The position numbers and the translations under genes are program-made. Positions 1 through 64,000 of a stretch of DNA of 64,000 nucleotides are shown here, in pieces (position 1 is the stretch's first letter; each line of letters starts with the position of its first letter). This DNA comes from an uncultured delta proteobacterium. GTDB lineage: Bacteria; Myxococcota_A; Polyangia; Polyangiales; Polyangiaceae. The stretch is from positions 128,001-192,000 of the forward strand of contig CAVQUB010000002.1 in assembly GCA_963716725.1 (NCBI GenBank), given 5' to 3'. The notes beneath the pieces were generated by a model that did no database searches, had not been told where the DNA came from, and saw only the letters and a list, made by a program, of their open reading frames with translations.

Positions 1-67
1 GCCCGAACGGCGGACGGTGATCCTCGTCCGGGCCCAAACCGCTGAAAAGAAAGAGGCCGCAGAGTGA
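1..67 (+). CDS. 3' end of upstream gene, probably the partner M16 peptidase subunit (partial)
   Basis: Open frame PERRTVILVRAQTAEKKEAAE* ends in a GTGA overlap with the next gene; M16 genes commonly occur as tandem pairs. Confidence 0.5.
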   Translation, partial: PERRTVILVRAQTAEKKEAAE

Positions 68-1371
68 GCGTGTCTGTCATGCACCTCGGATCGACCCCGG
101 TGATGCTCGAACCGAGCGCGGCTTTGCCGCTGGTGCACGTGAGCGCCAGCCTGCGAGTCGGGGCCCTCGAAGATCCGGAAGGCAAGGAGGGGCTCACGCG
201 CTTGGCCGCCAGGGCCATGCGGCGCACCGGGGGCGGTCTGAGTCAGCAAGAGCTCGACACTCGCATCGATTCCATGGGCGGCGCTTTGGGGGCCGACGTC
301 TCCCACAGCACGATCTCGTTCAACGGCACGGTGATCGAGCGCAACTTCGGCGCTTTCCTCGAGCTCTTGGTCGACGTCTTGGCGCACCCGGGCTTCGCCG
401 ACGAGGAGCTCGCGCTCTTGCGGCGGGAGACCGACGCGGAAATCATCGAGTCCCGGGACAACGACCGAGCCCTCGCGCGACGCTGGTTTCGGCGTCGGAT
501 GTTTGCCGGCCACCCCTACGCCCGCTCCGTGAGCGGACAGCGGGCCACCGTCTCGAAGATGACGACGGACGACGTGCAGGGCCTGCACCGCCGCACCTGG
601 ATCCGTGAGAACCTGGTTCTGAGCTTCTCCGGTGACCTGGACCAAGAGCGCGCCCGAGCCAGCGCCGAGCGCATCCTGGCAGCGCTTGGGCAAGGCCCGC
701 CGCTCCGCGGCAGCGTCGACGAGCCGAGCGGCCCGCGCGGCCGCAGCCTGGTGTTCGTCGACAAGCCCGAGCGCACGCAGACCCAGATCCTGATCGGCGG
801 CCTCGGCACGCGCCCCCACGACCTGGACCACGTCGCGCTTCACGTTGCCAACACCGTCTTGGGCGGCACCTTCACCGCGCGCCTGATGAACGAGGTGCGC
901 AGCAAGCGCGGCTGGTCCTACGGCGCTTACTCGAGTCTGCCCTACGATCGCCACCGGCAGGCGTTCAGCATGTGGACCTTCCCCAAGGCCAGCGACGCCG
1001 CCGCGTGCATCCGCCTGGAGCTCGATCTGCTCGCCGCCTGGTGCGATCGCGGCATCACGAAGCGCGAGCTCGCCTGGGCCAAGCGCTATCTGACGCGCAG
1101 CCACGCCTTCGCCATCGACACGGCGAGCAAGCGGGTGGGGCTGGCCCTCGACGCCCTGATCTACGACCTCCCGGCCGGCTACTATGACGACTACCTCGAC
1201 CACATCGCCGGGGTGACCCTCGAGGCCGCAAACGCGGCCATCCGCCAGCGCATCTCGCCCGAGAACCTGGTGATCGCCGTGGTCGGCACCGCCAGCGAGA
1301 TCGAGGCCGACGTGCGCGCCGCCATCCCCGACCTCGGGGCCCACGAAGTGGTCTCGTTCGACGCGGATTGA
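64..1371 (+). CDS. M16 (insulinase/pitrilysin) family peptidase, probably non-catalytic subunit
   Basis: DPEGKEGL N-terminal motif and LGGTFTARLMNEVRSKRGWSYG C-terminal motif; HxxEH zinc motif absent (RLAAR). Confidence 0.85.
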   Translation: MSVSVMHLGSTPVMLEPSAALPLVHVSASLRVGALEDPEGKEGLTRLAARAMRRTGGGLSQQELDTRIDSMGGALGADVSHSTISFNGTVIERNFGAFLELLVDVLAHPGFADEELALLRRETDAEIIESRDNDRALARRWFRRRMFAGHPYARSVSGQRATVSKMTTDDVQGLHRRTWIRENLVLSFSGDLDQERARASAERILAALGQGPPLRGSVDEPSGPRGRSLVFVDKPERTQTQILIGGLGTRPHDLDHVALHVANTVLGGTFTARLMNEVRSKRGWSYGAYSSLPYDRHRQAFSMWTFPKASDAAACIRLELDLLAAWCDRGITKRELAWAKRYLTRSHAFAIDTASKRVGLALDALIYDLPAGYYDDYLDHIAGVTLEAANAAIRQRISPENLVIAVVGTASEIEADVRAAIPDLGAHEVVSFDAD

Positions 1372-1378
1372 GGCGGGC

Positions 1379-2038
1379 TCAGAACCAGCCCAAGAGCCCG
1401 ACCTGGATCCCGAACGACCGGTACCTGAGCTTGCAGCTCTCGTCGTTGTTCGGACCGCCGCACTCCTGCTTGCCCATGAAGTCCATGTCGAAGGTCGGAC
1501 CGAGCATGAACGCGAAGTGCGGCGCCGGCGAAATGGTGAACATGCCTTCGAGCGTCAGCGCCAAGCCCCACTGATTGTTGCTGTCTCCGTCGGGGTCGAG
1601 GCTGTGATAGGTGAAGCCGCCGCGCGGCCAGATGCCGAAGGTGTCGCTGAAGCCGTGGAAGTAGCCGACCCGCGGCGCGAGCAGGAACGACTCGAAATCC
1701 CCACTCGGGCCGTCGTCCTCGTCGTCCACGCTGGCGTAGCCGAGCGCACCGCCAATGCTGAGCTGGTCAGTCAGGAAGTAGTCGAAGCCGAGTCGGGCCA
1801 TGTTGAACGGAAACTGGTAGCCGACTCCGCCCCAGCCGAAGCCGAGCCCCGATTGGTCCCAGTCGCTCTCGTCCCCATTCGGTGCTTCGAAGGCCAGGTT
1901 CGATTTGTAGAACGAGAACAAGCGCTCGGCGCCGAAGGCCACGGTACCGGACCTACCGATGGACTCGGCCTGGGCGAACGCCGCGCTCGCGCCAAAGGTC
2001 ACCAGAGAGAACGCCAGAACACCAATGGATCTACGCAT
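1379..2038 (-). CDS. Outer-membrane beta-barrel protein
   Basis: Signal peptide (AFA-Q), alternating amphipathic strands, C-terminal WF; GGAGGT SD before ATG 2038. Confidence 0.75.
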   Translation of the reverse strand: MRRSIGVLAFSLVTFGASAAFAQAESIGRSGTVAFGAERLFSFYKSNLAFEAPNGDESDWDQSGLGFGWGGVGYQFPFNMARLGFDYFLTDQLSIGGALGYASVDDEDDGPSGDFESFLLAPRVGYFHGFSDTFGIWPRGGFTYHSLDPDGDSNNQWGLALTLEGMFTISPAPHFAFMLGPTFDMDFMGKQECGGPNNDESCKLRYRSFGIQVGLLGWF

Positions 2039-2056
2039 GACCACCTCCGCTTTCTT

Positions 2057-3790
2057 TCATCCGAGCCCGACTCGATCTGCGACGTCGTCCGCGAGGGCCT
2101 GGGCCGCTCGGAGCGCCTCTTCTTCTTTGGCCGACACGCGCTCCGACGCGGCGAGCGGCACACGCAGGTCGACGTAGATCTTGAGCTTGGGCTCGGTGCC
2201 GCTGGGGCGGACCAGCACGCGCCCGCCGCCTTCGAGGTCCAGCGCGATCAGGCTGGTGGCCGGCAGCCACCGCGGGCGCGCCTCGGCCCCTGAGCGAAAG
2301 TCGGTGACCCGAGTGACGCGCACCCCGCCCACGGTCTCGGGTGGAGCGTCCTTCAGCCTTTGCATGGCCTGCTCGATTTCGGCCAGGCCGTCGCTACCGG
2401 GACGCGTGATGCTCTTCTGCAGGCTGACCCAGAGCCCGTGCTTGCGGTAGAGGTCGTCGAGGCGCTCACCGAGCCCCCGCCCCCGGGTTTTTTCGTAGGC
2501 CGCGAGATCGGCCAAGAGCAGCGCAGCGCTGATGCCGTCTTTGTCGCGCACGATTCGTCCCACGGAGTAGCCGAGGGCCTCCTCGTAACCGAAGGCGAAG
2601 CGCACACCGGCCTGCGCCTCGAGATCGAGCGCGGCGTTCCAGATCCATTTGAACCCGGTCAGCGTCTGCTCGAAGCGTGCGCCCCGCGCCTCGGCGATGG
2701 CGCCGAGCATGGGGGACGACACGATGCTGGACGCAACCAGAGGTCGGGGCGCCGCCAACGCGTGTTCGAGCATGAAGTCCGCCAGCAGAAGCCCAACCTG
2801 ATTCCCGGTGAGCTGACGGAAGCGGCCCGTCGCGGTCGGGATGCAGGCCGCCAGGCGATCGGCGTCCGGGTCGTTGGCCAGGATCAGATCCGCTTTCTGC
2901 TCGTCGGCCAGCTTCATGGCCAGATCGAGGGCGCCGGGCTCCTCTGGGTTCGGGAAGTTGACGGTTGGGAAGCGACCGTCGGGCTCCGCTTGTTCGGGCA
3001 CGACGTGCACGTTGGGGTAGCCGGAACGCTCGAAGGTCTGCCGCACGTAGCGCCAGCCCACACCGTGCATCGGCGTATAGACGATGCAGAGCTGCTGATC
3101 GCGCTCCACCCGCGGTCGGACCGCGTCGACCTCGGCCAAGTAGCGGTCGAAGAACGCGGACGAGACGCGCTCGGCCTTGGCATGCGATCCGCCCATGGCG
3201 CCAGCAACCAGCGGGACATCCTTGGCGCTCTTGACGGCGGCGATGCGCGCCGAGATCTCCTGGTCGACGGGCGATACGATCTGCGCCGCGTTGGCGGCGT
3301 AGACCTTGTAGCCGTTGTACTCCGGCGGGTTGTGACTGGCGGTGATCACAATCGCCGCGTTGGCCGAGAGCTCCCGAGCGGCGTGAGCCACCAGCGGTGT
3401 CGGCGCCGGATCTTCGAAGAACCGCACGGGGATGCCCGCCGCAACCAGCACGCCCACGGCGTCCTCGGCGAAGCGCCGACTCGAGAGCCGCCCATCGAAA
3501 CCCACCACCACCGGCAGAGTGCGCGGATCGGTGTTCTTCGCGAGGATGTACTCCGCGAGCCCGCGCGTGGCGCGGATCACCACCGCGCGGTTCATGCGCC
3601 CGAGGCCCGCGCCGACGATGCCGCGCAGCCCCGCCGTGCCGAACTCCAGAGGCGCGAGCATGCGTTCGCGGAGCTCGGCGTGGTCGCCCGAAGCGATCAG
3701 CGCCTCGAGCTCGGCCACCGTCTCGGGATCGGGATCCTGTGAAATCCACGCACGAGCGGCCTCGATGATCGCGTCGGGTCCTGGCTCCAT
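2057..3790 (-). CDS. Phosphoglucomutase/phosphomannomutase family protein
   Basis: FGTAGLRG, TASHNP (catalytic Ser), DPDADR, GYEEA and RPSGTEPK motifs. Confidence 0.93.
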   Translation of the reverse strand: MEPGPDAIIEAARAWISQDPDPETVAELEALIASGDHAELRERMLAPLEFGTAGLRGIVGAGLGRMNRAVVIRATRGLAEYILAKNTDPRTLPVVVGFDGRLSSRRFAEDAVGVLVAAGIPVRFFEDPAPTPLVAHAARELSANAAIVITASHNPPEYNGYKVYAANAAQIVSPVDQEISARIAAVKSAKDVPLVAGAMGGSHAKAERVSSAFFDRYLAEVDAVRPRVERDQQLCIVYTPMHGVGWRYVRQTFERSGYPNVHVVPEQAEPDGRFPTVNFPNPEEPGALDLAMKLADEQKADLILANDPDADRLAACIPTATGRFRQLTGNQVGLLLADFMLEHALAAPRPLVASSIVSSPMLGAIAEARGARFEQTLTGFKWIWNAALDLEAQAGVRFAFGYEEALGYSVGRIVRDKDGISAALLLADLAAYEKTRGRGLGERLDDLYRKHGLWVSLQKSITRPGSDGLAEIEQAMQRLKDAPPETVGGVRVTRVTDFRSGAEARPRWLPATSLIALDLEGGGRVLVRPSGTEPKLKIYVDLRVPLAASERVSAKEEEALRAAQALADDVADRVGLG

Positions 3791-3870
3791 GGCGCGAGCA
3801 TAGTGGCAAGCGTGCCGCGCGAGAAGGTTCGGCTCTCGGCCCGTCGGCCCGAGACTGATGCCTGAAGCCC

Positions 3871-5064
3871 TCAGCCGCGGCGCGCGCGCACCAGATCGCC
3901 GCTCAAGGCGAGCTGGCCACAGGCAGCAGAGACGTCGTCTCCGCGCCGGGTCCGCACGAAACACGAAAGTCCGGATTGGGCCAGCACGCCTCGAAACTCG
4001 TCGATGCGCGCAGGCGCCGGCGCGCGGTGGGGCGACGCCACGATGGAGTTCATCGCGATCAGGTTCACCTTGACCCGCAGCCCGTGCAGCAGGCGGACCA
4101 GCGCTCGCGCTTGCTCGAGGGAGTCGTTCACTCCGGCGATCAGCGTGTACTCGATGGTGATGCGCCGACGTCGCGGCAGCGGATAGCGTCGCAGGCTCTC
4201 GATCAGCTGCGAGATGGGGTAGCGTCGGTTCACCGGCACGATGCGGCTGCGCGTGGCGTCGTCCGGAGCATGGAGCGAGATCGCGAGGCCGATCTTGCCG
4301 TCGAAGTCTTCACCCAAGCGTCGGATACCCGAGGTGAGCCCCACCGTGCTGACGGTGATGCGCCGCGGTCCCATGTTCAGTCCATCGCGATGGTTGAGCA
4401 GTCGGATCGCCCGCGCCGTCTCCTCGTAATGGTGCAGCGGCTCGCCCATGCCCATGAACACGACGTTCCGCAGGTATTCCCGCGGCTCGAGGTAGGTTCG
4501 CGCGAGCAAGACCTGGCTCACGATCTCGGCGGCGCTCAGGCCACGAACCAGGCCGGCCTTGCCGCTGGCGCAGAACACGCAGCCCATGGCGCAGCCGACC
4601 TGCGTGGACACGCACAGAGTGACCCGCTCCCGGGGCTCCTCCTCCTCGGCTTCCGACTCGTCGCCCTCGTCCTCCACCGCTGTGCCTGCGTCCGCATCGG
4701 AGGTGTCCGTCATGGGGATCAGCACGCACTCGACGCGGGCCCCACCGGCGAGCTCGAGCACGAGCTTTCTGGTCGTGTCTGCGGCTCGGTGCACTTGGCC
4801 TACGGTCGCAGGAGGCGAAAACCCGCTCTCGGCGAGCCGTCCGCGGAGCTCGGCCGAAAGCTCGGTGATCTGCGCCGGGTCGAGCACGCCGCGAGCGTGG
4901 ATGGCCCGGAAGATTTGCTCGGCTCGGTAGGCACGCTCACCCAGCTTCGCGATCACCTCCTGCCACTCGACAGGCATGCGCGCGACCGGATGAATGTCCT
5001 CGGGACCACTCGCTCCGGTGACTCCGCCTTCGGCGCGCGCAGCAACTTCGTTTCCTCGATTCAT
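3871..5064 (-). CDS. rlmN: 23S rRNA (A2503-C2)-methyltransferase RlmN
   Basis: Radical SAM CxxxCxxC (CAMGCVFC), MGMGEP, C-terminal AACGQL. Confidence 0.95.
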   Translation of the reverse strand: MNRGNEVAARAEGGVTGASGPEDIHPVARMPVEWQEVIAKLGERAYRAEQIFRAIHARGVLDPAQITELSAELRGRLAESGFSPPATVGQVHRAADTTRKLVLELAGGARVECVLIPMTDTSDADAGTAVEDEGDESEAEEEEPRERVTLCVSTQVGCAMGCVFCASGKAGLVRGLSAAEIVSQVLLARTYLEPREYLRNVVFMGMGEPLHHYEETARAIRLLNHRDGLNMGPRRITVSTVGLTSGIRRLGEDFDGKIGLAISLHAPDDATRSRIVPVNRRYPISQLIESLRRYPLPRRRRITIEYTLIAGVNDSLEQARALVRLLHGLRVKVNLIAMNSIVASPHRAPAPARIDEFRGVLAQSGLSCFVRTRRGDDVSAACGQLALSGDLVRARRG

Positions 5065-5897
5065 GAGCCGCCTCGCTTGGCTTCTTCCCAGTACCCGTCG
5101 AGCTCTTCCAATGAAAGCCCGCGCCCCGGCTTGCCGTCTTCGCCCTTGGGCCAGGCCCCGTGGGCGCCTCGCACCCGCGCCTCGACGTGCCCGAAACGTT
5201 CTCGGAAGCGATCGCCGGCCTTTCGCAGCGCCGCTTCTGCGTCCACCTCCTGGTGACGCGCCAGGTTGACCAAGGCAAACAACAAATCCCCGAGTTCGTG
5301 CTCGATGCGCTCGGAGTCGCCGCTCTCGATGGCCTCATCGAGCTCGCCGACTTCTTCGTCGACCTTCTGTCGGGAGCCAGACGGGTCGGGCCAGTCGAAA
5401 CCCACGCGGCTCACCTTCTCGCTCATGCTCTGGGCGCGAAGCAGCGCGGGCAGCGATCGAGGTACGCCGTCCAGGAGGCCACGCCCCTGCTTTTCGTCGG
5501 CCTTGATCGCCTCCCAGTTTCGAAGCACCTCGTCCGATCCGCTGACCTCGAGATCCCCGAATACGTGGGGGTGTCGGCGCACGAGCTTGTCCACCACACC
5601 ACGGACCACGTCATCTGGACCGAACTGACCCTCGCGCCGGAGTAGCTCGGCCAGGAACACCACTTGCAGCGCCAAGTCGCCGAGCTCCTCCACGAGCTGA
5701 CTTCGATCGCCGGCGTCGATGGCGTCGATGACCTCGCAGGCTTCTTCGAGCACGTATCGACGCACCGACGCAAAGGTCTGCTCGCGATCCCATGGACAGC
5801 CTTCCGGCGAAAGGAGCCGCTGCATGATGGCGACCAGGCTGGGGAAGGTCTGACCTCGTTGCTCGGCGAGGGGCAGCGGGTCCGGGACGTCGGTCAT
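5061..5897 (-). CDS. mazG: Nucleoside triphosphate pyrophosphohydrolase MazG
   Basis: GCPWDREQT, EELGDL, RRHPHVF, GFDW and ELGDLLF motifs; true start ATG 5897 (the ORF-track extension is antisense to the next gene). Confidence 0.93.
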   Translation of the reverse strand: MTDVPDPLPLAEQRGQTFPSLVAIMQRLLSPEGCPWDREQTFASVRRYVLEEACEVIDAIDAGDRSQLVEELGDLALQVVFLAELLRREGQFGPDDVVRGVVDKLVRRHPHVFGDLEVSGSDEVLRNWEAIKADEKQGRGLLDGVPRSLPALLRAQSMSEKVSRVGFDWPDPSGSRQKVDEEVGELDEAIESGDSERIEHELGDLLFALVNLARHQEVDAEAALRKAGDRFRERFGHVEARVRGAHGAWPKGEDGKPGRGLSLEELDGYWEEAKRGGS

Positions 5898-5958
5898 CTT
5901 GGCGGGGGCCTTTAATTCACGGGGGAGCTTCGGGCAACCCCGGCTAGACTCGCCGGCC

Positions 5959-6738
5959 ATGGAACCCGTGCTTCTGGTGGAGCGCCACGACGCCGTCGCC
6001 ACCCTCACCTTGAACCGTCCCGGCACGAAAAACGCGCTGACCCGCGAGCTCGTCACGGCATTGGGTCGGGTGTTGCTCGAAGTCGAGGCCGACGAGGCCG
6101 TCCGCGCCGTCGTCCTGACTGGAGCCGGCGGCTCTTTCTGTTCCGGGGCAGATCTGAAGGCCGGGATGGCTGACTTCGGCGAGGTCAGTGTCGAGACGCG
6201 CGTCGACGAGTTCCACGCGGTGATCCGGGCCATCGCCCACGGTACCAAGCCCTTCGTCGCCCAGATCGACGGCCCGGCGGTGGGCTTCGGGGCCGATCTC
6301 GCGCTGGCCTGCGATCTGCGTGTGATGTCGACGCGCGCGTACCTCCAAGAGAAGTTCGTCAAGATCGGCCTGATGCCCGACGGCGGCGGCACCTTCTGGT
6401 TGCCCCGCCTGATCGGCATCGGCCGCGCTCTCGAGTACCTCATGCTTGGCGAGCGTATCGACGCCAGCTTGGCGTTGGAGCTCGGTCTGACCAATCGCGT
6501 CGTCGATCTGGACGCGCTCGCTCCCTCCGCCCGCGCCCTGGCGGACGCTTTGGCCAAGGGCCCACCCCTGGCCCTCGCACAGATCCGCGCCGCGGTCCGC
6601 CAGAGCTTCGGCGGCACCATCGACGACGCGCTGGCACGAGAGAAGACCGGGCAGGTCGGACTGCTGGCGTCCAGCGATCTGATCGAGGGCGTGCTGGCCT
6701 GGTCGCAACGGCGCGCGCCGGAATTCAAGGGACGCTAG
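5959..6738 (+). CDS. Enoyl-CoA hydratase/isomerase family protein (PaaG-like)
   Basis: TLNRP..KNAL, FCSGADL, GPAVGFG..LALACDLR, GLMPDGG. Confidence 0.9.
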   Translation: MEPVLLVERHDAVATLTLNRPGTKNALTRELVTALGRVLLEVEADEAVRAVVLTGAGGSFCSGADLKAGMADFGEVSVETRVDEFHAVIRAIAHGTKPFVAQIDGPAVGFGADLALACDLRVMSTRAYLQEKFVKIGLMPDGGGTFWLPRLIGIGRALEYLMLGERIDASLALELGLTNRVVDLDALAPSARALADALAKGPPLALAQIRAAVRQSFGGTIDDALAREKTGQVGLLASSDLIEGVLAWSQRRAPEFKGR

Positions 6739-6760
6739 CGCGCGGGCGCTCTGCAGGCCC

Positions 6761-7729
6761 TCAGAACAGATAGCGCTCGCCCGAGTCGCAGACGATGGTC
6801 ACGACATGGCCGCCGGGGAGTCCGGCCGCGATCTCGCAGGCCGCGTGCACGTTGGCGCCGGAACTCGGGCCGACCAGCAGGCCTTCTTCGCGGGCCATGC
6901 GCCGGGCCATCCGCTCCGCCGCCACGTCGCTGACCGTCACGACCTGGTCCACCACGCTGCGGTCGAGGATCTCCGGAACGAAGCCCGCGCCGAGCCCCTG
7001 GATGCCGTGCATGCCGGGCGGTTTTCCGCTCAGCACAGCGCTCGATTGGGGCTCCACGGCGATGATCCTGACGGACTCGAGCTCCGCCTTGAGCACGCGT
7101 CCTACGCCGGAGACCGTACCCCCGGTCCCGACTCCCGCCACGAAGGCCGTGAGTCCGCGATCCGTCTGTTCCAAGATCTCGAGCGCGGTGGTCGCGGCGT
7201 GACTCGCCGGATTGTCCGGGTTGTCGAACTGGCTGGGCATGAACGCACCCGGGGTCTCCCGGAGCAGCGCCTGCGCCTTCTGCACCGCGCCACTCATGCC
7301 ATCGAGGGCTGGGGTGAGCACGATCTCGGCGCCGTAGGCCCGGAGGATGTAGCGGCGTTCGAGGCTCATGTCCTCGGGCATCACCAGCACGCAGCGATAG
7401 CCGCGCACGGCGGCGATCATCGCGAGACTGATGCCGGTGTTGCCGCTCGTCGCCTCGACCAAGGTGGCGCCTGGCGCGATCTTGCCGCTCCGTTCCGCGC
7501 CGATCACCATGCCGAGAGCAGGACGATCTTTGACGCTGCCCGCCGGGTTCATCAGCTCGCACTTGGCCCAGACCGCGGCGCCGCCTTCGGGGCTGACCCG
7601 GCCGAGCCTCAGCAGCGGCGTTGCGCCCACGAGCCCGAGCACGTCGTCGGCGACTCGGAACCCGCTCTTGGTTCTGCGTGCTGCCTTCGGCCCGCACGGC
7701 CCGTCGGACTTCTTCGACCGATCCGCCAT
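6761..7729 (-). CDS. cysK: Cysteine synthase A
   Basis: NPAGSVKDR (PLP Lys), EATSGNTG, GVGTGGT, IQGLG, DSGERY. Confidence 0.93.
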   Translation of the reverse strand: MADRSKKSDGPCGPKAARRTKSGFRVADDVLGLVGATPLLRLGRVSPEGGAAVWAKCELMNPAGSVKDRPALGMVIGAERSGKIAPGATLVEATSGNTGISLAMIAAVRGYRCVLVMPEDMSLERRYILRAYGAEIVLTPALDGMSGAVQKAQALLRETPGAFMPSQFDNPDNPASHAATTALEILEQTDRGLTAFVAGVGTGGTVSGVGRVLKAELESVRIIAVEPQSSAVLSGKPPGMHGIQGLGAGFVPEILDRSVVDQVVTVSDVAAERMARRMAREEGLLVGPSSGANVHAACEIAAGLPGGHVVTIVCDSGERYLF

Positions 7730-7768
7730 CGAAGGCACGCTACCTCAAGGGCCAAGCATCGGCGAGGC

Positions 7769-8689
7769 TCATGCCTCGGGCCGTGGCACGACCCGGGCCG
7801 ACGCGCCATCGACTTGAAGCGGCTCGTTGCCCTCGGCAGCAGCGCCGAGGACACGCGCCAGCGCGACCACCGTCGACAGCCGCTCGCTGGTGCAGGCCGT
7901 GGTCACCTCCCCCACGTCGCTTCCGTCACGTGCGCGGAGCACCCGAGCCCCCCGCGCGGGCGCGTCTCGGCCGTCGATGATCAGAGACACGAGGCGACGC
8001 TTCACCGTTCCCCGCATGCCTTGCATGCAGACCACCTCTTGGCCGAGGTAACAGCCCTTGGTCCAGCAGATCGCCCGTTGATCCAGGGCCGCCTCGTGGG
8101 GATTGTCCTCCGGTCCAAAGTCCACGCCATGCACGCCGACGCCACGTTCGAGTCGGAACCGCGTCCAATCGTCGGCCGTCGCCCGGACCATGTCGGGGCT
8201 CGCCTCACGGACCGCCTCGAGCGCGGCGTCGATTTTCGTCGTTTCAACGACCAGCGCCGCGCCGCCGAGCCCGGACCAATCGATGCTGCCCGACGCCCCA
8301 GCCACGCGCTGCCGCGCGTGCTCGGCCGCCGCCGCCGCCCGGGGCCCATGCAGCATGAGCCAGGTGTGACTCGCGGAGCGGTCCTCGATCTCGGCGTCTT
8401 CCATCACCAACATCTGGTCGAAGGTCCGGAGCAACGCCAAGTGGGTGCCGGCTGCCGTGGAAATGAAGGACTGATCGGCGCTGGCAACGAACGAGAGATC
8501 GCTCACGATCTTGCCGGTCTTGCTCAAGATCAAGCCGAACACGCCGTGCTCGGGTCGAAGGCCGACCAGGCTGCTGGTGACGATCCCGTCGAGCCACCCG
8601 ATTCGGTCGGGACCGCTCACGACCAGGGTTCCTCGCTCGGCCTCGGTCACCACGAGGACGGCAGACCGGGCAGCTTCGTCCGCGTTCAT
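7769..8689 (-). CDS. ygfZ: Folate-binding Fe/S repair protein YgfZ family
   Basis: KGCYLGQE signature, GcvT-like N-terminus. Confidence 0.88.
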   Translation of the reverse strand: MNADEAARSAVLVVTEAERGTLVVSGPDRIGWLDGIVTSSLVGLRPEHGVFGLILSKTGKIVSDLSFVASADQSFISTAAGTHLALLRTFDQMLVMEDAEIEDRSASHTWLMLHGPRAAAAAEHARQRVAGASGSIDWSGLGGAALVVETTKIDAALEAVREASPDMVRATADDWTRFRLERGVGVHGVDFGPEDNPHEAALDQRAICWTKGCYLGQEVVCMQGMRGTVKRRLVSLIIDGRDAPARGARVLRARDGSDVGEVTTACTSERLSTVVALARVLGAAAEGNEPLQVDGASARVVPRPEA

Positions 8690-9492
8690 TCGAGAGGGAT
8701 GTCGTCGTCGACCCTCGGGTAGACGGGCCCGTCCTTGAGACTCACGTCGTTGGTGGCGCCGTCCGGCTTCTTCACCGTCAACGTGACGCCGGCAGGAGAG
8801 TGGGCGTTGATCAGGCTCCGCGCCTCGGCTTCTTCCAGCGTCTTGACCTCCTTGCCCTGGATACGGACCACTTGGTCACCCGAGCGCAAGCCGGCTCGGG
8901 CCGCCGGGGATTCGAGCGCTACGCGGGTCAGGTACACGCTCTGGGTGCGGAACTCGTAGTGCATCCCGAGCCCGATGCGCGCGTGCGCCGGCTCGGTGAC
9001 CAGCGACATCTTGGCACCGCTCTCGCACTCGAGGTCGATCCATCCGGAGCGCGCTTCGCTGGCAAAGGAGCGCAGAACCTTGACGCAGATCGGGTGGTTG
9101 TTGATCGGATTCGAGTCCCAAAGCTCGACGCGAACGCTCGCCCCTTTTTGCACGCGGTAGTTGGCGCGCGGCGCGTCGGGCCAAGTGGGCGACAGGGTAT
9201 TGGGCTGGATGGGGGTGCGGAACAGCTCGCTGTCGCCAACGAACACCTTGACGAAGGGATCTGGCGCCGCGCCCCCGACCGCGTCCCATTTGCGCCCGTC
9301 GCGGGTCGTCTCCGGAATCGTCGCGCTCTTCATACGGATGAAGAACAGGTCGTCCGGTGGCGGCGGCGACAGCGTTTGGCCGGGAGCGACCGGACGAGTC
9401 GGAGTGGCCACTTCGGGGTAGACGGCGGCGCACGCGACGGACATTCCGCCGACCGCGGCGAGCACGAGCGAGCACCAGCGAGTTCGCAGCAT
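8686..9492 (-). CDS. Lipoprotein with C2-like and C-terminal PDZ domains
   Basis: Lipobox SVAC; PDPFVKV...RT.IQPNTLSPTW (C2-like); SPAARAGLRSGDQVVRIQG (PDZ). Confidence 0.75.
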   Translation of the reverse strand: MLRTRWCSLVLAAVGGMSVACAAVYPEVATPTRPVAPGQTLSPPPPDDLFFIRMKSATIPETTRDGRKWDAVGGAAPDPFVKVFVGDSELFRTPIQPNTLSPTWPDAPRANYRVQKGASVRVELWDSNPINNHPICVKVLRSFASEARSGWIDLECESGAKMSLVTEPAHARIGLGMHYEFRTQSVYLTRVALESPAARAGLRSGDQVVRIQGKEVKTLEEAEARSLINAHSPAGVTLTVKKPDGATNDVSLKDGPVYPRVDDDIPLE

Positions 9493-9669
9493 CTTGGGCG
9501 CGCAGGCTACCACACCCGACCAGCGGCCCGTCGGAAGCGAACCGGAGCGCGCGCGACGCGTGGGCCGGCGACGCGGGCTTTCGGCCCCTAGGCCGGTGCG
9601 CGGCGCCGCTGCGCAAAGGAAAGTATGACAAGCGCCTCCGGACGTCCCATGCTTGGATCGCAAGGCGCC

Positions 9670-10500
9670 ATGGCACGAATGTTCGGGTTCATCGGAAACC
9701 GCGCCGACCTGGGCGCCCGAGTGCTCGAGCTGCACACGGCCGCGCTGAACGTGCGGTCGGAGGAGGGCCAGACTCTCGGCTGGGGCATCGGCTTCTATCA
9801 GGCCGGCGAGGTGCTGCTGCGCCGACGTCCCATCGACGATCGCCCGCTGATCGAGATCGCCGAGGCGACGCGCGGCCTCCGCACCGACGCGATGATCGGC
9901 CACGTGCGCCGGGCCACCGTCGGTGCCTTGCGCACCGAGAACACCCATCCGTTTCGCTACCGTTCCTGGCTCTTCGGCCAGACGGGCACTATCCAAGGCT
10001 TCGAGCGCTTGCGCGAACGGCTGCTCGAATCACTGCCGGAGTTTCTCAGGCGCAACGTGCGGGGCGACACTGACAGCGAGATTTTCTTTCATCTCTTCCT
10101 CTCGTTTCTCCACGACTCCGGCCACCTCAACGACGCCGATGTGGCCACTGAGCACGTCGTCGCCGCGCTGCGTTCGAGCGTCGCCCTGGTCGATCGGCTG
10201 TCCGCCGAAGAGGGCCACGGGCAGAATTCGGGCGACACGCTGGTGACCAACGGTGAGCAGATGGTGGCCTTGCACCGCAACGGCGGCATGGCCTATCGAG
10301 TGCTGCGCGGACGCTATGACATCGAGGAACTGCTCGGGGCGGAGAGCCGGATGAAGCTCAAAATCCCCGCCGTCGAGAGCACCCACTTCACGCTGATCGC
10401 GTCGGAACTCGCGGCCGTTCCAGCGGGCTGGACAGCGGTCGACGGTGCGAGCATCGTCACGCTCACGCGTACCGATGACCCACTGGTCGAAGCGATCTGA
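9670..10500 (+). CDS. Class II glutamine amidotransferase-like protein (YafJ/EgtC-like) lacking the N-terminal Cys
   Basis: GWGIGFY, GHVRRATVG, ENTHPF, GDTDSE motifs; N-terminus MARMFG instead of MCRxxG. Confidence 0.85.
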   Translation: MARMFGFIGNRADLGARVLELHTAALNVRSEEGQTLGWGIGFYQAGEVLLRRRPIDDRPLIEIAEATRGLRTDAMIGHVRRATVGALRTENTHPFRYRSWLFGQTGTIQGFERLRERLLESLPEFLRRNVRGDTDSEIFFHLFLSFLHDSGHLNDADVATEHVVAALRSSVALVDRLSAEEGHGQNSGDTLVTNGEQMVALHRNGGMAYRVLRGRYDIEELLGAESRMKLKIPAVESTHFTLIASELAAVPAGWTAVDGASIVTLTRTDDPLVEAI

Positions 10501-11146
10501 CCCCCGGCTCGACCGAGCCAGCGTGCTCGCCGCGAGCGCGCTGTTCGCCGTAGCGGGCTGCGCTTCCATGGGTGCGGGGGGCCTCGAGACCACCACCTCA
10601 CTCGACACGGCGCCGCGGCGCGCCCCCGGCGTCGCGGTCGATCCGGCGCCCGAGCTTCCGGCGGCAGCAGCGTCCGCGCACCCCGAACAGGGAGTGGTCG
10701 TGCTCCGTGCGCCGCAAGATCCCGAGGCCGCCCGGGACGTGGTGCGGGGGTTCTTCCGCGCTATCGGTCAGGGCTCCTTCGCCGAACTCGAGCCGCTGAT
10801 CGCCGAAGACGCCTGGCTCAGCGCCGGCGCCAGCGTGGGACGCCAAAAGGCCCGCCAGTACTGGCAAACCCGGCTCACGCGCCTGGACTACGGCGCCATC
10901 GCCGGCTCCCTGGTGTTCCGCGAAGGCGAGCTCGAGACCTACCGTGCCGCAGACCTCGCGGCGCTCAGGCCCCCGCGCTCCCTGGGCGTCGTTGCTCGAG
11001 GCGACGACGTCGTCGTGCGCGTGCCGATCGCCTCGCCAAGGTTCGGCAAGACTCGTCTCTTCGGCGACGAAATCGTGTTCCTGCTCCGGCCGAAGGGCAG
11101 CGGCTACTCGATCGTCGACATGGCCGAAGAGTTCATGCTGCCGTAG
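10475..11146 (+). CDS. Hypothetical lipoprotein
   Basis: Lipobox VAGC, GC3-biased codons; start uncertain. Confidence 0.6.
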   Translation: MTHWSKRSDPRLDRASVLAASALFAVAGCASMGAGGLETTTSLDTAPRRAPGVAVDPAPELPAAAASAHPEQGVVVLRAPQDPEAARDVVRGFFRAIGQGSFAELEPLIAEDAWLSAGASVGRQKARQYWQTRLTRLDYGAIAGSLVFREGELETYRAADLAALRPPRSLGVVARGDDVVVRVPIASPRFGKTRLFGDEIVFLLRPKGSGYSIVDMAEEFMLP

Positions 11147-11152
11147 AGCCCC

Positions 11153-12073
11153 TCAGTTCAGACGGCCTTGGGCGCCGAGGCGGGCGACGTCGAACACGCC
11201 GCGCTCCTTGGCTCGAGCCAGGGTCTGCAAAGCTGCGCGGTACCCGCGCAACACGAGGGAGCGCGCGGCGAAGCGATTCAAGTAACCGAAACGGCCGATG
11301 TCCGGCGCGATGTCGATGAAAGTGCAGCGCGGGTGCACGTGGGTGTAGAGATCGATCCCTCGCCGCTCCTTCTCGGTCAAGAGGATGTTGAGCGTCTGGT
11401 TCATGACCGAAAACGGGCCGCTCCGCGCCATGCTGCGCGACCTGCGCTCGCCCTCGGCGGGGCGGTAGATGTTCGAGACGATGACGATGTCGGCGCCGGC
11501 TTCGACAGCGACGTCGGCGGACAAGGTTCGCGCCACCTCGCCGTCCAGGTGATACCGACCATTGATCTCGTAGGGCCGAAACAAGCCCGGAACCGCGCAC
11601 GACGCCGCGACAGCGCGACTGATGGGCGTCTCGGCGTCGTAGCCCTTGCCGAAGAGCACTCGCTCTGCGCGATCCACGTCCACCGACGTGACGATCACCC
11701 GCTGCTCGACCTTGCGAAAGTCGTTGATGGGCAGGTGGCGCCGCAGATAGCGCTCGAGTTTGTCGAGGCTGAAGAGCCCGCTCGAGAGGTAGCCGGGATC
11801 GGCCAACTGTTTCAGAGACGGCAAACCAAAGAACGTGTCGAGGTGAAAGCGCGGCCCCTGGTGTCGGCGTTTCCACGGCAGCCGGTAGCCGTCGAGCAAC
11901 ACGTCGAGCGGGACCCCCTGCCCGTAGGTCGCCGCCACGATGGCGCCGGCGCTCGCGCCGACGAAGATCGTCGGCACAATCCCGAGCTCTTCGCAGGCTT
12001 TCAGAACACCCAAGTGCGCGATGCCGCGCGCTGCTCCCCCCGTCCCTACGAATGCCACGGTGGGCTTCTTCAT
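11153..12073 (-). CDS. Patatin-like phospholipase
   Basis: GGAARG oxyanion loop, GASAG nucleophile, ASCAVPG, LDGE. Confidence 0.88.
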   Translation of the reverse strand: MKKPTVAFVGTGGAARGIAHLGVLKACEELGIVPTIFVGASAGAIVAATYGQGVPLDVLLDGYRLPWKRRHQGPRFHLDTFFGLPSLKQLADPGYLSSGLFSLDKLERYLRRHLPINDFRKVEQRVIVTSVDVDRAERVLFGKGYDAETPISRAVAASCAVPGLFRPYEINGRYHLDGEVARTLSADVAVEAGADIVIVSNIYRPAEGERRSRSMARSGPFSVMNQTLNILLTEKERRGIDLYTHVHPRCTFIDIAPDIGRFGYLNRFAARSLVLRGYRAALQTLARAKERGVFDVARLGAQGRLN

Positions 12074-12185
12074 GCTGCGACCTCTTCCGACTCCAGAGCG
12101 CGTGAGGGTACGGACCTTCACATAATCTGACGGACGGACGGCCCTCGCACCAACTTCTGCGCCAACGCGTCGCGTTAACTGGCGA

Positions 12186-12668
12186 CTACATGCCCGAAAT
12201 GATCTTGTAAGACTCCCCTACCGGCACCAGCTCGAGACGATTGTCCGCGACCACGTGGCGCCACACGTCACCGGCGTCGGTGGGGATCTTGTAGCTCGCG
12301 CTGTAGGTGTAATCGACGGCCACCGACGTGTTGCGACCCTTGCCGACTCGCCGATACCGGATTTCGTAGCGAATGCCCTTGGTCCGAGCGAAGTGGTCTT
12401 CGAGGTATGCGCGCAACCCAGCGTGGTCCAGATCATCGGCAGCGTCGGTGTTTCCGCCGTCTTCGTAGTAGCTGGTGTCGGCGAGTTGCAGCAGCCTTCC
12501 GACCTTCTTCTGCTCGACGGCGCGCCGGTATTCTTCGCAGAAGTCGATGACCTTGCGGTTGTCGGTGGTGTCCTCGACGTCGGTGTTCGGAATGGAGTGA
12601 CCGCCGCACCCCGCCAGGGTCAGAGCGAGTAGCAAGCCAGGCCAGCGCAGGGGAACCAGGGAGGGCAT
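12186..12668 (-). CDS. Hypothetical lipoprotein (possible NTF2-like fold)
   Basis: Lipobox LAGC; IPNTDVEDT...YYEDGG pattern. Confidence 0.65.
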   Translation of the reverse strand: MPSLVPLRWPGLLLALTLAGCGGHSIPNTDVEDTTDNRKVIDFCEEYRRAVEQKKVGRLLQLADTSYYEDGGNTDAADDLDHAGLRAYLEDHFARTKGIRYEIRYRRVGKGRNTSVAVDYTYSASYKIPTDAGDVWRHVVADNRLELVPVGESYKIISGM

Positions 12669-12769
12669 CGAGGGAGTATCCGGTGTCAACGCGCCGCGAG
12701 GGCGCTCGCATTCCGGGCCGGCACACTGCCAAACGCCACCGCATCCGGCAAGGCCTTCCGAGAACTCCC

Positions 12770-14621
12770 CTAGGCGAGAGCCGCCGCCCGAGCGAGGGCC
12801 GCGCGAAAGGAGGGCCAGCCTGGCGCCTCTCCTCCGAGCGCCCCACGCCCCTCACGGGCAGCGAAGAGCGCGGCAGCCAGGCGCTGCCGCGAGATGGCCT
12901 CTGCCCCGTCAACCCCCAGGACCGCCGCGATGGCGCCCTGGGCGGGCAAGGGCCACTCGGCGGCCTGCCAGAGGGCGCCGACAGCGTCTCCGATGAGCTC
13001 CGCGGCGACGACCAACGCAAAGTCCACCCGGCCGGCGCTGATCCAATCGTGCGCCACGAGCAACGCCTCGATGGCGGCGGCCGGACTGGCGCCGACGCTG
13101 AAGGACGGGCCGTGCAGACCCAGAGCTATTGTGCACTCGCCGGCGCAGAGATTGGGTGACGTCGCAGGAAAACGCCGCGGCTCTGGACCGCGGCGCCGTC
13201 GGCGCCTCTCGAAATCGGCATCGATCTCCAGGGTCGCGGCGGCCGTTCCCACGATCACCGCCGTGCGATCACTGAGCGAGAGCCCGGCGCTTGCGTCGAG
13301 CACCGCGGCGACCGTGAGCGCCGAGAGCCCATCCATGCGGTCGAGCTTGATCGCATCGGTCAACACTCGTCCCTCGAGCTGCCTGGGATCACTTCGAAGC
13401 ACGGGCGTCCCGATCCGGAGCAACCTCACGAGTCTCGGAGCTACTTCGGGCTTGGGATCGTGCGTTGCGCTCAGTACCAGCGCTGCGTTCGCACCGCCGA
13501 ACGCGCTCGACAGCTTGAGGCAGACGCGAGCTTCGGTCGCCTCGGCCCGTTCGAGGATTCGCGCGTGAAGCGCCGGCTCGACCGGGCCGTCACCGGTCGT
13601 GGCCGGCGCCACGCCTTGGCGGCACGCCGCCAAGGCAAACAAGGACTCGATGGCCCCGGCAGCGCCGAGCGTGTGTCCGATGGCGCCCTTCAAGGCGTGA
13701 ACCACGACGTCGGCTGAGTTCGAACCGAAGACCTCGCGGAGGGCGTGAGCTTCTGCCGCATCGTTGTAGGGCGTTCCCGTTCCGTGAGCGCTGACGGAGC
13801 GCACGTCGCAGGCCTCGACGCCGGCGTCTTCGAGAGCACCGCGCGCCGCCCGGGCGAGTCCGGCGCCGGATCGAATCCGGCGCCGTGACGTGAAGGGCAT
13901 CACTGGTGGCGCCGAAGCCAAGCACCGCCCCGAACGGGGCCTCGGAACCGCGACAGAGCGCGAGCAGCGCGGCCCCTTCGCCCAGCGCGAGCCCGTCGCG
14001 GCTCACCCGGAATGGAGCCGGCGCTTCGCTGGTCGCGCCCAGGCACTCGAAGCCCGACGCGATGAACGGCGACACCGCGTCGTAACCTCCGGCAATGACC
14101 AGATCGGCGGCACCGATGGACAGCCAGGTCAGGGCCTGGCCGATGGCGAAGGTCGACGATGCACAGGCCGCGAGCAGCTGCGTGCAGAGTTCGGCGCTGG
14201 CGCCGAGGCGCGACAGCAGCGCGTCGATGGGGCCGAAGTAGGGGCAGCGTCGCGCGAGTTCGAGGTCAATGGGCCGCCCCGTATCAAGGCGCGCCAGGGC
14301 GTCCTCGAAGCTGCGCATGCCGCCACCGGACGTGCCCAACGCCACGGCCAGCCGGCGCGAGCGGAAGTCCGGCATCCGCAGCTCCAGCTCGCGGACGAGC
14401 TCTTCGCTGGCGCTGGCGAGGAGCGCGGCAGCTCGGTCGGCGCCGGGCACAACGACGACCTCGGCTCGCGCGGCGAAAGGCTTGCGCAGGCCGGCGGCCT
14501 CGAGCTCGGCGTCGCGGCGCACCCGGCTCGCCGCGAGGGCTCCGATCCGGCCAGGGTGCACCGCGGCCTCCCCCAATCCGAGGGCCGAGACTGCGCCGTA
14601 GGCTACGACCACGGCGCTCAT
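12770..14621 (-). pseudogene. Beta-ketoacyl-ACP synthase fused to a CLF-like domain, split by a +1 frameshift near 13874-13875 (real lesion or sequencing error)
   Basis: ORF 13590-14684 carries AACASS and HVTAPD; ORF 12770-13921 continues with SAHGTGT, GHTLGA, SAFGG; deleting one base restores HVTAPDRSGAGL and a 616-aa ORF; ATGA overlap with upstream KS. Confidence 0.85.
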
Positions 14622-16780
14622 GGCTTCGTCGCTTGCACTTCGATCGCAAACGCATACGTGTGACCCCGGCCGGTGGAGACCCACAGCGCTTGCTCAGCTT
14701 CGCCGGCCAGGAGCGACGCCACCGCCCGGACGAAACCGAAGCCGCCGCGCGCCTCCGGCGGAACCCCGGCAAAGCTCGGCGCTTCGAGGGGAACGTCCCG
14801 CCACGAAGAAGCGGCGACGAAGGTCTGGGAACCGGGCATGCAGAATGCCCGCGCGCGTTCCGGCCGCGGTGCGGGCAAATCCTCGGGCCGAGCCGCGTCG
14901 CTCCAGAACGACACCACCGGATCTCCGGCCGCTCCTCCGCGCGTCAACAGCGCAAACGACGCCCCCTCGCCGCGAGGTTCGGTCGCATCGGCGCCAGCCA
15001 AGTGCAGGGGCGCGAGCACGCGCTCCGCAACGCGATCGTGAGGCTCGGCAGAGCCTGCGATGATCGCGTCGGCCTGTTCGTCTTCGAGCAAAGCGAGCGC
15101 GATGCACAGCGCAGACTCGGCGGAGGTCGCGAGATCCGCATTTGACATCACCGGACCATGCAGCCCAAGGTAAATGCTCGCGTTGAACGCCGGCGCCGAG
15201 GGCACCAGATGCGGAAAATCCGCGGGGCTCGCGAAGCGCGGACCACGTTCGAAGACCCGGCGTTGGAAGTCGACCGTACGCTCGATGTTGCCGAAGGCCG
15301 ACCCGGCGACGAGCCCCACCGCCGACAGCGCCCCATGCAGCCCGCCGGCGACAGCGGCCGCGCCCAGCGTGACCAGCGACGACGCGCGGTCAAAGCGCCG
15401 GGACCGTGTCGCGTCGAGTCGTTCGACCAACGGCTCTCGCTCGGTCGACGAACTCGAGCGCGACGGCCGCGTCGCGATCTCGGCGTCCTGCGCCAGCGCT
15501 CCACCCACCAGGGTGACGACCGACGAGACGCGCAGCGTGCTGCCTCGCCGAGTGCGGTCGGGTCGTGGACGGTCGCTGGAAGAAAGCAGCAGAACGGTGC
15601 CCGCGCCCCCGAACCCGAAGGAGGTCGAGAGCGCCGTGCGCAGCCGAGCGGGCTGGGCCCGGCCGATCACGTGGCGGAACCCCAGGGCCGGATCGGGCGT
15701 CTCGAGCCCACCGGTGGGCGGCATCAGGCCCTCGGCGACCGCGAGCACCGTGAGCGCTGCTTCGATGGCGCCCGACGCCCCCAGCGTGTGCCCGATCTGT
15801 CCCTTGGACGACGACACGTGAATTCGTCCAAGTTCGTCCCCCAGCGCACTGGCCAGCGCCCGAGCTTCGGCGGCATCGTTTTGCAGCGTCGCCGTTCCGT
15901 GCGCGTTCACGTAGTCGAGCTCCGACACCGCGACGCCCGCCCGGGACAGCGCTCGCTCGATCAGCCGCGCGGCGCCGACACCATTCGGCTCGGGATGGGT
16001 GATGTGGTGAGCCTCGGCTCCGACCGCCCAACCGTCGAGCCACGCCAAGATCGTCGCGCCGCGGTCCCCGGCGCTCGCCGCAGACTCGAGCAGCAAGAAG
16101 GCCGCACCCTCACCGAGAGTGAGCCCGCTGCGCGCCACGTCGAAGGGGCGGCATGCCATCGGCGAAAGCACGCCCAGGGCATCGAAGCCGGTGAAGGTCA
16201 ACCGACAGAGCGCATCGGCCCCGCCGACCAACGCGCGCGAGGCGCGACCGTGTTCGATCCAGCCCGCGCCCAGCAAGATGGCGTTCGCGCCACTCGAGCA
16301 TGCGCTGCACACGGACGCCGATCGTCCCCGAGTCCGGAGCTCTGTCGCCAAGCGCTCGAGGGGGGTCGACAGAGGATAGGACAGGAGGCGCCGCGCGGCC
16401 TGCTCGGGGGCGAGCCCCGAGTCCCCGAGAAAGACGCCCTCGGCCTCGAGCATGCCCCCGGTGGTGCCGCCCACCGCCAACGCGAGGTCCGAGCCCGGAT
16501 CCCGAAGGCCGGCATGGGCGAGTGCGGATTGGGCCGCCAGCACCACCATCACGTCGGTCCGCGACCAGGCGTCGACCCCAGCCGCCGGCACCAAGCCTGG
16601 GTCCATCGGCTTCACCTCCGCTGCCAGTCCAGAACGCTGGCCGCTGACGTCGAAGAGCGTCACCGGCCCAATCCCAGTCTCTCCCGCGCAGAGGCGGGAC
16701 CAGGTCTCCATCGCGCTACCGCCCAACGCCGACACGATGCCCACGCCGGTGACCGCGACGCGTTGTCTGCGAGCCGTCAT
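14618..16780 (-). CDS. Beta-ketoacyl-ACP synthase (FabF-like) fused to a C-terminal catalytically dead KS-N/CLF-like domain
   Basis: Cys-His-His triad (SACSSG, NAHGTAT, GHTLGA), SFGFGG; extra ~300 aa with RRFDRAS, GSAFG, FPHLVPSAPA, GLHGP and no catalytic Cys. Confidence 0.9.
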   Translation of the reverse strand: MTARRQRVAVTGVGIVSALGGSAMETWSRLCAGETGIGPVTLFDVSGQRSGLAAEVKPMDPGLVPAAGVDAWSRTDVMVVLAAQSALAHAGLRDPGSDLALAVGGTTGGMLEAEGVFLGDSGLAPEQAARRLLSYPLSTPLERLATELRTRGRSASVCSACSSGANAILLGAGWIEHGRASRALVGGADALCRLTFTGFDALGVLSPMACRPFDVARSGLTLGEGAAFLLLESAASAGDRGATILAWLDGWAVGAEAHHITHPEPNGVGAARLIERALSRAGVAVSELDYVNAHGTATLQNDAAEARALASALGDELGRIHVSSSKGQIGHTLGASGAIEAALTVLAVAEGLMPPTGGLETPDPALGFRHVIGRAQPARLRTALSTSFGFGGAGTVLLLSSSDRPRPDRTRRGSTLRVSSVVTLVGGALAQDAEIATRPSRSSSSTEREPLVERLDATRSRRFDRASSLVTLGAAAVAGGLHGALSAVGLVAGSAFGNIERTVDFQRRVFERGPRFASPADFPHLVPSAPAFNASIYLGLHGPVMSNADLATSAESALCIALALLEDEQADAIIAGSAEPHDRVAERVLAPLHLAGADATEPRGEGASFALLTRGGAAGDPVVSFWSDAARPEDLPAPRPERARAFCMPGSQTFVAASSWRDVPLEAPSFAGVPPEARGGFGFVRAVASLLAGEAEQALWVSTGRGHTYAFAIEVQATKP

Positions 16781-16783
16781 CTC

Positions 16784-17071
16784 TCAGCTCTGCCGCAGGC
16801 GCTCGATTTCCAACGCCAGGGCCGCCACCGAAGCGAAGACCGGTCGCGCCGCTTCCCCTTCCGGCAGTCGAACACCAAAGCGCTCTTCGATGGCGAGCGC
16901 CAGTTGCAGCGCGTCGAGCGAGTCCAGTCCGAGGCCGGCGCCGAAGAGCGGCGAGTCGTCGCCGATTTCGTCTGCCTTCTGGCCTCGCAGGTCGAGCTCC
17001 TGGACGAGGATGTCTTTGATGGCCCGCTTGAGTTCGTCGTGGTCCACAGGTCGCCTGAGAAGCTGGAGCAT
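16784..17071 (-). CDS. Acyl carrier protein
   Basis: LFGAGLGLDSLDALQLALAIEERFGV phosphopantetheine motif; alternative GTG start 17047. Confidence 0.92.
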   Translation of the reverse strand: MLQLLRRPVDHDELKRAIKDILVQELDLRGQKADEIGDDSPLFGAGLGLDSLDALQLALAIEERFGVRLPEGEAARPVFASVAALALEIERLRQS

Positions 17072-17164
17072 AGCGCGAACCGAGGGGAACTGAAGCGTCC
17101 CCTTTCGATCCGCGCTAGGGTCCGTTCACCCGAGGCTGCGGGGCTCGGAGGAGAAGGACCCGTC

Positions 17165-17953
17165 GTGAGCAACCTGGTCGGATACAAGACAGATCGCGGA
17201 GTCGCGCTCGTCACGCTCGACGATCCGCCGACCAACGCCACCACACACGAGTTGATGAAGGAGCTGGACGAGGCCATCATCGAAGCGCGTTTCGACCCCG
17301 ACGTGCACGCAATCGTGCTGACGGGCTCCGGCGACCGTCACTTCTGCAGCGGCGCAGATCTGGACTTGCTGCGAGAGTCGGACGCGACCTTCAAGTACTA
17401 CTTCGGCATGCACGTCGCCGAGACCCTGCGGCGCCTGGAAGAGACGCCGAAGTTGTGCGTCGCGGCCCTGAACGGCAGCGCGAGCAGCGGCGGCTTCGAC
17501 TTGGCCATGGCCTGCGACATCCGGATCGCGCGACAGGGTCCGTTTCGCCTCGGATCGCCGGAGGTCAAGCTGGGGTTGCTCCCGGCGGGGACGCAGCGGC
17601 TCACGCGCCTGGTCGGGACGGCGCGCGCCATGCAGATCATGATCGAAGGCGAAGAGTTCACTCTCGAGCAAGCGCTGGAGTGGGGACTGATCCACTATCT
17701 CTGGGAGACCGACTCGCTCGAGTCCTTTCAGGCCCGAGTCCGCGACTACGCCCACAAATTCACGCCGCCGCACAAGGCTTCGCTGGCCGTGGGACGCATC
17801 AAGCAGGCCGTTCACGCGGCCATCGATCTGCCGCTCGACCGCGGGCTCGCCATCGAACGCGCCTTGGCGGCGGAGCTCGCGACCACCGACGACGCCAAAG
17901 AGGGCCTCGCTGCCCACGCCGAGCGCCGCCAGGCGGTGTTCCGGGCGCGCTGA
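17165..17953 (+). CDS. Enoyl-CoA hydratase/isomerase family protein
   Basis: FCSGADL, GGFDLAMACDIR, PEVKLGLLP..GTQRL; AGGA SD before GTG. Confidence 0.88.
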   Translation: MSNLVGYKTDRGVALVTLDDPPTNATTHELMKELDEAIIEARFDPDVHAIVLTGSGDRHFCSGADLDLLRESDATFKYYFGMHVAETLRRLEETPKLCVAALNGSASSGGFDLAMACDIRIARQGPFRLGSPEVKLGLLPAGTQRLTRLVGTARAMQIMIEGEEFTLEQALEWGLIHYLWETDSLESFQARVRDYAHKFTPPHKASLAVGRIKQAVHAAIDLPLDRGLAIERALAAELATTDDAKEGLAAHAERRQAVFRAR

Positions 17954-17959
17954 AGCGAG

Positions 17960-18970
17960 TCAGATCCCCAGTTTCTTCTTCACCTGCGCGAGCACATCCG
18001 CGTCTCGGACTCGGTCGGCGTCCGCCCGATACGACAAGACCATGCGATGGCGCAGCGCCGGCAGCGTGAGCGCGACGATGTCATCGACATCCGCCGCCGC
18101 CTCGCCGCGCAGCGCCGCCCGGGCCTTGGCGGCCAGAACGAGCGCTTGGCTCCCCCGGGGGCCGGCGCCGAACCTCACGTAGGTGCGCACTGCCTCCGGC
18201 GCCTCGGGTCCATCGGGGCGCGTCGCGCGCGCGAGCCGGACCGCGAGCTCTACCGCTTCGTCGGTGACCGGGATGCGCGGCACCAGGGCGCCGAGCGTGC
18301 GGATCTCGTCGCCGCTCAGCACTGCTTCGATCTCGGGCATCGGCCCCGACGTCGTGCGGCGCGCGATCTCGCGCTCCTCCAGCTCGCTCGGATAGTCCAC
18401 GTGCACCTCGAGCAAGAAGCGGTCGAGCTGCGCCTCGGGCAGCGGGTAAGTCCCCTCCTGCTCGATGGGGTTCTGGGTCGCGAACACTTGAAAAGGATCC
18501 GGAAGCGCGTGGGTGGTGCCGCCCACGGTCACCTGCCGCTCTTGCATCGCTTGCAGCAGCGCCGCTTGGGTCTTGGGAGGAGTCCGGTTGATCTCGTCGG
18601 CGAGCACCAGGTGTTTGAAGATGGGACCCGGCATGAAGCGCACTTCGCGCCGCACCACGCCCCTGTCCTCGACTTCGTTCAGCACGTCCGTACCGGTGAT
18701 GTCCGCGGGCAGAAGATCCGGAGTGAACTGCACCCGGCCAAAGCTGAGACTCAGCGCCCGAGCGACGCTGGCGACCAACAGGGTCTTTGCCAGCCCCGGT
18801 ACGCCCACGAGCAAGGCGTGCCCCCTCGCCAGCAGCGTGATCAGCATGATCTCGACCACTTGCTCCTGGCCGACCACGACCCGCGCCACCTGTTCCTTCA
18901 GCCGCCCGCACGCGCGCGCGCAGCTCTCGAGGAGCTCGGCGTCGTCGTTGGAGTGCCGTTGGTCGGTCAC
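17960..18970 (-). CDS. moxR: MoxR family AAA+ ATPase
   Basis: [50 protein letters not shown]. Confidence 0.93.
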
Positions 18971-19079
18971 GGAGGCGCGGGATCATACTCGGATCCTGGG
19001 CCTGGCGGCGCGCAAAGCGGTGCGTTTCCGGCCTCGCAGAGGGTTGCCCCGGCGGCGTCCCGCGTGGTAGCCGAGGCGC

Positions 19080-19274
19080 GTGCAGACGGAGGCCACCGAC
19101 GCGGGCGCGACGCAAGCTCAGACGAGCCGCGTCATCATCGAGCGGCCCCCCGCGGGGTTGGCTCGAGGGCAGTACGCTTGGCCGGCCTGGGGCATCGGTG
19201 TGCTGGGCACGAGCGTGGTCATCCTGGGGCTGATCTACTTCGTCGTCTCCTCGAGGCGACGCCGCCGCCGATGA
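19080..19274 (+). CDS. Small single-pass membrane protein
   Basis: One hydrophobic segment then a basic tail; ATGA overlap with next gene. Confidence 0.55.
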   Translation: MQTEATDAGATQAQTSRVIIERPPAGLARGQYAWPAWGIGVLGTSVVILGLIYFVVSSRRRRRR

Positions 19275-20248
19275 AGGGCTTCATCCGCAAGCTCGTGATC
19301 GCGATGCTGCTCGGCATCTTGGTCTACGGGGTGTTCGTTGCGTGGGCCGGCTACCGCGACATCCAAGAGTCGCTCAGCCGCTTTCGCTGGAGCGCCTTTG
19401 CGTTTGCGCTCGCGCTCGCCTCGGCGAACTACGGATTGCGCTTCGCGAAGTGGGAGTATTACCTGGCGCGCCTGGGCATCCGCGGCGTGCCCAAGCTCGA
19501 CAGCCTGTTGGTATTCCTCTCGGGTTTCGTGCTGACGGTGACGCCCGGTAAGGTGGGCGAGGTTTTCAAGAGCGCCGTCCTGGCCGAGACCCACGGCGTG
19601 CCGGCGGCGCGGACCGCTCCAATCGTCTTCGCCGAGCGTCTGACCGACGTCATCGGAGTGATCGCGCTGATCGTGATCGGCAGCTTGGGCTTTTCGGGCG
19701 GGCTCGTCTGGGCGGCCGTCGGCACCTTTGGGGTTCTGTGCGGGCTGCTGTTGGTGATCTGGCGTGCGCCTGGCGAGGCGTTGATTGCGTGGATGAAGCG
19801 CCGTCCGGGACGCCTGGCCGCGCTGGCACCGAAGCTGGAAGAATCCTTTGGGAGCCTGCGCATCGTGGCCAGCCCCAGCGCGCTGCTCTGGCCCAGCTTG
19901 CTCTCGGTGTTGGGGTGGGGCGCCGAGGGGTTCGCGCTCCATCTGCTGGTCCAAGGCTTTGGAGTGCACGTGCCGGCTCCGCTCGCGATGTTCTTTTACG
20001 CGACCGCCACCCTCGCGGGCGCCGTCATTCCGGTCCCGGGTGGCTTGGGCGTCGCCGAAGCCATGATCCAGGAGCAGCTGGTGCGCCTCGGCCGAGTGCC
20101 CCAGAGCTCCGCCACCAGCGCGATGATCCTGATCCGCTTCGCGACGCTGTGGTGGGCGGTGGTCGTGGGCTTCGTCGCGCTGGCGATCTTGCGCGCGCGA
20201 TTCCCGTCCCTCACTCGTCGGGGCGCGGACGCCGAGCTAGCGCAGTGA
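19271..20248 (+). CDS. Lysylphosphatidylglycerol synthase TM / flippase-like (UPF0104) membrane protein
   Basis: TPGKVGEVFK, ERLTD, PGGLGVAE motifs; multiple TM segments. Confidence 0.85.
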   Translation: MKGFIRKLVIAMLLGILVYGVFVAWAGYRDIQESLSRFRWSAFAFALALASANYGLRFAKWEYYLARLGIRGVPKLDSLLVFLSGFVLTVTPGKVGEVFKSAVLAETHGVPAARTAPIVFAERLTDVIGVIALIVIGSLGFSGGLVWAAVGTFGVLCGLLLVIWRAPGEALIAWMKRRPGRLAALAPKLEESFGSLRIVASPSALLWPSLLSVLGWGAEGFALHLLVQGFGVHVPAPLAMFFYATATLAGAVIPVPGGLGVAEAMIQEQLVRLGRVPQSSATSAMILIRFATLWWAVVVGFVALAILRARFPSLTRRGADAELAQ

Positions 20249-21193
20249 CCGCAGCGCCTCGAGGGCGTCCCGCATGTCCGCGGGCAATGGCGACTCGAAG
20301 CGCAGGGCCTGCCCCGTAGCGGGATGCACGAAGCCAAGGACCGCGGCGTGCAGCGCCTGTCGCGCCAGCTGCTCTTCGATGGGGATCAGTCCAGGATCGG
20401 CGGAGCGCCGTCCGTAGAGGGCGTCGGCGAGCACCGGCGCTTTGCCACATTCGGCCAGATGAACGCGGATCTGATGGGTCCGCCCCGTCTCGAGCCGGCA
20501 CGCGACCAGCGCGGCCCTACCGCCTCCGAGACGCTCGAGGACCGAGACCTTCGTCACCGCTCGCCGACCCTCGCGCACCTTGGTCGTGAAACGCAGCCGC
20601 GACCGCGGATCACGCCCGTGCAGAGTCTCGATGCGTCCCGGCGCCGGGACGCCGAGCGTCAGCGCGAGGTACTCTCGCTCCACGTCGTGGCGCGCCAGCT
20701 GCGCCTTGAGGCCCTCTCGGCTGAGCTCGTCCTTGGCCACCACCAAGAGCCCGCTCGTGTCCTTGTCGATGCGGTGCACGATGCCCGGCCGCAGCGCTCC
20801 TTGCGGGTCTCGCGGATCCGCCACCGAGCCGCCAAAGCCCTCCCGCGAGAGCAGGCCGCTCACCAGGGTGCCCTGCCAGTTCCCGCGCGCGGGGTGGACC
20901 ACGATCCCTGCGGGCTTCTCGACCACCACCAGGTGGCTGTCCTCGAACACGACGCCGAAGGGCACGCTGGCGTCCGCCACCACCTCCGTGACCGGCGGCG
21001 GACCCGGCGAAAGCTCGATCACCGAGCCCAATGCCAGCACCTCCCGGGCTCGACATACCCGCCCGTCGATCAAAACGCGCTGCTCCAGAATCCAGCGCTG
21101 AATAGTGGCGCGGGAGGTCTCCGGCAGGAGCCGAGCGAGCAGCTTGTCGACGCGATCCCCAGCTCGTTCGGCGTCGATCTCGAATCGGCGCAT
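20237..21193 (-). CDS. rluD: RluA-family (RluD-type) pseudouridine synthase
   Basis: S4 domain, KPAGIVVHP, HRIDKDTSG (catalytic Asp), TGRTHQIRVH, QALHA. Confidence 0.9.
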   Translation of the reverse strand: MRRFEIDAERAGDRVDKLLARLLPETSRATIQRWILEQRVLIDGRVCRAREVLALGSVIELSPGPPPVTEVVADASVPFGVVFEDSHLVVVEKPAGIVVHPARGNWQGTLVSGLLSREGFGGSVADPRDPQGALRPGIVHRIDKDTSGLLVVAKDELSREGLKAQLARHDVEREYLALTLGVPAPGRIETLHGRDPRSRLRFTTKVREGRRAVTKVSVLERLGGGRAALVACRLETGRTHQIRVHLAECGKAPVLADALYGRRSADPGLIPIEEQLARQALHAAVLGFVHPATGQALRFESPLPADMRDALEALRSLR

Positions 21194-21202
21194 CCGCGCG
21201 TA

Positions 21203-21466
21203 CTACCAGACGGGGCTCTTGATGTGCCCCTTCGACTTGATCAGGATGTCGACCAGGGCGCGGTCGTAGAAGTTTCGCTGGTACAGATCGGGAGCCACGC
21301 GGCTCTTGTACAGCGCTCGCCCCTCTTCGATCTCTTCCGACAGCTCGGCGAAGAGTGAATCGTGCTCGATGCCGCGCACGATCTTTTCCTCGTTGTAGAG
21401 CGAGAGATCACTGGCGATAGCGCGTGCCAGCCGGCGCGCAGCTTCTTCGGTCTCGATGAGCGGCAT
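21203..21466 (-). CDS. romX: RomX-like polarity protein (subunit of the MglA GEF complex)
   Basis: 87 aa ARRLARAIASDLSLYNEEKI...EEGRALYKSRV...KGHIKSPVW closely matches my recollection of Myxococcus RomX. Confidence 0.8.
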   Translation of the reverse strand: MPLIETEEAARRLARAIASDLSLYNEEKIVRGIEHDSLFAELSEEIEEGRALYKSRVAPDLYQRNFYDRALVDILIKSKGHIKSPVW

Positions 21467-21491
21467 CTCGGGGCGTCCTCCGAGCGAAGTA

Positions 21492-22976
21492 TCACCCGGT
21501 CGCTCGCGAGATGTCAAAACGCGAGCGATCTTCGGCTTCGCGCCGGCCAACGATGGCCGTTCCGGCCGTGGCGGCCACCAGAGGGAAGACCACCAAAGAG
21601 TATCGACCGGCACCAAAGAAGGCCGCGTGCGTGACCAGGGTCGCCGCGAGGACCGCCACGCCAAGGCCCAACACCGGTCGCTCGATCAGCCTGCGGCCGA
21701 GCAACGCCGTCGCCACGGCCAACACCACGTAAGCGATCCACGCGAAGGGGGTGAGCAGCAAGGGCGCGGCGAGTCCCACGCCGATCTTGCGGGCGGTGGC
21801 CCGCGAGCCGGGGGTCCGGCCGACCGAGACGAGCGCGAGCAGCAGCAGCGCCCGCTGCACGACGGTCTCGGCGATGCCGAGAGAGAGCTTCGCCCGCTCC
21901 GAGAAGTGCCCGGGGCTCGAGGCCCGGAGGTACCAACCGGCAGCACCGCAGTACTCGAAGGTGTGAGCCAGCTTCCGGGGCACGAGCCCGAGCCAGCGCA
22001 TGGGTCGAGCGCGCACGAGCGCGATGGCCTCGCGCGCAAAGCACGCGTCTTTGTCGGCCTCCCCGAACACGTTGCGGCATGCCTCGGGCACGCTCTCTCC
22101 GCTGATGGGCACGAAGGTCCCGGTCGCGCCCTCGGTGGCACCGATCAGGAGATTCCAGCCGACGTTTGCGCTGACCACGACGCAGCGGTCCATCCTCTGG
22201 CAGTTGCGGAGCGTCCACGGCAGCACCACACACGCCGTGGCGAGGGTGGTCACCAGCGTCGACCGGATCAGCGACCGCCAGCTCGGGGCACGCCCCGTCC
22301 AGCCGGCCATCACGGCAAAGACCGGCATCACGAGCAAGCTTTGGCCGCGAACCAGGGTGGTCAGGCCGAGCAAGCCGCCGAGCAGTACCCACCAGCCGAC
22401 CGGGCGCGTCGACCCGCGGGCAAGAACCACGACCCACGCGGCGATGGCGAAGAGCGCAGCGGTCACCCCCTCGGTCATCAGCGCCGGTGTGTACAGAACG
22501 AGGGCAGGATGGATCGCGACAGCCGTCGCCGCGAGCCCCGCGCCCACTCGGCCGCTGCTCGCCGCAACCACGCGATGGACCGCAATCACACCGAGGGCCC
22601 CGAGCGCCGCGTTCAGCAGCATGCCCCAGGTTGGGCTCGGCCCGAGCGTGGCGTAGAGGCTCGCGAGCAAGCCCGGATATCCAACCGGGTAGTGCGCCAC
22701 GAAGGTGACGACGCCGTCCGGCCAGCGCCAAGTGTAGCCCTGCCCCTCGGCGATGCGCGTCGCCAGTTGGTGATAGAAACGCCCATCTTCCACCGGAGGA
22801 AAGCGCCCCGCGGCCCAAACGACCACCGCCACTCGCAGCGCGGCACCAATCGACCCGATGACGATGGCGTCGCGACGCGCTTCGCGACGACCCTGGGAAG
22901 TGCCCGGGGGGGCATACCCGACGGGGTCACGCGGGGCGCGACGACCCTGGGAAGTACCCGGAGGGGTACTCGTCAT
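21492..22976 (-). CDS. GT-C fold (ArnT/GT39-like) membrane glycosyltransferase
   Basis: EDGRFYHQLA, YPVGYP, LMTEGV, LTTLVRGQ, PWTLRN; many TMs; ATGA overlap with maf. Confidence 0.8.
   Translation of the reverse strand: MTSTPPGTSQGRRAPRDPVGYAPPGTSQGRREARRDAIVIGSIGAALRVAVVVWAAGRFPPVEDGRFYHQLATRIAEGQGYTWRWPDGVVTFVAHYPVGYPGLLASLYATLGPSPTWGMLLNAALGALGVIAVHRVVAASSGRVGAGLAATAVAIHPALVLYTPALMTEGVTAALFAIAAWVVVLARGSTRPVGWWVLLGGLLGLTTLVRGQSLLVMPVFAVMAGWTGRAPSWRSLIRSTLVTTLATACVVLPWTLRNCQRMDRCVVVSANVGWNLLIGATEGATGTFVPISGESVPEACRNVFGEADKDACFAREAIALVRARPMRWLGLVPRKLAHTFEYCGAAGWYLRASSPGHFSERAKLSLGIAETVVQRALLLLALVSVGRTPGSRATARKIGVGLAAPLLLTPFAWIAYVVLAVATALLGRRLIERPVLGLGVAVLAATLVTHAAFFGAGRYSLVVFPLVAATAGTAIVGRREAEDRSRFDISRATG
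22883..22968. repeat. Two ~32-bp direct repeats (54-bp period) in the 5' end of the GT-C gene
   Basis: CGCGACGACCCTGGGAAGTRCCCGGRGGGGYA at 22883 and 22937; each encodes PPGTSQGRR on the minus strand. Confidence 0.85.
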
Positions 22977-23581
22977 GGATACCGTTCGAGCAAGCCCACG
23001 CGACACAGCTCTTGGACCACCTCGCAGGCGGGCAGCCCGACCACGTTGCTGTACGAGCCGTCGATGCGTTCGATCAGAAACGCCCCGATGCCTTGGGCTG
23101 CGTAGGCTCCCGCCTTGTCCATGCCCTCCTCGGTCGCCGCGTAGGCCTCGATTTCGCTCGGGCTCGCTCCGCGCATGGTGACGGAAGTGCTCACCGTGCG
23201 GCCGACCGCCGGCTCCGCGGGCGCCTCCGCCTTCGAAACGACAAAGCGCGTGTAGACCGTGTGCGTGCGCCCCACGATGCGCCGGAGCAGTGCGCGTGCG
23301 TCAGCGAGGTCGCTGGGCTTGCCCAAGATCTCGCCGTCGATGACCACTATCGTGTCTGCCACGAGCACGCCTGCGAAGGGCGCGTCGCCAATCAGCGGCA
23401 GCACGCTCGAGAGCTTGGCCATCGTCACGCGTTCGAGAAAGTCGAGCGGCGGCTCACCGGGGTGCGTGGACTCGTCGCACTGACCCACCTGCTGCATCAG
23501 CGGGATCCCCAGCCCGCCCAGGATCTGCAGCCGACGCGGCGACGCCGAGCCCAGCACCAGCGGACGCTCTCTTCCGATCAC
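22973..23581 (-). CDS. maf: Maf family nucleoside triphosphate pyrophosphatase
   Basis: LVLGSASPRR, ADTIV, LGKP, DKAGAY, GSYSNVVGLP. Confidence 0.92.
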   Translation of the reverse strand: MIGRERPLVLGSASPRRLQILGGLGIPLMQQVGQCDESTHPGEPPLDFLERVTMAKLSSVLPLIGDAPFAGVLVADTIVVIDGEILGKPSDLADARALLRRIVGRTHTVYTRFVVSKAEAPAEPAVGRTVSTSVTMRGASPSEIEAYAATEEGMDKAGAYAAQGIGAFLIERIDGSYSNVVGLPACEVVQELCRVGLLERYP

Positions 23582-23631
23582 GCGCCCCGCATAACACGGA
23601 TGCTCGGCTGCCCGGCCAGCTCGAAGTTCGA

Positions 23632-23637
23632 TATAAT
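23632..23637 (+). promoter_or_regulatory. Putative -10 box (TATAAT) of a leaderless or short-leader promoter
   Basis: Perfect TATAAT 9 nt upstream of ATG 23647 in a high-GC context. Confidence 0.5.
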
Positions 23638-23646
23638 CTGACCACC

Positions 23647-24693
23647 ATGATCGGCGTCGTCCATGCGCGGCGGGCACGCGCTCGCGCCCTCGTCGCCGCC
23701 TCGCTCGCGGTTCTGCCCGCGGCGGCCGCGCGCGCCGCCGAGTGCGATCCGCCCTCCGGCGTCTCGACCTGCTTCGACGCAGACTCACTCTGGCACTCGG
23801 CGGGCGCTTCGCGCTTCGCTGGCCTCTCGTCGCCTGCCGTACCGAATCCGGGCTCGCTCGCCTTCGCGGCGCTCCTGAGCTACGTCGACCGGCCGGTGCT
23901 GCTGTCGGCGCCGTCGCCCGATCCCGAAGGCCGCGACGTCAACGTCGTCCGCGATCGCGTCGATCTCTCCCTCGCCTATGCCTATGGCCTCGGCGCAGGC
24001 CTCGAGCTCAGCGTCGCGACGCCCTTCGTGATCCACCAAACCGGATCCGGCGCCGAGGGGATCACCTCTCAGCGCGCTCCACCCCTCACCTCGGTTGCCG
24101 TGCGTGATCCCCGGATCGGAGGCGCGATCCGGCTGCTACGCGCCGAGGGCGAGCACGGCTGGGACGCGAAGTTGAAGCTCGAGCTCGGCTTGCCGCTCGG
24201 CGACGATCAACTGTACGCGGGCGCGGGTGCTTTTACCTTCGCGCCCGGCTTCGCCAGCGGTCTGCGCTGGGGTCCACTGCACGGCGCCGTCGAACTCGGC
24301 GCTCGCCTGCGCCGCGCAGTCCCCTTCGCTACGGCCAAGATCGGCTCCCAGGCCTTCGCAGGGGTCGGGGTGGGCGTCGACCTGATCGGCGAGCGCCTCT
24401 CGCTGGAGCTCGAGGCCTCCGCGCTGCCTTCCCTCGTCTCCCAACCCGGACGAACTCGCGGTGCTTCGCGGGTCAGCGGCGGCAGGTTGGTGCCCGCGGA
24501 GTGGCTCGCGAGCTTACGTTCCGCCCCCGTCGCGGACGCTGGCGTCTCGCTCTCTCTGGGCGGCGGCACAGGGCTCCCGCTGTCGAGCGAGACCCGGGAG
24601 ACGGCGAGCGCATCGTCGACCGAGCGCTTCGCTGGCGTGACAACGCCGCGCTTCCGACTGTTCTTTGGCCTGCGCTACCGGCCCGAGCTCTGA
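23647..24693 (+). CDS. Secreted/outer-membrane beta-barrel-like hypothetical protein
   Basis: Signal peptide, amphipathic strands, TPRFRLFFGLRY C-terminal strand. Confidence 0.6.
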   Translation: MIGVVHARRARARALVAASLAVLPAAAARAAECDPPSGVSTCFDADSLWHSAGASRFAGLSSPAVPNPGSLAFAALLSYVDRPVLLSAPSPDPEGRDVNVVRDRVDLSLAYAYGLGAGLELSVATPFVIHQTGSGAEGITSQRAPPLTSVAVRDPRIGGAIRLLRAEGEHGWDAKLKLELGLPLGDDQLYAGAGAFTFAPGFASGLRWGPLHGAVELGARLRRAVPFATAKIGSQAFAGVGVGVDLIGERLSLELEASALPSLVSQPGRTRGASRVSGGRLVPAEWLASLRSAPVADAGVSLSLGGGTGLPLSSETRETASASSTERFAGVTTPRFRLFFGLRYRPEL

Positions 24694-24711
24694 CCCGACC
24701 GCCGGAGCGAC

Positions 24712-25374
24712 TCAGAACACGCGCTCACGCACGTAGATGGAGTCGCCCGCCTGCAGGGCAATGTCCGGCGAGCGACCGTCGGTGATGGCGTCGATGTTGA
24801 GCACGACGGTGGTCCGCCCGGATTTCGTCTGGCGGGTCAGGTTCACGCCGTCGCGGGTAGCGATGGCGGTAAACCCGCCCGCCAAGGAGATGGCCTGGAG
24901 CAAGGTGAGGCCGGGCGTGAGCGGGAAGCTCCCGGGCTTGGCGACCTGCCCGAGCACGGTGATGCGCTTGCTGTTGTACTCCTTGATCGCGACGATCACG
25001 CTCGGATCCGTCAAGATCTTCGCCTCGATCAGGCGCTGGCGCAGCAGCCGGGCGATGGCCTGCGGTTCGAGACCGGCAACCTTCGTGGTGTGCACGTAAG
25101 GGAAGTCCACCGTGCCGTCGGAGGCGACCTGGTACTCAGTGGGAAGCTCCTTCTCCCCGACGACCTGCACGGTGAACACATCACCGGGCCCGATCGTGGT
25201 GCTCTCGATCGGCGCGGGCAGCCTCACCCTCGAGTTGTCCTGGCCGGCGCTGCAGCCGCCGAGCAGCGACATCGCTCCGAAGGCCCCTACGACCAAGCAG
25301 GCAACGAGGACGCGAAGCCGAACGAGGAGGAACGAAACCATCTGAGCTGACACCAGCGCGGTCACCGCGCCCAT
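24712..25374 (-). CDS. OPX (Wza-like) polysaccharide export lipoprotein, short form lacking the OM helix
   Basis: Lipobox LGGC, IGPGDVF..., DGTVDFPY (Poly_export), VLGQVAKPG and TLLQAISLAGG (SLBB); ends right after the SLBB domain. Confidence 0.9.
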   Translation of the reverse strand: MGAVTALVSAQMVSFLLVRLRVLVACLVVGAFGAMSLLGGCSAGQDNSRVRLPAPIESTTIGPGDVFTVQVVGEKELPTEYQVASDGTVDFPYVHTTKVAGLEPQAIARLLRQRLIEAKILTDPSVIVAIKEYNSKRITVLGQVAKPGSFPLTPGLTLLQAISLAGGFTAIATRDGVNLTRQTKSGRTTVVLNIDAITDGRSPDIALQAGDSIYVRERVF

Positions 25375-25423
25375 TGGTTGACCGCAGCTACGAAAACATT
25401 CGCCGCGCCGGGCGCCGTCAAAA

Positions 25424-26782
25424 TCACATGAACCAGCGAGCGCCGACCCACAGCTCGTAGCGGTTGTACTGGAGGTTGTCCTGAGCCGTCCCCGCTGGAT
25501 CCAGCTGTATCCGCTCGTTGCCGAGGGAGCCGTCGTAGCGCAGCGTGGTGTTGATGCCGATCGAGTCGCTCGGGCGGTACTCCGCGAACAGGGTCGCGTC
25601 GGCGCGGTGCTGACCGAAGCTCGCCTTGCGCGGCGCCCCGGTGGCGAAATAGGTGGGCGAGTGCGTCAGGTACGAGTACCCGCCTTCGAGGCTGACCAGG
25701 AACGCGCCGGCCACGAAGTACGAGAAGTTCGTGTAGCCGCGATCACGCCGGTAGAAATCCGAGAGGTAGCTGTTGGTGTAATCGCGCACGTAGCCCGCCG
25801 CGATGCTCGACAGACCCACCGTGGCCTGATCGGGTGCCAGCGATGGCTGCGGCAGCAGGAACCACTTGAGCTCGGCTTGTCCCACCGGGCCGTCGTAGTT
25901 GTGCACGGGCACGCCGCCTCCGGTGTCGTAGAAGCTCGCCGCCCAGCCGGCCATGGCCAGCATGGAAAAGTGGTGCGTGACCAGCCCGTTGACGCCGATC
26001 TTGCTGTTCACGGTCTGAGCGTTGTGGTCGACGCTCGTCGCGTCCGTGTACCGCAAGAACCCCACCTTGCCGTCGTACACCAGCGCGGTGCGCGGCAAGA
26101 AGCGCCAGCGCCCGCGGGTGACCAGCGAGTTCTGGTAGTTGTTGAGGTTCGTATACGCGTCCTTCTCGAAGAAGTTGTAGACGAGCTCGTAGCCCACACG
26201 CCACTCGAACAGGCCCCCGCCCGGCCGCCAGTTGACGCCCGCTCCGAGCCGCACGCTGTCGCGATTGAAGGCCAGGTCCTCGACGATGTTGTTGGAAGGC
26301 TCCGCCGTGCGCACGAAGTCGCCGTGCAGGTCGAAGCCCAGGGGCTTCTGCGGCAGCACGTCCAAGCTGAAGTTGACGCCCGCGTTGACGACGTTGTCGT
26401 TGTCGCTGACGGCGTCCGAGTTCTTCGAGTCCGTCGCGAAGAGCTTGTTGTACGAAAGGAAGGTGCCCGCTCGGAAGTTGAGCTTCGGCGGGTCACCGCC
26501 GCCTTCACGGCGCTGGGCGCCGAGCGTGGAGAGCGAGAGCGAGGGCGTCACGCGCAGGCGCATCACGCTGATCTTGCTGCCCTCGTCGTCCGCTCTCAGA
26601 AAGTAGTTCGAGTCGTAGCCGAGCTCTGCGCTGACACCCGGGTGGATCTCGAGGTTGCCCGCTCGGTAGCCGATGCCCTCGGCGTAGCGGCGGTCCTTGA
26701 TCCACGGCTGGTTCTGAGCCGACGCGGAGAGGCTGACTGTCGCGACGACCAGCGAGGTCGCAAGTAAGGCACGAAATCGCAT
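25424..26782 (-). CDS. Outer-membrane beta-barrel, putative Wzp/EpsX-type polysaccharide porin
   Basis: Signal peptide, LEIHPGVSAELGYDSN motif, many amphipathic strands, aromatic C-terminus; directly upstream of the OPX gene. Confidence 0.7.
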   Translation of the reverse strand: MRFRALLATSLVVATVSLSASAQNQPWIKDRRYAEGIGYRAGNLEIHPGVSAELGYDSNYFLRADDEGSKISVMRLRVTPSLSLSTLGAQRREGGGDPPKLNFRAGTFLSYNKLFATDSKNSDAVSDNDNVVNAGVNFSLDVLPQKPLGFDLHGDFVRTAEPSNNIVEDLAFNRDSVRLGAGVNWRPGGGLFEWRVGYELVYNFFEKDAYTNLNNYQNSLVTRGRWRFLPRTALVYDGKVGFLRYTDATSVDHNAQTVNSKIGVNGLVTHHFSMLAMAGWAASFYDTGGGVPVHNYDGPVGQAELKWFLLPQPSLAPDQATVGLSSIAAGYVRDYTNSYLSDFYRRDRGYTNFSYFVAGAFLVSLEGGYSYLTHSPTYFATGAPRKASFGQHRADATLFAEYRPSDSIGINTTLRYDGSLGNERIQLDPAGTAQDNLQYNRYELWVGARWFM

Positions 26783-26855
26783 GTCAGGTCGGCGTCCGGA
26801 AGGTAGTCGGAGAGGTGATAGTCGATCGGGCGAGCCGGTGCGAGCACCAGTTTCG

Positions 26856-27419
26856 TCACTGGGTCGGGCTGGCAATCACGGGGGGCTGGGAGATGATCGG
26901 GTCGTTCGGGTACGCGGAGGGATCGTCGGGGATGGTCGGATCGATCTGCACCGTCACCTGCGACTCGCCGATGAACCCCGTCTCTTCACCGATGCACTGA
27001 TTGGCTTCGGCGACGAGGCTCCGGACGCGATCGCGGAGAACCTGGATGACCGTGAACTCGTGGCGGGACCGGTCGGAGTCGTTCTTCTCCGCCGCGCCCC
27101 GCAGGTTCGGCATGCGGTCGCGCGCGGAGCGCGTGGCCACGTCGATCTGGTTCAGCTTGTCGTTGAGGCAGAGCACCTTCACGACGTCGCGCTTCTCCCG
27201 GGATTCGCTGAGCTGCCGGCGCACCGTGCTGGCTCCTCGCTCCATCTCGGGCAGGTAGCCCTCGGCCTCGTCCCGCATCTGCGTCGGTGAGAGCTTCACG
27301 TCGCGTTGCGTCGTCACGTCCGCGGGAGGCGCCGGAGCTGCCTCTTGAGCGACCGCTACGCCGAACGCAAACGATATCGCCGTGGCGATTGCCATTCCCC
27401 AGATTCGCTTGGAAAGCAT
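26856..27419 (-). CDS. Periplasmic helical hypothetical protein
   Basis: Signal peptide AVA-Q; KRDVVKVLCLNDKL...EANQCIGEE with a Cys pair. Confidence 0.7.
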   Translation of the reverse strand: MLSKRIWGMAIATAISFAFGVAVAQEAAPAPPADVTTQRDVKLSPTQMRDEAEGYLPEMERGASTVRRQLSESREKRDVVKVLCLNDKLNQIDVATRSARDRMPNLRGAAEKNDSDRSRHEFTVIQVLRDRVRSLVAEANQCIGEETGFIGESQVTVQIDPTIPDDPSAYPNDPIISQPPVIASPTQ

Positions 27420-27612
27420 CGAGCCGGACCTCCCTCTACCCGTCAAAGTCGGGCCAGTATAGAAACCCGGGTCGGCCCTGTCAACGAGCCTGCGTTTCTG
27501 GATAAATGCCATGTTTTCGCCAGCTTCTGGGCCGGACACGCCGGACGCCCAGCCGGGTTCGATGCCGGGGGGCCCGGGAGCATTCAGCTCCCCCGACCCA
27601 CCGGCAACCCTA

Positions 27613-29025
27613 CTACTGCTTGACGAAGCTGACGGGAACCACGACCACGGCGCTGCCGCCTTCGGGCGGGTCGAACTGCGCCGCCTGTGCGCGCGATTGC
27701 ACGCAGCTGGCGACCGAACCCGGGAGGTTGCCGCTGGAAGACGCGGTCACACCCTGGACTTCGCCGCCGGGGCCCACGCGAATGCTCAAGCGAATGCTGC
27801 CCTGCGCGTCGGGATTCTCCGCCAGGCCGCGGTTGTAGCAGCTGCGGAAGCCGGCGCGCATTCCAGCGACCACCCGGGCGGCGTTGCTGACGGTGCCACC
27901 GCTCACGGAGGCCCCGCCGACGTTCGCGCTGCCCTTGGGGCCCTGGACCTTCTTCACCTCGCCGGTGCCCGTGGTGCCCTCGGTCTTGCCGCCGCTGGCC
28001 ATGCCCGCCAGACCCGAGCCGCCCATGCCGGGGCGGATCGTGCCGCCGCCGCTGCCGAGGTTGAGCCCGCCGATGCCGCCGGCGGAGACGCCGGCCCCGC
28101 TGGCCGCCGCGGCGTCGAGGGCGCCGGTCGGTACTTCGCCGCCGCGCAGCACACCCGCCGTCGCGGGTCCCTGGGCCGAGAGCGCACCGATGGTGGCCAT
28201 CTCGAGGTTGTCGAGCTCTTTGCCGAGCGCCGCAGCCTGCGCGCCCGTCATCGGCGCGCTCTTGCCGCCTGCACCCGGGGCCGCGCCCGCGGCCTTCGGC
28301 GCCGCCTTCTCGGCCTTCTCGGACTTCTCGGCCTTCTCGTCGGTGACTTCGTCCTTGGTATCGACGGGCGGAGGCGGGGGCAAAGCCCTCATGGAATCCA
28401 CCAGCCCGGCGACGCTGACCTCTTCGTCGAAGACCGCGTCGAGCCAGTCCGAGTAGACCGAACCGATGGCCAGGAAGTGCAGCAAGAACGAGAAGGCCGC
28501 GATCATGGTCGTCGGCCAGTCGATGCTGGTGGCGCCCTGGGTGACCGACACCGGAAGCTGCGGCTTCGGTTGAACCGGCGGCGGCGCGACGAACTGGAAG
28601 AGGATGGTGGTGTTGGCCACCACCACCTTGCCGCGCGAGTCCTCGGTCAGGCGGATCTGGTACGCGCCTTGCGGCGTCCGACGCGCCTGCCCCTTGAGCA
28701 TCGACAAATCCGAGATGCCGGTGGGCAGGGCGATGCGTCCGCTCATCCCGTCGAGGAAGTTCAGCCAGTAGTCGTTACCGACGAGCTCGAACAAGCGAAA
28801 GGTCGGTGGGAGATTTTGCGTGGCGACGACGAACATCGCCTTTTCACTGGGGCCAACCGTGACGTGGATGCGCTGCTTGACGATGCGTTCTTCGATGATC
28901 CGCCCGCCCTGCACCACTCCGATGCGCAGCACCTTGGGACCGCTCATCGCGACAGCGCGCATCACTGCCGTCATCTGACCGGGTCGTTGGCTTCCAGGCT
29001 GAGGGAACGGCTGCTGCTGGCTCAT
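27613..29025 (-). CDS. GltG-like (TonB/TolA-like) energy transducer
   Basis: FHA-like beta-rich N-domain, single TM with SxxxH (FSFLLHF), Gly/Pro-rich linker, AgmX/PglI-type C-terminal domain (FRSCYNRGL..NP..QG.I...CV). Confidence 0.8.
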   Translation of the reverse strand: MSQQQPFPQPGSQRPGQMTAVMRAVAMSGPKVLRIGVVQGGRIIEERIVKQRIHVTVGPSEKAMFVVATQNLPPTFRLFELVGNDYWLNFLDGMSGRIALPTGISDLSMLKGQARRTPQGAYQIRLTEDSRGKVVVANTTILFQFVAPPPVQPKPQLPVSVTQGATSIDWPTTMIAAFSFLLHFLAIGSVYSDWLDAVFDEEVSVAGLVDSMRALPPPPPVDTKDEVTDEKAEKSEKAEKAAPKAAGAAPGAGGKSAPMTGAQAAALGKELDNLEMATIGALSAQGPATAGVLRGGEVPTGALDAAAASGAGVSAGGIGGLNLGSGGGTIRPGMGGSGLAGMASGGKTEGTTGTGEVKKVQGPKGSANVGGASVSGGTVSNAARVVAGMRAGFRSCYNRGLAENPDAQGSIRLSIRVGPGGEVQGVTASSSGNLPGSVASCVQSRAQAAQFDPPEGGSAVVVVPVSFVKQ

Positions 29026-29120
29026 CGATGCGCTCTCCGCGACTACGGCCTGAGGAAGATCTCACGCCGCGCCGTTCGACAGCCCGTCGAGGAACGAAGT
29101 TCCCGCCGGGCCGACAAAGA

Positions 29121-29702
29121 CTAGTCGGGGGTCGCCTCGGGGTCCACTGGACGGTGGCTCCCTCGCCCACCCACATTGTCCGACTCCGCCAGCAATCGCT
29201 CCAAAATCCGGCCCAGACGGTCCCACCCGTCCCGGGCCCGACGCCCCCGTTGCTCCGCCAACCGGGCCAGAATCAGGCACATCGCCGCGCCCAGCCCTCC
29301 AGCCGCCATGGGCGGCAGCGCCCCCGCCAGGGCCGACGCGCCGTCGTCGGGCAGGCGACGCCCGAGCTCAACCAAAGCCAGCAGAGCCCCGCACGCAAGC
29401 GCGACGCGGGTCGCGCTCTTCGGGACCTCTCGGCTCACATCGAGTTCCCGCGCCACGTCACCGAGCGCCTCGTTCAAGGTGGCCACCGCGGCCTGGCGGC
29501 TCGGCGCCGAGAGCACCTCCGCCGCCGTGCGAGCGAGGGGGCCGTCGGGAGGCAGCTTTGCCAAGAGCCGCTCACGACTCGCCCGGTCCAACCCGTCACT
29601 CGCGACTGCACCGCGTTCGATCAGCGTCACCAGCGCGAGGCGCTTCGCGCTCAGCCAAACGCACGCGGCGGCCACGACGACGGCGAGCGCGAGGGCGACC
29701 AC
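29121..29702 (-). CDS. Three-TM membrane protein resembling a degenerate MotA/TolQ/ExbB subunit
   Basis: N-terminal TM, cytoplasmic helical region, TM hairpin, C-terminal amphipathic helix; canonical PxxGLxGT motif absent; start uncertain. Confidence 0.45.
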   Translation of the reverse strand: MVALALAVVVAAACVWLSAKRLALVTLIERGAVASDGLDRASRERLLAKLPPDGPLARTAAEVLSAPSRQAAVATLNEALGDVARELDVSREVPKSATRVALACGALLALVELGRRLPDDGASALAGALPPMAAGGLGAAMCLILARLAEQRGRRARDGWDRLGRILERLLAESDNVGGRGSHRPVDPEATPD

Positions 29703-29729
29703 GATGCCAAAAACCGGGTCGAATCCAGC

Positions 29730-29966
29730 TCAAAAAGGATCTTGGTAGAGCGCCTTTTCGATCCGGTGCACGAAGGGCTGTCGCAACTCCGCCAGGGTGA
29801 GCTTCGGCTGGATGCGGCTGACGTCGACGGCGGCGATGGGCTTTTGAACCCGGCCGACGATGGTGACCTCGCTGATGGTGACCACTCGGCTCTTGCCCTG
29901 AGCAAGCGCGAGCCCAGGCACCGCGAGCAGCGCGACCACGACTCCGATCTGAATCAGCGTCTTCAT
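29730..29966 (-). CDS. GltF-like small periplasmic protein
   Basis: 78 aa, signal peptide, EVTIVGRVQKP...PF C-terminus; ATGA overlap with the gltE-like gene. Confidence 0.7.
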   Translation of the reverse strand: MKTLIQIGVVVALLAVPGLALAQGKSRVVTISEVTIVGRVQKPIAAVDVSRIQPKLTLAELRQPFVHRIEKALYQDPF

Positions 29967-31381
29967 TTCTTCTCTCCGGCAGCCGGCAGTTTCCCAGTCG
30001 AGGCGGGCGCTTTGGCTCCGCCGGCAGCGGGGGCCGCCGGGGCCGCGGGCGCGGCGGGCTTCGGCGCGGGCTTGCTCTTGGCCTTCTCGGCCTCCTCGAG
30101 CAGCGCCTTCTTGGTCTTGGCTCGGGTGATGAGCTCGTCCGTATCGTCGCGCTCGCCCGCTTTCCCCTTGGGCTTCATCTTCTTGTAGAGCTCGAGCTCG
30201 GTGATCGCCTTGTCGACAGAGGCCTTGGGCGCAACCCCGGGCAGGTTGTCGCTGAACAGATAGAGAAGCCCGAGGTTGTAGTGAACCTGAGCCAACGAGC
30301 TGTCCTTGCTCGCGACCCACTCGAGCTCTTTCTTCGCCTGCTCCGCCTTACCGAGCAGCCGGTAGGCGTCGCCCAGGTTCAGGCGAGCGAGCACGTGGTT
30401 CTTGTCGTACTTGAGCGCGCCCTCCAGCAAATTCGCGGCCTCGAACGCGTTGCCCGCCTCGAGCACGTAGCTGGCGAGCTGGATCCGCGCCTCCACCAAG
30501 TCGGGACGCGTCTCCACGGCGCGCTTGAAGTCGTCGATGGCGCCGGCCTTGTTGTTTTGCTCGCGGTAGATCAGGCCCCGGAGCAGACGCGCCTCGGCGT
30601 TGTTCTTGTCACGCGCCGGGTTCTCCTCGCCGTGACCGTCCAAAATGGCCTTCAGCGTGTAGAGCGCGAGATCGAGTCGACGCTTGCGGTAGTGGTCGCG
30701 CGCGATGGTCACCATCGCTGGCCGGTAGTCCGGGTTCTTCTTGAGCGCCTCTTTCGCGAGCTGCTGCGCCTCGGTCGAATCGCCCTGAATCGACTTCACT
30801 TCGGCCAGCGCCGCCACCACCGCCGCGCTCTTGGGCATCTTCGAGATCTTGCCGTTCAGCAGCGTCTCCGCCTCGCTCGCCTTGCCGTCGCGAGCCAAGA
30901 GCACCGCCAGCGCGTAGATCGCGGGCTCGTAGTCGGAGACGACCGAGATCGCGCTCTTGTAGGCGGAGGCCGCGCCACTCGATTCGTTCAGGCGCTCCTT
31001 CACGACACCGAGGGAGTAAAACGCTTGATAGGCCTGAGCGTCCGCTTCCGCGGCTTTGGTGAACTGCTCACGCGCCGACGCCAGATCTCCCGCCTTGAAA
31101 GCGTCCATGCCGGCCGAGTAGGCCTGGGCCGCCGACGCGTTCATCTTCGGCCGGTTGGCGCCCGACTCGCCGCTGGACGGCGCGTCGGTCACCGCGAACT
31201 GCTGGCCCTGGGGCGAGTAGACCGCGCCCGGCCCGCCATGAGCGGACTGATCGACCTTGCCCACGCCACCGGGGTACTTCGCGTCGGTCTTGTCCTTGCC
31301 GCCGCAGGCGACGCTGCCGAGCGCCAGCATCAGGACCAGGATCGAGCCGATACGACGTTTCATGCTTCGCTCCTGATTCAT
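29963..31381 (-). CDS. GltE (AglT)-like TPR lipoprotein
   Basis: Lipobox SVAC, tandem TPRs, HYNLGLLYLF motif, Pro/Ala/Lys tail. Confidence 0.75.
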   Translation of the reverse strand: MNQERSMKRRIGSILVLMLALGSVACGGKDKTDAKYPGGVGKVDQSAHGGPGAVYSPQGQQFAVTDAPSSGESGANRPKMNASAAQAYSAGMDAFKAGDLASAREQFTKAAEADAQAYQAFYSLGVVKERLNESSGAASAYKSAISVVSDYEPAIYALAVLLARDGKASEAETLLNGKISKMPKSAAVVAALAEVKSIQGDSTEAQQLAKEALKKNPDYRPAMVTIARDHYRKRRLDLALYTLKAILDGHGEENPARDKNNAEARLLRGLIYREQNNKAGAIDDFKRAVETRPDLVEARIQLASYVLEAGNAFEAANLLEGALKYDKNHVLARLNLGDAYRLLGKAEQAKKELEWVASKDSSLAQVHYNLGLLYLFSDNLPGVAPKASVDKAITELELYKKMKPKGKAGERDDTDELITRAKTKKALLEEAEKAKSKPAPKPAAPAAPAAPAAGGAKAPASTGKLPAAGEKK

Positions 31382-34300
31382 TGGGAAAGCACCGGCAGCG
31401 GTCGCGGCATGCCTTCGGCCTCGGGCCGCGTGACCTGCCCCGGGCGCATCTTGAGGAACATGCCCTCGGTGTAGTTGAGGTCCTTCACCTTGGAAGAGAA
31501 CTGCTTCATCTTGGCCTCACCGATCACGTCGGTGAAGAACGCCAGGCGTCGGATGGCGTGGATCACACCGGGGTGCGAGACGTTGTAGCGCCGCGAGAGC
31601 ATGATGGCGTTGCCGTAGCGGTCGACCATGATCTCGTCGGCGCCGTTGATTTCCTTGTCACGCGCGTCGCGCCAGGCCTGCTGCACCTTGACGCGGATGG
31701 CGTCGACCTTCTCTTGCAGGTCGGGGTTGTCGCTCTCCTCGGCCTTCTTGAGCATCGCCTCTTGCTTCTTGTCGAACATCTGAAGCTCGGGCGGACGCAC
31801 GTTGTACAGACCCGTGCGCAGCGAATCGTAGAGCGTGCCTTGCCGTGAGATGGCCACCGTCGAGTATTCGGGGGAGACGTACTTGTCGATGATGGCTTGG
31901 AGTTTGTCGTACCACTGCTTGGCGACGCCGGCCTGCTTGCGGTAGGCCTCGATCACCTGAACCGGGGTGCCCTTGAAGCGGTGGTGGCCCGACTCGTAGT
32001 CGAACTTCTTGGTGATCTCCTGGTCGAGCATCGTGTACTCGCCCTGAGCCGCCATGCTGGCCTCCGGCGATCCGATGGCGCTGTTCTTGCCATCCTTCGC
32101 CGGCGCTACCTTCTTGTAGGCGTCGAAGGCGTCCATGGTGGCCTTCCACCATTTGTTGGTGTCGCCCGCATCCGAAGCCGACTTGGTCTTCGCGACGTTG
32201 TAGGCGGCGTGAACCACGAACTGCGCCGCCTCGGGCTTCTTCCGATTGGCGTCGTAGTAGTTCATCATCGAGTTTTGCGCGTTCTTGCGCGCAGTGGCGT
32301 TGGCCCCGGTGTCCGGGCTGTACTCGTCCCACTTCTTCAGATCGCTGGAGGCGATGATGTAGTCGACCTCCGCGGTCTCCTTGGGTGACGCACCCAGGTT
32401 CTTGAAGCGGTCGCGAGCCTTCTGCATCGCCGACTGATCGCCCAGGCTCGAGTAGAGCGAGAGCGCCTGGCGTGCCGACTCGCGCCGAGCCGTGGGCTGA
32501 AAGTGCTCGATGCTGCTGATCTTGTCGAAGGTCTGCGCGGCCTTCGGGTAGTCGAAGAACAGAACGTAGGAGCCTGCGAGGGCGTCGTAGGCGTCCTTCA
32601 GGAACTTCACGCGCTCTTCGTACTTCTTGGGCTCCGCGAGCACTGGCGGCTTGGCCTTGGTGTCGCCGTTCTTCAGCCGCGCCAGCATGGTGTCGCTGCC
32701 GTACTTCGAGATGAACAGCTCGTACATCTCGATGGCCTTGTCGTACTCACCGACCTGCTTGTAGGCGTAGGCGCCGTTCATCGCGGCTTCCGGCGCCTCG
32801 TCGCGGCCGGGGGCGGCGTCGAGCGCCGTCTTGTAGGCTACGGCGGCGGCGCGCCAGGTCTTCTGCCGCTCGGGGCCGTCCGGCATGGCCCGCGCCTTGT
32901 CGAACAGCTCGGCGGCGTCTTTGTAGGCGAGTCCCTGGCGAATGGGGTTGCGCTTGTCCTCTTCCGCCTTCTTGGTCTCTTCGCTGTAGGCGCAGCTCTT
33001 GCCCTCGGTCAGCTTCTTGCTGGCGGGGTTGTCGCGTTCGAGGAGCGCCATGCTCATCAGCTTGTCCCAGGATTTGTAGCCCCACTCGTTCTTGCCGCAG
33101 TGCTGGTCGTACATGGCCTGGTAGCGCGGCTTCGCTCCCGCGAAGTCGCCGTACACGAAGAAGTACTCGGCGTTCTGGAAGGCGTAGAGCAGACCGTTCT
33201 GCTTCGCATCGCGGTCGAGCGGAACCCTCGCGTTGTACTCGTCACGAGCCTTCACTGCGTCGAGCACCTGGGTCGGCAGCGGGTCTTTGATCACCGTTCG
33301 GGTGTTCGGATCCTCGCCGTTGAAGCGCACTTCGTCGCGCTTGGCCAACCCCTGAGCGCCCTTGGAGTCCTCATGCTTCCGATACTCGTCCTCGAGGACT
33401 TTCTCCGCGATGGTGACCACGTAGTAGCCGGCGGGCTGGAGGTACTTGTCGTCTTCGTTCGAGTCCCGGACGGCGACGGCGGCCTCGCGCGCTCTCTGGA
33501 CCTCGGTGGGGGACGGCGAGCGATTGATGGCGACCTGGAGGACGACCACCCAGTAGCGCGCGTCGGCCAGCCAGAACTTGCTCTCGTAAGCGTCGAGCGC
33601 GTTGGGATCTTGGTTCAGGTAGCCGCCCCACCCGGTCTCCGCCATCCGGTACTCGTCGACGGCTTTCTCGATCTGCGCCTTTTGCTCGGCGGGATTCGTG
33701 AGCTCGAGGGCGCGGTTGTAGAAGATACGGCCGGCGTTGGTGTGATCGGCCGCGGCGCGGCGCAGCCCGCCCTTGACGAGCTGCTCGGCCTGGGCGAGCG
33801 CCTCCGGATCGTCGCGGTTGGCGTCCGTCCAGGGCGTCGCGCCGACGTAAGCGGCGAGCTTGGTGCGGGCCTCGAGGGCCTTGGAGGCAGCCTCGGCCTT
33901 GGCCGGCGAACCCTCGGGCGCGAGCCGGGTGAGCTGGTCGTAGAGGTCGGCGACGCGGTTTTGCATGACCGGCGCGTCGCGATCCATCGGGAACTTCTTG
34001 AGCGTGATCTCCAGGGTCGCGATGGCGTTCCGGTTCTGGGTGATCTCGATGTATTCCTGGGCCAGCGCCTTGTAGATCTCGACGCTCCACTTTTTGTCTT
34101 GGGGGATCAGCGCCGGGTCTTGCACTCGCTGGATGCCGATCGCCATCTTCTCTTCGGCGATCAGCGGGTTCGGCTCGGTGTCGAGCACGTCGTTGCGGGG
34201 GATGTACGGGTTGTCGCCCGGGGGCCCCTCGAAATCGACGTAGGTGAGCGAGCCGGCGATGTAGGTGAACGCCTCTTGCCGGAAGTCAGCCCCCGGATCT

Positions 34301-35595
34301 CCGGTCTTGGCCTCGAGCTCGTCGGCGTGGTGCAGCAGCTTGACGAATTCGTCGACGGCGGTCTTGTAGCGCTGCTGCTTGAAGTAGGTCCAGGCCTGCT
34401 TGTACATCGACACGCCGTAGACCGGCGGCTTCTTGAACTGCATCGAGTGCTGGTAGGCACTGACGGCGCGATTCAAATTGTAGGGGCCGCCCTTGGGGTC
34501 GATCTGGTCGAAGTGGTTGTTGCCGATCTGCCACCAGATTTCGGCCATGTACCGCGGGTCCTCGCCGGGACGCAGATCTTGGGGCAAGGCCTTGCAGTCG
34601 AGCGGGTACGGGTCGCGGAACGTCAGCTCTTCCTCCGCGGTTCCCACGGGCGCGCCCTTGGCCTTGCCCTTGGCTACGGGCTTGGGCGCGGGCTTCTTGG
34701 CGGCTTTGCCCAGCGCGCCGCCGTCGAGGGGGACCGGATGTTTGTTCATCCAGTCGGTCCAGAACTTGTCGTCATGGTCTTGTTCGAGAGGCTGCAGCTC
34801 GATCTTGCCCGCGTCCTTCTTGTCCGGCTTGACCTGATAGCGGTTGTTGCAGACGAGCGCGCGCCAGGCCTGCTGACCTTCATCGAGTTTGGCGGAGTCG
34901 GTGTAGGCGTGCCCGAGGAAGTAGTGGACGGCCGCCATCTCTTCGTACTGCGGGTACTCGTCGATGATGCGGCGGTAGAGCGTGATGGCGGGCTCGAGCC
35001 CGGCCGACAGATCGCCTTCTTGCGCCTCCCTCGCGCGCTCTTCGTAGAGCGCGGCGAGTCGGAACATGCCGTCCGGCGTGGCCGACGGGTGCGCGTTTTC
35101 TCCGCTGTACAGCGCGATGAACGCCTCGAGGCGCTTGATGGCCTCGGCGCGCGCCTCTCGCAGGCCCTTCTTCTCGATGCCGATCTCGCGATCGAGGGTG
35201 TTCAGGATCCGCCGGCGGCGCTCTTCGTAGTGGTGGCGCACGATCATGGTGAGCGTGTCGCGGAACTCCTTGGCGCCCTTCTCGTACTCCTTGGCCTCTT
35301 GCTTCAGGACCTCGTAGGCCTTGAGTTGCCCCGCGCTGGGGGGAGCCGCGGGGGGCGCGCCCTTCTTGATCCGAATGTCCGGCGCCGTCGCGCCGGGGGT
35401 GGTCGGCGTCGCGGCGGCCGCGGAGGCCGCCGGCAACGCGCCGGCGCTGGGCGTGGCGGACGCAGAGGGCGCCGCCGAGCCTGCGGGAGGCGCGGCGGGC
35501 GGGGCGGCGGGCTGGGTGGCGGCCACCGAGGGAATGACCAGGGTCCCGGCCATCGCGCCGAGCAGGAGCCAGTTCCGAGGAGCGCGGCGGATCAC
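31378..35595 (-). CDS. GltD (AgmU)-like large TPR protein
   Basis: 1405 aa, signal peptide, TPDGMFRLAALY, YKQAWTYFK, LRxEA-like motif, many TPRs. Confidence 0.75.
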   Translation of the reverse strand: MIRRAPRNWLLLGAMAGTLVIPSVAATQPAAPPAAPPAGSAAPSASATPSAGALPAASAAAATPTTPGATAPDIRIKKGAPPAAPPSAGQLKAYEVLKQEAKEYEKGAKEFRDTLTMIVRHHYEERRRRILNTLDREIGIEKKGLREARAEAIKRLEAFIALYSGENAHPSATPDGMFRLAALYEERAREAQEGDLSAGLEPAITLYRRIIDEYPQYEEMAAVHYFLGHAYTDSAKLDEGQQAWRALVCNNRYQVKPDKKDAGKIELQPLEQDHDDKFWTDWMNKHPVPLDGGALGKAAKKPAPKPVAKGKAKGAPVGTAEEELTFRDPYPLDCKALPQDLRPGEDPRYMAEIWWQIGNNHFDQIDPKGGPYNLNRAVSAYQHSMQFKKPPVYGVSMYKQAWTYFKQQRYKTAVDEFVKLLHHADELEAKTGDPGADFRQEAFTYIAGSLTYVDFEGPPGDNPYIPRNDVLDTEPNPLIAEEKMAIGIQRVQDPALIPQDKKWSVEIYKALAQEYIEITQNRNAIATLEITLKKFPMDRDAPVMQNRVADLYDQLTRLAPEGSPAKAEAASKALEARTKLAAYVGATPWTDANRDDPEALAQAEQLVKGGLRRAAADHTNAGRIFYNRALELTNPAEQKAQIEKAVDEYRMAETGWGGYLNQDPNALDAYESKFWLADARYWVVVLQVAINRSPSPTEVQRAREAAVAVRDSNEDDKYLQPAGYYVVTIAEKVLEDEYRKHEDSKGAQGLAKRDEVRFNGEDPNTRTVIKDPLPTQVLDAVKARDEYNARVPLDRDAKQNGLLYAFQNAEYFFVYGDFAGAKPRYQAMYDQHCGKNEWGYKSWDKLMSMALLERDNPASKKLTEGKSCAYSEETKKAEEDKRNPIRQGLAYKDAAELFDKARAMPDGPERQKTWRAAAVAYKTALDAAPGRDEAPEAAMNGAYAYKQVGEYDKAIEMYELFISKYGSDTMLARLKNGDTKAKPPVLAEPKKYEERVKFLKDAYDALAGSYVLFFDYPKAAQTFDKISSIEHFQPTARRESARQALSLYSSLGDQSAMQKARDRFKNLGASPKETAEVDYIIASSDLKKWDEYSPDTGANATARKNAQNSMMNYYDANRKKPEAAQFVVHAAYNVAKTKSASDAGDTNKWWKATMDAFDAYKKVAPAKDGKNSAIGSPEASMAAQGEYTMLDQEITKKFDYESGHHRFKGTPVQVIEAYRKQAGVAKQWYDKLQAIIDKYVSPEYSTVAISRQGTLYDSLRTGLYNVRPPELQMFDKKQEAMLKKAEESDNPDLQEKVDAIRVKVQQAWRDARDKEINGADEIMVDRYGNAIMLSRRYNVSHPGVIHAIRRLAFFTDVIGEAKMKQFSSKVKDLNYTEGMFLKMRPGQVTRPEAEGMPRPLPVLSQ

Positions 35596-38054
35596 AGCTC
35601 ACCTCCGGCGTCGTCGAGCACTTCTCTCAACTCGTCATTGAGGTTCTGCTCTTCGCGCGCGCGCTCCCGTTGCAGATTTCGGACACGCATCAGCTGCTCT
35701 TCTCGCACTTCCCAGGCATGTTGGACGATGCCGACGTCCGCTCGAAGCACGATGCTCTTGAGCCGGTCGCGCACCAGGGCGAAATTCTTCATGGCGAGCT
35801 CACCCACGAGCAGCCGAGCCTGCTCGTCGAGCTCGTCGAGGTTGGCCGCGAACTTTTCGAGGGCGGCGGCCTCTTTGTCGACCTGCTCGCGCAGGGTCTG
35901 GGCCTGAACGTCGGCCTCGCGTTCGAGCCTGGCTTTGGTCTTCTCCAGGGTGTCGTCGACGGTGTCGGCCCGACGCAGGATTGGCCTGATCTGCCGGGCG
36001 TAGTCGGCCGCCCCAGAATCGCCGCCGGCAGCGACCAGCTCCACCTCGCGATTGAAGACCTCGCGGAAGCGTCGCCGAACCCGATCGTCCTCGACATAGC
36101 GCTGATCGCCGAAGCCGACCTGCACGCGACCCATCTCCACGACCTCGCGGTACTCCGTGATTCGCTTCTTGTAGGCCGCGAGGTCTCGCTCGTTCGCGGC
36201 GATCTCGGCCTGGAAGCGCTGGCGGCTCGTGGGGTCGCTGGTGACACCGAATTTGTCGGCGTCCTTCAGCACGCGCTTGAGACCGTTCACGATGGCGTGC
36301 AGCTTGTCCGACTCGAGCTCGAGTTGCTGCAGCCGCTGGCTGACCGTGTTCCACTGCTTCTCGCCGGAGGACTCACGTCTCGCGAAGTCACCCGAGCTCA
36401 CGGGCAGCTGCTCCATGCGCCGCATCAACGCGCGGCGTTCGGCGCGCACCTTCTCGAGCTCGCCGCTGACGCTGCCGGCCTCGTCGTCCATGCCCGCCGC
36501 CAAGGTCCGCCGCGCTTGTCCGGACTTGTTGAGCAAGCCGAGCGCTTGCTCCATCGCCGCGACAAGCTCCGGAAATGCCCGCATGCGGGTGCCCGCGCCG
36601 AGCACCGCGTTGAGCTTCGTCACCAGGCGTTTGGACTTGCGGATCAGGTCGCGGGAAGCAGTGACGTCGTCGATGACGCCGAAGGCGCGATCGTTCTCCG
36701 CCTCTTCTCGCGCCCACTGGATCACGACCGGCGACAGGCCGCCCTTTTCGGTGCCGAGCTGCTCTCCCACGAGCTTGTCGTAATAAGCGGCGGGATCTTG
36801 AGTATCGGCGAGGAAGGTCGCGACCTGCTCGCGGATGGGGTCGAAGCGGCTGCGCACGCTCTTGTAGAGAGTGAGTGCCTTGTCGAACTGCCCGGAGCGA
36901 AGCATCAGGTCGGCACGCAGCAGCGAACCGTCGGCGAACCTCAGGTTCTCGGGATCGGTCACGGTCAAGACTTCGAGCGCGCGCTGCGCGCGCTGGTAGT
37001 CGCCGAGTCGAACGTAGACCCACGCGAGCTCGTAGAGCATGCCCGAGAACTCGGGGCTCTTGCGATCGACGTGGCTGTAGGCGTCGGCAGCGTCGAGGAA
37101 GTTGTCGGTCTCGTAGAACAACCGCCCCACTGCCATCCAGGCCAAGTCGATCACGTGGCGCTGCGCGTCAGTCTCGGCCTTCATGCGGGTCACGCGGCGG
37201 AACTGCTCGATGGCCGCGGCGTAGCGCGCGGTGGGCACCGCCTCCACCGTGCCCTTGGTGACGATGCTGGCCGTCTCTTTGTCGACCTTCTCGGTCGCCT
37301 CGTCGACCACGGGCGTGGCCTGTTTCACGAGGATGACGCCCAGAAGGTACTGAGCCTGCAGACCCCAGGCGCCGGTGGTGGACACGTTGCCGATGGACGC
37401 CTTCGCTCCGTCGTAGTCCTTCTTTGCAAAAAGCGCCTTGCCACGGGCGTAGGGCAGGGAACCGGTGCTGTCCGAGGTGGGGAGTGAGGACAGCTTCGCA
37501 AAGACCTCGTCCAGGATCTCGAAGTTCTGCGTGCGCAGGGACACGTCCACCAGGCGGCCGACGGCGCGCCCGGCGTAGCTGTCGAAGGGACTCACCGAGG
37601 CCTTCTCGAGGATCTCGCGGTAGGCGCGGCGAGCCGAGAGGAACTGCTTGGTCTGAAAGTAGCATTCGCCGAGATAAAAGAGCGCGTCCGCCTGAGACGC
37701 CGAGTCGGCGCGACCCTGCCGACCGAGCTCGACGACCTGGGAGAACACCTCGATGGCCCGAGCGTAGTCCTTGTTGCGGAAGAGGATGTCGCCCGCGGCG
37801 ATGCGCTGCGCCGGTGTCAGCTTCTGTTTGGTCGCTCGCGCGGCGGCCTTCTGCACGTTTCCGAGGCCGCCCTCGACGCCGGCGATGGCCGATTCGGCGT
37901 TCGCTCGGGCCTCTGCGGCGCTCACGGCATTCGCTGGCGCCGTGAACGCGAGGCCCACCAGGGCTGCTCCCAGAGCGATGAAGCGGGGCGAGCCGGCGCC
38001 CAGCAAGGAGAGCCAGCCGGCGCGCGGCGAAGCTCCGAGTCCGATCTGCATCAC
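35592..38054 (-). CDS. GltC-like TPR/coiled-coil protein
   Basis: DLAWMAVGRLFYE, YSHVDRKSPEF..LYELAW, C-terminal RADVGIVQHAW and coiled coil. Confidence 0.72.
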   Translation of the reverse strand: MMQIGLGASPRAGWLSLLGAGSPRFIALGAALVGLAFTAPANAVSAAEARANAESAIAGVEGGLGNVQKAAARATKQKLTPAQRIAAGDILFRNKDYARAIEVFSQVVELGRQGRADSASQADALFYLGECYFQTKQFLSARRAYREILEKASVSPFDSYAGRAVGRLVDVSLRTQNFEILDEVFAKLSSLPTSDSTGSLPYARGKALFAKKDYDGAKASIGNVSTTGAWGLQAQYLLGVILVKQATPVVDEATEKVDKETASIVTKGTVEAVPTARYAAAIEQFRRVTRMKAETDAQRHVIDLAWMAVGRLFYETDNFLDAADAYSHVDRKSPEFSGMLYELAWVYVRLGDYQRAQRALEVLTVTDPENLRFADGSLLRADLMLRSGQFDKALTLYKSVRSRFDPIREQVATFLADTQDPAAYYDKLVGEQLGTEKGGLSPVVIQWAREEAENDRAFGVIDDVTASRDLIRKSKRLVTKLNAVLGAGTRMRAFPELVAAMEQALGLLNKSGQARRTLAAGMDDEAGSVSGELEKVRAERRALMRRMEQLPVSSGDFARRESSGEKQWNTVSQRLQQLELESDKLHAIVNGLKRVLKDADKFGVTSDPTSRQRFQAEIAANERDLAAYKKRITEYREVVEMGRVQVGFGDQRYVEDDRVRRRFREVFNREVELVAAGGDSGAADYARQIRPILRRADTVDDTLEKTKARLEREADVQAQTLREQVDKEAAALEKFAANLDELDEQARLLVGELAMKNFALVRDRLKSIVLRADVGIVQHAWEVREEQLMRVRNLQRERAREEQNLNDELREVLDDAGGEL

Positions 38055-38959
38055 TTCCCCCCGGAGCCGAACGAGAACGAGCCGGACAGCCCGGACTTCT
38101 GATTGCTGCCGCTACCCGACGAGCCCGAAGAACCGCCGCCCGTCCGAACCTTCTCGACGAAGCGCACCGCGGGACGCTGCTCCACTGGAGTGGTCACGCC
38201 GCCTTTCTCGTAGGAGATGGCCTCGAGCTCCATGGTCTTGCCTTCGGTGACGGTGAACGAGTGCGACGACTTCACCTCGAAGCGGTAGCCGCGCAGGTAG
38301 GAGAAAACCCCGTAGCCGTGCCCTTGGAACTGCAGCAATACCTGCAGCGTGTGGTCCCCCGGCGGGACCGAGCCGGCGAAGATCGGGATCTCTTTTTGCG
38401 CCGCCAATGCGCCAGTGTCGTCCTGCTTGTTGTACTGAACGGCGCCGTCGAGCACGAAGAGCGCGCGGTTGAGTCGGAAGACGCTACTCATGTCGTTGGA
38501 GTATTTGATCTCCGCACGGGCGCCGCCCACCCCGCCGGACAGGATCGTCTCGCTGAGCAGGCTCAGGCGAGTGTGGCTGCGTCGGATTTGCTCCTTGAGC
38601 TCGTCGACGCGCGCCTCGAGCTCGCGCAAGCGAACTTGGTAGGTCGGGCCGTCCATCTGGCCGCTGGGCGTGGTCGGAGTTGCCTTGGGGTCCGCGGCGG
38701 CGTCCGGCTTCTTCTCTGGTTCCGCCGGCTTGGCGACATCCGCGGGCTTGGCAGCCTCCGCGGGCTTGGCGACCTCCGCGGGCTTGGCAGCCTCCTTCTT
38801 GGGATCCGCCTTTCCCTCGTCCGCCTTCTTCGGATCCGCCTTGTCGGCGGGCTTCGTGTCGGCGCCAGCCGCGGGGGCGGCGGTGCCCTGAGCCGCGGCC
38901 GGGGAAGCGAACGTCAGCGCCGCGATCAGCGGCAGCGCAAATGCCTTCAAGAGTTGCAT
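38051..38959 (-). CDS. Secreted hypothetical protein (Pro/Ala/Lys linker, coiled coil, beta-rich domain); first gene of the Glt-like operon
   Basis: Signal peptide, RLRELEARVDELKEQI coiled coil, GHGYGVFSYLRGYRF motif. Confidence 0.75.
   Translation of the reverse strand: MQLLKAFALPLIAALTFASPAAAQGTAAPAAGADTKPADKADPKKADEGKADPKKEAAKPAEVAKPAEAAKPADVAKPAEPEKKPDAAADPKATPTTPSGQMDGPTYQVRLRELEARVDELKEQIRRSHTRLSLLSETILSGGVGGARAEIKYSNDMSSVFRLNRALFVLDGAVQYNKQDDTGALAAQKEIPIFAGSVPPGDHTLQVLLQFQGHGYGVFSYLRGYRFEVKSSHSFTVTEGKTMELEAISYEKGGVTTPVEQRPAVRFVEKVRTGGGSSGSSGSGSNQKSGLSGSFSFGSGGK
38721..38792. repeat. Four 18-bp coding tandem repeats (AKPAE/D linker)
   Basis: TCCGCSGGCTTGGCRRCM x4. Confidence 0.85.
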
Positions 38960-39362
38960 CGGTGTCCCTCTGTCGAGTGGTGAGACGGCAGGTGAGGCCT
39001 GTTCGGATCAACGTCGCTGTCCATCAGTGGACACAGTTCGGCGAGGCCCTCGAGGCTCCACCCCGGCTCGGCGGTAACGCCCTCTTATGTTCGGGATCCG
39101 GCTGGGGTGCAACAGTCCCGGCACTTCGACCGCGGGGGCCGGGGCCCCCGGGCCGCCTGGCCTTCGGCCGGACGCTGGCGCCGCGGCGCGCCCCGCGCCG
39201 GACCGGGCCTTGCGGCGGCGCGCTTCGGGGAGTTAGAGCTTCTGCGAAGTGATGCAAGAATGCCGGGCCTCCGGCGTTTCGAGCCGCCGAAGATCGAATC
39301 TCGTGCTGGCACGTCCGACAAATCCAAGGGTCCCGGAGTGTTTCCGAGAACCGTCAGGAACA

Positions 39363-39386
39363 GAACCAACAACGTGGGCGCTCGTC
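39363..39386 (+). promoter_or_regulatory. Putative ECF-type promoter (GAAC-N16-CGTC) upstream of the ECF sigma gene
   Basis: GAAC 39363-39366 and CGTC 39383-39386, 27 nt before ATG 39414; fits the general ECF AAC/CGT consensus. Confidence 0.4.
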
Positions 39387-39413
39387 CATCACCTGCCCGG
39401 GCCGGGGTGACGG

Positions 39414-40034
39414 ATGGCGACTTTGCGGGGCGATGCAACGGACGAAATGCTCATGGTGCGCTACCAGCGAGGCGACCGTGAGGCGTTCGCGGAGCTCGTG
39501 AGGCGTCACAAGACGCCGATCTACAACTTCGTGCTGCGCCACGTTCGCCAAGGCAACACGGCCGAGGACGTCACTCAAGACGTGTTCTTGCGCGTCGTGC
39601 AGAGCGCCAGTGAATTCAAGCACGAGGCCCGGTTTTCCACCTGGCTCTACACCATCGCGCGCAACTTGTGCGTCGACCATCTACGCAAGCAGACCCACCG
39701 ACGGCACGCTTCCTTGGATCAACCCGTCACATCGAATGGAGAAGACTCACGGCCACTGGTCGATCACGTGGCGGACGCCCACCCCCGCGCCAGCGTCGAA
39801 CGCAGCGCAGTTGCAGGCGAGGTGGCGAGCCGCATCTTGGACGCAGTGGAGAAGCTCCCAGACGAACAACGCGAAGTGTTCTTGCTGCGCGAAGTGGCCA
39901 ACCTGCCCTTCAAGGAGATCGCCGAGGTCACCGGCGTCGGAGAGAACACAGTGAAGAGTCGGATGCGTTATGCGCTCGACCGACTCCAAGAAGCTCTGAG
40001 CGATTTCGAAGAGTACGCACGAGCCTTGAGATGA
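39414..40034 (+). CDS. ECF RNA polymerase sigma factor
   Basis: AEDVTQDVF, FSTWLYTIARNLCVD (region 2); LPDEQREVFLLRE..FKEIAEVTGVGENTVKSR (region 4). Confidence 0.95.
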   Translation: MATLRGDATDEMLMVRYQRGDREAFAELVRRHKTPIYNFVLRHVRQGNTAEDVTQDVFLRVVQSASEFKHEARFSTWLYTIARNLCVDHLRKQTHRRHASLDQPVTSNGEDSRPLVDHVADAHPRASVERSAVAGEVASRILDAVEKLPDEQREVFLLREVANLPFKEIAEVTGVGENTVKSRMRYALDRLQEALSDFEEYARALR

Positions 40035-40061
40035 CCCGAGACTGAGCTGAAGGATAGACCC

Positions 40062-41180
40062 GTGGATTGCGAGAAGTTCGACCGAATCGTGCTCGACCTG
40101 CTCTACGACGAGCTGGACGAACTCACGAGCGCCGCGGCGGCGCGGCACACCGAGCACTGCGCCCGCTGCCGCAGCATCGGCTCGGGACTGCGGGCGACCC
40201 GGCAAATTGGGGAGCTTCCGCTGGTAGAACCGCCCTCGGGGCTCGAGCAGCGCATCCTCGCGGCCGAGCGCAACGCCCGGGCAGATTTCCCGTTGCGCCA
40301 GCGGCTCGGGCGCAGCATTTCGGTCATGGCCGGATACGCCATGCGACCGCAGTTGGCGATGGCGGCGCTCTTGCTCTTGATGATCGGCACGAGCCTGTTG
40401 TTCCTCCGAGCCAAGCCCGGTGCCAGAGAGAGCTTGCAGGTCACCGAACGCGGGATCCCCGAGAGCGAGAACGAGACGGTGACCCTGGTGCCCGTGCCGG
40501 CGAAGGCCCGCGCCGGAGAGCCGGCGAACGAAGGGCGCGCGAGCACCAGCGACCGCGATCTCCAACGCGAGCTGTCGCCCGGTGCGGACGAGGGCGAGCG
40601 CGGCTTCGCTGCCAGCCCACCTCCCGCCGCCGCGGCTGCCGCTCCGGAAGGCGCCGAAGAGCGGAAGGATGACCAGGCCTTTTCGTCGGGCCTCGCCGTC
40701 GACGGGGGGTCCGGCGACAACGAGTACGACCAAGCCATGGCGGACTACCGGGCCCGTCGCTACGGCGCCGCCCAGAAGAACTTCGACAACGTCGCGAACC
40801 GCGGCGGGGGCAACGCTCCCACCGCCGAGCTCTTCGCGGCCCAGTCGGTGCGCAACCAGGCGGGGTGCTCGGCAGCCACTTCGCGTTTCGAGTCCATCAA
40901 CAGCAAGCACCGCGGTACCGGCATCGGCAATGAAGCGCTCTGGCAAGCGGGCGACTGCTACCGAACGGCCGGCGATCCCGAGAACGCACGACGCGCGTAC
41001 AAGCAGCTGATCGGAGTTGCGGGCTACGACGGACGCGCCCAGCGCGCGCTGGCCTCGCTCGACGAAGAACCCGTGGCTGCGCGGCAGGAGGCCGCCAAGC
41101 CCAAGCCCGCCGCCAAGCCGGAGCCCCAAAAAGCCGCGCCCAAGGCCGGCAAGCCCCCGCCCAAACCGCCGGCCTACTGA
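40062..41180 (+). CDS. Zinc-binding anti-sigma factor (zf-HC2) with TM and periplasmic TPR domain
   Basis: MDC...HTEHCARC ZAS motif, one TM, C-terminal TPR-like helices. Confidence 0.85.
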   Translation: MDCEKFDRIVLDLLYDELDELTSAAAARHTEHCARCRSIGSGLRATRQIGELPLVEPPSGLEQRILAAERNARADFPLRQRLGRSISVMAGYAMRPQLAMAALLLLMIGTSLLFLRAKPGARESLQVTERGIPESENETVTLVPVPAKARAGEPANEGRASTSDRDLQRELSPGADEGERGFAASPPPAAAAAAPEGAEERKDDQAFSSGLAVDGGSGDNEYDQAMADYRARRYGAAQKNFDNVANRGGGNAPTAELFAAQSVRNQAGCSAATSRFESINSKHRGTGIGNEALWQAGDCYRTAGDPENARRAYKQLIGVAGYDGRAQRALASLDEEPVAARQEAAKPKPAAKPEPQKAAPKAGKPPPKPPAY

Positions 41181-41241
41181 CCGGGGCTCGGGCGCCGAGG
41201 CCGCGCCCCGGAGCAGGAGCCCCATCGGACGCCTGACTCGA

Positions 41242-41737
41242 CTAGTGCCGCCCGGCTGAAGTTCGAGTGGATTCGCCCCTGAGACCTGCGCTCATTTGGG
41301 CTCTCACAGGAAGGGCGGCAGAGCGGAAGGATTTGGGGTGGTCAGGCGTGAGCCTCCGCAGGCCATTTCTGAGCGCGGTCACGTTGAAGTTGACGAGCAG
41401 ACCGACGGGCAACCGCGAAAGGCGCAGATAGGTGATGACCTGCGCTTCGTGAATCGGGAGCAGCCGCTCGACCGCCTCGAGTTCCAGGAGGATACGATCT
41501 GGAAGCGACCAGGTCGAGGCGATAGGCGCAGTCAAGGTGTACGCCTTTGTAGCGGATTGGTAGCGGTCGCTGCCGCTCGAACTTGAGCCGTCGTTTGGAC
41601 AGCTCGGCAGATAGACAGGCCTCATATGCGGATTCCATCAGCCCTGGACCGAGATGCCGATGCACCTCGATCAGCGCACCGATCACCTCGTCCGTCCCAT
41701 CCCCAAATCTTCCGAGCTTTCGCCCTTCCTGTGCCAT
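41242..41737 (-). pseudogene. GxxExxY family (PD-(D/E)xK-like) protein, frameshifted near 41500
   Basis: VIGALIEVHRHLGPGLMESAYEACL...YRLDLV in one frame; DRILLELEAVERLLPIHEAQVITYLRLS..VGLLVNFN in another. Confidence 0.88.
41305..41733. repeat. Imperfect ~34-bp inverted repeats bracketing the GxxExxY gene (41305-41338 and 41701-41733)
   Basis: CACAGGAAGGGCGGCAGAGCGGAAGGATTTGGGG vs revcomp CACAGGAAGGGCGAAAGCTCGGAAG-ATTTGGGG, 29/34 identical. Confidence 0.85.
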
Positions 41738-41754
41738 CCCCGTGTGGTCGGGCC

Positions 41755-42241
41755 TCACTCCGAAACAATTGCGGCTTTCTTCGCAGAAAGTGAGGGGATT
41801 TTTCTGGGTTCGGCCCACGACTTGGGGCGGTACGACCAGCGAAAGGGTCGGTCGGTCTGCAGATACCACGCGACGTACGCGTCGATCCTCGCCGCGAGGT
41901 CGTCGGTGCTTCTACTCGAGCCGCTACGGTGTCCGAGAGAGAGAGGGCGGCCGTCCCGAGCGCGGGGCGTCCGCCAGTCTCTCGCTAGGTGCCGCGCAGT
42001 CGAAGCGCTTGCGCCAGTCGTCCACCGTGCGCACGTGCACCCCGAGGAGCCGGGCGATGTCCGTCGCAGGCACTCCGTCCGCCATCATCAACACGGCCTG
42101 CGCCCGACGAACCAGCCGCTGCTCCGCCCTGGCGGGTCGCAACGCCTCCTCGATCCGCGCGCGCTCTTCAGCCCTCAGCGCGAGCGGAACCGTCGGACGA
42201 CCACCGTGCGCTCGACCCGCGAACGCGCTGTAGTCGATCAT
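41755..42241 (-). pseudogene. IS630 transposase remnant (HTH N-terminus plus extreme C-terminus; DDE core deleted)
   Basis: RRAQAVLMMADG...IARLLGVHVRTVDDWRKRF...LADAPRSGRP (41924-42241); STDDLAARIDAYVAWY..DRPFRWSY (41755-41910). Confidence 0.85.
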
Positions 42242-42306
42242 GTCACCCCACTACACCGACGACACGCACACGGAAAAGAAACCAGCGAAACTTCTGCCGC
42301 GCGGCA

Positions 42307-42708
42307 CTAGTTCTTCGCGGCCTCGCGCACGTAGGCGATGGTGCGTACGAGATCGACGATCCGGTCTCGCTCGTCGAACTCGAGATCCACGAAGCTGACC
42401 CCCATGCCGGGGTTCAGGTTCTCCCCGAGCACTCTGAGCGGGTTCACCCACTGCACCACGCCTTCGATCACGAAGGAGTCGGCCGAGCCCGGGGCCGAGA
42501 AGCGCAACCTCAGCCGCGTACCGATCTGCAACGGTTCGTTGGTTCGCACGAAGATCCCGAGCTCGGAGATGTTGGTGATCGAGGCGTAGAGAAAGGTCTC
42601 GTCGGCCTCGCAGTCCACCGACCAGACCACGTCGAAGCGATCCGCAGCGCGCCGCTCCCTGAGTCGCCGCTCGGAGAAATCCGGAGGATCGTCGTCGTGG
42701 CCCACCAC
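42307..42708 (-). CDS. Stand-alone PilZ domain protein (TIGR02266-like)
   Basis: ERRAADR (RxxxR), NISELGIF, GVVQWV, PGMGVSF; start uncertain. Confidence 0.85.
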   Translation of the reverse strand: MVGHDDDPPDFSERRLRERRAADRFDVVWSVDCEADETFLYASITNISELGIFVRTNEPLQIGTRLRLRFSAPGSADSFVIEGVVQWVNPLRVLGENLNPGMGVSFVDLEFDERDRIVDLVRTIAYVREAAKN

Positions 42709-42784
42709 TGGGGGCTTAGCCCCGAATCGGGGCGATGTCCAAGCCCCTCCCCCGCGGCCGCTGCCCCGGGTTTTTGCCCGCAAC

Positions 42785-45346
42785 TCAGCGCACCCGGAGC
42801 CGGCCCGCTTCGAGGCGGTTGTCGTTGTGGCGCCCGCGCTTCACCTCGAGCCGCCGGCTGCCGATGAACAGGCCGAAGAAGACCTCGTAGTCGCCGGGCG
42901 TGAAATTCGGCTCGAGCGAGAAAGGGTAGACGTCCACCATGTAGTCCCCGACCCGCCACAGGTGAAAGGCGTACTTGTTCTCCAGAGTCTGGTGGTCACC
43001 GTTGAACCGGCGCTGAAAGCCGTCGATGTGGATGAAGGTCTCCCAGTTGCCCGAGATCGCCGCCACGACCTTGTAGTAAGTGCGAAACTGGAACTGCTTC
43101 TGCGGCACGACGCTGTCGACGGGACGACCCTCGAGGTCGGTCACCTCCCAGCCGATCACGTCGAGCTGCCCCGCCAGGTTCGCGTCCATGCGGACCCTGG
43201 GGTTCGGAGCTTGGTCGAGCACCCACGACGAGAAGGGGTTCTCGTTCTTTTCGCCGGCCTCGAGGCGGTTGCTGAGCAACATGATCTCGCTCGAACGCGC
43301 GTCGAGCACCGGCACATTGCCGGGCGCACTCGGCAGGGCCCGGTGCAGCGAGTTGAGCTGGGGCAGATCCGCCGAGCGCAGCACGAGCCAGCGCCGCTCC
43401 GTGCCGTCCGTGAGCCAGTTGAAGGCGGCGTTTGCGTTGTCGAAGGCCGGCACGTTGCGACCGGCGTAGTAGGCCGCGGCCCCGGTGCCGACCCCGACGA
43501 TGCCCAGGGATTCACCCGGCTTGGCGTGCTTGCGGTAGGCGTCGAAGACCTCCTTGGGGGAGATCTGCGCGGCTAGCTTGGGGTAGTAGCCGAGGCTGAA
43601 CACCGCGCCGGACGCCGCCACGCTGCAGGCCGCGACCGTCGCCCGTGACAGCGGGATGCGCAGGAACAACTCGCGCAGGACGTCGCGCGCGAGCAGCCCC
43701 AGGACGGGCAGCAGCACCAGCAGGGGCAGCCCCAGGTAGCCCCAGGTCGCGACCTGACGCGCGAGCGGCCCGGCCTGTTCGAACTGCTTCCAGTGGAACT
43801 GGCTCTTGCTCAGCCAAGTGAGCGCGGCGTAACCGACCAGGGCCGCCTCGGCCACCAGCACGGTGAACCACAAGTTACCCGACCACAGTGTCCTGAGCGC
43901 CCGCGGCCAAGCCCAATACTCCTCGCGATCGAAGCGTCGGGCGAGCCGGTCGGTGCTCTCCATGAAGGCGGCGCCAAAGCCGCCGATCATGATCAGGGTG
44001 CCCACCTTCAGCAGACGGTGCGCCGACTCCTTGAAGCTCTCCGGGAAGCGCGGGTCTTCCACCACGAAGGCCGAGAGGCCCTTCTCCGGGAAGTTCTTGA
44101 AGTCGTAGTAGAGGAGGATGGCGAGGGCTGCGACTCCCATGGCCAGGGCCCTCGATCCGGGCGCACCGCGATCGAAATCACGGAGCGCGAGCGCGGCGAT
44201 CACCGCTAGCATGCACACGGCGACGTACGGGAGGAGACCCACCGTCGGCGCCACCAGCCCGTGAGCGCCGAAGGCCACCGCGGCGATCAGCATGGCCATC
44301 ACTCGCAGCGCGGTCTCCGGGGCGACTCGGCTGGGCGCGACGCCGTGCGGCGGACGCAAGAGTCGGCCCACCGCGAAGGGCACCACTGCGCTCCACGGAA
44401 ACAGCCCGTGACCCAGGTAGTGGACCACTGCGTCGTAGGTGGGCAGCATCTTGGGCGGCTTGACCGACGCCCCGAGCAGCAGCGAAAGATCGGTGGGGTG
44501 AGCGGTCGCTCGACCGAGGGCCCGAAGTCCCAGGAACACCCCGAACAGGCCCAGGGCCAAGGTGAGCGCGCCCACGACGTGGGCAAGCCGCTGGGGGCCC
44601 AAACGAGATCGCAGGAGCAACCACGTGATGCCAACGCCCAGCGACGGAGGCACGACGCCGAGCAAGACGCCGCGGGCACCGAAGCCGGCAGCCAGACCCA
44701 CCAGCCCGAGCAGGAGCCAGGCGACGCGCCTGGCGGCGGAGCTCTCCGCGTCGAAGATCGCCAGACCCAGGCCCGCCGCGGCCATCGCGATGGACGACAT
44801 CGTGACGATGTCGCCAAGCATGGTGCGCGAGTGCAGAAAGTAGAGCGGCATGGTCGCCAGCGCGAGCACCGCAAACGCGCCGGCAATCCGATCGACGAGA
44901 CGCGACACCAGCGCGTAGGTCGAGAGCGCGCCGACCATGCCCCAGATCGCCAGCGGTAGCCGCCCCGCCCATTCGTGCAAACCGAAGAGCTTGAAGCCGA
45001 GGGCGATGGACGTGAACGGGAGTTGCCCGCGCGAGAGCTCGCCGAGGGTGGGCACCGTGTTGGTGGACCCCTCGATGGAGAGGTTCGATGCGCCGAGCAG
45101 GGTCAGCGCGATGCGGCGGGACAGCTCCGCGACGCGGAGCTCGAAGGGATCCCAGATGCCGCTCTGGGCCAGTGGCCCGAACAAGCTCGCCGCCAGCAGC
45201 AGGAACGCCACGGCCGGCAGCCAGCTCGCGCCGCGGCTTCGTTCGGCCCCGGCGCTCTCGCCTCGCGTCTGGGCGCCCAGCGGAGCGACGGCGTCGTCGG
45301 GCGCGCCGAGGTCCCCGCTCGTTCGATCGATGTCCGTCGCGCTCAT
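42785..45346 (-). CDS. Large GT-C (PMT/GT39-like) membrane glycosyltransferase with C-terminal soluble domain
   Basis: GIWDPFE, FGLHEWAGRLP, more than 12 TMs, C-terminal beta-rich domain (FIHIDG..NGDH..W..GD). Confidence 0.75.
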   Translation of the reverse strand: MSATDIDRTSGDLGAPDDAVAPLGAQTRGESAGAERSRGASWLPAVAFLLLAASLFGPLAQSGIWDPFELRVAELSRRIALTLLGASNLSIEGSTNTVPTLGELSRGQLPFTSIALGFKLFGLHEWAGRLPLAIWGMVGALSTYALVSRLVDRIAGAFAVLALATMPLYFLHSRTMLGDIVTMSSIAMAAAGLGLAIFDAESSAARRVAWLLLGLVGLAAGFGARGVLLGVVPPSLGVGITWLLLRSRLGPQRLAHVVGALTLALGLFGVFLGLRALGRATAHPTDLSLLLGASVKPPKMLPTYDAVVHYLGHGLFPWSAVVPFAVGRLLRPPHGVAPSRVAPETALRVMAMLIAAVAFGAHGLVAPTVGLLPYVAVCMLAVIAALALRDFDRGAPGSRALAMGVAALAILLYYDFKNFPEKGLSAFVVEDPRFPESFKESAHRLLKVGTLIMIGGFGAAFMESTDRLARRFDREEYWAWPRALRTLWSGNLWFTVLVAEAALVGYAALTWLSKSQFHWKQFEQAGPLARQVATWGYLGLPLLVLLPVLGLLARDVLRELFLRIPLSRATVAACSVAASGAVFSLGYYPKLAAQISPKEVFDAYRKHAKPGESLGIVGVGTGAAAYYAGRNVPAFDNANAAFNWLTDGTERRWLVLRSADLPQLNSLHRALPSAPGNVPVLDARSSEIMLLSNRLEAGEKNENPFSSWVLDQAPNPRVRMDANLAGQLDVIGWEVTDLEGRPVDSVVPQKQFQFRTYYKVVAAISGNWETFIHIDGFQRRFNGDHQTLENKYAFHLWRVGDYMVDVYPFSLEPNFTPGDYEVFFGLFIGSRRLEVKRGRHNDNRLEAGRLRVR

Positions 45347-45508
45347 GGCTGGTCGAGAAGAGGGCGGGACCTTAGCAGAAGTTTTCGGGCGGAAAGCGCG
45401 GTTCTGCGGGCCGACAATCGCCCGTGCATTTGCGTCAAAACCGGGCCGATGACGCGCAAGCGGCTTGCGAACCCCGATCCGCTCGTGAGAAGACGCCGCC
45501 GGCTCCTC

Positions 45509-46474
45509 ATGCGCTTTGGTTCCGTTGCCCTCCTGGGTCGCACCAACGTCGGTAAGTCGACGTTCCTCAACGCCGTACTCGGCGAGAGCCTGGCCGTGGT
45601 GTCACCGATCCCGCAAACTACCCGCGAGTCGCTGCTCGGAGTCGTCCACCGGCCCGACGCTCAGATCGCCTTCGTGGACACCCCGGGACTGCATCGACCC
45701 AAGAGCGAGCTGGGGCGGCGCATGAACGCCACCGCCCTCGAGGTCGCCCGGGCGGCGGACGTGTTGGTGGTGATGACCGACGTGGACCCGGCGCTGGCCA
45801 AGAACCCGAGCGAGATGGTCGAACGCGACCGCGAGGTCATCGAGCTCCTGCCCAGAGGCCCTGCGCGCCTGTTGGTATTGAACAAGGTCGATCTCGTACG
45901 CAACAAGCAGAAGCTGCTCCCGGCCCTGGTCGCCTACGAGCAGATGCACGAGTTCGCGGAGCTGGTGCCGGTCTCGTTGAAGACTCCCGCCGACGCCGAG
46001 CGCGTGCTCGATGCCATCGAGAAACTCCTGCCCGAAGGCGCCGCCGGTTACGACCCCGAGACGCTCACGGACCGAACCACGCCCTTCTTCGTCCGCGAGT
46101 ACGTCCGCGAGCAGGTGATCGTCGCCACCCAAGGTGAGGTCCCCCACGCCGTCGCGGTGAGCATCGACGTGATCGAAGAGCGCGATCGGCTCCTGTCCAT
46201 CAAGGCCACCATCCACGTGGAGAAGGACGGGCAGCGCCGGATCCTGATCGGCAAGGGCGGCGCCAACATCAAGGCCATCGGCACGGGCGCCCGACTGCGA
46301 CTCGAGGAGCTCTACGGAACCAAGATTTACCTCGAGCTGTTCGTGCGCGTGACGCCCAAGTGGAAGAGCGTGCCGCGCCAGCTGGCGGAGCTCGGCTACG
46401 AAGCCCCCGCCGAAAAGCGCTTGCTCAGCGCCCTGCCCGACGCACCAAAACGCCGCCCGCGAGGCCCGCGGTGA
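45509..46474 (+). CDS. era: GTPase Era
   Basis: GRTNVGKST, PQTTR, DTPG, NKVD, EVPHAVAV, KH-domain IGKGG. Confidence 0.95.
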   Translation: MRFGSVALLGRTNVGKSTFLNAVLGESLAVVSPIPQTTRESLLGVVHRPDAQIAFVDTPGLHRPKSELGRRMNATALEVARAADVLVVMTDVDPALAKNPSEMVERDREVIELLPRGPARLLVLNKVDLVRNKQKLLPALVAYEQMHEFAELVPVSLKTPADAERVLDAIEKLLPEGAAGYDPETLTDRTTPFFVREYVREQVIVATQGEVPHAVAVSIDVIEERDRLLSIKATIHVEKDGQRRILIGKGGANIKAIGTGARLRLEELYGTKIYLELFVRVTPKWKSVPRQLAELGYEAPAEKRLLSALPDAPKRRPRGPR

Positions 46475-47796
46475 GGCCCGTCGTCGCCATCGTCGGCCGA
46501 CCGAACGTCGGGAAGAGCACGCTCTTCAATCGGCTCGCCGGCAAGCGACTCGCGATCGTGCACGATGCGCCGGGGGTGACGCGCGACCGAAACTACGGCG
46601 ACGTGCACCTGGCCGGGCGCGAGCTCGTGATGGTGGACACCGGCGGCTTCGACCCGACCGACGAGGACCCGCTGCGCCAGGGCATCGCGCGGCAGGTTCG
46701 GGCGGCGCTGGCGGAGGCCGACGTGGTCGTGTGTGTGCTCGACGGATCGATGTCGCCGACCTTGGCCGACCGCGAGGCGATCAAGCTGCTGCGGCGCAGC
46801 GACAAGCCCGTGATCTACGTCGCGAACAAGGCCGACGACCGGAACAAGGCCTTGGCCGCCAACGAGCTCTACGAGATGGGAGTGCCGGCGCTGTTGCCGG
46901 TATCCGCGCTTCACGGTCGCGGTACCGGGGAGCTGATCTCGGCCATTGCCGCCGCGCTGCCGAAGCACGAGGTCAGCGCAGAGCCCGAGGACGACGGGGC
47001 CATCCGGGTCGCCATCGTGGGGCGCCCCAACGCCGGCAAATCGTCGCTGGTGAACCGACTGGCCAAGTCCGAGCGATCACTGGTCGACGATCGCCCTGGG
47101 ACCACCCGGGACCCCGTCGACACGCGGGTCGAAATCGACGGGCAGGCCTTCGTGGTGGTGGACACGGCTGGCATCCGCCGGCGTGCGAAGGTCGAGAGCG
47201 GAGTCGAAGCGGCCAGCGTGTTGCGGGCGCTTCGCAGCATGGAACGAGCCCAGGTCGTGGTGCTCCTGTGCGAGGCCACCGAAGGCGTCGCCGAGCAGGA
47301 CGCACGCTTGATGGGACTGGTGTCCGAGCGCGGCCGCGCCATCGTGATCGGCCTCAACAAGACCGATTTGCTCGACAAGCTTGGGCGCAAGAAGGCCGAG
47401 GATCAGGTGAGCGACGCGCTCCGCTTCGCTCCCTGGGCGCCGCTGGTGCAGGTCTCCGCCAAGAACGGCTGGGGCGTCCAAGAGCTGATGCGCACCGTCC
47501 GACGCGCCTCCGAAGAGTTCACCCGCCGCGTGCCGACGGCGGAGCTGAACCGCTTCTTCGAGACCGTGCTCGAGCATCGCTCGCCACCCACCCACAAGGG
47601 TCGCGCGCCGCGCATCTACTACATCACGCAAGCGCAAACGGCGCCGCCGGTGTTCGTGGCCGTCAGCAGCGCGCCAGATCACATCAAAGAGAGCTACAAG
47701 CGCTACGTCATCAACCAGATCCGCAAGAAGTTCGGCTTCCAGTGCGTGCCCATCGAGCTCGTGTTCCGGGGCAAGGGTCGGAAACCAGCGAGCTGA
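46471..47796 (+). CDS. der: Ribosome biogenesis GTPase Der (EngA)
   Basis: Two G domains (GRPNVGKST/GVTRD/DTGG and GRPNAGKSS/GTTRD/DTAG); GTGA overlap with era. Confidence 0.96.
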   Translation: MRPVVAIVGRPNVGKSTLFNRLAGKRLAIVHDAPGVTRDRNYGDVHLAGRELVMVDTGGFDPTDEDPLRQGIARQVRAALAEADVVVCVLDGSMSPTLADREAIKLLRRSDKPVIYVANKADDRNKALAANELYEMGVPALLPVSALHGRGTGELISAIAAALPKHEVSAEPEDDGAIRVAIVGRPNAGKSSLVNRLAKSERSLVDDRPGTTRDPVDTRVEIDGQAFVVVDTAGIRRRAKVESGVEAASVLRALRSMERAQVVVLLCEATEGVAEQDARLMGLVSERGRAIVIGLNKTDLLDKLGRKKAEDQVSDALRFAPWAPLVQVSAKNGWGVQELMRTVRRASEEFTRRVPTAELNRFFETVLEHRSPPTHKGRAPRIYYITQAQTAPPVFVAVSSAPDHIKESYKRYVINQIRKKFGFQCVPIELVFRGKGRKPAS

Positions 47797-47797
47797 A

Positions 47798-48952
47798 TCA
47801 GCCCGGGCAGAGCAGCGTCGCTATTCCGCCCAGCGTGCTCAGATCGTGAACGTCTCCGGGGAGCGCGGGGATGTCCACGCGGATCGGCCTGGTGCCGCGG
47901 AGCCCGGGAACGAGGACTCGATCGAGGTTCGCGAGCTCGCCGGCGTCGGTCTCCGCGAGCTCGGTCTCTTCGGCCAGGGCGCGGTCGAGTCGGTCTGCGC
48001 CCGACGCCCCGAGATCGAGCCCGTGCAGCGCGATGGAGGTCTCGATTTCCTCGCGGCTGGGCCGAGCGCGGGGCCTCTTGTGCACCCGATTGACCACGAA
48101 GGCATCGCGGTGCATGCCCTGCTCTTCCAAGCGATCCGCGAAGAAGATCGCCTCGCGCACCGCGGCGGGGGCCGGGGTGGTGACCAGCACGTAACCGAAC
48201 TCGGGTCCCCGGAACGCCGCCGCGACCTCCGTCGCCCGCTGCCGAAATCCCCCGAACAGGTCGTTCAGATCGGTGATGAACGCGGCCATTTGCTCCAGGA
48301 ATCCGCCGCCGGTCAGCTTGCCGATGCCGCGCAGCACCACCGCCACGCTCTTGGCGACCAGGTTCAGACTGAAGCGCCCCGACTGCTCGAAGGCCTGCAT
48401 CATCCAGCGCACCGCCGCGCTGTCCAGCGCGTGGATCAGCCGCTCCGGCGCATCCAAGAAGTCGAGCGCGTTGCTGGTCGGTGGCGTGTCGAGCACGATC
48501 AGGTCGTAGCCACCGTCACGCTTGACGGCGAGCAGCTTCTCCATCGCCATGTACTCCTGAGTCCCTGCGAGGCTGGTCGACACGTACTGGTACAGACGAT
48601 TGTCGAGGATTCGATCCCTCGCCTCGTCGCTCGACGCGTAGCGCACCACGAGCTCGTCGAAGGTCTGCTTGGTGTCGAGCATCATCACGCTCAGATGACC
48701 CGGCACGGTCAGACCGGCACGCTCGAAGAGCTCGGGAGCCACGACCTGCTCCTGCCCGGTCATGTGCGAGAGGCCCAGGCTGTTGGCGAGGCGTTTGGCG
48801 GGATCGATGGTCAGGCAGAGCACGCGCTTGCCGCGCGCTGCGGCGGCCAGACCGAGCGCCGCGGTCACCGTCGTCTTGCCGACACCACCGCTGCCCACGC
48901 ACAGAACCACGCGGTGGCGTTCGAGCAGCGGAGCCAGGCTGGGTGCGGACAT
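47798..48952 (-). CDS. ArsA/GET3-like anion-transporting ATPase
   Basis: GSGGVGKTT, TIDPAKRLA, GTQEYMAMEKL, DTPPT. Confidence 0.9.
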   Translation of the reverse strand: MSAPSLAPLLERHRVVLCVGSGGVGKTTVTAALGLAAAARGKRVLCLTIDPAKRLANSLGLSHMTGQEQVVAPELFERAGLTVPGHLSVMMLDTKQTFDELVVRYASSDEARDRILDNRLYQYVSTSLAGTQEYMAMEKLLAVKRDGGYDLIVLDTPPTSNALDFLDAPERLIHALDSAAVRWMMQAFEQSGRFSLNLVAKSVAVVLRGIGKLTGGGFLEQMAAFITDLNDLFGGFRQRATEVAAAFRGPEFGYVLVTTPAPAAVREAIFFADRLEEQGMHRDAFVVNRVHKRPRARPSREEIETSIALHGLDLGASGADRLDRALAEETELAETDAGELANLDRVLVPGLRGTRPIRVDIPALPGDVHDLSTLGGIATLLCPG

Positions 48953-49076
48953 GCGGCGAGGCGACGGCCTTAGCAGCAATCGGCGGCTCAGTCACCGGCT
49001 CGCGCGCAGGGGAACTTGGCCCAGGCCCGCACCCTCTGGCATCGACTGGACCCCAATGGACGGTCGAGGATTTCCC

Positions 49077-49511
49077 ATGGGCGAGCGCCCGGAGCGGCGC
49101 GCAGCACGGCGGGCAAACACCCTCAGCGCCCTCGACGAGCTGCTGGACGCCGTCCGGCGCAACAGCGACTTCCGGGCCCTGGCCGTGGCGGACTCCGCGG
49201 GGGTGCTGGTGGCAGGCTCGGGAGCCTTCGCGGAGTGCGAGGAGCTGGCCGCGTGGGCCCCGTTGGCGACCCGGCAAGCCGCCAAGGACGACCCTTCGAA
49301 GTCCCAGAAGGGGGACGACCCTTCGAAGTCCCAGAAGGGGGACACCGTGCCGACGCGCCTCGAGGTCGTGGCCCGCAAGATGCTAGTCCGGCGCCTGACC
49401 ATCGACGGCATCGAGGTCCTGCTCTGCGGGCACGGCGGGCAGAGCGACGCCCTGCGCCGCGCCGCCGTCGGCTGCGCGCGGATCCTGGGCCAACGGCGCC
49501 ACCCGAGCTGA
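49077..49511 (+). CDS. Hypothetical protein, possibly roadblock/LC7-like, with a 2x9-aa insertion
   Basis: ALAVADSAGVLVAG motif typical of roadblock folds; DDPSKSQKG x2. Confidence 0.55.
   Translation: MGERPERRAARRANTLSALDELLDAVRRNSDFRALAVADSAGVLVAGSGAFAECEELAAWAPLATRQAAKDDPSKSQKGDDPSKSQKGDTVPTRLEVVARKMLVRRLTIDGIEVLLCGHGGQSDALRRAAVGCARILGQRRHPS
49287..49343. repeat. Perfect 27-bp tandem duplication in a coding region
   Basis: GACGACCCTTCGAAGTCCCAGAAGGGG x2 followed by GAC. Confidence 0.95.
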
Positions 49512-49568
49512 AGCTCTCCCGAGCCGTGGGTCGCGCACCCCGGGTGGGTCGAGTAGGCTCGGCGCGAC

Positions 49569-50291
49569 ATGCGCGGCTACGTCGACCTACACTGCCACTG
49601 GATCGCCGGGATCGACGACGGCGCCAAGACCCCTGAGGACGGCGTCGCGATGCTGCGCGCGCTGGGGCAAATCGGCTTCGATCGCGTGGTCGCCACGCCA
49701 CACATGCGGCCCGGCCTCTTCGACAATACCCGCGACACCTCCCGAGCTGCATTCCAGCGAATGCTGCCCCACCTGGCGTCCGATCTGCCGCAAGTCGATC
49801 TCTCCACGGAGCACTACTTCGACGACGTCGTCTTCGGTCGAATCATGGACGGCGATGCGCTGCCTTACCCCGGAGAGCGTGCGATCCTGCTCGAGTTCTA
49901 CGAGAGCGATTTTCCCATCAGCATCGACCGTCGCCTGGCCGACATCCGGGTCAAGAAGCAACTCATCCCGGTGATTGCCCACCCGGAGCGCTATCAGCGC
50001 ATCTGGCGCGACCCCGACGTGCTCGAGCGCCTGATCGACGGCGGAGCCGCAGCCTTGCTCGACACGGCCGCGCTCGTCGGCAAGTACGGGCGGAAGCCCA
50101 AGCAGTCGGCGGAGGCCCTGCTCGAGCGCGGTCTCTATCACGCGGCGTGCAGCGACGCCCACCGGGTCTCCGACCTCGCCGAGGTCGCCGCAGGGATCCG
50201 GCGCATCGAGGAGCTCCACGGTCCGGAGGAGGTCGATTTCCTGCTCCGTTCGGGCCCGCTCGAGCTACTGAGCGGCCGGATCCCCGAATGA
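49569..50291 (+). CDS. PHP-family tyrosine phosphatase (CpsB/CapC-like)
   Basis: DLHCH..GIDDGA, ATPH, IAHPERY, SDAH. Confidence 0.9.
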   Translation: MRGYVDLHCHWIAGIDDGAKTPEDGVAMLRALGQIGFDRVVATPHMRPGLFDNTRDTSRAAFQRMLPHLASDLPQVDLSTEHYFDDVVFGRIMDGDALPYPGERAILLEFYESDFPISIDRRLADIRVKKQLIPVIAHPERYQRIWRDPDVLERLIDGGAAALLDTAALVGKYGRKPKQSAEALLERGLYHAACSDAHRVSDLAEVAAGIRRIEELHGPEEVDFLLRSGPLELLSGRIPE

Positions 50292-51373
50292 CCGACGGAC
50301 CGAGCAGCTGGCTCAAGCGCCACTGGCTCAAGCTACTGGCCTCGCTGCTCGTGGCAGGCGGATTCGTGTGGCTGCTGCGTCAAGGCGCGCTGCCCATCGT
50401 GCCGCCGGCCAGCGCCTTCTCCAAGATGCGCTGGTGGACGCTGCCCGCGTACGTGCTGATCTGGTCGGCCATCCACGTCCTGCGCGCCGTCCGCTGGCAG
50501 TTTCTGCTCGCGCCCATTCACCCGATCCCGCTACGGCGCGTGGTGTCGGTGGCCTGGATTGGATTCGCGGCGATCTTGCTCCTGCCGTTTCGCACCGGAG
50601 AGGTGGTGCGTCCGGTCTTGATTCGCAAGCAGGGACAGCTCTCGGCGTGGGCCGCCACCGGGACGGTGGGGGCCGAACGCGTGATCGACGGCTTCTGCAT
50701 GAGCGTGATGCTCCTGGTGGCGCTGCTGCTGTCCAAGCCCCTCGATCCGCTCCCGAGGTCCATCGGCGCGCTGCCCATTCCAGCGGCAGTGGTACCGGGC
50801 GCCGCCTACAGCGCGCTCGCCGTGTTTGCAGTTGCGTTCCTCGTCATGGGCGTCTTCTACTGGCGCCGCGATCTGGCCCGCTCACTCACCGAGCGCGTGG
50901 TCGGGGTCGTGTCGAAGAAGCTGGCTCTGTGGCTGGCCGAACGCGTGGAAAAAGTCGCGAGCGGGCTCTCGTTTCTGCCCAAGTGGCGCTACGCCGCGCC
51001 CTTTCTGGCTGCGACCGTCAGCTACTGGCTGCTCAACGCGGCGGCTTCGTGGCTCCTGGCCTGGGGCGCGGGCTTCGATCAGATCACTTTCGCCCAAGCC
51101 TGCGTGAGCATCGGCGTCCTGGCGCTGGGCATCTTGGTGCCGAACGCGCCGGGGTTCTTCGGCGCTTTTCAGATCTCGGTCTACGCGGGCCTGGCCATGT
51201 ACTTCCCCGCCGAGCTGGTGGTGGGGCCGGGCTCGGCCTTCGTGCTGTTGATCTACGCCTCGCAGGTCACCATCACCGCCGCCGGGGCCGGCCTCGGCCT
51301 GCTCATGGAACGGACGACGGTCGGGGAGGCGCTCGCCGCTCGAAGTGAGGATCTCGGGGACGAAGCGGGCTGA
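50288..51373 (+). CDS. Lysylphosphatidylglycerol synthase TM / flippase-like membrane protein
   Basis: RAVRWQFLL, LPFRTGEVVRP, ERVID, PNAPGFFG. Confidence 0.85.
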   Translation: MTDGPSSWLKRHWLKLLASLLVAGGFVWLLRQGALPIVPPASAFSKMRWWTLPAYVLIWSAIHVLRAVRWQFLLAPIHPIPLRRVVSVAWIGFAAILLLPFRTGEVVRPVLIRKQGQLSAWAATGTVGAERVIDGFCMSVMLLVALLLSKPLDPLPRSIGALPIPAAVVPGAAYSALAVFAVAFLVMGVFYWRRDLARSLTERVVGVVSKKLALWLAERVEKVASGLSFLPKWRYAAPFLAATVSYWLLNAAASWLLAWGAGFDQITFAQACVSIGVLALGILVPNAPGFFGAFQISVYAGLAMYFPAELVVGPGSAFVLLIYASQVTITAAGAGLGLLMERTTVGEALAARSEDLGDEAG

Positions 51374-51426
51374 GGGCGACCCGGAAACTTGGCCGGACCG
51401 TCGCCTGAGCGTTACCGAAGCAAACC

Positions 51427-51888
51427 ATGAAGACGGCCAGCGCCGGGTGGCTCGGGGCGGGTATGCTCGTGGCGCTGGCCGCGGTCCTTTCGAGCTCGGG
51501 CGCGGCGGCGCGGATCGAAGCCGACTCCGACTACAGCAAGGCGCAGACCTACAACGGAGCGCTGCGCTACGTTCGCGTGGATCTGGGCTTCGAGATCGTG
51601 GAGAAGGACCCCGAGGTCGGCTACTTCCTCTTCCGCTACGAACCGCCGGGGCGGAAGAACCACCCGACCAGCGGATCCATCGAGGTCATCGAGAGCCAGG
51701 AGCGCGTGAAGGTCGTAGTCCAGCTCCCGCAGATGCCCACCTACCACGAGACGACGATCCGGGACGGCTTGTTGAAGAAGCTCCGCAGCGAATACGGCGA
51801 GCCGCCGAAGAAGAAGAAGAAGAAGGACCAAGACAAGCCGCCGGAAGCTGACGGCGGTGTCGACGGCGGGTCGGTCTTCGCCCCGTGA
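51427..51888 (+). CDS. Secreted hypothetical protein
   Basis: Signal peptide; ALRYVRVDLGFEIVEKD; Lys-rich tail. Confidence 0.65.
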   Translation: MKTASAGWLGAGMLVALAAVLSSSGAAARIEADSDYSKAQTYNGALRYVRVDLGFEIVEKDPEVGYFLFRYEPPGRKNHPTSGSIEVIESQERVKVVVQLPQMPTYHETTIRDGLLKKLRSEYGEPPKKKKKKDQDKPPEADGGVDGGSVFAP

Positions 51889-53063
51889 GCGCGCCGGACG
51901 AGCCGAGTGCCGGAACGCTGCCCGAGATGGTCGGGCGCTATCGTGTGCTCGGTTCGCTGGGCCACGGCTCCATGGGCCGAGTGCTCCAGGCGCGTGATCC
52001 CAATCTCGATCGGGACGTCGCGGTCAAATTGTTGCGCGAGGATCTCAAGCTCGCGGAGCCCGAGCGTCACACGCTGCACGAGCGCATGCGTCAGGAAGCG
52101 CGAGCCAGCGCACGGCTCACGCATCCGAACATCGTGGCGCTCTACGACATCGGCGACGAGCCGGCGCTGGGCATCTACCTCGTATTCGAGTACGTCGAGG
52201 GGCCGACGCTGGAAGAACGCGCGGCCGGATCCCCGCTGGGCGCAGCGGCGGCAGCACGACTCAGCCGTGAACTCGGCAGCGCGCTCGGCGCGGCCCATCG
52301 CGCGGGCATCATCCATCGCGACATCAAACCCGCCAACGTGATCCTGGCGGCTACTGGGGGAAAGATCGCCGACTTCGGCATCGCTCGCATTCCCGGCTCG
52401 ACCTTGACCCGAGATGGTCGCGTGCTCGGCACGCCGGCCTACAGCGCGCCCGAGGCCATCGAGACGGGTGAGCTGACAGCGGCATCCGATCAGTTCTCAC
52501 TCGCGGCCACCATGTACGAAGCCGTGTCGGGTCGCCGCGCGTTTCCGGGTGACGACGCGGTCACCGTCGCAAAGCTCATCACCACCAGCGAGGCCTCGCC
52601 AATTGCCTCGGATGCAGGACTCGACCCGCACGTCGATGCCGTGCTGGCCCGCGCAATGGCGAGAGTGCCGAGCCGTCGCTTCGCCTCCGCGGAGGACTTC
52701 GGTGACGCCCTGGCCGAAGCGCTACTGCTCGCGCCCCGGGCCGCCATGCCGACGGTGCCGGATCTGCGGCGCCGCGACGCACACGACGCCCGCGCGAGCC
52801 GCCGAGACCTGCTGGTGCTCGGGCTCGGCATGGTGCTCGGTGCAGCGCTCACCGCTGCGCTCTTCTTGCTCTTGCCGGATCGCAGCCCCGGGGGTGGACT
52901 TGCGCCGGCGGTGGTGCCAGGCCCTCTCGACCTCGCCGATGGCGGGACGCCGACGGAGACTTCCCCGGGGGCGCCCCGCCGCTCGGAAGCGCCGGTGCCG
53001 CCCCGCCCGCGAGTTTCGCCGCCGTCCGCCCCGAGCCCGGCGGACCCCAGCGGCGATCTCTGA
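51885..53063 (+). CDS. Hanks-type Ser/Thr protein kinase with TM segment
   Basis: LGHGSMG, VAVK, HRDIKPAN, DFG, GTPAYSAPE. Confidence 0.93.
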   Translation: MSAPDEPSAGTLPEMVGRYRVLGSLGHGSMGRVLQARDPNLDRDVAVKLLREDLKLAEPERHTLHERMRQEARASARLTHPNIVALYDIGDEPALGIYLVFEYVEGPTLEERAAGSPLGAAAAARLSRELGSALGAAHRAGIIHRDIKPANVILAATGGKIADFGIARIPGSTLTRDGRVLGTPAYSAPEAIETGELTAASDQFSLAATMYEAVSGRRAFPGDDAVTVAKLITTSEASPIASDAGLDPHVDAVLARAMARVPSRRFASAEDFGDALAEALLLAPRAAMPTVPDLRRRDAHDARASRRDLLVLGLGMVLGAALTAALFLLLPDRSPGGGLAPAVVPGPLDLADGGTPTETSPGAPRRSEAPVPPRPRVSPPSAPSPADPSGDL

Positions 53064-53111
53064 CGGACGGGAAGGCAGCGAGGTCCAGATCGAGCTATGG
53101 TGTGCGCCCGC

Positions 53112-53684
53112 ATGACGTCGCGACACCTCTTTGCCTGGCTGTTCGTCCTCGCTTCGACCGCTCTGATGCTGATGGCCTGTTCGTCGAGCAGCGATGCCGG
53201 CGGCGGCTCCGGCGACGGAGGCTACGCCTGCACCCAGGCGCCCAACTGCGGCGAGTGCCAGGCTTGTTTCGACAGCTGCTTGTGCAACGGCGGCGACGCG
53301 CCGAGTTGCCTGCTCCAGTGCACGGGCACTGGCTCCGGCGGGACTTCGGGGACCGGGGGAGCGCCCGGGGGCGGCGGGGCGACGGCGGGCGGGGGTGCGC
53401 CCAGTGGCGGCGGCGGTGGCGGCGGTGGCAGCTGCACGCAGCTCACGACCGGGAACCCCACCTGCGACGCCTGCGCGCATTCGACCTGCTGCGCGCAGAT
53501 CGACGCCTGTCTCACCAATTCCGCGTGCACGGGGTTCCTGAGCTGCATCAGCCAGAATTGCCAGAACGCAGGCTCCAACCTGAATGCCTGCGCGCAGCAG
53601 TACTGCTCGCAGTACAGCGCGGGGATCAACGCGTACAACACGCTGGCCCAATGCATCGGCCAGAGCTGCGCAGGCTCGTGCTGA
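53112..53684 (+). CDS. Cys-rich lipoprotein with Gly-rich linker
   Basis: Lipobox LMAC; repeated CxxC/CC motifs in two modules. Confidence 0.75.
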   Translation: MTSRHLFAWLFVLASTALMLMACSSSSDAGGGSGDGGYACTQAPNCGECQACFDSCLCNGGDAPSCLLQCTGTGSGGTSGTGGAPGGGGATAGGGAPSGGGGGGGGSCTQLTTGNPTCDACAHSTCCAQIDACLTNSACTGFLSCISQNCQNAGSNLNACAQQYCSQYSAGINAYNTLAQCIGQSCAGSC

Positions 53685-53694
53685 GCACTTCCCG

Positions 53695-54645
53695 ATGAGA
53701 GGTCGCGCGGCCCGGATGGCGCCGTGCGCATTGGTCGTGGCCCTCGGCGCGCTCATGCCCCGGGCGCACGCCGAGTCCCGCCTCGCTGGGCCGGCGTCCG
53801 ATCCCTTCGTGTCGCGACGACCGGCAGAAGCAGCCATCACCGGCGGGGTCGTGACGCTTCGGCAACCCGCCTCGCAGATGATCCGGGTCCCCGCCGGCAG
53901 CTTCGACATGGGCTCCACCCCCGAGGACGTTCTCGACGCGCTCACCGACTGCGCGCGTGAGCCCCTCGGCGGGAGGTGCCGGGAGGAGATGTTTTCCGAC
54001 GAGATGCCCCGGCACAAGGTCGAGCTGTCGTCTTTTTGGCTCGATCGGATGGAGGTCACCGTGCGCGACTACGCGCGCTGCGTCGCGCTCCGCCGCTGTC
54101 GCGCGGCCCCCTTCGAGCAGGGCGGGAAACGCTTCGACCGACCCAGCTTTCCGGTGACGTTGGTCCGGCACCCCGACGCGCGAGCCTACTGTCGCTTCAG
54201 AAGTGCGCGACTGCCCACGGAAGCAGAGTACGAACGGGCGGCACGCGGCGCGCGCGGACGCCGCTACCCTTGGGGCAATCTCTACAACTCACGCGTCGCC
54301 AACCACGGCCGACTCGGCCTCGACAGCACCGACGCGCAAGATGGTTTCGCCGAACTCGCTCCCGTGGGCTCGTTTCCCTCGGGCCGCACGCCGGCAGGGT
54401 TCCTGGATTTGGCGGGCAACGTCGCGGAGTGGACCGCGGATCGCTACGCGCCGAGCTACTCGAGCGGCGCCGCGGTCGATCCCAAGGGCCCCGCCCTCGG
54501 CGCCGGCACCAGCGGCTACGTGGTGCGGGGCGGGCACTTCTCCAGCGCCGCGCCGTGGATGCGAGGGGCATCGCGCGCCAGCGCGGAGCCAGAGGCGCGC
54601 TCCCCGTCCCTGGGCTTTCGCTGCGCGCGCACGGCCCGGCGATGA
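53695..54645 (+). CDS. FGE-sulfatase (SUMF1/PvdO-like) domain protein
   Basis: F.MGS, EMPRHKV, RLPTEAEYERAARG, YPWG, DLAGNVAEW, LGFRCA. Confidence 0.9.
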   Translation: MRGRAARMAPCALVVALGALMPRAHAESRLAGPASDPFVSRRPAEAAITGGVVTLRQPASQMIRVPAGSFDMGSTPEDVLDALTDCAREPLGGRCREEMFSDEMPRHKVELSSFWLDRMEVTVRDYARCVALRRCRAAPFEQGGKRFDRPSFPVTLVRHPDARAYCRFRSARLPTEAEYERAARGARGRRYPWGNLYNSRVANHGRLGLDSTDAQDGFAELAPVGSFPSGRTPAGFLDLAGNVAEWTADRYAPSYSSGAAVDPKGPALGAGTSGYVVRGGHFSSAAPWMRGASRASAEPEARSPSLGFRCARTARR

Positions 54646-55208
54646 GAGCCGAGGACTTCCCCGAAGACACTCCCACCCCGGAGTTGGTCCTGCCGGTACA
54701 CGGCGCCACGACCTTCGTGCTGGTGCGCCCGCACTACCCGGAGAATGTCGGGGCCACCGCGCGCGCCATCAAGACCATGGGCTTCGTGCAACTCGCGCTG
54801 GTCAAGCCCGGCCGACTTGCCACGCCACAGCACGAGATGGCATTGAAAATGGCCGTCAAGAGCAAGGACGTCCTGCTGAACGCGCCGGTACACTCCGAAC
54901 CGCACGCCGCCGTGAGCGGCGCGGATTGGGTCGTGGGCACGACGTCGCGGCGGGGGGTGTCCGGCGTGCTCTTGCCGCGGGCTCTCGCCCAGAGGGCGGT
55001 CGAGCGGGCCGCGCGCGGCGAAAAGATGGCGCTGCTCTTCGGGAACGAGAAGACCGGGCTGGGCGAGGCGGAGCGGGCCCTTTGTCATGATTTCGTCCGG
55101 ATCCCGATGGCCGCCGATCAGCCGTCGGTCAACCTTGCCCAGGCGACGCAAATCATCGCCTACGAGCTCTTCGTCGCGGGCCTCGAGGCACGAAACCGAG
55201 GGACCTGA
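54642..55208 (+). CDS. TrmJ/LasT-family SPOUT RNA methyltransferase
   Basis: LVRPHYPENVGATARAIKTMG, LFGNEKTGL, SVNLAQA. Confidence 0.88.
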   Translation: MRAEDFPEDTPTPELVLPVHGATTFVLVRPHYPENVGATARAIKTMGFVQLALVKPGRLATPQHEMALKMAVKSKDVLLNAPVHSEPHAAVSGADWVVGTTSRRGVSGVLLPRALAQRAVERAARGEKMALLFGNEKTGLGEAERALCHDFVRIPMAADQPSVNLAQATQIIAYELFVAGLEARNRGT

Positions 55209-55235
55209 CCCCCTGGTTTGATAGTCTTCGGCCCC

Positions 55236-56267
55236 ATGCTCCCCGTCGACCTCCGCTCGGACACCGTGACCAAACCGTCGGCAGCGATGCGGCGCGCGAT
55301 GGCCGACGCCGAGGTGGGAGACGACGTCTACGGCGAGGACCCCACGGTCCAACAGCTCGAGCGCCGCGTCGCCGAACTGCTCGGAAAGGAGCGCGCCCTG
55401 TTTGTGCCCTCGGGCACCATGGCCAACCAGATCGCGCTCATGCTGCACACGCGTCCTGGCGACGAGGTCGTGATCGGCGAAGGGACACACTGTGCGGAGT
55501 TCGAGTCTGGAGCAACAGCGGCGCTGTCCGGTGTTCAGCTGGCGGTCGCGGGGCGAGGCGGCTTGTTCGACGTCGACGATCTCGAAGCGGCGATTCGCCC
55601 GAGCGCGTACTGGCTCCCCAACACCAGCGTGCTGGTGGTCGAAAACACTCACAACCGGGGCGGCGGCCGCGTATTTCCTCTCGCGACGCTACGCGCGGTG
55701 TGCGACCACGCCCGGACGCGGGGCCTCGCCATCCACCTCGACGGAGCACGCCTTTGGAACGCGAGCGCCGCCAGCGCCGTGAGCGCAGCGGACTTCGCGC
55801 GCGGGGCCGACACCGTCAGCGTCTGCTTCTCGAAGGGTCTCGGAGCGCCGGTCGGATCGGCGTTGGCCGGCCCCGCGGAGCTCATGCTGCGGGCGCTCCG
55901 GCTGCGTCGGATGCTCGGCGGCTCCATGCGTCAGAGCGGGATCTTGGCGGCGGCGGCGCTGTTTGCGCTGGACAAGAACCGCGGACGCCTCCCCGAAGAT
56001 CACGCCAATGCCCAGGTGATCGCCCGGGCGCTCGCCGGCCTCCCGGGCTGCCGAGTCGACCCCGCCACCGTCGAAACCAACATCGTGAACATCGGGCTCG
56101 ACGGACCGAGCACCGATCGGGTCATCGCCGCTGCGAAGGAGCGAGGGGTCTTGATCAGCAGCATTGCGCCGCGGACTCTGCGCGCCGTCACCCACCTCGA
56201 CGTCACTCCGGAGGGCGCCGAGCACGCCGGAGCCGTCCTGGCCGAAACCATCACGGACCTTCGCTAG
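55236..56267 (+). CDS. ltaE: Low-specificity L-threonine aldolase
   Basis: [43 protein letters not shown]. Confidence 0.93.
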
Positions 56268-56268
56268 G

Positions 56269-57354
56269 ATGAGGCCGAGAGCGCTCGCGATCGTGCTCGT
56301 TGCCGTGGCGGCCTGTGCTCCCACGCTGCCAGCAGGCTTCACCGAAGAGCGCGCCGCAGCCGAGCGCGCCTACGCCGCAGGGCGCTACGACGAAGCGGCG
56401 GAGCACTGGCAGAAGGCAGAATCGGCGGCAACGCGGCGCCGCGACCAGACCGAAGCCCGCTACCGAAGGGCCGCGTCGCTGCGCCGCGCCGGGCGGCACG
56501 AAGCGGCGGCCTCGCTGCTGGGCGGGCTGGAGAGCTCGCGTCCAAAGAGCTCCCGGGCCGCGCGCGCGGCTTTCGATGGCGCAGACATCGAAATCGAACA
56601 TGGCAACGCGGAGCGGGGCTGGGCAGAGTTGGAGCTCGCGATTCGGAAATACCCGCGCTCCGGCCTCGCTCTGGCGGCGCTCGGGCGCCTGAGCCAGCAC
56701 CGCGAGGAGCGGACCGGCGCCGCGGCGGCGCTCGAGCTCTTGGCAGACCTCGGCGAACGCGGTGGCAGCGCCGAGCTCCGAGAGCTGGCGCTCTACGACC
56801 GCGGGCGCCTGCTCGAGAAACTCGGCCGCGAAGCCGAAGCGCTGGGCGCGTTTCTCGATACCGCGCGGCGCCACCCGTACCCGAAGGGAGCGCTGTGGGA
56901 CGACGCCTTGTTTGCCGCGTCGTTGCTCGAGGAAAAGCTGGGGCGCCCCGACCGCGCCATCGCCCACCTCGAGCGGATGCTCCGCGAGAAGGAGCCCTCG
57001 TCGCTCAATCAGGGTTCCTATCAGCGGCCGCGCTATGCCGGTGCGCGCTACCGCGTTGCCGAGCTCTACCGCGATCGCATGGCTGACAGGCCGCGCGCGG
57101 TTCGAGAGTTCCGGCGGGTCTGGGACGAGCACGCGACCAGTCTCTTGCGTGATGATGCGCTGTGGCAGGCCGCGCGCCTCGAGCGCGAGCAAGGGCACGG
57201 TGAGGCGGCTTGCGAACTACTGAAGCGCCTCGTCTCCGACGCGCCCGACTCCCGCTTCTCGCGCTGCGCCGACGCGCTCTGTCCGACCCTGCGCCCAGCC
57301 GAAGGCGCGTGCCACCCTTACGTGGTCCGCGACCTCCGCGGGCCCGACGGTTGA
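56269..57354 (+). CDS. TPR-containing lipoprotein
   Basis: Lipobox VAAC; TPR-like helices (DDALF, DDALW). Confidence 0.75.
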   Translation: MRPRALAIVLVAVAACAPTLPAGFTEERAAAERAYAAGRYDEAAEHWQKAESAATRRRDQTEARYRRAASLRRAGRHEAAASLLGGLESSRPKSSRAARAAFDGADIEIEHGNAERGWAELELAIRKYPRSGLALAALGRLSQHREERTGAAAALELLADLGERGGSAELRELALYDRGRLLEKLGREAEALGAFLDTARRHPYPKGALWDDALFAASLLEEKLGRPDRAIAHLERMLREKEPSSLNQGSYQRPRYAGARYRVAELYRDRMADRPRAVREFRRVWDEHATSLLRDDALWQAARLEREQGHGEAACELLKRLVSDAPDSRFSRCADALCPTLRPAEGACHPYVVRDLRGPDG

Positions 57355-57361
57355 GCGAGAC

Positions 57362-57772
57362 TCATTCGTCTTCGAACGACTCTTCTTCCTCTTTGTCTTT
57401 GTCTTTGTCTTTGTCTTCTTCGTCGTCTTCGTCTTCGTCCTCGTCTTCGAATTCGTCGGTCGACTCCGAGTCTTCTTCGTCGTCGTCCTCACCCTTCGGC
57501 TCGGTCTTCAAGTCGATTCCGACTTCGCCAAGCTGGGTTTCGAGCAGCTCGAAGAGCTCGTCCACGTCGTCGCCGTTCCACTCGTCGAGAACGTCCGTCA
57601 GAAACTCGTAGAAGTCTCCGGTATCGAGGCGTCTCTCGATTTCCTCGACCTGCTCTTCTTTGAACGCCTCGAGCACGTCCTCGCGCAGTGACTCGGAATC
57701 GCCCTCGTCGATGGCCTCCTGGGCAGACTGTCGAATTTGGCGAACGGCACGCCTGTCGAGGTAGATATCCAT
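57362..57772 (-). CDS. Highly acidic hypothetical protein
   Basis: MDIYLDRRAVR... 136 aa with a D/E-rich tail and KD repeats. Confidence 0.7.
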   Translation of the reverse strand: MDIYLDRRAVRQIRQSAQEAIDEGDSESLREDVLEAFKEEQVEEIERRLDTGDFYEFLTDVLDEWNGDDVDELFELLETQLGEVGIDLKTEPKGEDDDEEDSESTDEFEDEDEDEDDEEDKDKDKDKEEEESFEDE

Positions 57773-57899
57773 TTCAGCTCTGTTCTCCGTAAGCCAGCGA
57801 CCCCGGCAATAGACGATGCGCGCAAAGCAAGTCAAGGCCGGTCGGCGAGGTGCCTCGCCTCGGCCCCGCGACACCCCCGAACTGGGATATACGGAGTAC

Positions 57900-58553
57900 A
57901 TGGTGCGCCGCGCCGTGCCCTGCCTGATCGTGCTGGCCTGGAGTGCGTCCGCGCTTGGCGCCGAGGGCGCCGAGGGCGGCGAGCGCGCGGTGCTCCAGCC
58001 GTCCACCTTCGACTACCTGCAATACGGGGTGGCCTTTGTCGCCGAGACGGTGGCGGCCGCGGGAGACGTCTGCCCGGCCCAGGCGGTCGACCCTTGCATC
58101 TTTGGCTCCGGCGGCGGGCTGGCGGTCCGGGTCGGCTATCGATCCCGCGGAGCCTGGTACGTCGGCGGGGCCTACGAGTCCTCGCGGCACGAATCGTCGA
58201 ATCTGCTGCGACTAGCCATTTTGCAGCAGCTTCGAGCTGAGACCCGGCTCTACCTCGACGCCGGCGAGCTCTTCACGCCCTACGCGGCCGGAGGCGGAGG
58301 CGTGGCGCTCTACGGCAGCGAGTGGTCCTCCGACACCGGCGGCGTCACTGCCTTCCTCGGCGGCGGATTCGAGTTTCAGCTGAGCCGAACCGCCGTCGTG
58401 GGGCTCGCGGCGGCCTACCGGCCCTTCCTTTTCCGCGGCTGGACCGACAGGGCCAACCAGCGCCGGGCCGACCGCTATCTGGGCTTTGGCTTGGCCCATG
58501 TGCTGGCCGTTGAGGTGGTCTTGGAGATCCGCGACCCCCTCCCGCGCTGGTGA
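57900..58553 (+). CDS. Secreted/outer-membrane beta-barrel-like hypothetical protein
   Basis: Signal peptide, amphipathic strands; GGAG SD. Confidence 0.6.
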   Translation: MVRRAVPCLIVLAWSASALGAEGAEGGERAVLQPSTFDYLQYGVAFVAETVAAAGDVCPAQAVDPCIFGSGGGLAVRVGYRSRGAWYVGGAYESSRHESSNLLRLAILQQLRAETRLYLDAGELFTPYAAGGGGVALYGSEWSSDTGGVTAFLGGGFEFQLSRTAVVGLAAAYRPFLFRGWTDRANQRRADRYLGFGLAHVLAVEVVLEIRDPLPRW

Positions 58554-58627
58554 AGCCCCCGACGAATATTGGGTGAGGAGCTGAGAACCCTTGACGTCTT
58601 TGCGCCAGCGGAGTTCCGTTGGCCCCC

Positions 58628-59881
58628 GTGAAGTGTGACCGGTGCGGGCGGGACAATCCCCCGAGCCTCAGGTTCTGCCAAGACTGCGGGAATCGCCTGC
58701 AAGCTGCATCTGCGCGCGCCGTGGAGCCGACCCCGCCCCGGGGCGTGCCGCTGGCGGACGTCCGCGCCAGGCCCGCCGCACCCGATTTCGACTTTGCACC
58801 GCGCGCGGCGCCGCACGAAAGCGACGCTCACTGCGGCCGCTGCGGCGCCGCGAATCCAGCGGGTTCACGCTTCTGCGCCGACTGCGGTGGGGGCATTGGC
58901 GGCGTTCCGGCGCCGGCCGAGCCCCGATCGGATCCCGCCCCCGCTGGCCGCCCATCGGCCGCCCTGCACGCCGCCCCCGTGGTTGGTCTCGCCGCGGGCG
59001 CGCTGGTCGAGCAGCCACCGGTCGTCTGCTCGAGATGTCGGGGCAGCAACGCTCCCCAGATGGCGTACTGCCAGTACTGCGGCGGGCGGCTTCAAGACGG
59101 CCCCCCCCCGCGCGAGGCGCCAGAGCCGGCACCGCCGGCACCGCCGGCCCACCAGCCGGTAGTCGCCCCGGCTGCACCCGCACCGCCGACCGCGCCCCGC
59201 GCGCCAGCGCCCGCCCCGGCCCGCCGGGCGAAGCTCATCGTCGTGGCGCAGGACGGCAGCCCCGGCCGCGAGTACCCGCTGTCGCTCCCGACCACTGACA
59301 TCGGCCGGACCGAGGGCTCGATTTTGCTCCCGAACGACCCTTACGTATCCCCACGCCATGCCCGGATTTCCCTCCGGGAGGGCCGCTATTTCATCCGCGA
59401 CCTCGAAAGTACGAACCGCGTGTTCGTGCGGCTCCGGACCCCCGCCCAGTTGCGTTCTGGGGACTTGGTGTTGATCGGGCTTGAGGTGTTAAGGTTCGAC
59501 CTGGTGAACGCCGCCGACAAAGGTCTGGGCCCTGCGATGGACGGGGAAACACAGGTCTTCGGGTCCCCGATGCTCCCTCGATACGCCCGCCTCTGTCAGC
59601 GCACCGTCGAGGGTGTCACTCGGGATATTTATCATGTGTCGAAGGACGAGGTGGTCCTCGGTCGCGAGGCGGGAGACATCGTGTTCACGACCGATCCCTT
59701 CATGAGCCGCCGCCACGCTTCGCTGACGCGGGGCCGCGACGGCGCATTCGCCCTCGCCGACCTGGGCTCTTCCAACGGAACCTACTTGGCGATCCGCGAT
59801 GAGATTGCGCTCTCGAACGGCGATCACGTCCGCGTGGGCCAGCACCTTTTCCGGCTCGAGCAGAGCGGCGGTCAGAGCTGA
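58628..59881 (+). CDS. Zinc-ribbon (3 double-CxxC units) plus two FHA domains
   Basis: CDRC..CQDC, CGRC..CADC, CSRC..CQYC; IGR...SPRH...STN and LGR...SRRH...SSNGT. Confidence 0.88.
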   Translation: MKCDRCGRDNPPSLRFCQDCGNRLQAASARAVEPTPPRGVPLADVRARPAAPDFDFAPRAAPHESDAHCGRCGAANPAGSRFCADCGGGIGGVPAPAEPRSDPAPAGRPSAALHAAPVVGLAAGALVEQPPVVCSRCRGSNAPQMAYCQYCGGRLQDGPPPREAPEPAPPAPPAHQPVVAPAAPAPPTAPRAPAPAPARRAKLIVVAQDGSPGREYPLSLPTTDIGRTEGSILLPNDPYVSPRHARISLREGRYFIRDLESTNRVFVRLRTPAQLRSGDLVLIGLEVLRFDLVNAADKGLGPAMDGETQVFGSPMLPRYARLCQRTVEGVTRDIYHVSKDEVVLGREAGDIVFTTDPFMSRRHASLTRGRDGAFALADLGSSNGTYLAIRDEIALSNGDHVRVGQHLFRLEQSGGQS

Positions 59882-59882
59882 G

Positions 59883-61085
59883 ATGGCAGACGCTTCAAAA
59901 GCCATTCGCCTGCACGTGTTCGGTCGTACGGACGTCGGACAGATTCGCGAGCACAACGAGGACAACTTCCTCGTCGCGGACCTGAGCCGAAAGAGCCGGA
60001 GCCTCCTCGAGTCGGATCGTCATCAAGTCGTCGGCGAGCGCGGCACCGTCCTCGGCGTATGCGACGGCATGGGTGGAGCCGCCGCGGGCGAGGTGGCGAG
60101 CCAACTCGCGGTGGACATCATCTACGAAAAGCTGACTCAGGGGGACACTCCCACGAGCCGCGACGACCTGGCTCGGCGCCTGGTGCAGTCCGTCGAAGAC
60201 GCCGGCATGCGGATCTTCAACGAGGCCAGGGCCGATCGTACGCGCCGAGGCATGGGCACGACTTCGACCATCGCCGCGCTGCTCGATGGCCACCTGTTTG
60301 TGGCCCAGGTCGGCGACAGTCGAGCCTACATCCTGCGCAAGGGCGAGCTGGTGCAGGTCACTCGTGACCAATCGTTGGTCAATCAGCTGATCGAAGCCGG
60401 CCAGCTCACGGAGGAAGAAGCCGAGACCTTCGAGCACAACAACATCATTTTGCAGGCCCTCGGCACCGCCGACACCGTGCAGGTCGATCTCACCCACGTG
60501 GACCTGCGCCTGGACGACGTGTTGATGATCTGTTCGGACGGGCTCTCCGGGATGATCCGCGCCGACGAGATGCGAGAAGTGCTGACGACCGTGCCGGACC
60601 CGCTCGAGGCCTGCAAGGTGTTGACGGAACGCGCGAACCTCGCCGGGGGTCACGACAACATCACGGTGATCGTCGCCAGATTCGAGGGCGACTCGTTGCC
60701 GGTCCCGACGCCCGCGGACGTAGTGAAGTATGCCAAGTACGCGCTGCCCGACGCCGGCGCGGAGCCCGACGCGCGAGTCTCCATCAAGTCGCTCGACGAG
60801 GTCGCGATCGGTCCCAAGTCGGCCGAAGCCTTGCGCGAATCGCGATCACTCAAGGTCTCCCACACCATGGTCGGGATGACGTTCTCGGAGCTCGAAGCCG
60901 AAGAGCCCGCGCTCGCCGCCGGCGCCGCCGCCGCACGTCCCCTGTCCAATCCCCCGCCCGTGTTCACCCTCGACGACGAGCCCGTGCAGATCCCGACCAC
61001 CGGGCTGGCGCCTCCCATGGTCGGCGCCCTGGTGGTCGTCGCCCTGATCGCCGTGTCGGTGTTCGGGTTCCTCCTCCTGCGCTGA
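59883..61085 (+). CDS. PP2C (Stp1/IreP-type) Ser/Thr phosphatase with C-terminal TM
   Basis: TDVGQIREHNED, CDGMGG, GMGTT, VGDSRAY, CSDGL, GGHDNIT. Confidence 0.93.
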   Translation: MADASKAIRLHVFGRTDVGQIREHNEDNFLVADLSRKSRSLLESDRHQVVGERGTVLGVCDGMGGAAAGEVASQLAVDIIYEKLTQGDTPTSRDDLARRLVQSVEDAGMRIFNEARADRTRRGMGTTSTIAALLDGHLFVAQVGDSRAYILRKGELVQVTRDQSLVNQLIEAGQLTEEEAETFEHNNIILQALGTADTVQVDLTHVDLRLDDVLMICSDGLSGMIRADEMREVLTTVPDPLEACKVLTERANLAGGHDNITVIVARFEGDSLPVPTPADVVKYAKYALPDAGAEPDARVSIKSLDEVAIGPKSAEALRESRSLKVSHTMVGMTFSELEAEEPALAAGAAAARPLSNPPPVFTLDDEPVQIPTTGLAPPMVGALVVVALIAVSVFGFLLLR

Positions 61086-61098
61086 GTCGGGGGCATCG

Positions 61099-63519
61099 AT
61101 GCGCCACGCGCTCCGGCGGATCCTGTGGATCGTGCCGACGCTGTTCGTCGTCTCGCTCGGGGTGTTCTGGCTCTTGTCCGCGACGCTGCGGGCAACCCCA
61201 GCCGCGGCGCAGCAGGACGAGGCCACCAGCTTCCGACCCCGCACACCGCCTCGCTTCCTGAACACTCACCCGACGAGCGTCCGCGAGCGCGCCCAAGCCG
61301 CGATGGCCAGCATTGCGCGGGACGACGAGCACTCCGACGCTGCTCGAAGCGATCTCGCTCGCCTCGGCGGGGCCGCACTCCCCCACGTGCTCCCGGAACT
61401 CGACACGCTCGACCCGCGAGGACGAGCGCGCGTGGCTCTGGCCTTGGGACCAGTCGGCAAGCGCATGAACGTCGGGACGTCGGAGGATCGAGGCTCCCCA
61501 GAGAGCGCCGTGCTGTTTTGGACCCGGTTCTGGCAGGACAGGTCCATCGACTTTCGGCCGGCCGTGGCCAAGCGCGCCGTGACACGACTTGGCGAGAAGT
61601 CGTCGGTGGGACGGCGCGACGCCGTGCGCCAGCTCGACACCTTCGCGCTCCCGGCCCTGATCGGCGATATGCCCCCGATCAACGGGGCCGAAGACGTGAA
61701 GCGCGCGACGCGCCTCGCCGCCGAGGCGTCCCGCATTGCCGATCAGCCCTGGCGCATGCCCAAAGACGCGAGCGTCGACCAAGCGCGGAGCGTGGTCCGC
61801 ACCTGGCAAAACTGGTGGCTTCAGCACCGGACCGACTACGTCACGAACGACGGGGCGGAGCGAGTCTTGTCGATGGTGAGCGACACCGAGTACGGGCGCT
61901 GGGCTGCCGACGCTGCGCTCAACCGCCTCGGCGTGACCTCGACGGGGGAGCTAGCGCTGACCCTCCTCTTGGACAAGGCCCCGGTCACGCTGTGGCTCTT
62001 GCTCTCCGGCCTCGCCGGGGGCTGGCTGGTGGGGATCGGGCTCGGGCTCGCGGGCGCTGCCAGAGCCCACCGGCGTTTCGACCTCGTGACCACCGCCGCC
62101 GCCGTGGTGCTCTGCGCGATCCCGATGGCGCTCGCCGCCACCTGGCTCGGTCCCGCCGCTGCCACCGGCGCGGTTCGCGCCGCGGCATCGACGTTGATGG
62201 TGCTGATGGCAGCCGCCATCGTTGCTCGCCACCAACGCAGCGCGACCCGAGTGGCCTTGGATCAGGAATATACGCGCACCGCCCGTGCTTTCGGCGCCAG
62301 CCCTTGGCGACTCGCGCGCTGGAGTTTCCGGAGCTCGAGCGTGGCCGCGCTGTCACTGATCGGAACTCAGCTGCCCCCGCTCCTGACCGGAGCCTTCGTC
62401 CTCGAGCACGCCTTTGGCCTCAATGGCGTCGGTGCGTTCACGTTGCATGCGGTCACGGCGCGCGACGTGACCTGGCTGATGGCGCTGGCGCTGGTGCTCA
62501 CGGCGTCGCTCTCGCTGCTGCAGATCTTCAGCGACGCGGTGCTCAGCGCCCTCGACCCACGCGTCCCGCGTCGGCTTCCTCCGCAATCGGGGGGCGCTCC
62601 CGTGAACCCCAATCGGTGGGCAGCGCGCCTAGCGGCCGTCACCATCGCGCTGGTGGTCTTGGTCGGGGTCTTCGCCGATCTTCTGGCGTCCGATGCGCCG
62701 GTGGTCGCGCGATATCGAGGCGCATGGTTGCTGCTCCCGGCCGTGACCGAGCCGTCGCTTTGGGCTGCGGTCGATCGAGCGGAGCTCGACCAGAGCGGGT
62801 ACGCAATCTGGCCACCCGTGAGGGCGCGGCCCGCCGCGGCGTCACGACAAGACGCGCCCACGCCATCCCGGACCGTCGTGCTCGCCATGACGATCCACGG
62901 CGCGCGCAGCATCCTGATCACGACGCTCGGCGTGCTCGCCATCGCGCTGGCGCTCGGGGTCCCGCTCGGTGCCCTGGCCGGGCGCTCGAATTTGGCCGAC
63001 GGGCTGCTCGCCCGAGCGGTGGAGGTCAGCGGCGCCCTGCCCTCGGTGGTGGTGGTGGTGGCGCTCCAGGCCGGACGCCTGGCCCCCGACTGGCTCGCGC
63101 TCGTGGTCGTGCTCGGCGCGCTGCGAGCTGTCGAAATCGCTCGCCTGGTCCGCGGCGAGGTGTTGCGCGTCAGCGGGACCGACTTCGTGCTCGCCGCCCG
63201 GGCGCTCGGCGCTTCCCCGGTGGGCCTGACCCGGCGACACGTCCTGCCCCACGTTTGGGGACCGGTGACCGTCACCGCCTCCCTCACCGCGGCCAGCGTC
63301 GTCGCGCTCGAGGCGGCACTTTCCTTCGTCGGCCTCGGCCTGCCCGCCGGCGTGCCGAGTTGGGGTCGAACGCTGGGTGAACTCGCGCAGGGTGGCGGAG
63401 CCTGGGCGGCCTTGGGTCCCGTCGGCGCCATCGTCACCACCACCGCGTGCCTGGTGATCGTGGCCGATGCCCTCGACGACCGCCTCTCGGCGCGCCGCGG
63501 CGGTCCGGCACGCGTCTAG
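61099..63519 (+). CDS. Peptide ABC transporter permeases, DppB-like (61099-~62605) and DppC-like (62602-63519), fused in this sequence probably through a +1 indel
   Basis: Two EAA loops (EYTRTARAFG, DFVLAARALG); LDPRV DppB terminus followed by GTGA; PSWG motif. Confidence 0.8.
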   Translation: MRHALRRILWIVPTLFVVSLGVFWLLSATLRATPAAAQQDEATSFRPRTPPRFLNTHPTSVRERAQAAMASIARDDEHSDAARSDLARLGGAALPHVLPELDTLDPRGRARVALALGPVGKRMNVGTSEDRGSPESAVLFWTRFWQDRSIDFRPAVAKRAVTRLGEKSSVGRRDAVRQLDTFALPALIGDMPPINGAEDVKRATRLAAEASRIADQPWRMPKDASVDQARSVVRTWQNWWLQHRTDYVTNDGAERVLSMVSDTEYGRWAADAALNRLGVTSTGELALTLLLDKAPVTLWLLLSGLAGGWLVGIGLGLAGAARAHRRFDLVTTAAAVVLCAIPMALAATWLGPAAATGAVRAAASTLMVLMAAAIVARHQRSATRVALDQEYTRTARAFGASPWRLARWSFRSSSVAALSLIGTQLPPLLTGAFVLEHAFGLNGVGAFTLHAVTARDVTWLMALALVLTASLSLLQIFSDAVLSALDPRVPRRLPPQSGGAPVNPNRWAARLAAVTIALVVLVGVFADLLASDAPVVARYRGAWLLLPAVTEPSLWAAVDRAELDQSGYAIWPPVRARPAAASRQDAPTPSRTVVLAMTIHGARSILITTLGVLAIALALGVPLGALAGRSNLADGLLARAVEVSGALPSVVVVVALQAGRLAPDWLALVVVLGALRAVEIARLVRGEVLRVSGTDFVLAARALGASPVGLTRRHVLPHVWGPVTVTASLTAASVVALEAALSFVGLGLPAGVPSWGRTLGELAQGGGAWAALGPVGAIVTTTACLVIVADALDDRLSARRGGPARV

Positions 63520-63564
63520 GGTGCCGAGCACGAAGAGAAGCCCGAGGACGACGGGCGCCCAGGC

Positions 63565-64000
63565 TCAGGGATCGCGGGGCGGCGGCGGGCTCTCCGGTGC
63601 CTTTTCGCACGCGCGGAGCTCGTCCTCGAAGACCGCAAGGTGAGCATCTTCTCCGAGGACTAGCCAGCGCGTTCTCGGCAGTTGGATCTGCCTGAGGCGG
63701 TCTGCGCTCCGCGAGTGGCGAGGCGGCGGAGCGCCGGTGTCCTTGGCGGGATCGGGCTCCGAAGCGACGGGATCGAAACGAGTGCCGGCGCGCAAGACAC
63801 CGACCCGCGCGCGCCGCTCACCCACCTCAGCCACCAGCGAAAGGTCACGCAAACAGGTGCGCCCGCCCCTCATCGCTGGTCGTCGAGTGCGGTGACTTCC
63901 GCCGAGTCGGCCGCGGGAGCTCGAGGGGGCCGCCGGTCGAAGGTCTTGGGCACGCACCCAGCCGAAGACCAGGAGCTTGGGCGCGTCGATCAGGAGCCGA
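63565..64000 (-). CDS. Hypothetical protein, C-terminal part (runs off the window)
   Basis: Open frame from the window edge (RLLIDAPKLLVFGWVRAQ...) to a stop at 63565. Confidence 0.45.
   Translation of the reverse strand, partial: RLLIDAPKLLVFGWVRAQDLRPAAPSSSRGRLGGSHRTRRPAMRGGRTCLRDLSLVAEVGERRARVGVLRAGTRFDPVASEPDPAKDTGAPPPRHSRSADRLRQIQLPRTRWLVLGEDAHLAVFEDELRACEKAPESPPPPRDP

Follow-up and report, generated by a model that had tools for sequence, protein, structure and literature searches.

The 64,000-nucleotide stretch of DNA analysed here (the window) carries an IS630-family element next to a PilZ gene, and within this element lies a cassette that contains a GxxExxY gene enclosed by two inverted arms (Table 1). 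Positions in copies of the element are given relative to a reference copy where so indicated; G, C and L numbers denote genomes, contigs and loci.

Table 1. Features of the IS630 element, the nested cassette and the armed GxxExxY gene (window coordinates)
Feature	Position	Strand	Remarks
IS630-family element, non-autonomous 1069-bp internal-deletion derivative	41242..42310	-	Length includes CTAG at either end
IS630 terminal inverted repeat, downstream in gene sense	41242..41274	.	34 nt, 79% complementary to 42278-42311
IS630 terminal inverted repeat, upstream in gene sense	42278..42310	.	CTA at 42307-42309 also serves the adjacent PilZ gene as stop codon
IS630 orfA, helix-turn-helix part of the transposase	41924..42241	-	Matches to HTH_23, HTH_29 and HTH_28
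C-terminal remnant of the IS630 DDE ORF	41755..41907	-	Stop codon TGA at 41755-41757; deletion junction at 41907
Transposase-less IS4-type mobile insertion cassette, 528 bp, with armed GxxExxY gene	41279..41806	-	Missing from 21/21 related IS630 loci
Decayed outer terminal repeat of the cassette	41279..41299	.	CTGAGACCTGCGCTCATTTGG on + strand; 16/21 to G466 end (hand count)
Decayed outer terminal repeat of the cassette, gene-upstream end	41786..41806	.	Sense CAGAAAAATCCCCTCACTTTC; 14/21 to G466 end (hand count)
9-bp target duplication, copy 1	41807..41815	.	Sense GGCCGAACC, 7/9 in window copy; GGCCGAATC, 8/9, in reference copy
9-bp target duplication, copy 2	41270..41278	.	Sense GGGCGAATC; single in cassette-free related IS630 elements
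Leader, outer cassette end to 5' arm	41741..41785	-	Last 7 nt (reference positions 1247-1253) are breakpoints in other copies
5' hairpin arm	41701..41733	-	CACA, then phased 8-nt units GGAAGGGC GAAAGCTC GGAAGATT; encodes N-terminal tail
3' hairpin arm	41305..41338	-	Complement of GGAAGGGC GGCAGAGC GGAAGGAT; encodes C-terminal tail
GxxExxY (PDDEXK_3) pseudogene	41242..41737	-	ATG at 41735-41737; frameshift allele at 41495-41509; ELEAV at 41470-41484

The initial annotation, which was made from the sequence alone, placed the GxxExxY gene inside an IS630, and this is borne out by the two terminal repeats and the helix-turn-helix ORF listed in Table 1. The window copy has lost ~667 bp of the transposase (reference positions 421-1086). 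Its orfA matches positions 1-57 of NF033545 with 41 bits, a score that is below the cut-off because only the N-terminal part remains. The DDE ORF of the full-length copy scores 181.5 bits with NF033545 for IS630 (cut-off 100) and 83.7 bits with PF13358. The assignment to the IS630 family is based on this full-length transposase, the terminal repeats and insertion at TA (CTAG). A BLAST census identified 32 copies of the element in the genome, which fall into five recurrent and several unique structural classes; nine copies have the deletion breakpoints of the window copy. All 25 copies with two ends have CTAG at both, with differing, unrelated flanks; the C and G are constant, so that the target CTAG is inseparable from the element's own end. 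In 3/3 same-genus genomes examined, the flanking genes are adjacent to each other without an IS. The cassette, which makes up a quarter of the element, is retained in 32/32 copies, including all deletion derivatives, and every genomic copy of the exact arm sequence is inside an IS630 copy. A candidate for a free cassette (C14:56549-57090) turned out to be an IS630 copy that is truncated and has an end with an internal deletion.

The GxxExxY gene of the window is split into two frames between profile positions 67/68 and 68/69, and after the frameshift the frame continues to a TAG in the IS630 end (41242-41244). The two halves match PF13366 with 73.8 and 49.2 bits (cut-off 22), which places the gene in this family, and TIGR04256 with 77.3 and 49.4 bits (cut-off 35); no profile family besides these two was matched. 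Intact copies score 141.9 bits on the profile; an intact gene is located at C13:340491-340931. The catalytic residues D75, E85 and K87 are invariant across 27 homologues; in the window copy, the frameshift separates the D from the ExK motif and the catalytic Lys is changed to Glu (ELEAV). Judged from its sequence, the window copy is a pseudogene of the GxxExxY family because its frame is broken and the catalytic K is replaced by E. Thus, the decay described in the initial annotation holds for the window gene, but neither lesion is private to this copy: the frameshift allele is present in 29/32 genomic copies, including 5/5 full-length IS630 copies, leaving an unbroken gene in only three of the 32, and the catalytic Lys codon specifies K in 18 copies, E (ELEAV) in eight and G in six. 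Three frame-restoring changes are found among the copies, i.e. the intact allele, a +11 indel and a +2 indel. A programmed frameshift is not favored, as several bases at the site deviate from the intact allele; the three intact copies and the two different compensating indels also speak against it.

An AlphaFold model of an intact copy (pLDDT 86.3, pTM 0.79) has disordered arm-encoded tails, with pLDDT <50 at residues 1-7 and 138-146. The best Foldseek matches of this model are all PD-(D/E)xK-fold nucleases, headed by Cas4 SSO0001 (E 6.7e-3), lambda exonuclease and Hjc; these matches are weak, with none at E 0.001. With GxxExxY as query, nothing in the PDB matched by sequence at E up to 1.

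The ~34-bp inverted repeats that the initial annotation saw around GxxExxY were recovered by direct reading, as was their overlap with the first codons (MAQEGRKLGRFG) and with the tail (PKSFRSAALPV). Aligned to the reverse complement of 41701-41733 (33 nt), the arm at 41305-41338 on the + strand (34 nt) is identical in 29/34 columns, with, in order, 13 matches, two mismatches, two matches, two mismatches, six matches, a 1-nt gap and eight matches; in a repeat search, the pair is extendable to 41298-41341 and 41697-41740 (44 nt, 75%). Each arm consists of three phased 8-nt units of the type GGAAG-N3, and the start codon of the gene is directly outside the 5' arm, 3 nt before its first unit, in a fixed layout. 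Local alignment of the 81-nt end windows gave a score of 25 in inverted versus 8 in direct orientation, and among 2932 equally spaced window pairs elsewhere in the 64-kb window the maximum was 21. We consider it practically impossible that the arms match each other by chance in GC-rich DNA, given that none of these control pairs attains the arm score, that identical arms are retained in 32 copies, and that the repeat family is present in 31/201 related genomes with hardly any control matches.

In RNA folding predictions, the arms close the cassette in the minimum-energy as well as the centroid structure (z = -6.2), and the predicted energy of the arm duplex is -65 kcal/mol versus -37 +/- 4 for shuffled sequences. 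The antisense-strand duplex is equally stable (-70 versus -65 kcal/mol in sense). Counted by eye, four of the transition mismatches between the arms are G-U-compatible in sense versus five in antisense, which is uninformative on the strand. An Rfam search of 41100-42450 gave no family match at E up to 1. The base of the extended hairpin is at reference position 1254, and four independent rearrangements (the 644-bp form, C2:112453, C11:121146 and the arm triplication at C14:36300-36460) are all broken at reference positions 1247-1253, i.e. within 7 nt of this base.

The proposal that gene and repeats form a unit that entered the IS630 is supported by related elements: 0/21 related IS630 loci align to reference positions 1189-1714, and in eight of them the alignment skips from position 1188 directly to 1715. 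Moreover, the cassette-free loci have one GGGCGAATC versus two in the filled element. The inserted unit, however, is not bounded by the arms, as had been assumed, but is larger (528 bp; 41279-41806) and has its own outer IS4-type ends. The comparison of filled and empty sites called for at the outset succeeded for the IS630 loci, but yielded no pair for a frame-less armed cassette.

The identity of the outer ends is clearest in G466, a genome of the same genus. Here, a unit homologous to reference positions 1195-1716 is present at 18/18 fetched loci, and at all of these the matches are confined to reference positions 1182-1721 with no IS630 sequence alongside. The cassette end in G466, CTGAGGCATCCCCTCATTTGG, occurs as a perfect 21-bp terminal repeat 24 times versus 0 for a control pattern, and the 9-mers flanking the G466 elements agree at 9/9, 9/9, 8/9 and 9/9 positions (the last with an outer right end), in addition to one 7-bp case. 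A target duplication of 12 bp or longer, considered earlier, was replaced by 9 bp on the basis of the true ends in G466. Because the ends in the window are decayed and the duplication matches at 7/9 positions, it is the G466 copies that carry the IS4 reading. Complete IS4-family elements with similar ends exist in the same bacterial family. L145, a 2785-bp element without the 9-bp duplication (2/9), has ends that differ from the cassette end at 2/21 positions and a transposase with an IS4 score of 170 bits (cut-off 152); at L152, the ends share CTGA...ATCCCCTCA with the cassette, and the IS4-family transposase scores 234 bits (cut-off 152). A search with the L145 transposase gave no match in G000, the source genome (assembly 84% complete), or in G466 (73% complete), and G466 has no pair of cassette-type ends at IS-length spacing; we therefore infer the trans-acting enzyme from other genomes. 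In other words, terminal repeats shared with the IS4 family and a 9-bp duplication are present, and a cognate transposase in the same genome was not found. A terminal-repeat-like match at C1:228037 in the source genome is regarded as a chance match, because it lacks a partner repeat and none of the adjoining ORFs, inspected by eye, evidently encodes a transposase. Within 300 nt of the GxxExxY gene, the cassette terminal repeat is found at 0/25 order-level loci, and outer IS4-type ends are found at 0/9 gene-less hairpin loci. Because of the former result, the IS4-type explanation is limited to this lineage and does not cover the movement of armed cassettes in general.

The arms belong to a repeat family that extends beyond this genome. 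The pattern ACAGGAAG-N3-GGAAG-N3-GGAAG is present in 31/201 genomes of the bacterial family in up to 245 copies, with six control matches overall. As the initial annotation had anticipated, arms of this kind are found in the flanks of GxxExxY genes elsewhere: inverted arms flank 10/25 order-level and 10/26 phylum-level homologues, while direct-orientation flanks are present at 1/25 and 2/26 of the same loci. The solo copies that it had also anticipated exist in related genomes, where 4/9 fetched loci have gene-less hairpin pairs, and a few are present in this genome. Here, the arm 13-mer (1 mismatch allowed) has 77 matches, and all extended matches are within IS copies; our earlier conclusion that this genome has no solo arm copies was overturned by a relaxed phased-pattern search, in which 6/69 matches are not within IS copies; one of these is a compact hairpin without a gene at C2:245747. 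We searched for PF13366 in five repeat-rich genomes (245, 134, 78, 45 and 41 arm copies) and found matches in three. G431 has 27, which are mostly fragmentary; no match was found in G182 (78 arm copies, 99% complete) or G113 (41 copies, 96% complete). In the literature searched, we found no description of cassettes that combine GxxExxY with a hairpin, and the full texts on GxxExxY or PDDEXK_3 that were found mention flanking repeats nowhere.

Based on these data, we suggest, with a probability of roughly 0.78, that the armed GxxExxY gene is the innermost of three nested mobile layers and is now a decayed hitch-hiker that is spread by its carriers. In this model, the first layer would be the small PD-(D/E)xK-type GxxExxY gene between two inverted arms of phased GGAAG-N3 units. 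The second would be the 528-bp cassette, which holds the armed gene between IS4-type terminal repeats and has no transposase; it would have inserted once, with a 9-bp target duplication, near the IS630 end at the tail of the transposase gene, probably by means of an IS4-family DDE transposase supplied in trans. As the third layer, the composite IS630 would have spread over TA/CTAG sites until at least 32 copies existed, some of them deletion derivatives that are non-autonomous. The arms should be able to pair in single-stranded nucleic acid, thereby closing the whole cassette into a stem. This hairpin may form in vivo in repair synthesis after IS630 excision, or its base may get cut; either would account for the end points of the independent deletions, a few bases beyond the hairpin, and for the lack of copies without the cassette. 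The first of these, i.e. that stalled repair gave rise to the breakpoints, is something that we infer.

The model departs from the initial annotation in the role of the protein, which had been put forward as the mobiliser of the repeats. Because the gene is intact in only 3/32 copies, spread in this genome is attributed to the IS630 rather than to GxxExxY, and because nearly all copies have a broken gene, the nuclease appears dispensable for spread. Likewise, the outer IS4-type repeats and the 9-bp duplication make a DDE transposase acting in trans, and not GxxExxY, the likeliest inserter of the cassette. Nevertheless, the armed gene could be self-mobilising in a REP/RAYT-like manner, with the nuclease cutting the arm hairpin and copying the cassette as well as the gene-less forms, and with the IS4 and IS630 sequences as mere landing sites. 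Gene and arms move together in a fixed layout, with the ATG 3 nt ahead of the first unit, none of 27 homologues deviates in the catalytic D, E and K, and homologues across the phylum are flanked by arms of many differing unit sequences. Gene-less hairpins far outnumber genes, and the mostly fragmentary PF13366 matches in G431 fit an origin of gene-less forms by internal deletion. Four rearrangements have their breaks at the hairpin base, neither G000 nor G466 yielded a cognate IS4 transposase, and the IS4-type end is missing at 25/25 order-level loci, which implies that another agent placed those cassettes. However, the arm-rich genomes G182 and G113 have no PF13366 match, which speaks against GxxExxY as the mobiliser of the repeat family; in this lineage, the terminal repeats of the unit are classical and its duplication is fixed at 9 bp, as in the IS4 family; the element multiplied although 29/32 genes are broken; and no pair of filled and empty sites was found for the frame-less armed cassette. 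Also, to our knowledge, strand-transfer activity is not known for a PD-(D/E)xK nuclease of 130 residues. Taken together, we regard self-mobilisation as improbable. A related idea, which we rate as unlikely and barely less so, is that the phased-arm hairpin and GxxExxY constitute an undescribed selfish module, in which a structure-specific nuclease would cut the base of the extruded GGAAG-N3 hairpin and the module would enter transcribed DNA and mobile elements, in this case an IS4-type miniature and then the IS630. If so, such cutting in vivo would have left its footprints in the four independent rearrangement junctions that lie no more than 7 nt from the hairpin base.

A different possibility, which we regard as tentative but worth keeping in view, is that the arms act in RNA as a long closing stem, similar to that of 23S rRNA intervening sequences, which would be cut by a double-strand RNase or would stabilise and insulate the transcript, and that GxxExxY is cargo with a cellular role, e.g. 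in defence or repair. The cassette is co-directional with the transposase gene and directly behind its stop codon, the gene and both arms are predicted to lie in one transcript whose entire length is closed by the arms in the predicted fold (z = -6.2), and the encoded tails are modelled as disordered; such an arrangement would let the cassette sit in operons or mobile elements with little harm. Rfam without a match, G-U-compatible mismatches without a strand signal (four sense, five antisense) and an antisense duplex that is as stable as that in sense (-70 versus -65 kcal/mol) argue against a function in RNA. An RNA-level role is compatible with a history of nested transposons. Finally, the retention of the cassette in 32/32 copies and the three frame-restoring changes could reflect selection rather than passive carriage. 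The cassette would then be an accessory module of the IS630, as in a transporter IS, needed in cis or in trans, e.g. for addiction or as an aid to transposition. All copies keep it despite its being a quarter of the element, deletion end points cluster directly outside it, and there are frame-restoring changes in eight copies and an intact gene in three. Yet, the frameshift allele is present in all five full-length copies, the catalytic Lys is gone from 14/32 copies, 21/21 related IS630 loci do without the cassette, and two frame-restoring changes among three ORF indels are close to chance (by our estimate, roughly 1 in 9). On balance, we find a selected module very unlikely and favor the three nested layers.

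Short ORF-containing units between inverted repeats are known from several systems. In 23S rRNA intervening sequences, an ORF for an S23p/four-helix-bundle protein is enclosed by a long stem. The cassette is similar in that a small ORF lies within a long stem of inverted flanks and is insertable in transcribed host sequence; it differs in being located in an IS between protein-coding genes and in encoding a protein of another family, and is not a member of this group. With regard to its ends, the cassette may resemble IS10. The IS10 subgroup of the IS4 family has 5'-CT ends and 9-bp repeats (PMC2266710, Table 1). Mobile insertion cassettes, for instance MIC231, which is mobilised by IS231 of the IS4 family, are a second point of comparison (described in excerpts of PMC3129680 and PMC2266710). 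Like these, the unit described here is short, lacks a transposase and carries an unrelated passenger gene between terminal repeats of an IS family; its 5'-CT ends and 9-bp duplications are as in the IS10 subgroup, and there are also shorter, gene-less derivatives. By contrast, its passenger is flanked by a further pair of inverted repeats inside the first; these are phased and occur independently as a genome-wide family, and the cognate transposase was not found in either of the two genomes that hold the cassette (84% and 73% complete).

IS elements with passenger genes have been termed transporter IS (PMC3129680, in excerpt). The element in the window resembles IS630 elements with passengers in its terminal repeats, its TA/CTAG ends and its transposase in two frames (HTH and DDE_3), in the position of the passenger between transposase and end, and in the multiplication of non-autonomous deletion forms. 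It differs in that the passenger is itself a mobile element, is kept in every derivative, and has an ORF that exits through the IS end, where the terminal CTAG supplies the stop. REP and REPIN elements with their RAYT transposases served as a further comparison (excerpts of PMC3116915 and PMC3337134). In both systems, short palindromic repeats are found as single units or as inverted doublets, number tens to hundreds and are distributed patchily among relatives; both also have a small gene between two inverted repeat copies. However, the gene here probably encodes a protein of the PD-(D/E)xK fold rather than an HUH Y1 transposase, so that the cassette falls outside the REP/RAYT group; its repeats consist of phased 8-nt units in arrays; they are abundant without the gene in G182 and G113, i.e. 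abundance does not go with the gene; and the gene-bearing form in this lineage has DDE-type ends and a target duplication.

GxxExxY proteins are common and often present in multiple copies, and in some large genomes of the myxobacterial type, the family of phased hairpin repeats amounts to hundreds of copies. For annotation, this calls for caution, because many "GxxExxY family protein" copies in such genomes are IS-borne pseudogenes. Moreover, deletion junctions at the hairpin base may serve as a natural record of hairpins that form in vivo. For one lineage, the locus described here answers the question of who moves armed cassettes, i.e. an IS4-type cassette and then an IS630, with the gene broken meanwhile, and it argues against presuming that the nuclease is the transposase.

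The inverted arms described by the initial annotation (41305-41338 and 41701-41733) hold up on direct re-reading. 29/34 columns are identical between the plus strand of the former and the reverse complement of the latter, and a repeat search lengthens each arm to 44 nt (75% identity). In local alignments, the arm end windows score 25 in inverted versus 8 in direct orientation, and none of 2932 same-spaced window pairs from the rest of the 64 kb attains 25 (maximum 21). Each arm consists of CACA followed by three 8-nt GGAAG-N3 units, and the arms encode the two ends of the enclosed protein as MAQEGRKLGRFG and PKSFRSAALPV. By profile search, this minus-strand gene is GxxExxY/PDDEXK_3 (PF13366). 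As noted previously, it is frameshifted, with a break between profile positions 67/68 and 68/69, and its motif reads ELEAV.

Features of the nested elements (reference positions are those of the full-length IS630 copy C20:66860-68625)
Feature	Position	Strand	Copies	Remark
IS630-type element	41242-42310			terminal repeats (repeat search), HTH ORF (profile search)
Cassette in window	41279-41806			homologous to elements of related genome G466
Target duplication of cassette	41270-41278 and 41807-41815
GxxExxY start codon ATG	41735-41737	minus
IS630, full length			5
IS630, 1069-bp form			9	reference 421-1086 deleted; includes window copy
IS630, 1256-bp form			4
IS630, 644-bp form			6
IS630, unique deletions			2
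IS630, truncated or rearranged			6
Junction at reference 1247-1253	644-bp form
Junction at reference 1247-1253	C11:121146
Junction at reference 1247-1253	C2:112453			cassette adjoins different phased hairpin of CGCCAAG units
Junction at reference 1247-1253	C14:36300-36460			arm triplication, 74-bp period

A BLAST census with the full-length copy as query (element at reference positions 17-1752, 1736 bp) found 32 IS630 copies in the source assembly (7.9 Mb, 35 contigs, 84% complete). Full-length copies contain an HTH ORF and, in a different frame, a DDE ORF that is an IS630 transposase (181.5 bits, cut-off 100). CTAG is present at both termini of each of the 25 two-ended copies, whose flanks are unrelated, and the genes flanking the window copy adjoin without the element in three same-genus genomes (G093, G344, G244). 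Therefore, the IS630 element is active or recently active; the window copy is non-autonomous. A CT-dinucleotide run (41925-41960) is where the HTH and DDE frames join, and all five full-length copies require a frame change there. At 42307-42310, the IS630 end provides the stop of a neighbouring PilZ-domain gene (42307-42783, minus), with TAG coming from the CTA of the terminal CTAG; this stop is TGA in three same-genus genomes without the IS. In G244 (C210:32150-32620), the spacer matching the insertion site has four tandem ~60-bp units, each with a short palindrome (CCTTGCAGGGCAGCGCC.TGCCC). Upstream of the IS (39414-41180) lie, by eye, a sigma-factor-like ORF and a 372-residue anti-sigma-factor-like ORF whose weak TPR matches, towards the C-terminus, stay below the cut-off; both are unrelated to the nest.

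The proposed insertion of the GxxExxY gene and its repeats into the IS630 is borne out by 21 loci with related transposases (most 63-89% identity; metagenome-assembled genomes whose labels include Polyangiaceae and Myxococcales). None matches reference positions 1189-1714, and in eight the alignment stops at 1188 and restarts at 1715 with a gap of at most ten bases. Read side by side, empty elements have a single GGGCGAATC just inside the terminal repeat, while the filled element has GGCCGAATC ahead of the insert and GGGCGAATC behind it. Judged from these alignments, the GxxExxY segment is a secondary arrival in this IS630.

The arms are, however, not the boundaries of the mobile unit, as had been suggested; the actual insert is larger. 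In a genus search, G466 gave 28 matches to the window region (68-94% identity, most 77-85%), all limited to the cassette part. In 18/18 fetched loci, reference positions 1182-1721 are the sole match and IS630 sequence is absent. Two loci contain full units of 526-528 bp, in which a 147-codon GxxExxY gene is open (PF13366, 134 bits), and the remaining cassette loci have internal deletions. Their ends form a perfect 21-bp inverted repeat, CTGAGGCATCCCCTCATTTGG, with 24 occurrences in G466 versus 0 for the reversed control. The 9-mer flanks agree at 9/9 (L127, L134, and L128 with the outer right end used) or 8/9 (L131) positions, and those of L129 over 7 bp. By our own counts, the decayed ends of the window cassette still match the G466 end at 16/21 and 14/21 positions.

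The 21-mer end (at most 2 mismatches) is present in 31/383 family genomes (G585, 64; G451, 47; G475, 34). In G354, a 2785-bp element with these ends encodes an IS4-family transposase (NF033591, 170 bits, cut-off 152), and the complete genome G585 has a 1404-bp element with ends CTGACGCATCCCCTCA... and a 423-residue IS4-family transposase (234 bits). 5'-CT ends and 9-bp direct repeats are listed for the IS10 subgroup (PMC2266710, Table 1). The cassette ends thus belong to the IS4 family, and mobile insertion cassette, as PMC3129680 uses the term, is accordingly the most fitting name for the 528-bp unit. Counting against this reading, the G354 transposase as query found no IS4-type transposase in the source genome or G466. 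A 141-bp miniature element in G585 (C1:755592-755732) with IS4-type ends and an arm remnant (CACAGGGAGGCGG) suggests that, in other genera as well, members of the cassette family degenerate into gene-less miniature elements.

The arms extend beyond this locus, in line with the predicted enrichment in GxxExxY flanks. Among same-order loci, inverted flanks score at least 24 in 10/25 and direct flanks in 1/25 (cross-locus null: mean 13, 95th percentile 23); these arms comprise ACAGGAAG, then GCGGGAAG or ATCAGAAG units, with ATG or GTG 3 nt ahead of the first unit. Phylum-wide, 10/26 testable loci lie above the null's 99th percentile in inverted and 2/26 in direct orientation (two of the 28 listed were excluded because of N or a short flank), with units of varied sequence and 7-10 nt in length. 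One non-positive locus and one alignment row come from the unpublished genome G388, on which no claim rests. ACAGGAAG-N3-GGAAG-N3-GGAAG occurs in 31/201 family genomes with up to 245 copies (control, 6 matches overall) and is absent from all four same-genus genomes sampled. Solo copies, also anticipated, exist: GxxExxY coding was found in none of nine short-match loci fetched from relatives, four of which have gene-less inverted arm pairs, and six related arms in the source genome lie outside IS copies, to which the exact arm sequence is confined. IS4-type ends were found in 0/9 short-match and 0/25 order-level loci. Arms around homologues without such ends, together with gene-less hairpins, argue that the armed gene is an independent entity, which in one lineage ended up within an IS4-type frame. 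The sole GxxExxY paralogue outside the IS630 family in the source genome (C14:2120-2464; 72% DNA identity over 117 nt) has no single inverted pair around it and is flanked on both sides by CCCCGCGTG-like repeat arrays in both orientations.

The idea that the GxxExxY protein mobilises this repeat family fared poorly. The frameshift allele is present in 29/32 aligned cassettes, and the site is intact only in C13:340437, C20:93865 and C33:68887, each of them a 1069-bp derivative. An open frame is restored by an 11-nt duplication in the six 644-bp forms and by a 2-nt insertion in C7 and C5:330483, yet both changes scramble the catalytic strands. D75, E85 and K87 are invariant across 27 homologues. 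Among the 32 near-identical copies, the catalytic Lys codon is AAG in 18, GAG in 8 (including the window, 41470-41484) and GGG in 6; GAG spans several structural classes of IS630 element, suggesting recurrent change or exchange between copies. The nuclease is not the driver of spread in the source genome. Moreover, G182 (78 arm copies) and G113 (41) are arm-rich yet have no PF13366 match, which weighs against strict dependence between repeat and nuclease.

In the predicted RNA fold, the arm stem closes the entire cassette (z = -6.2); the arm duplex reaches -65 (sense) and -70 (antisense) versus -37 +/- 4 kcal/mol for shuffles. In the predicted protein model (overall pLDDT 86.3), the arm-encoded tails are disordered; its closest structural matches, to Cas4, lambda exonuclease and Hjc, are each weak. 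Four independent rearrangements have junctions just outside the extended hairpin base (1254). At the C14 junction, the 5' arm is present threefold, each repeat unit consisting of the arm and an identical 38-nt spacer. No cassette loss was found among the 32 IS630 copies. From this clustering and retention, we infer that the nascent strand may fold into a hairpin when the gap left by IS630 excision is repaired or, alternatively, that the hairpin base may be cut. At C2:111900-112520, a truncated IS630 copy lies within the different hairpin, whose arms have three 8-nt CGCCAAG-type units, one arm adjoining the cassette at 1249 and the other just past the IS630 end; the empty intergenic spacer of G093 has a similar half-site.

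The nest is a combination of known kinds, in which the outer layer is an IS630 with passenger, the 528-bp layer an IS4-type insertion cassette and the arm layer REP-like hairpins. In the searchable literature naming GxxExxY or PDDEXK_3, there is no description of the gene with phased hairpins, and none treats repeats. To this, the locus adds a defined vehicle and target duplication for the armed GxxExxY gene in one lineage, a breakpoint cluster at the hairpin base, and a natural experiment in spread without the nuclease.
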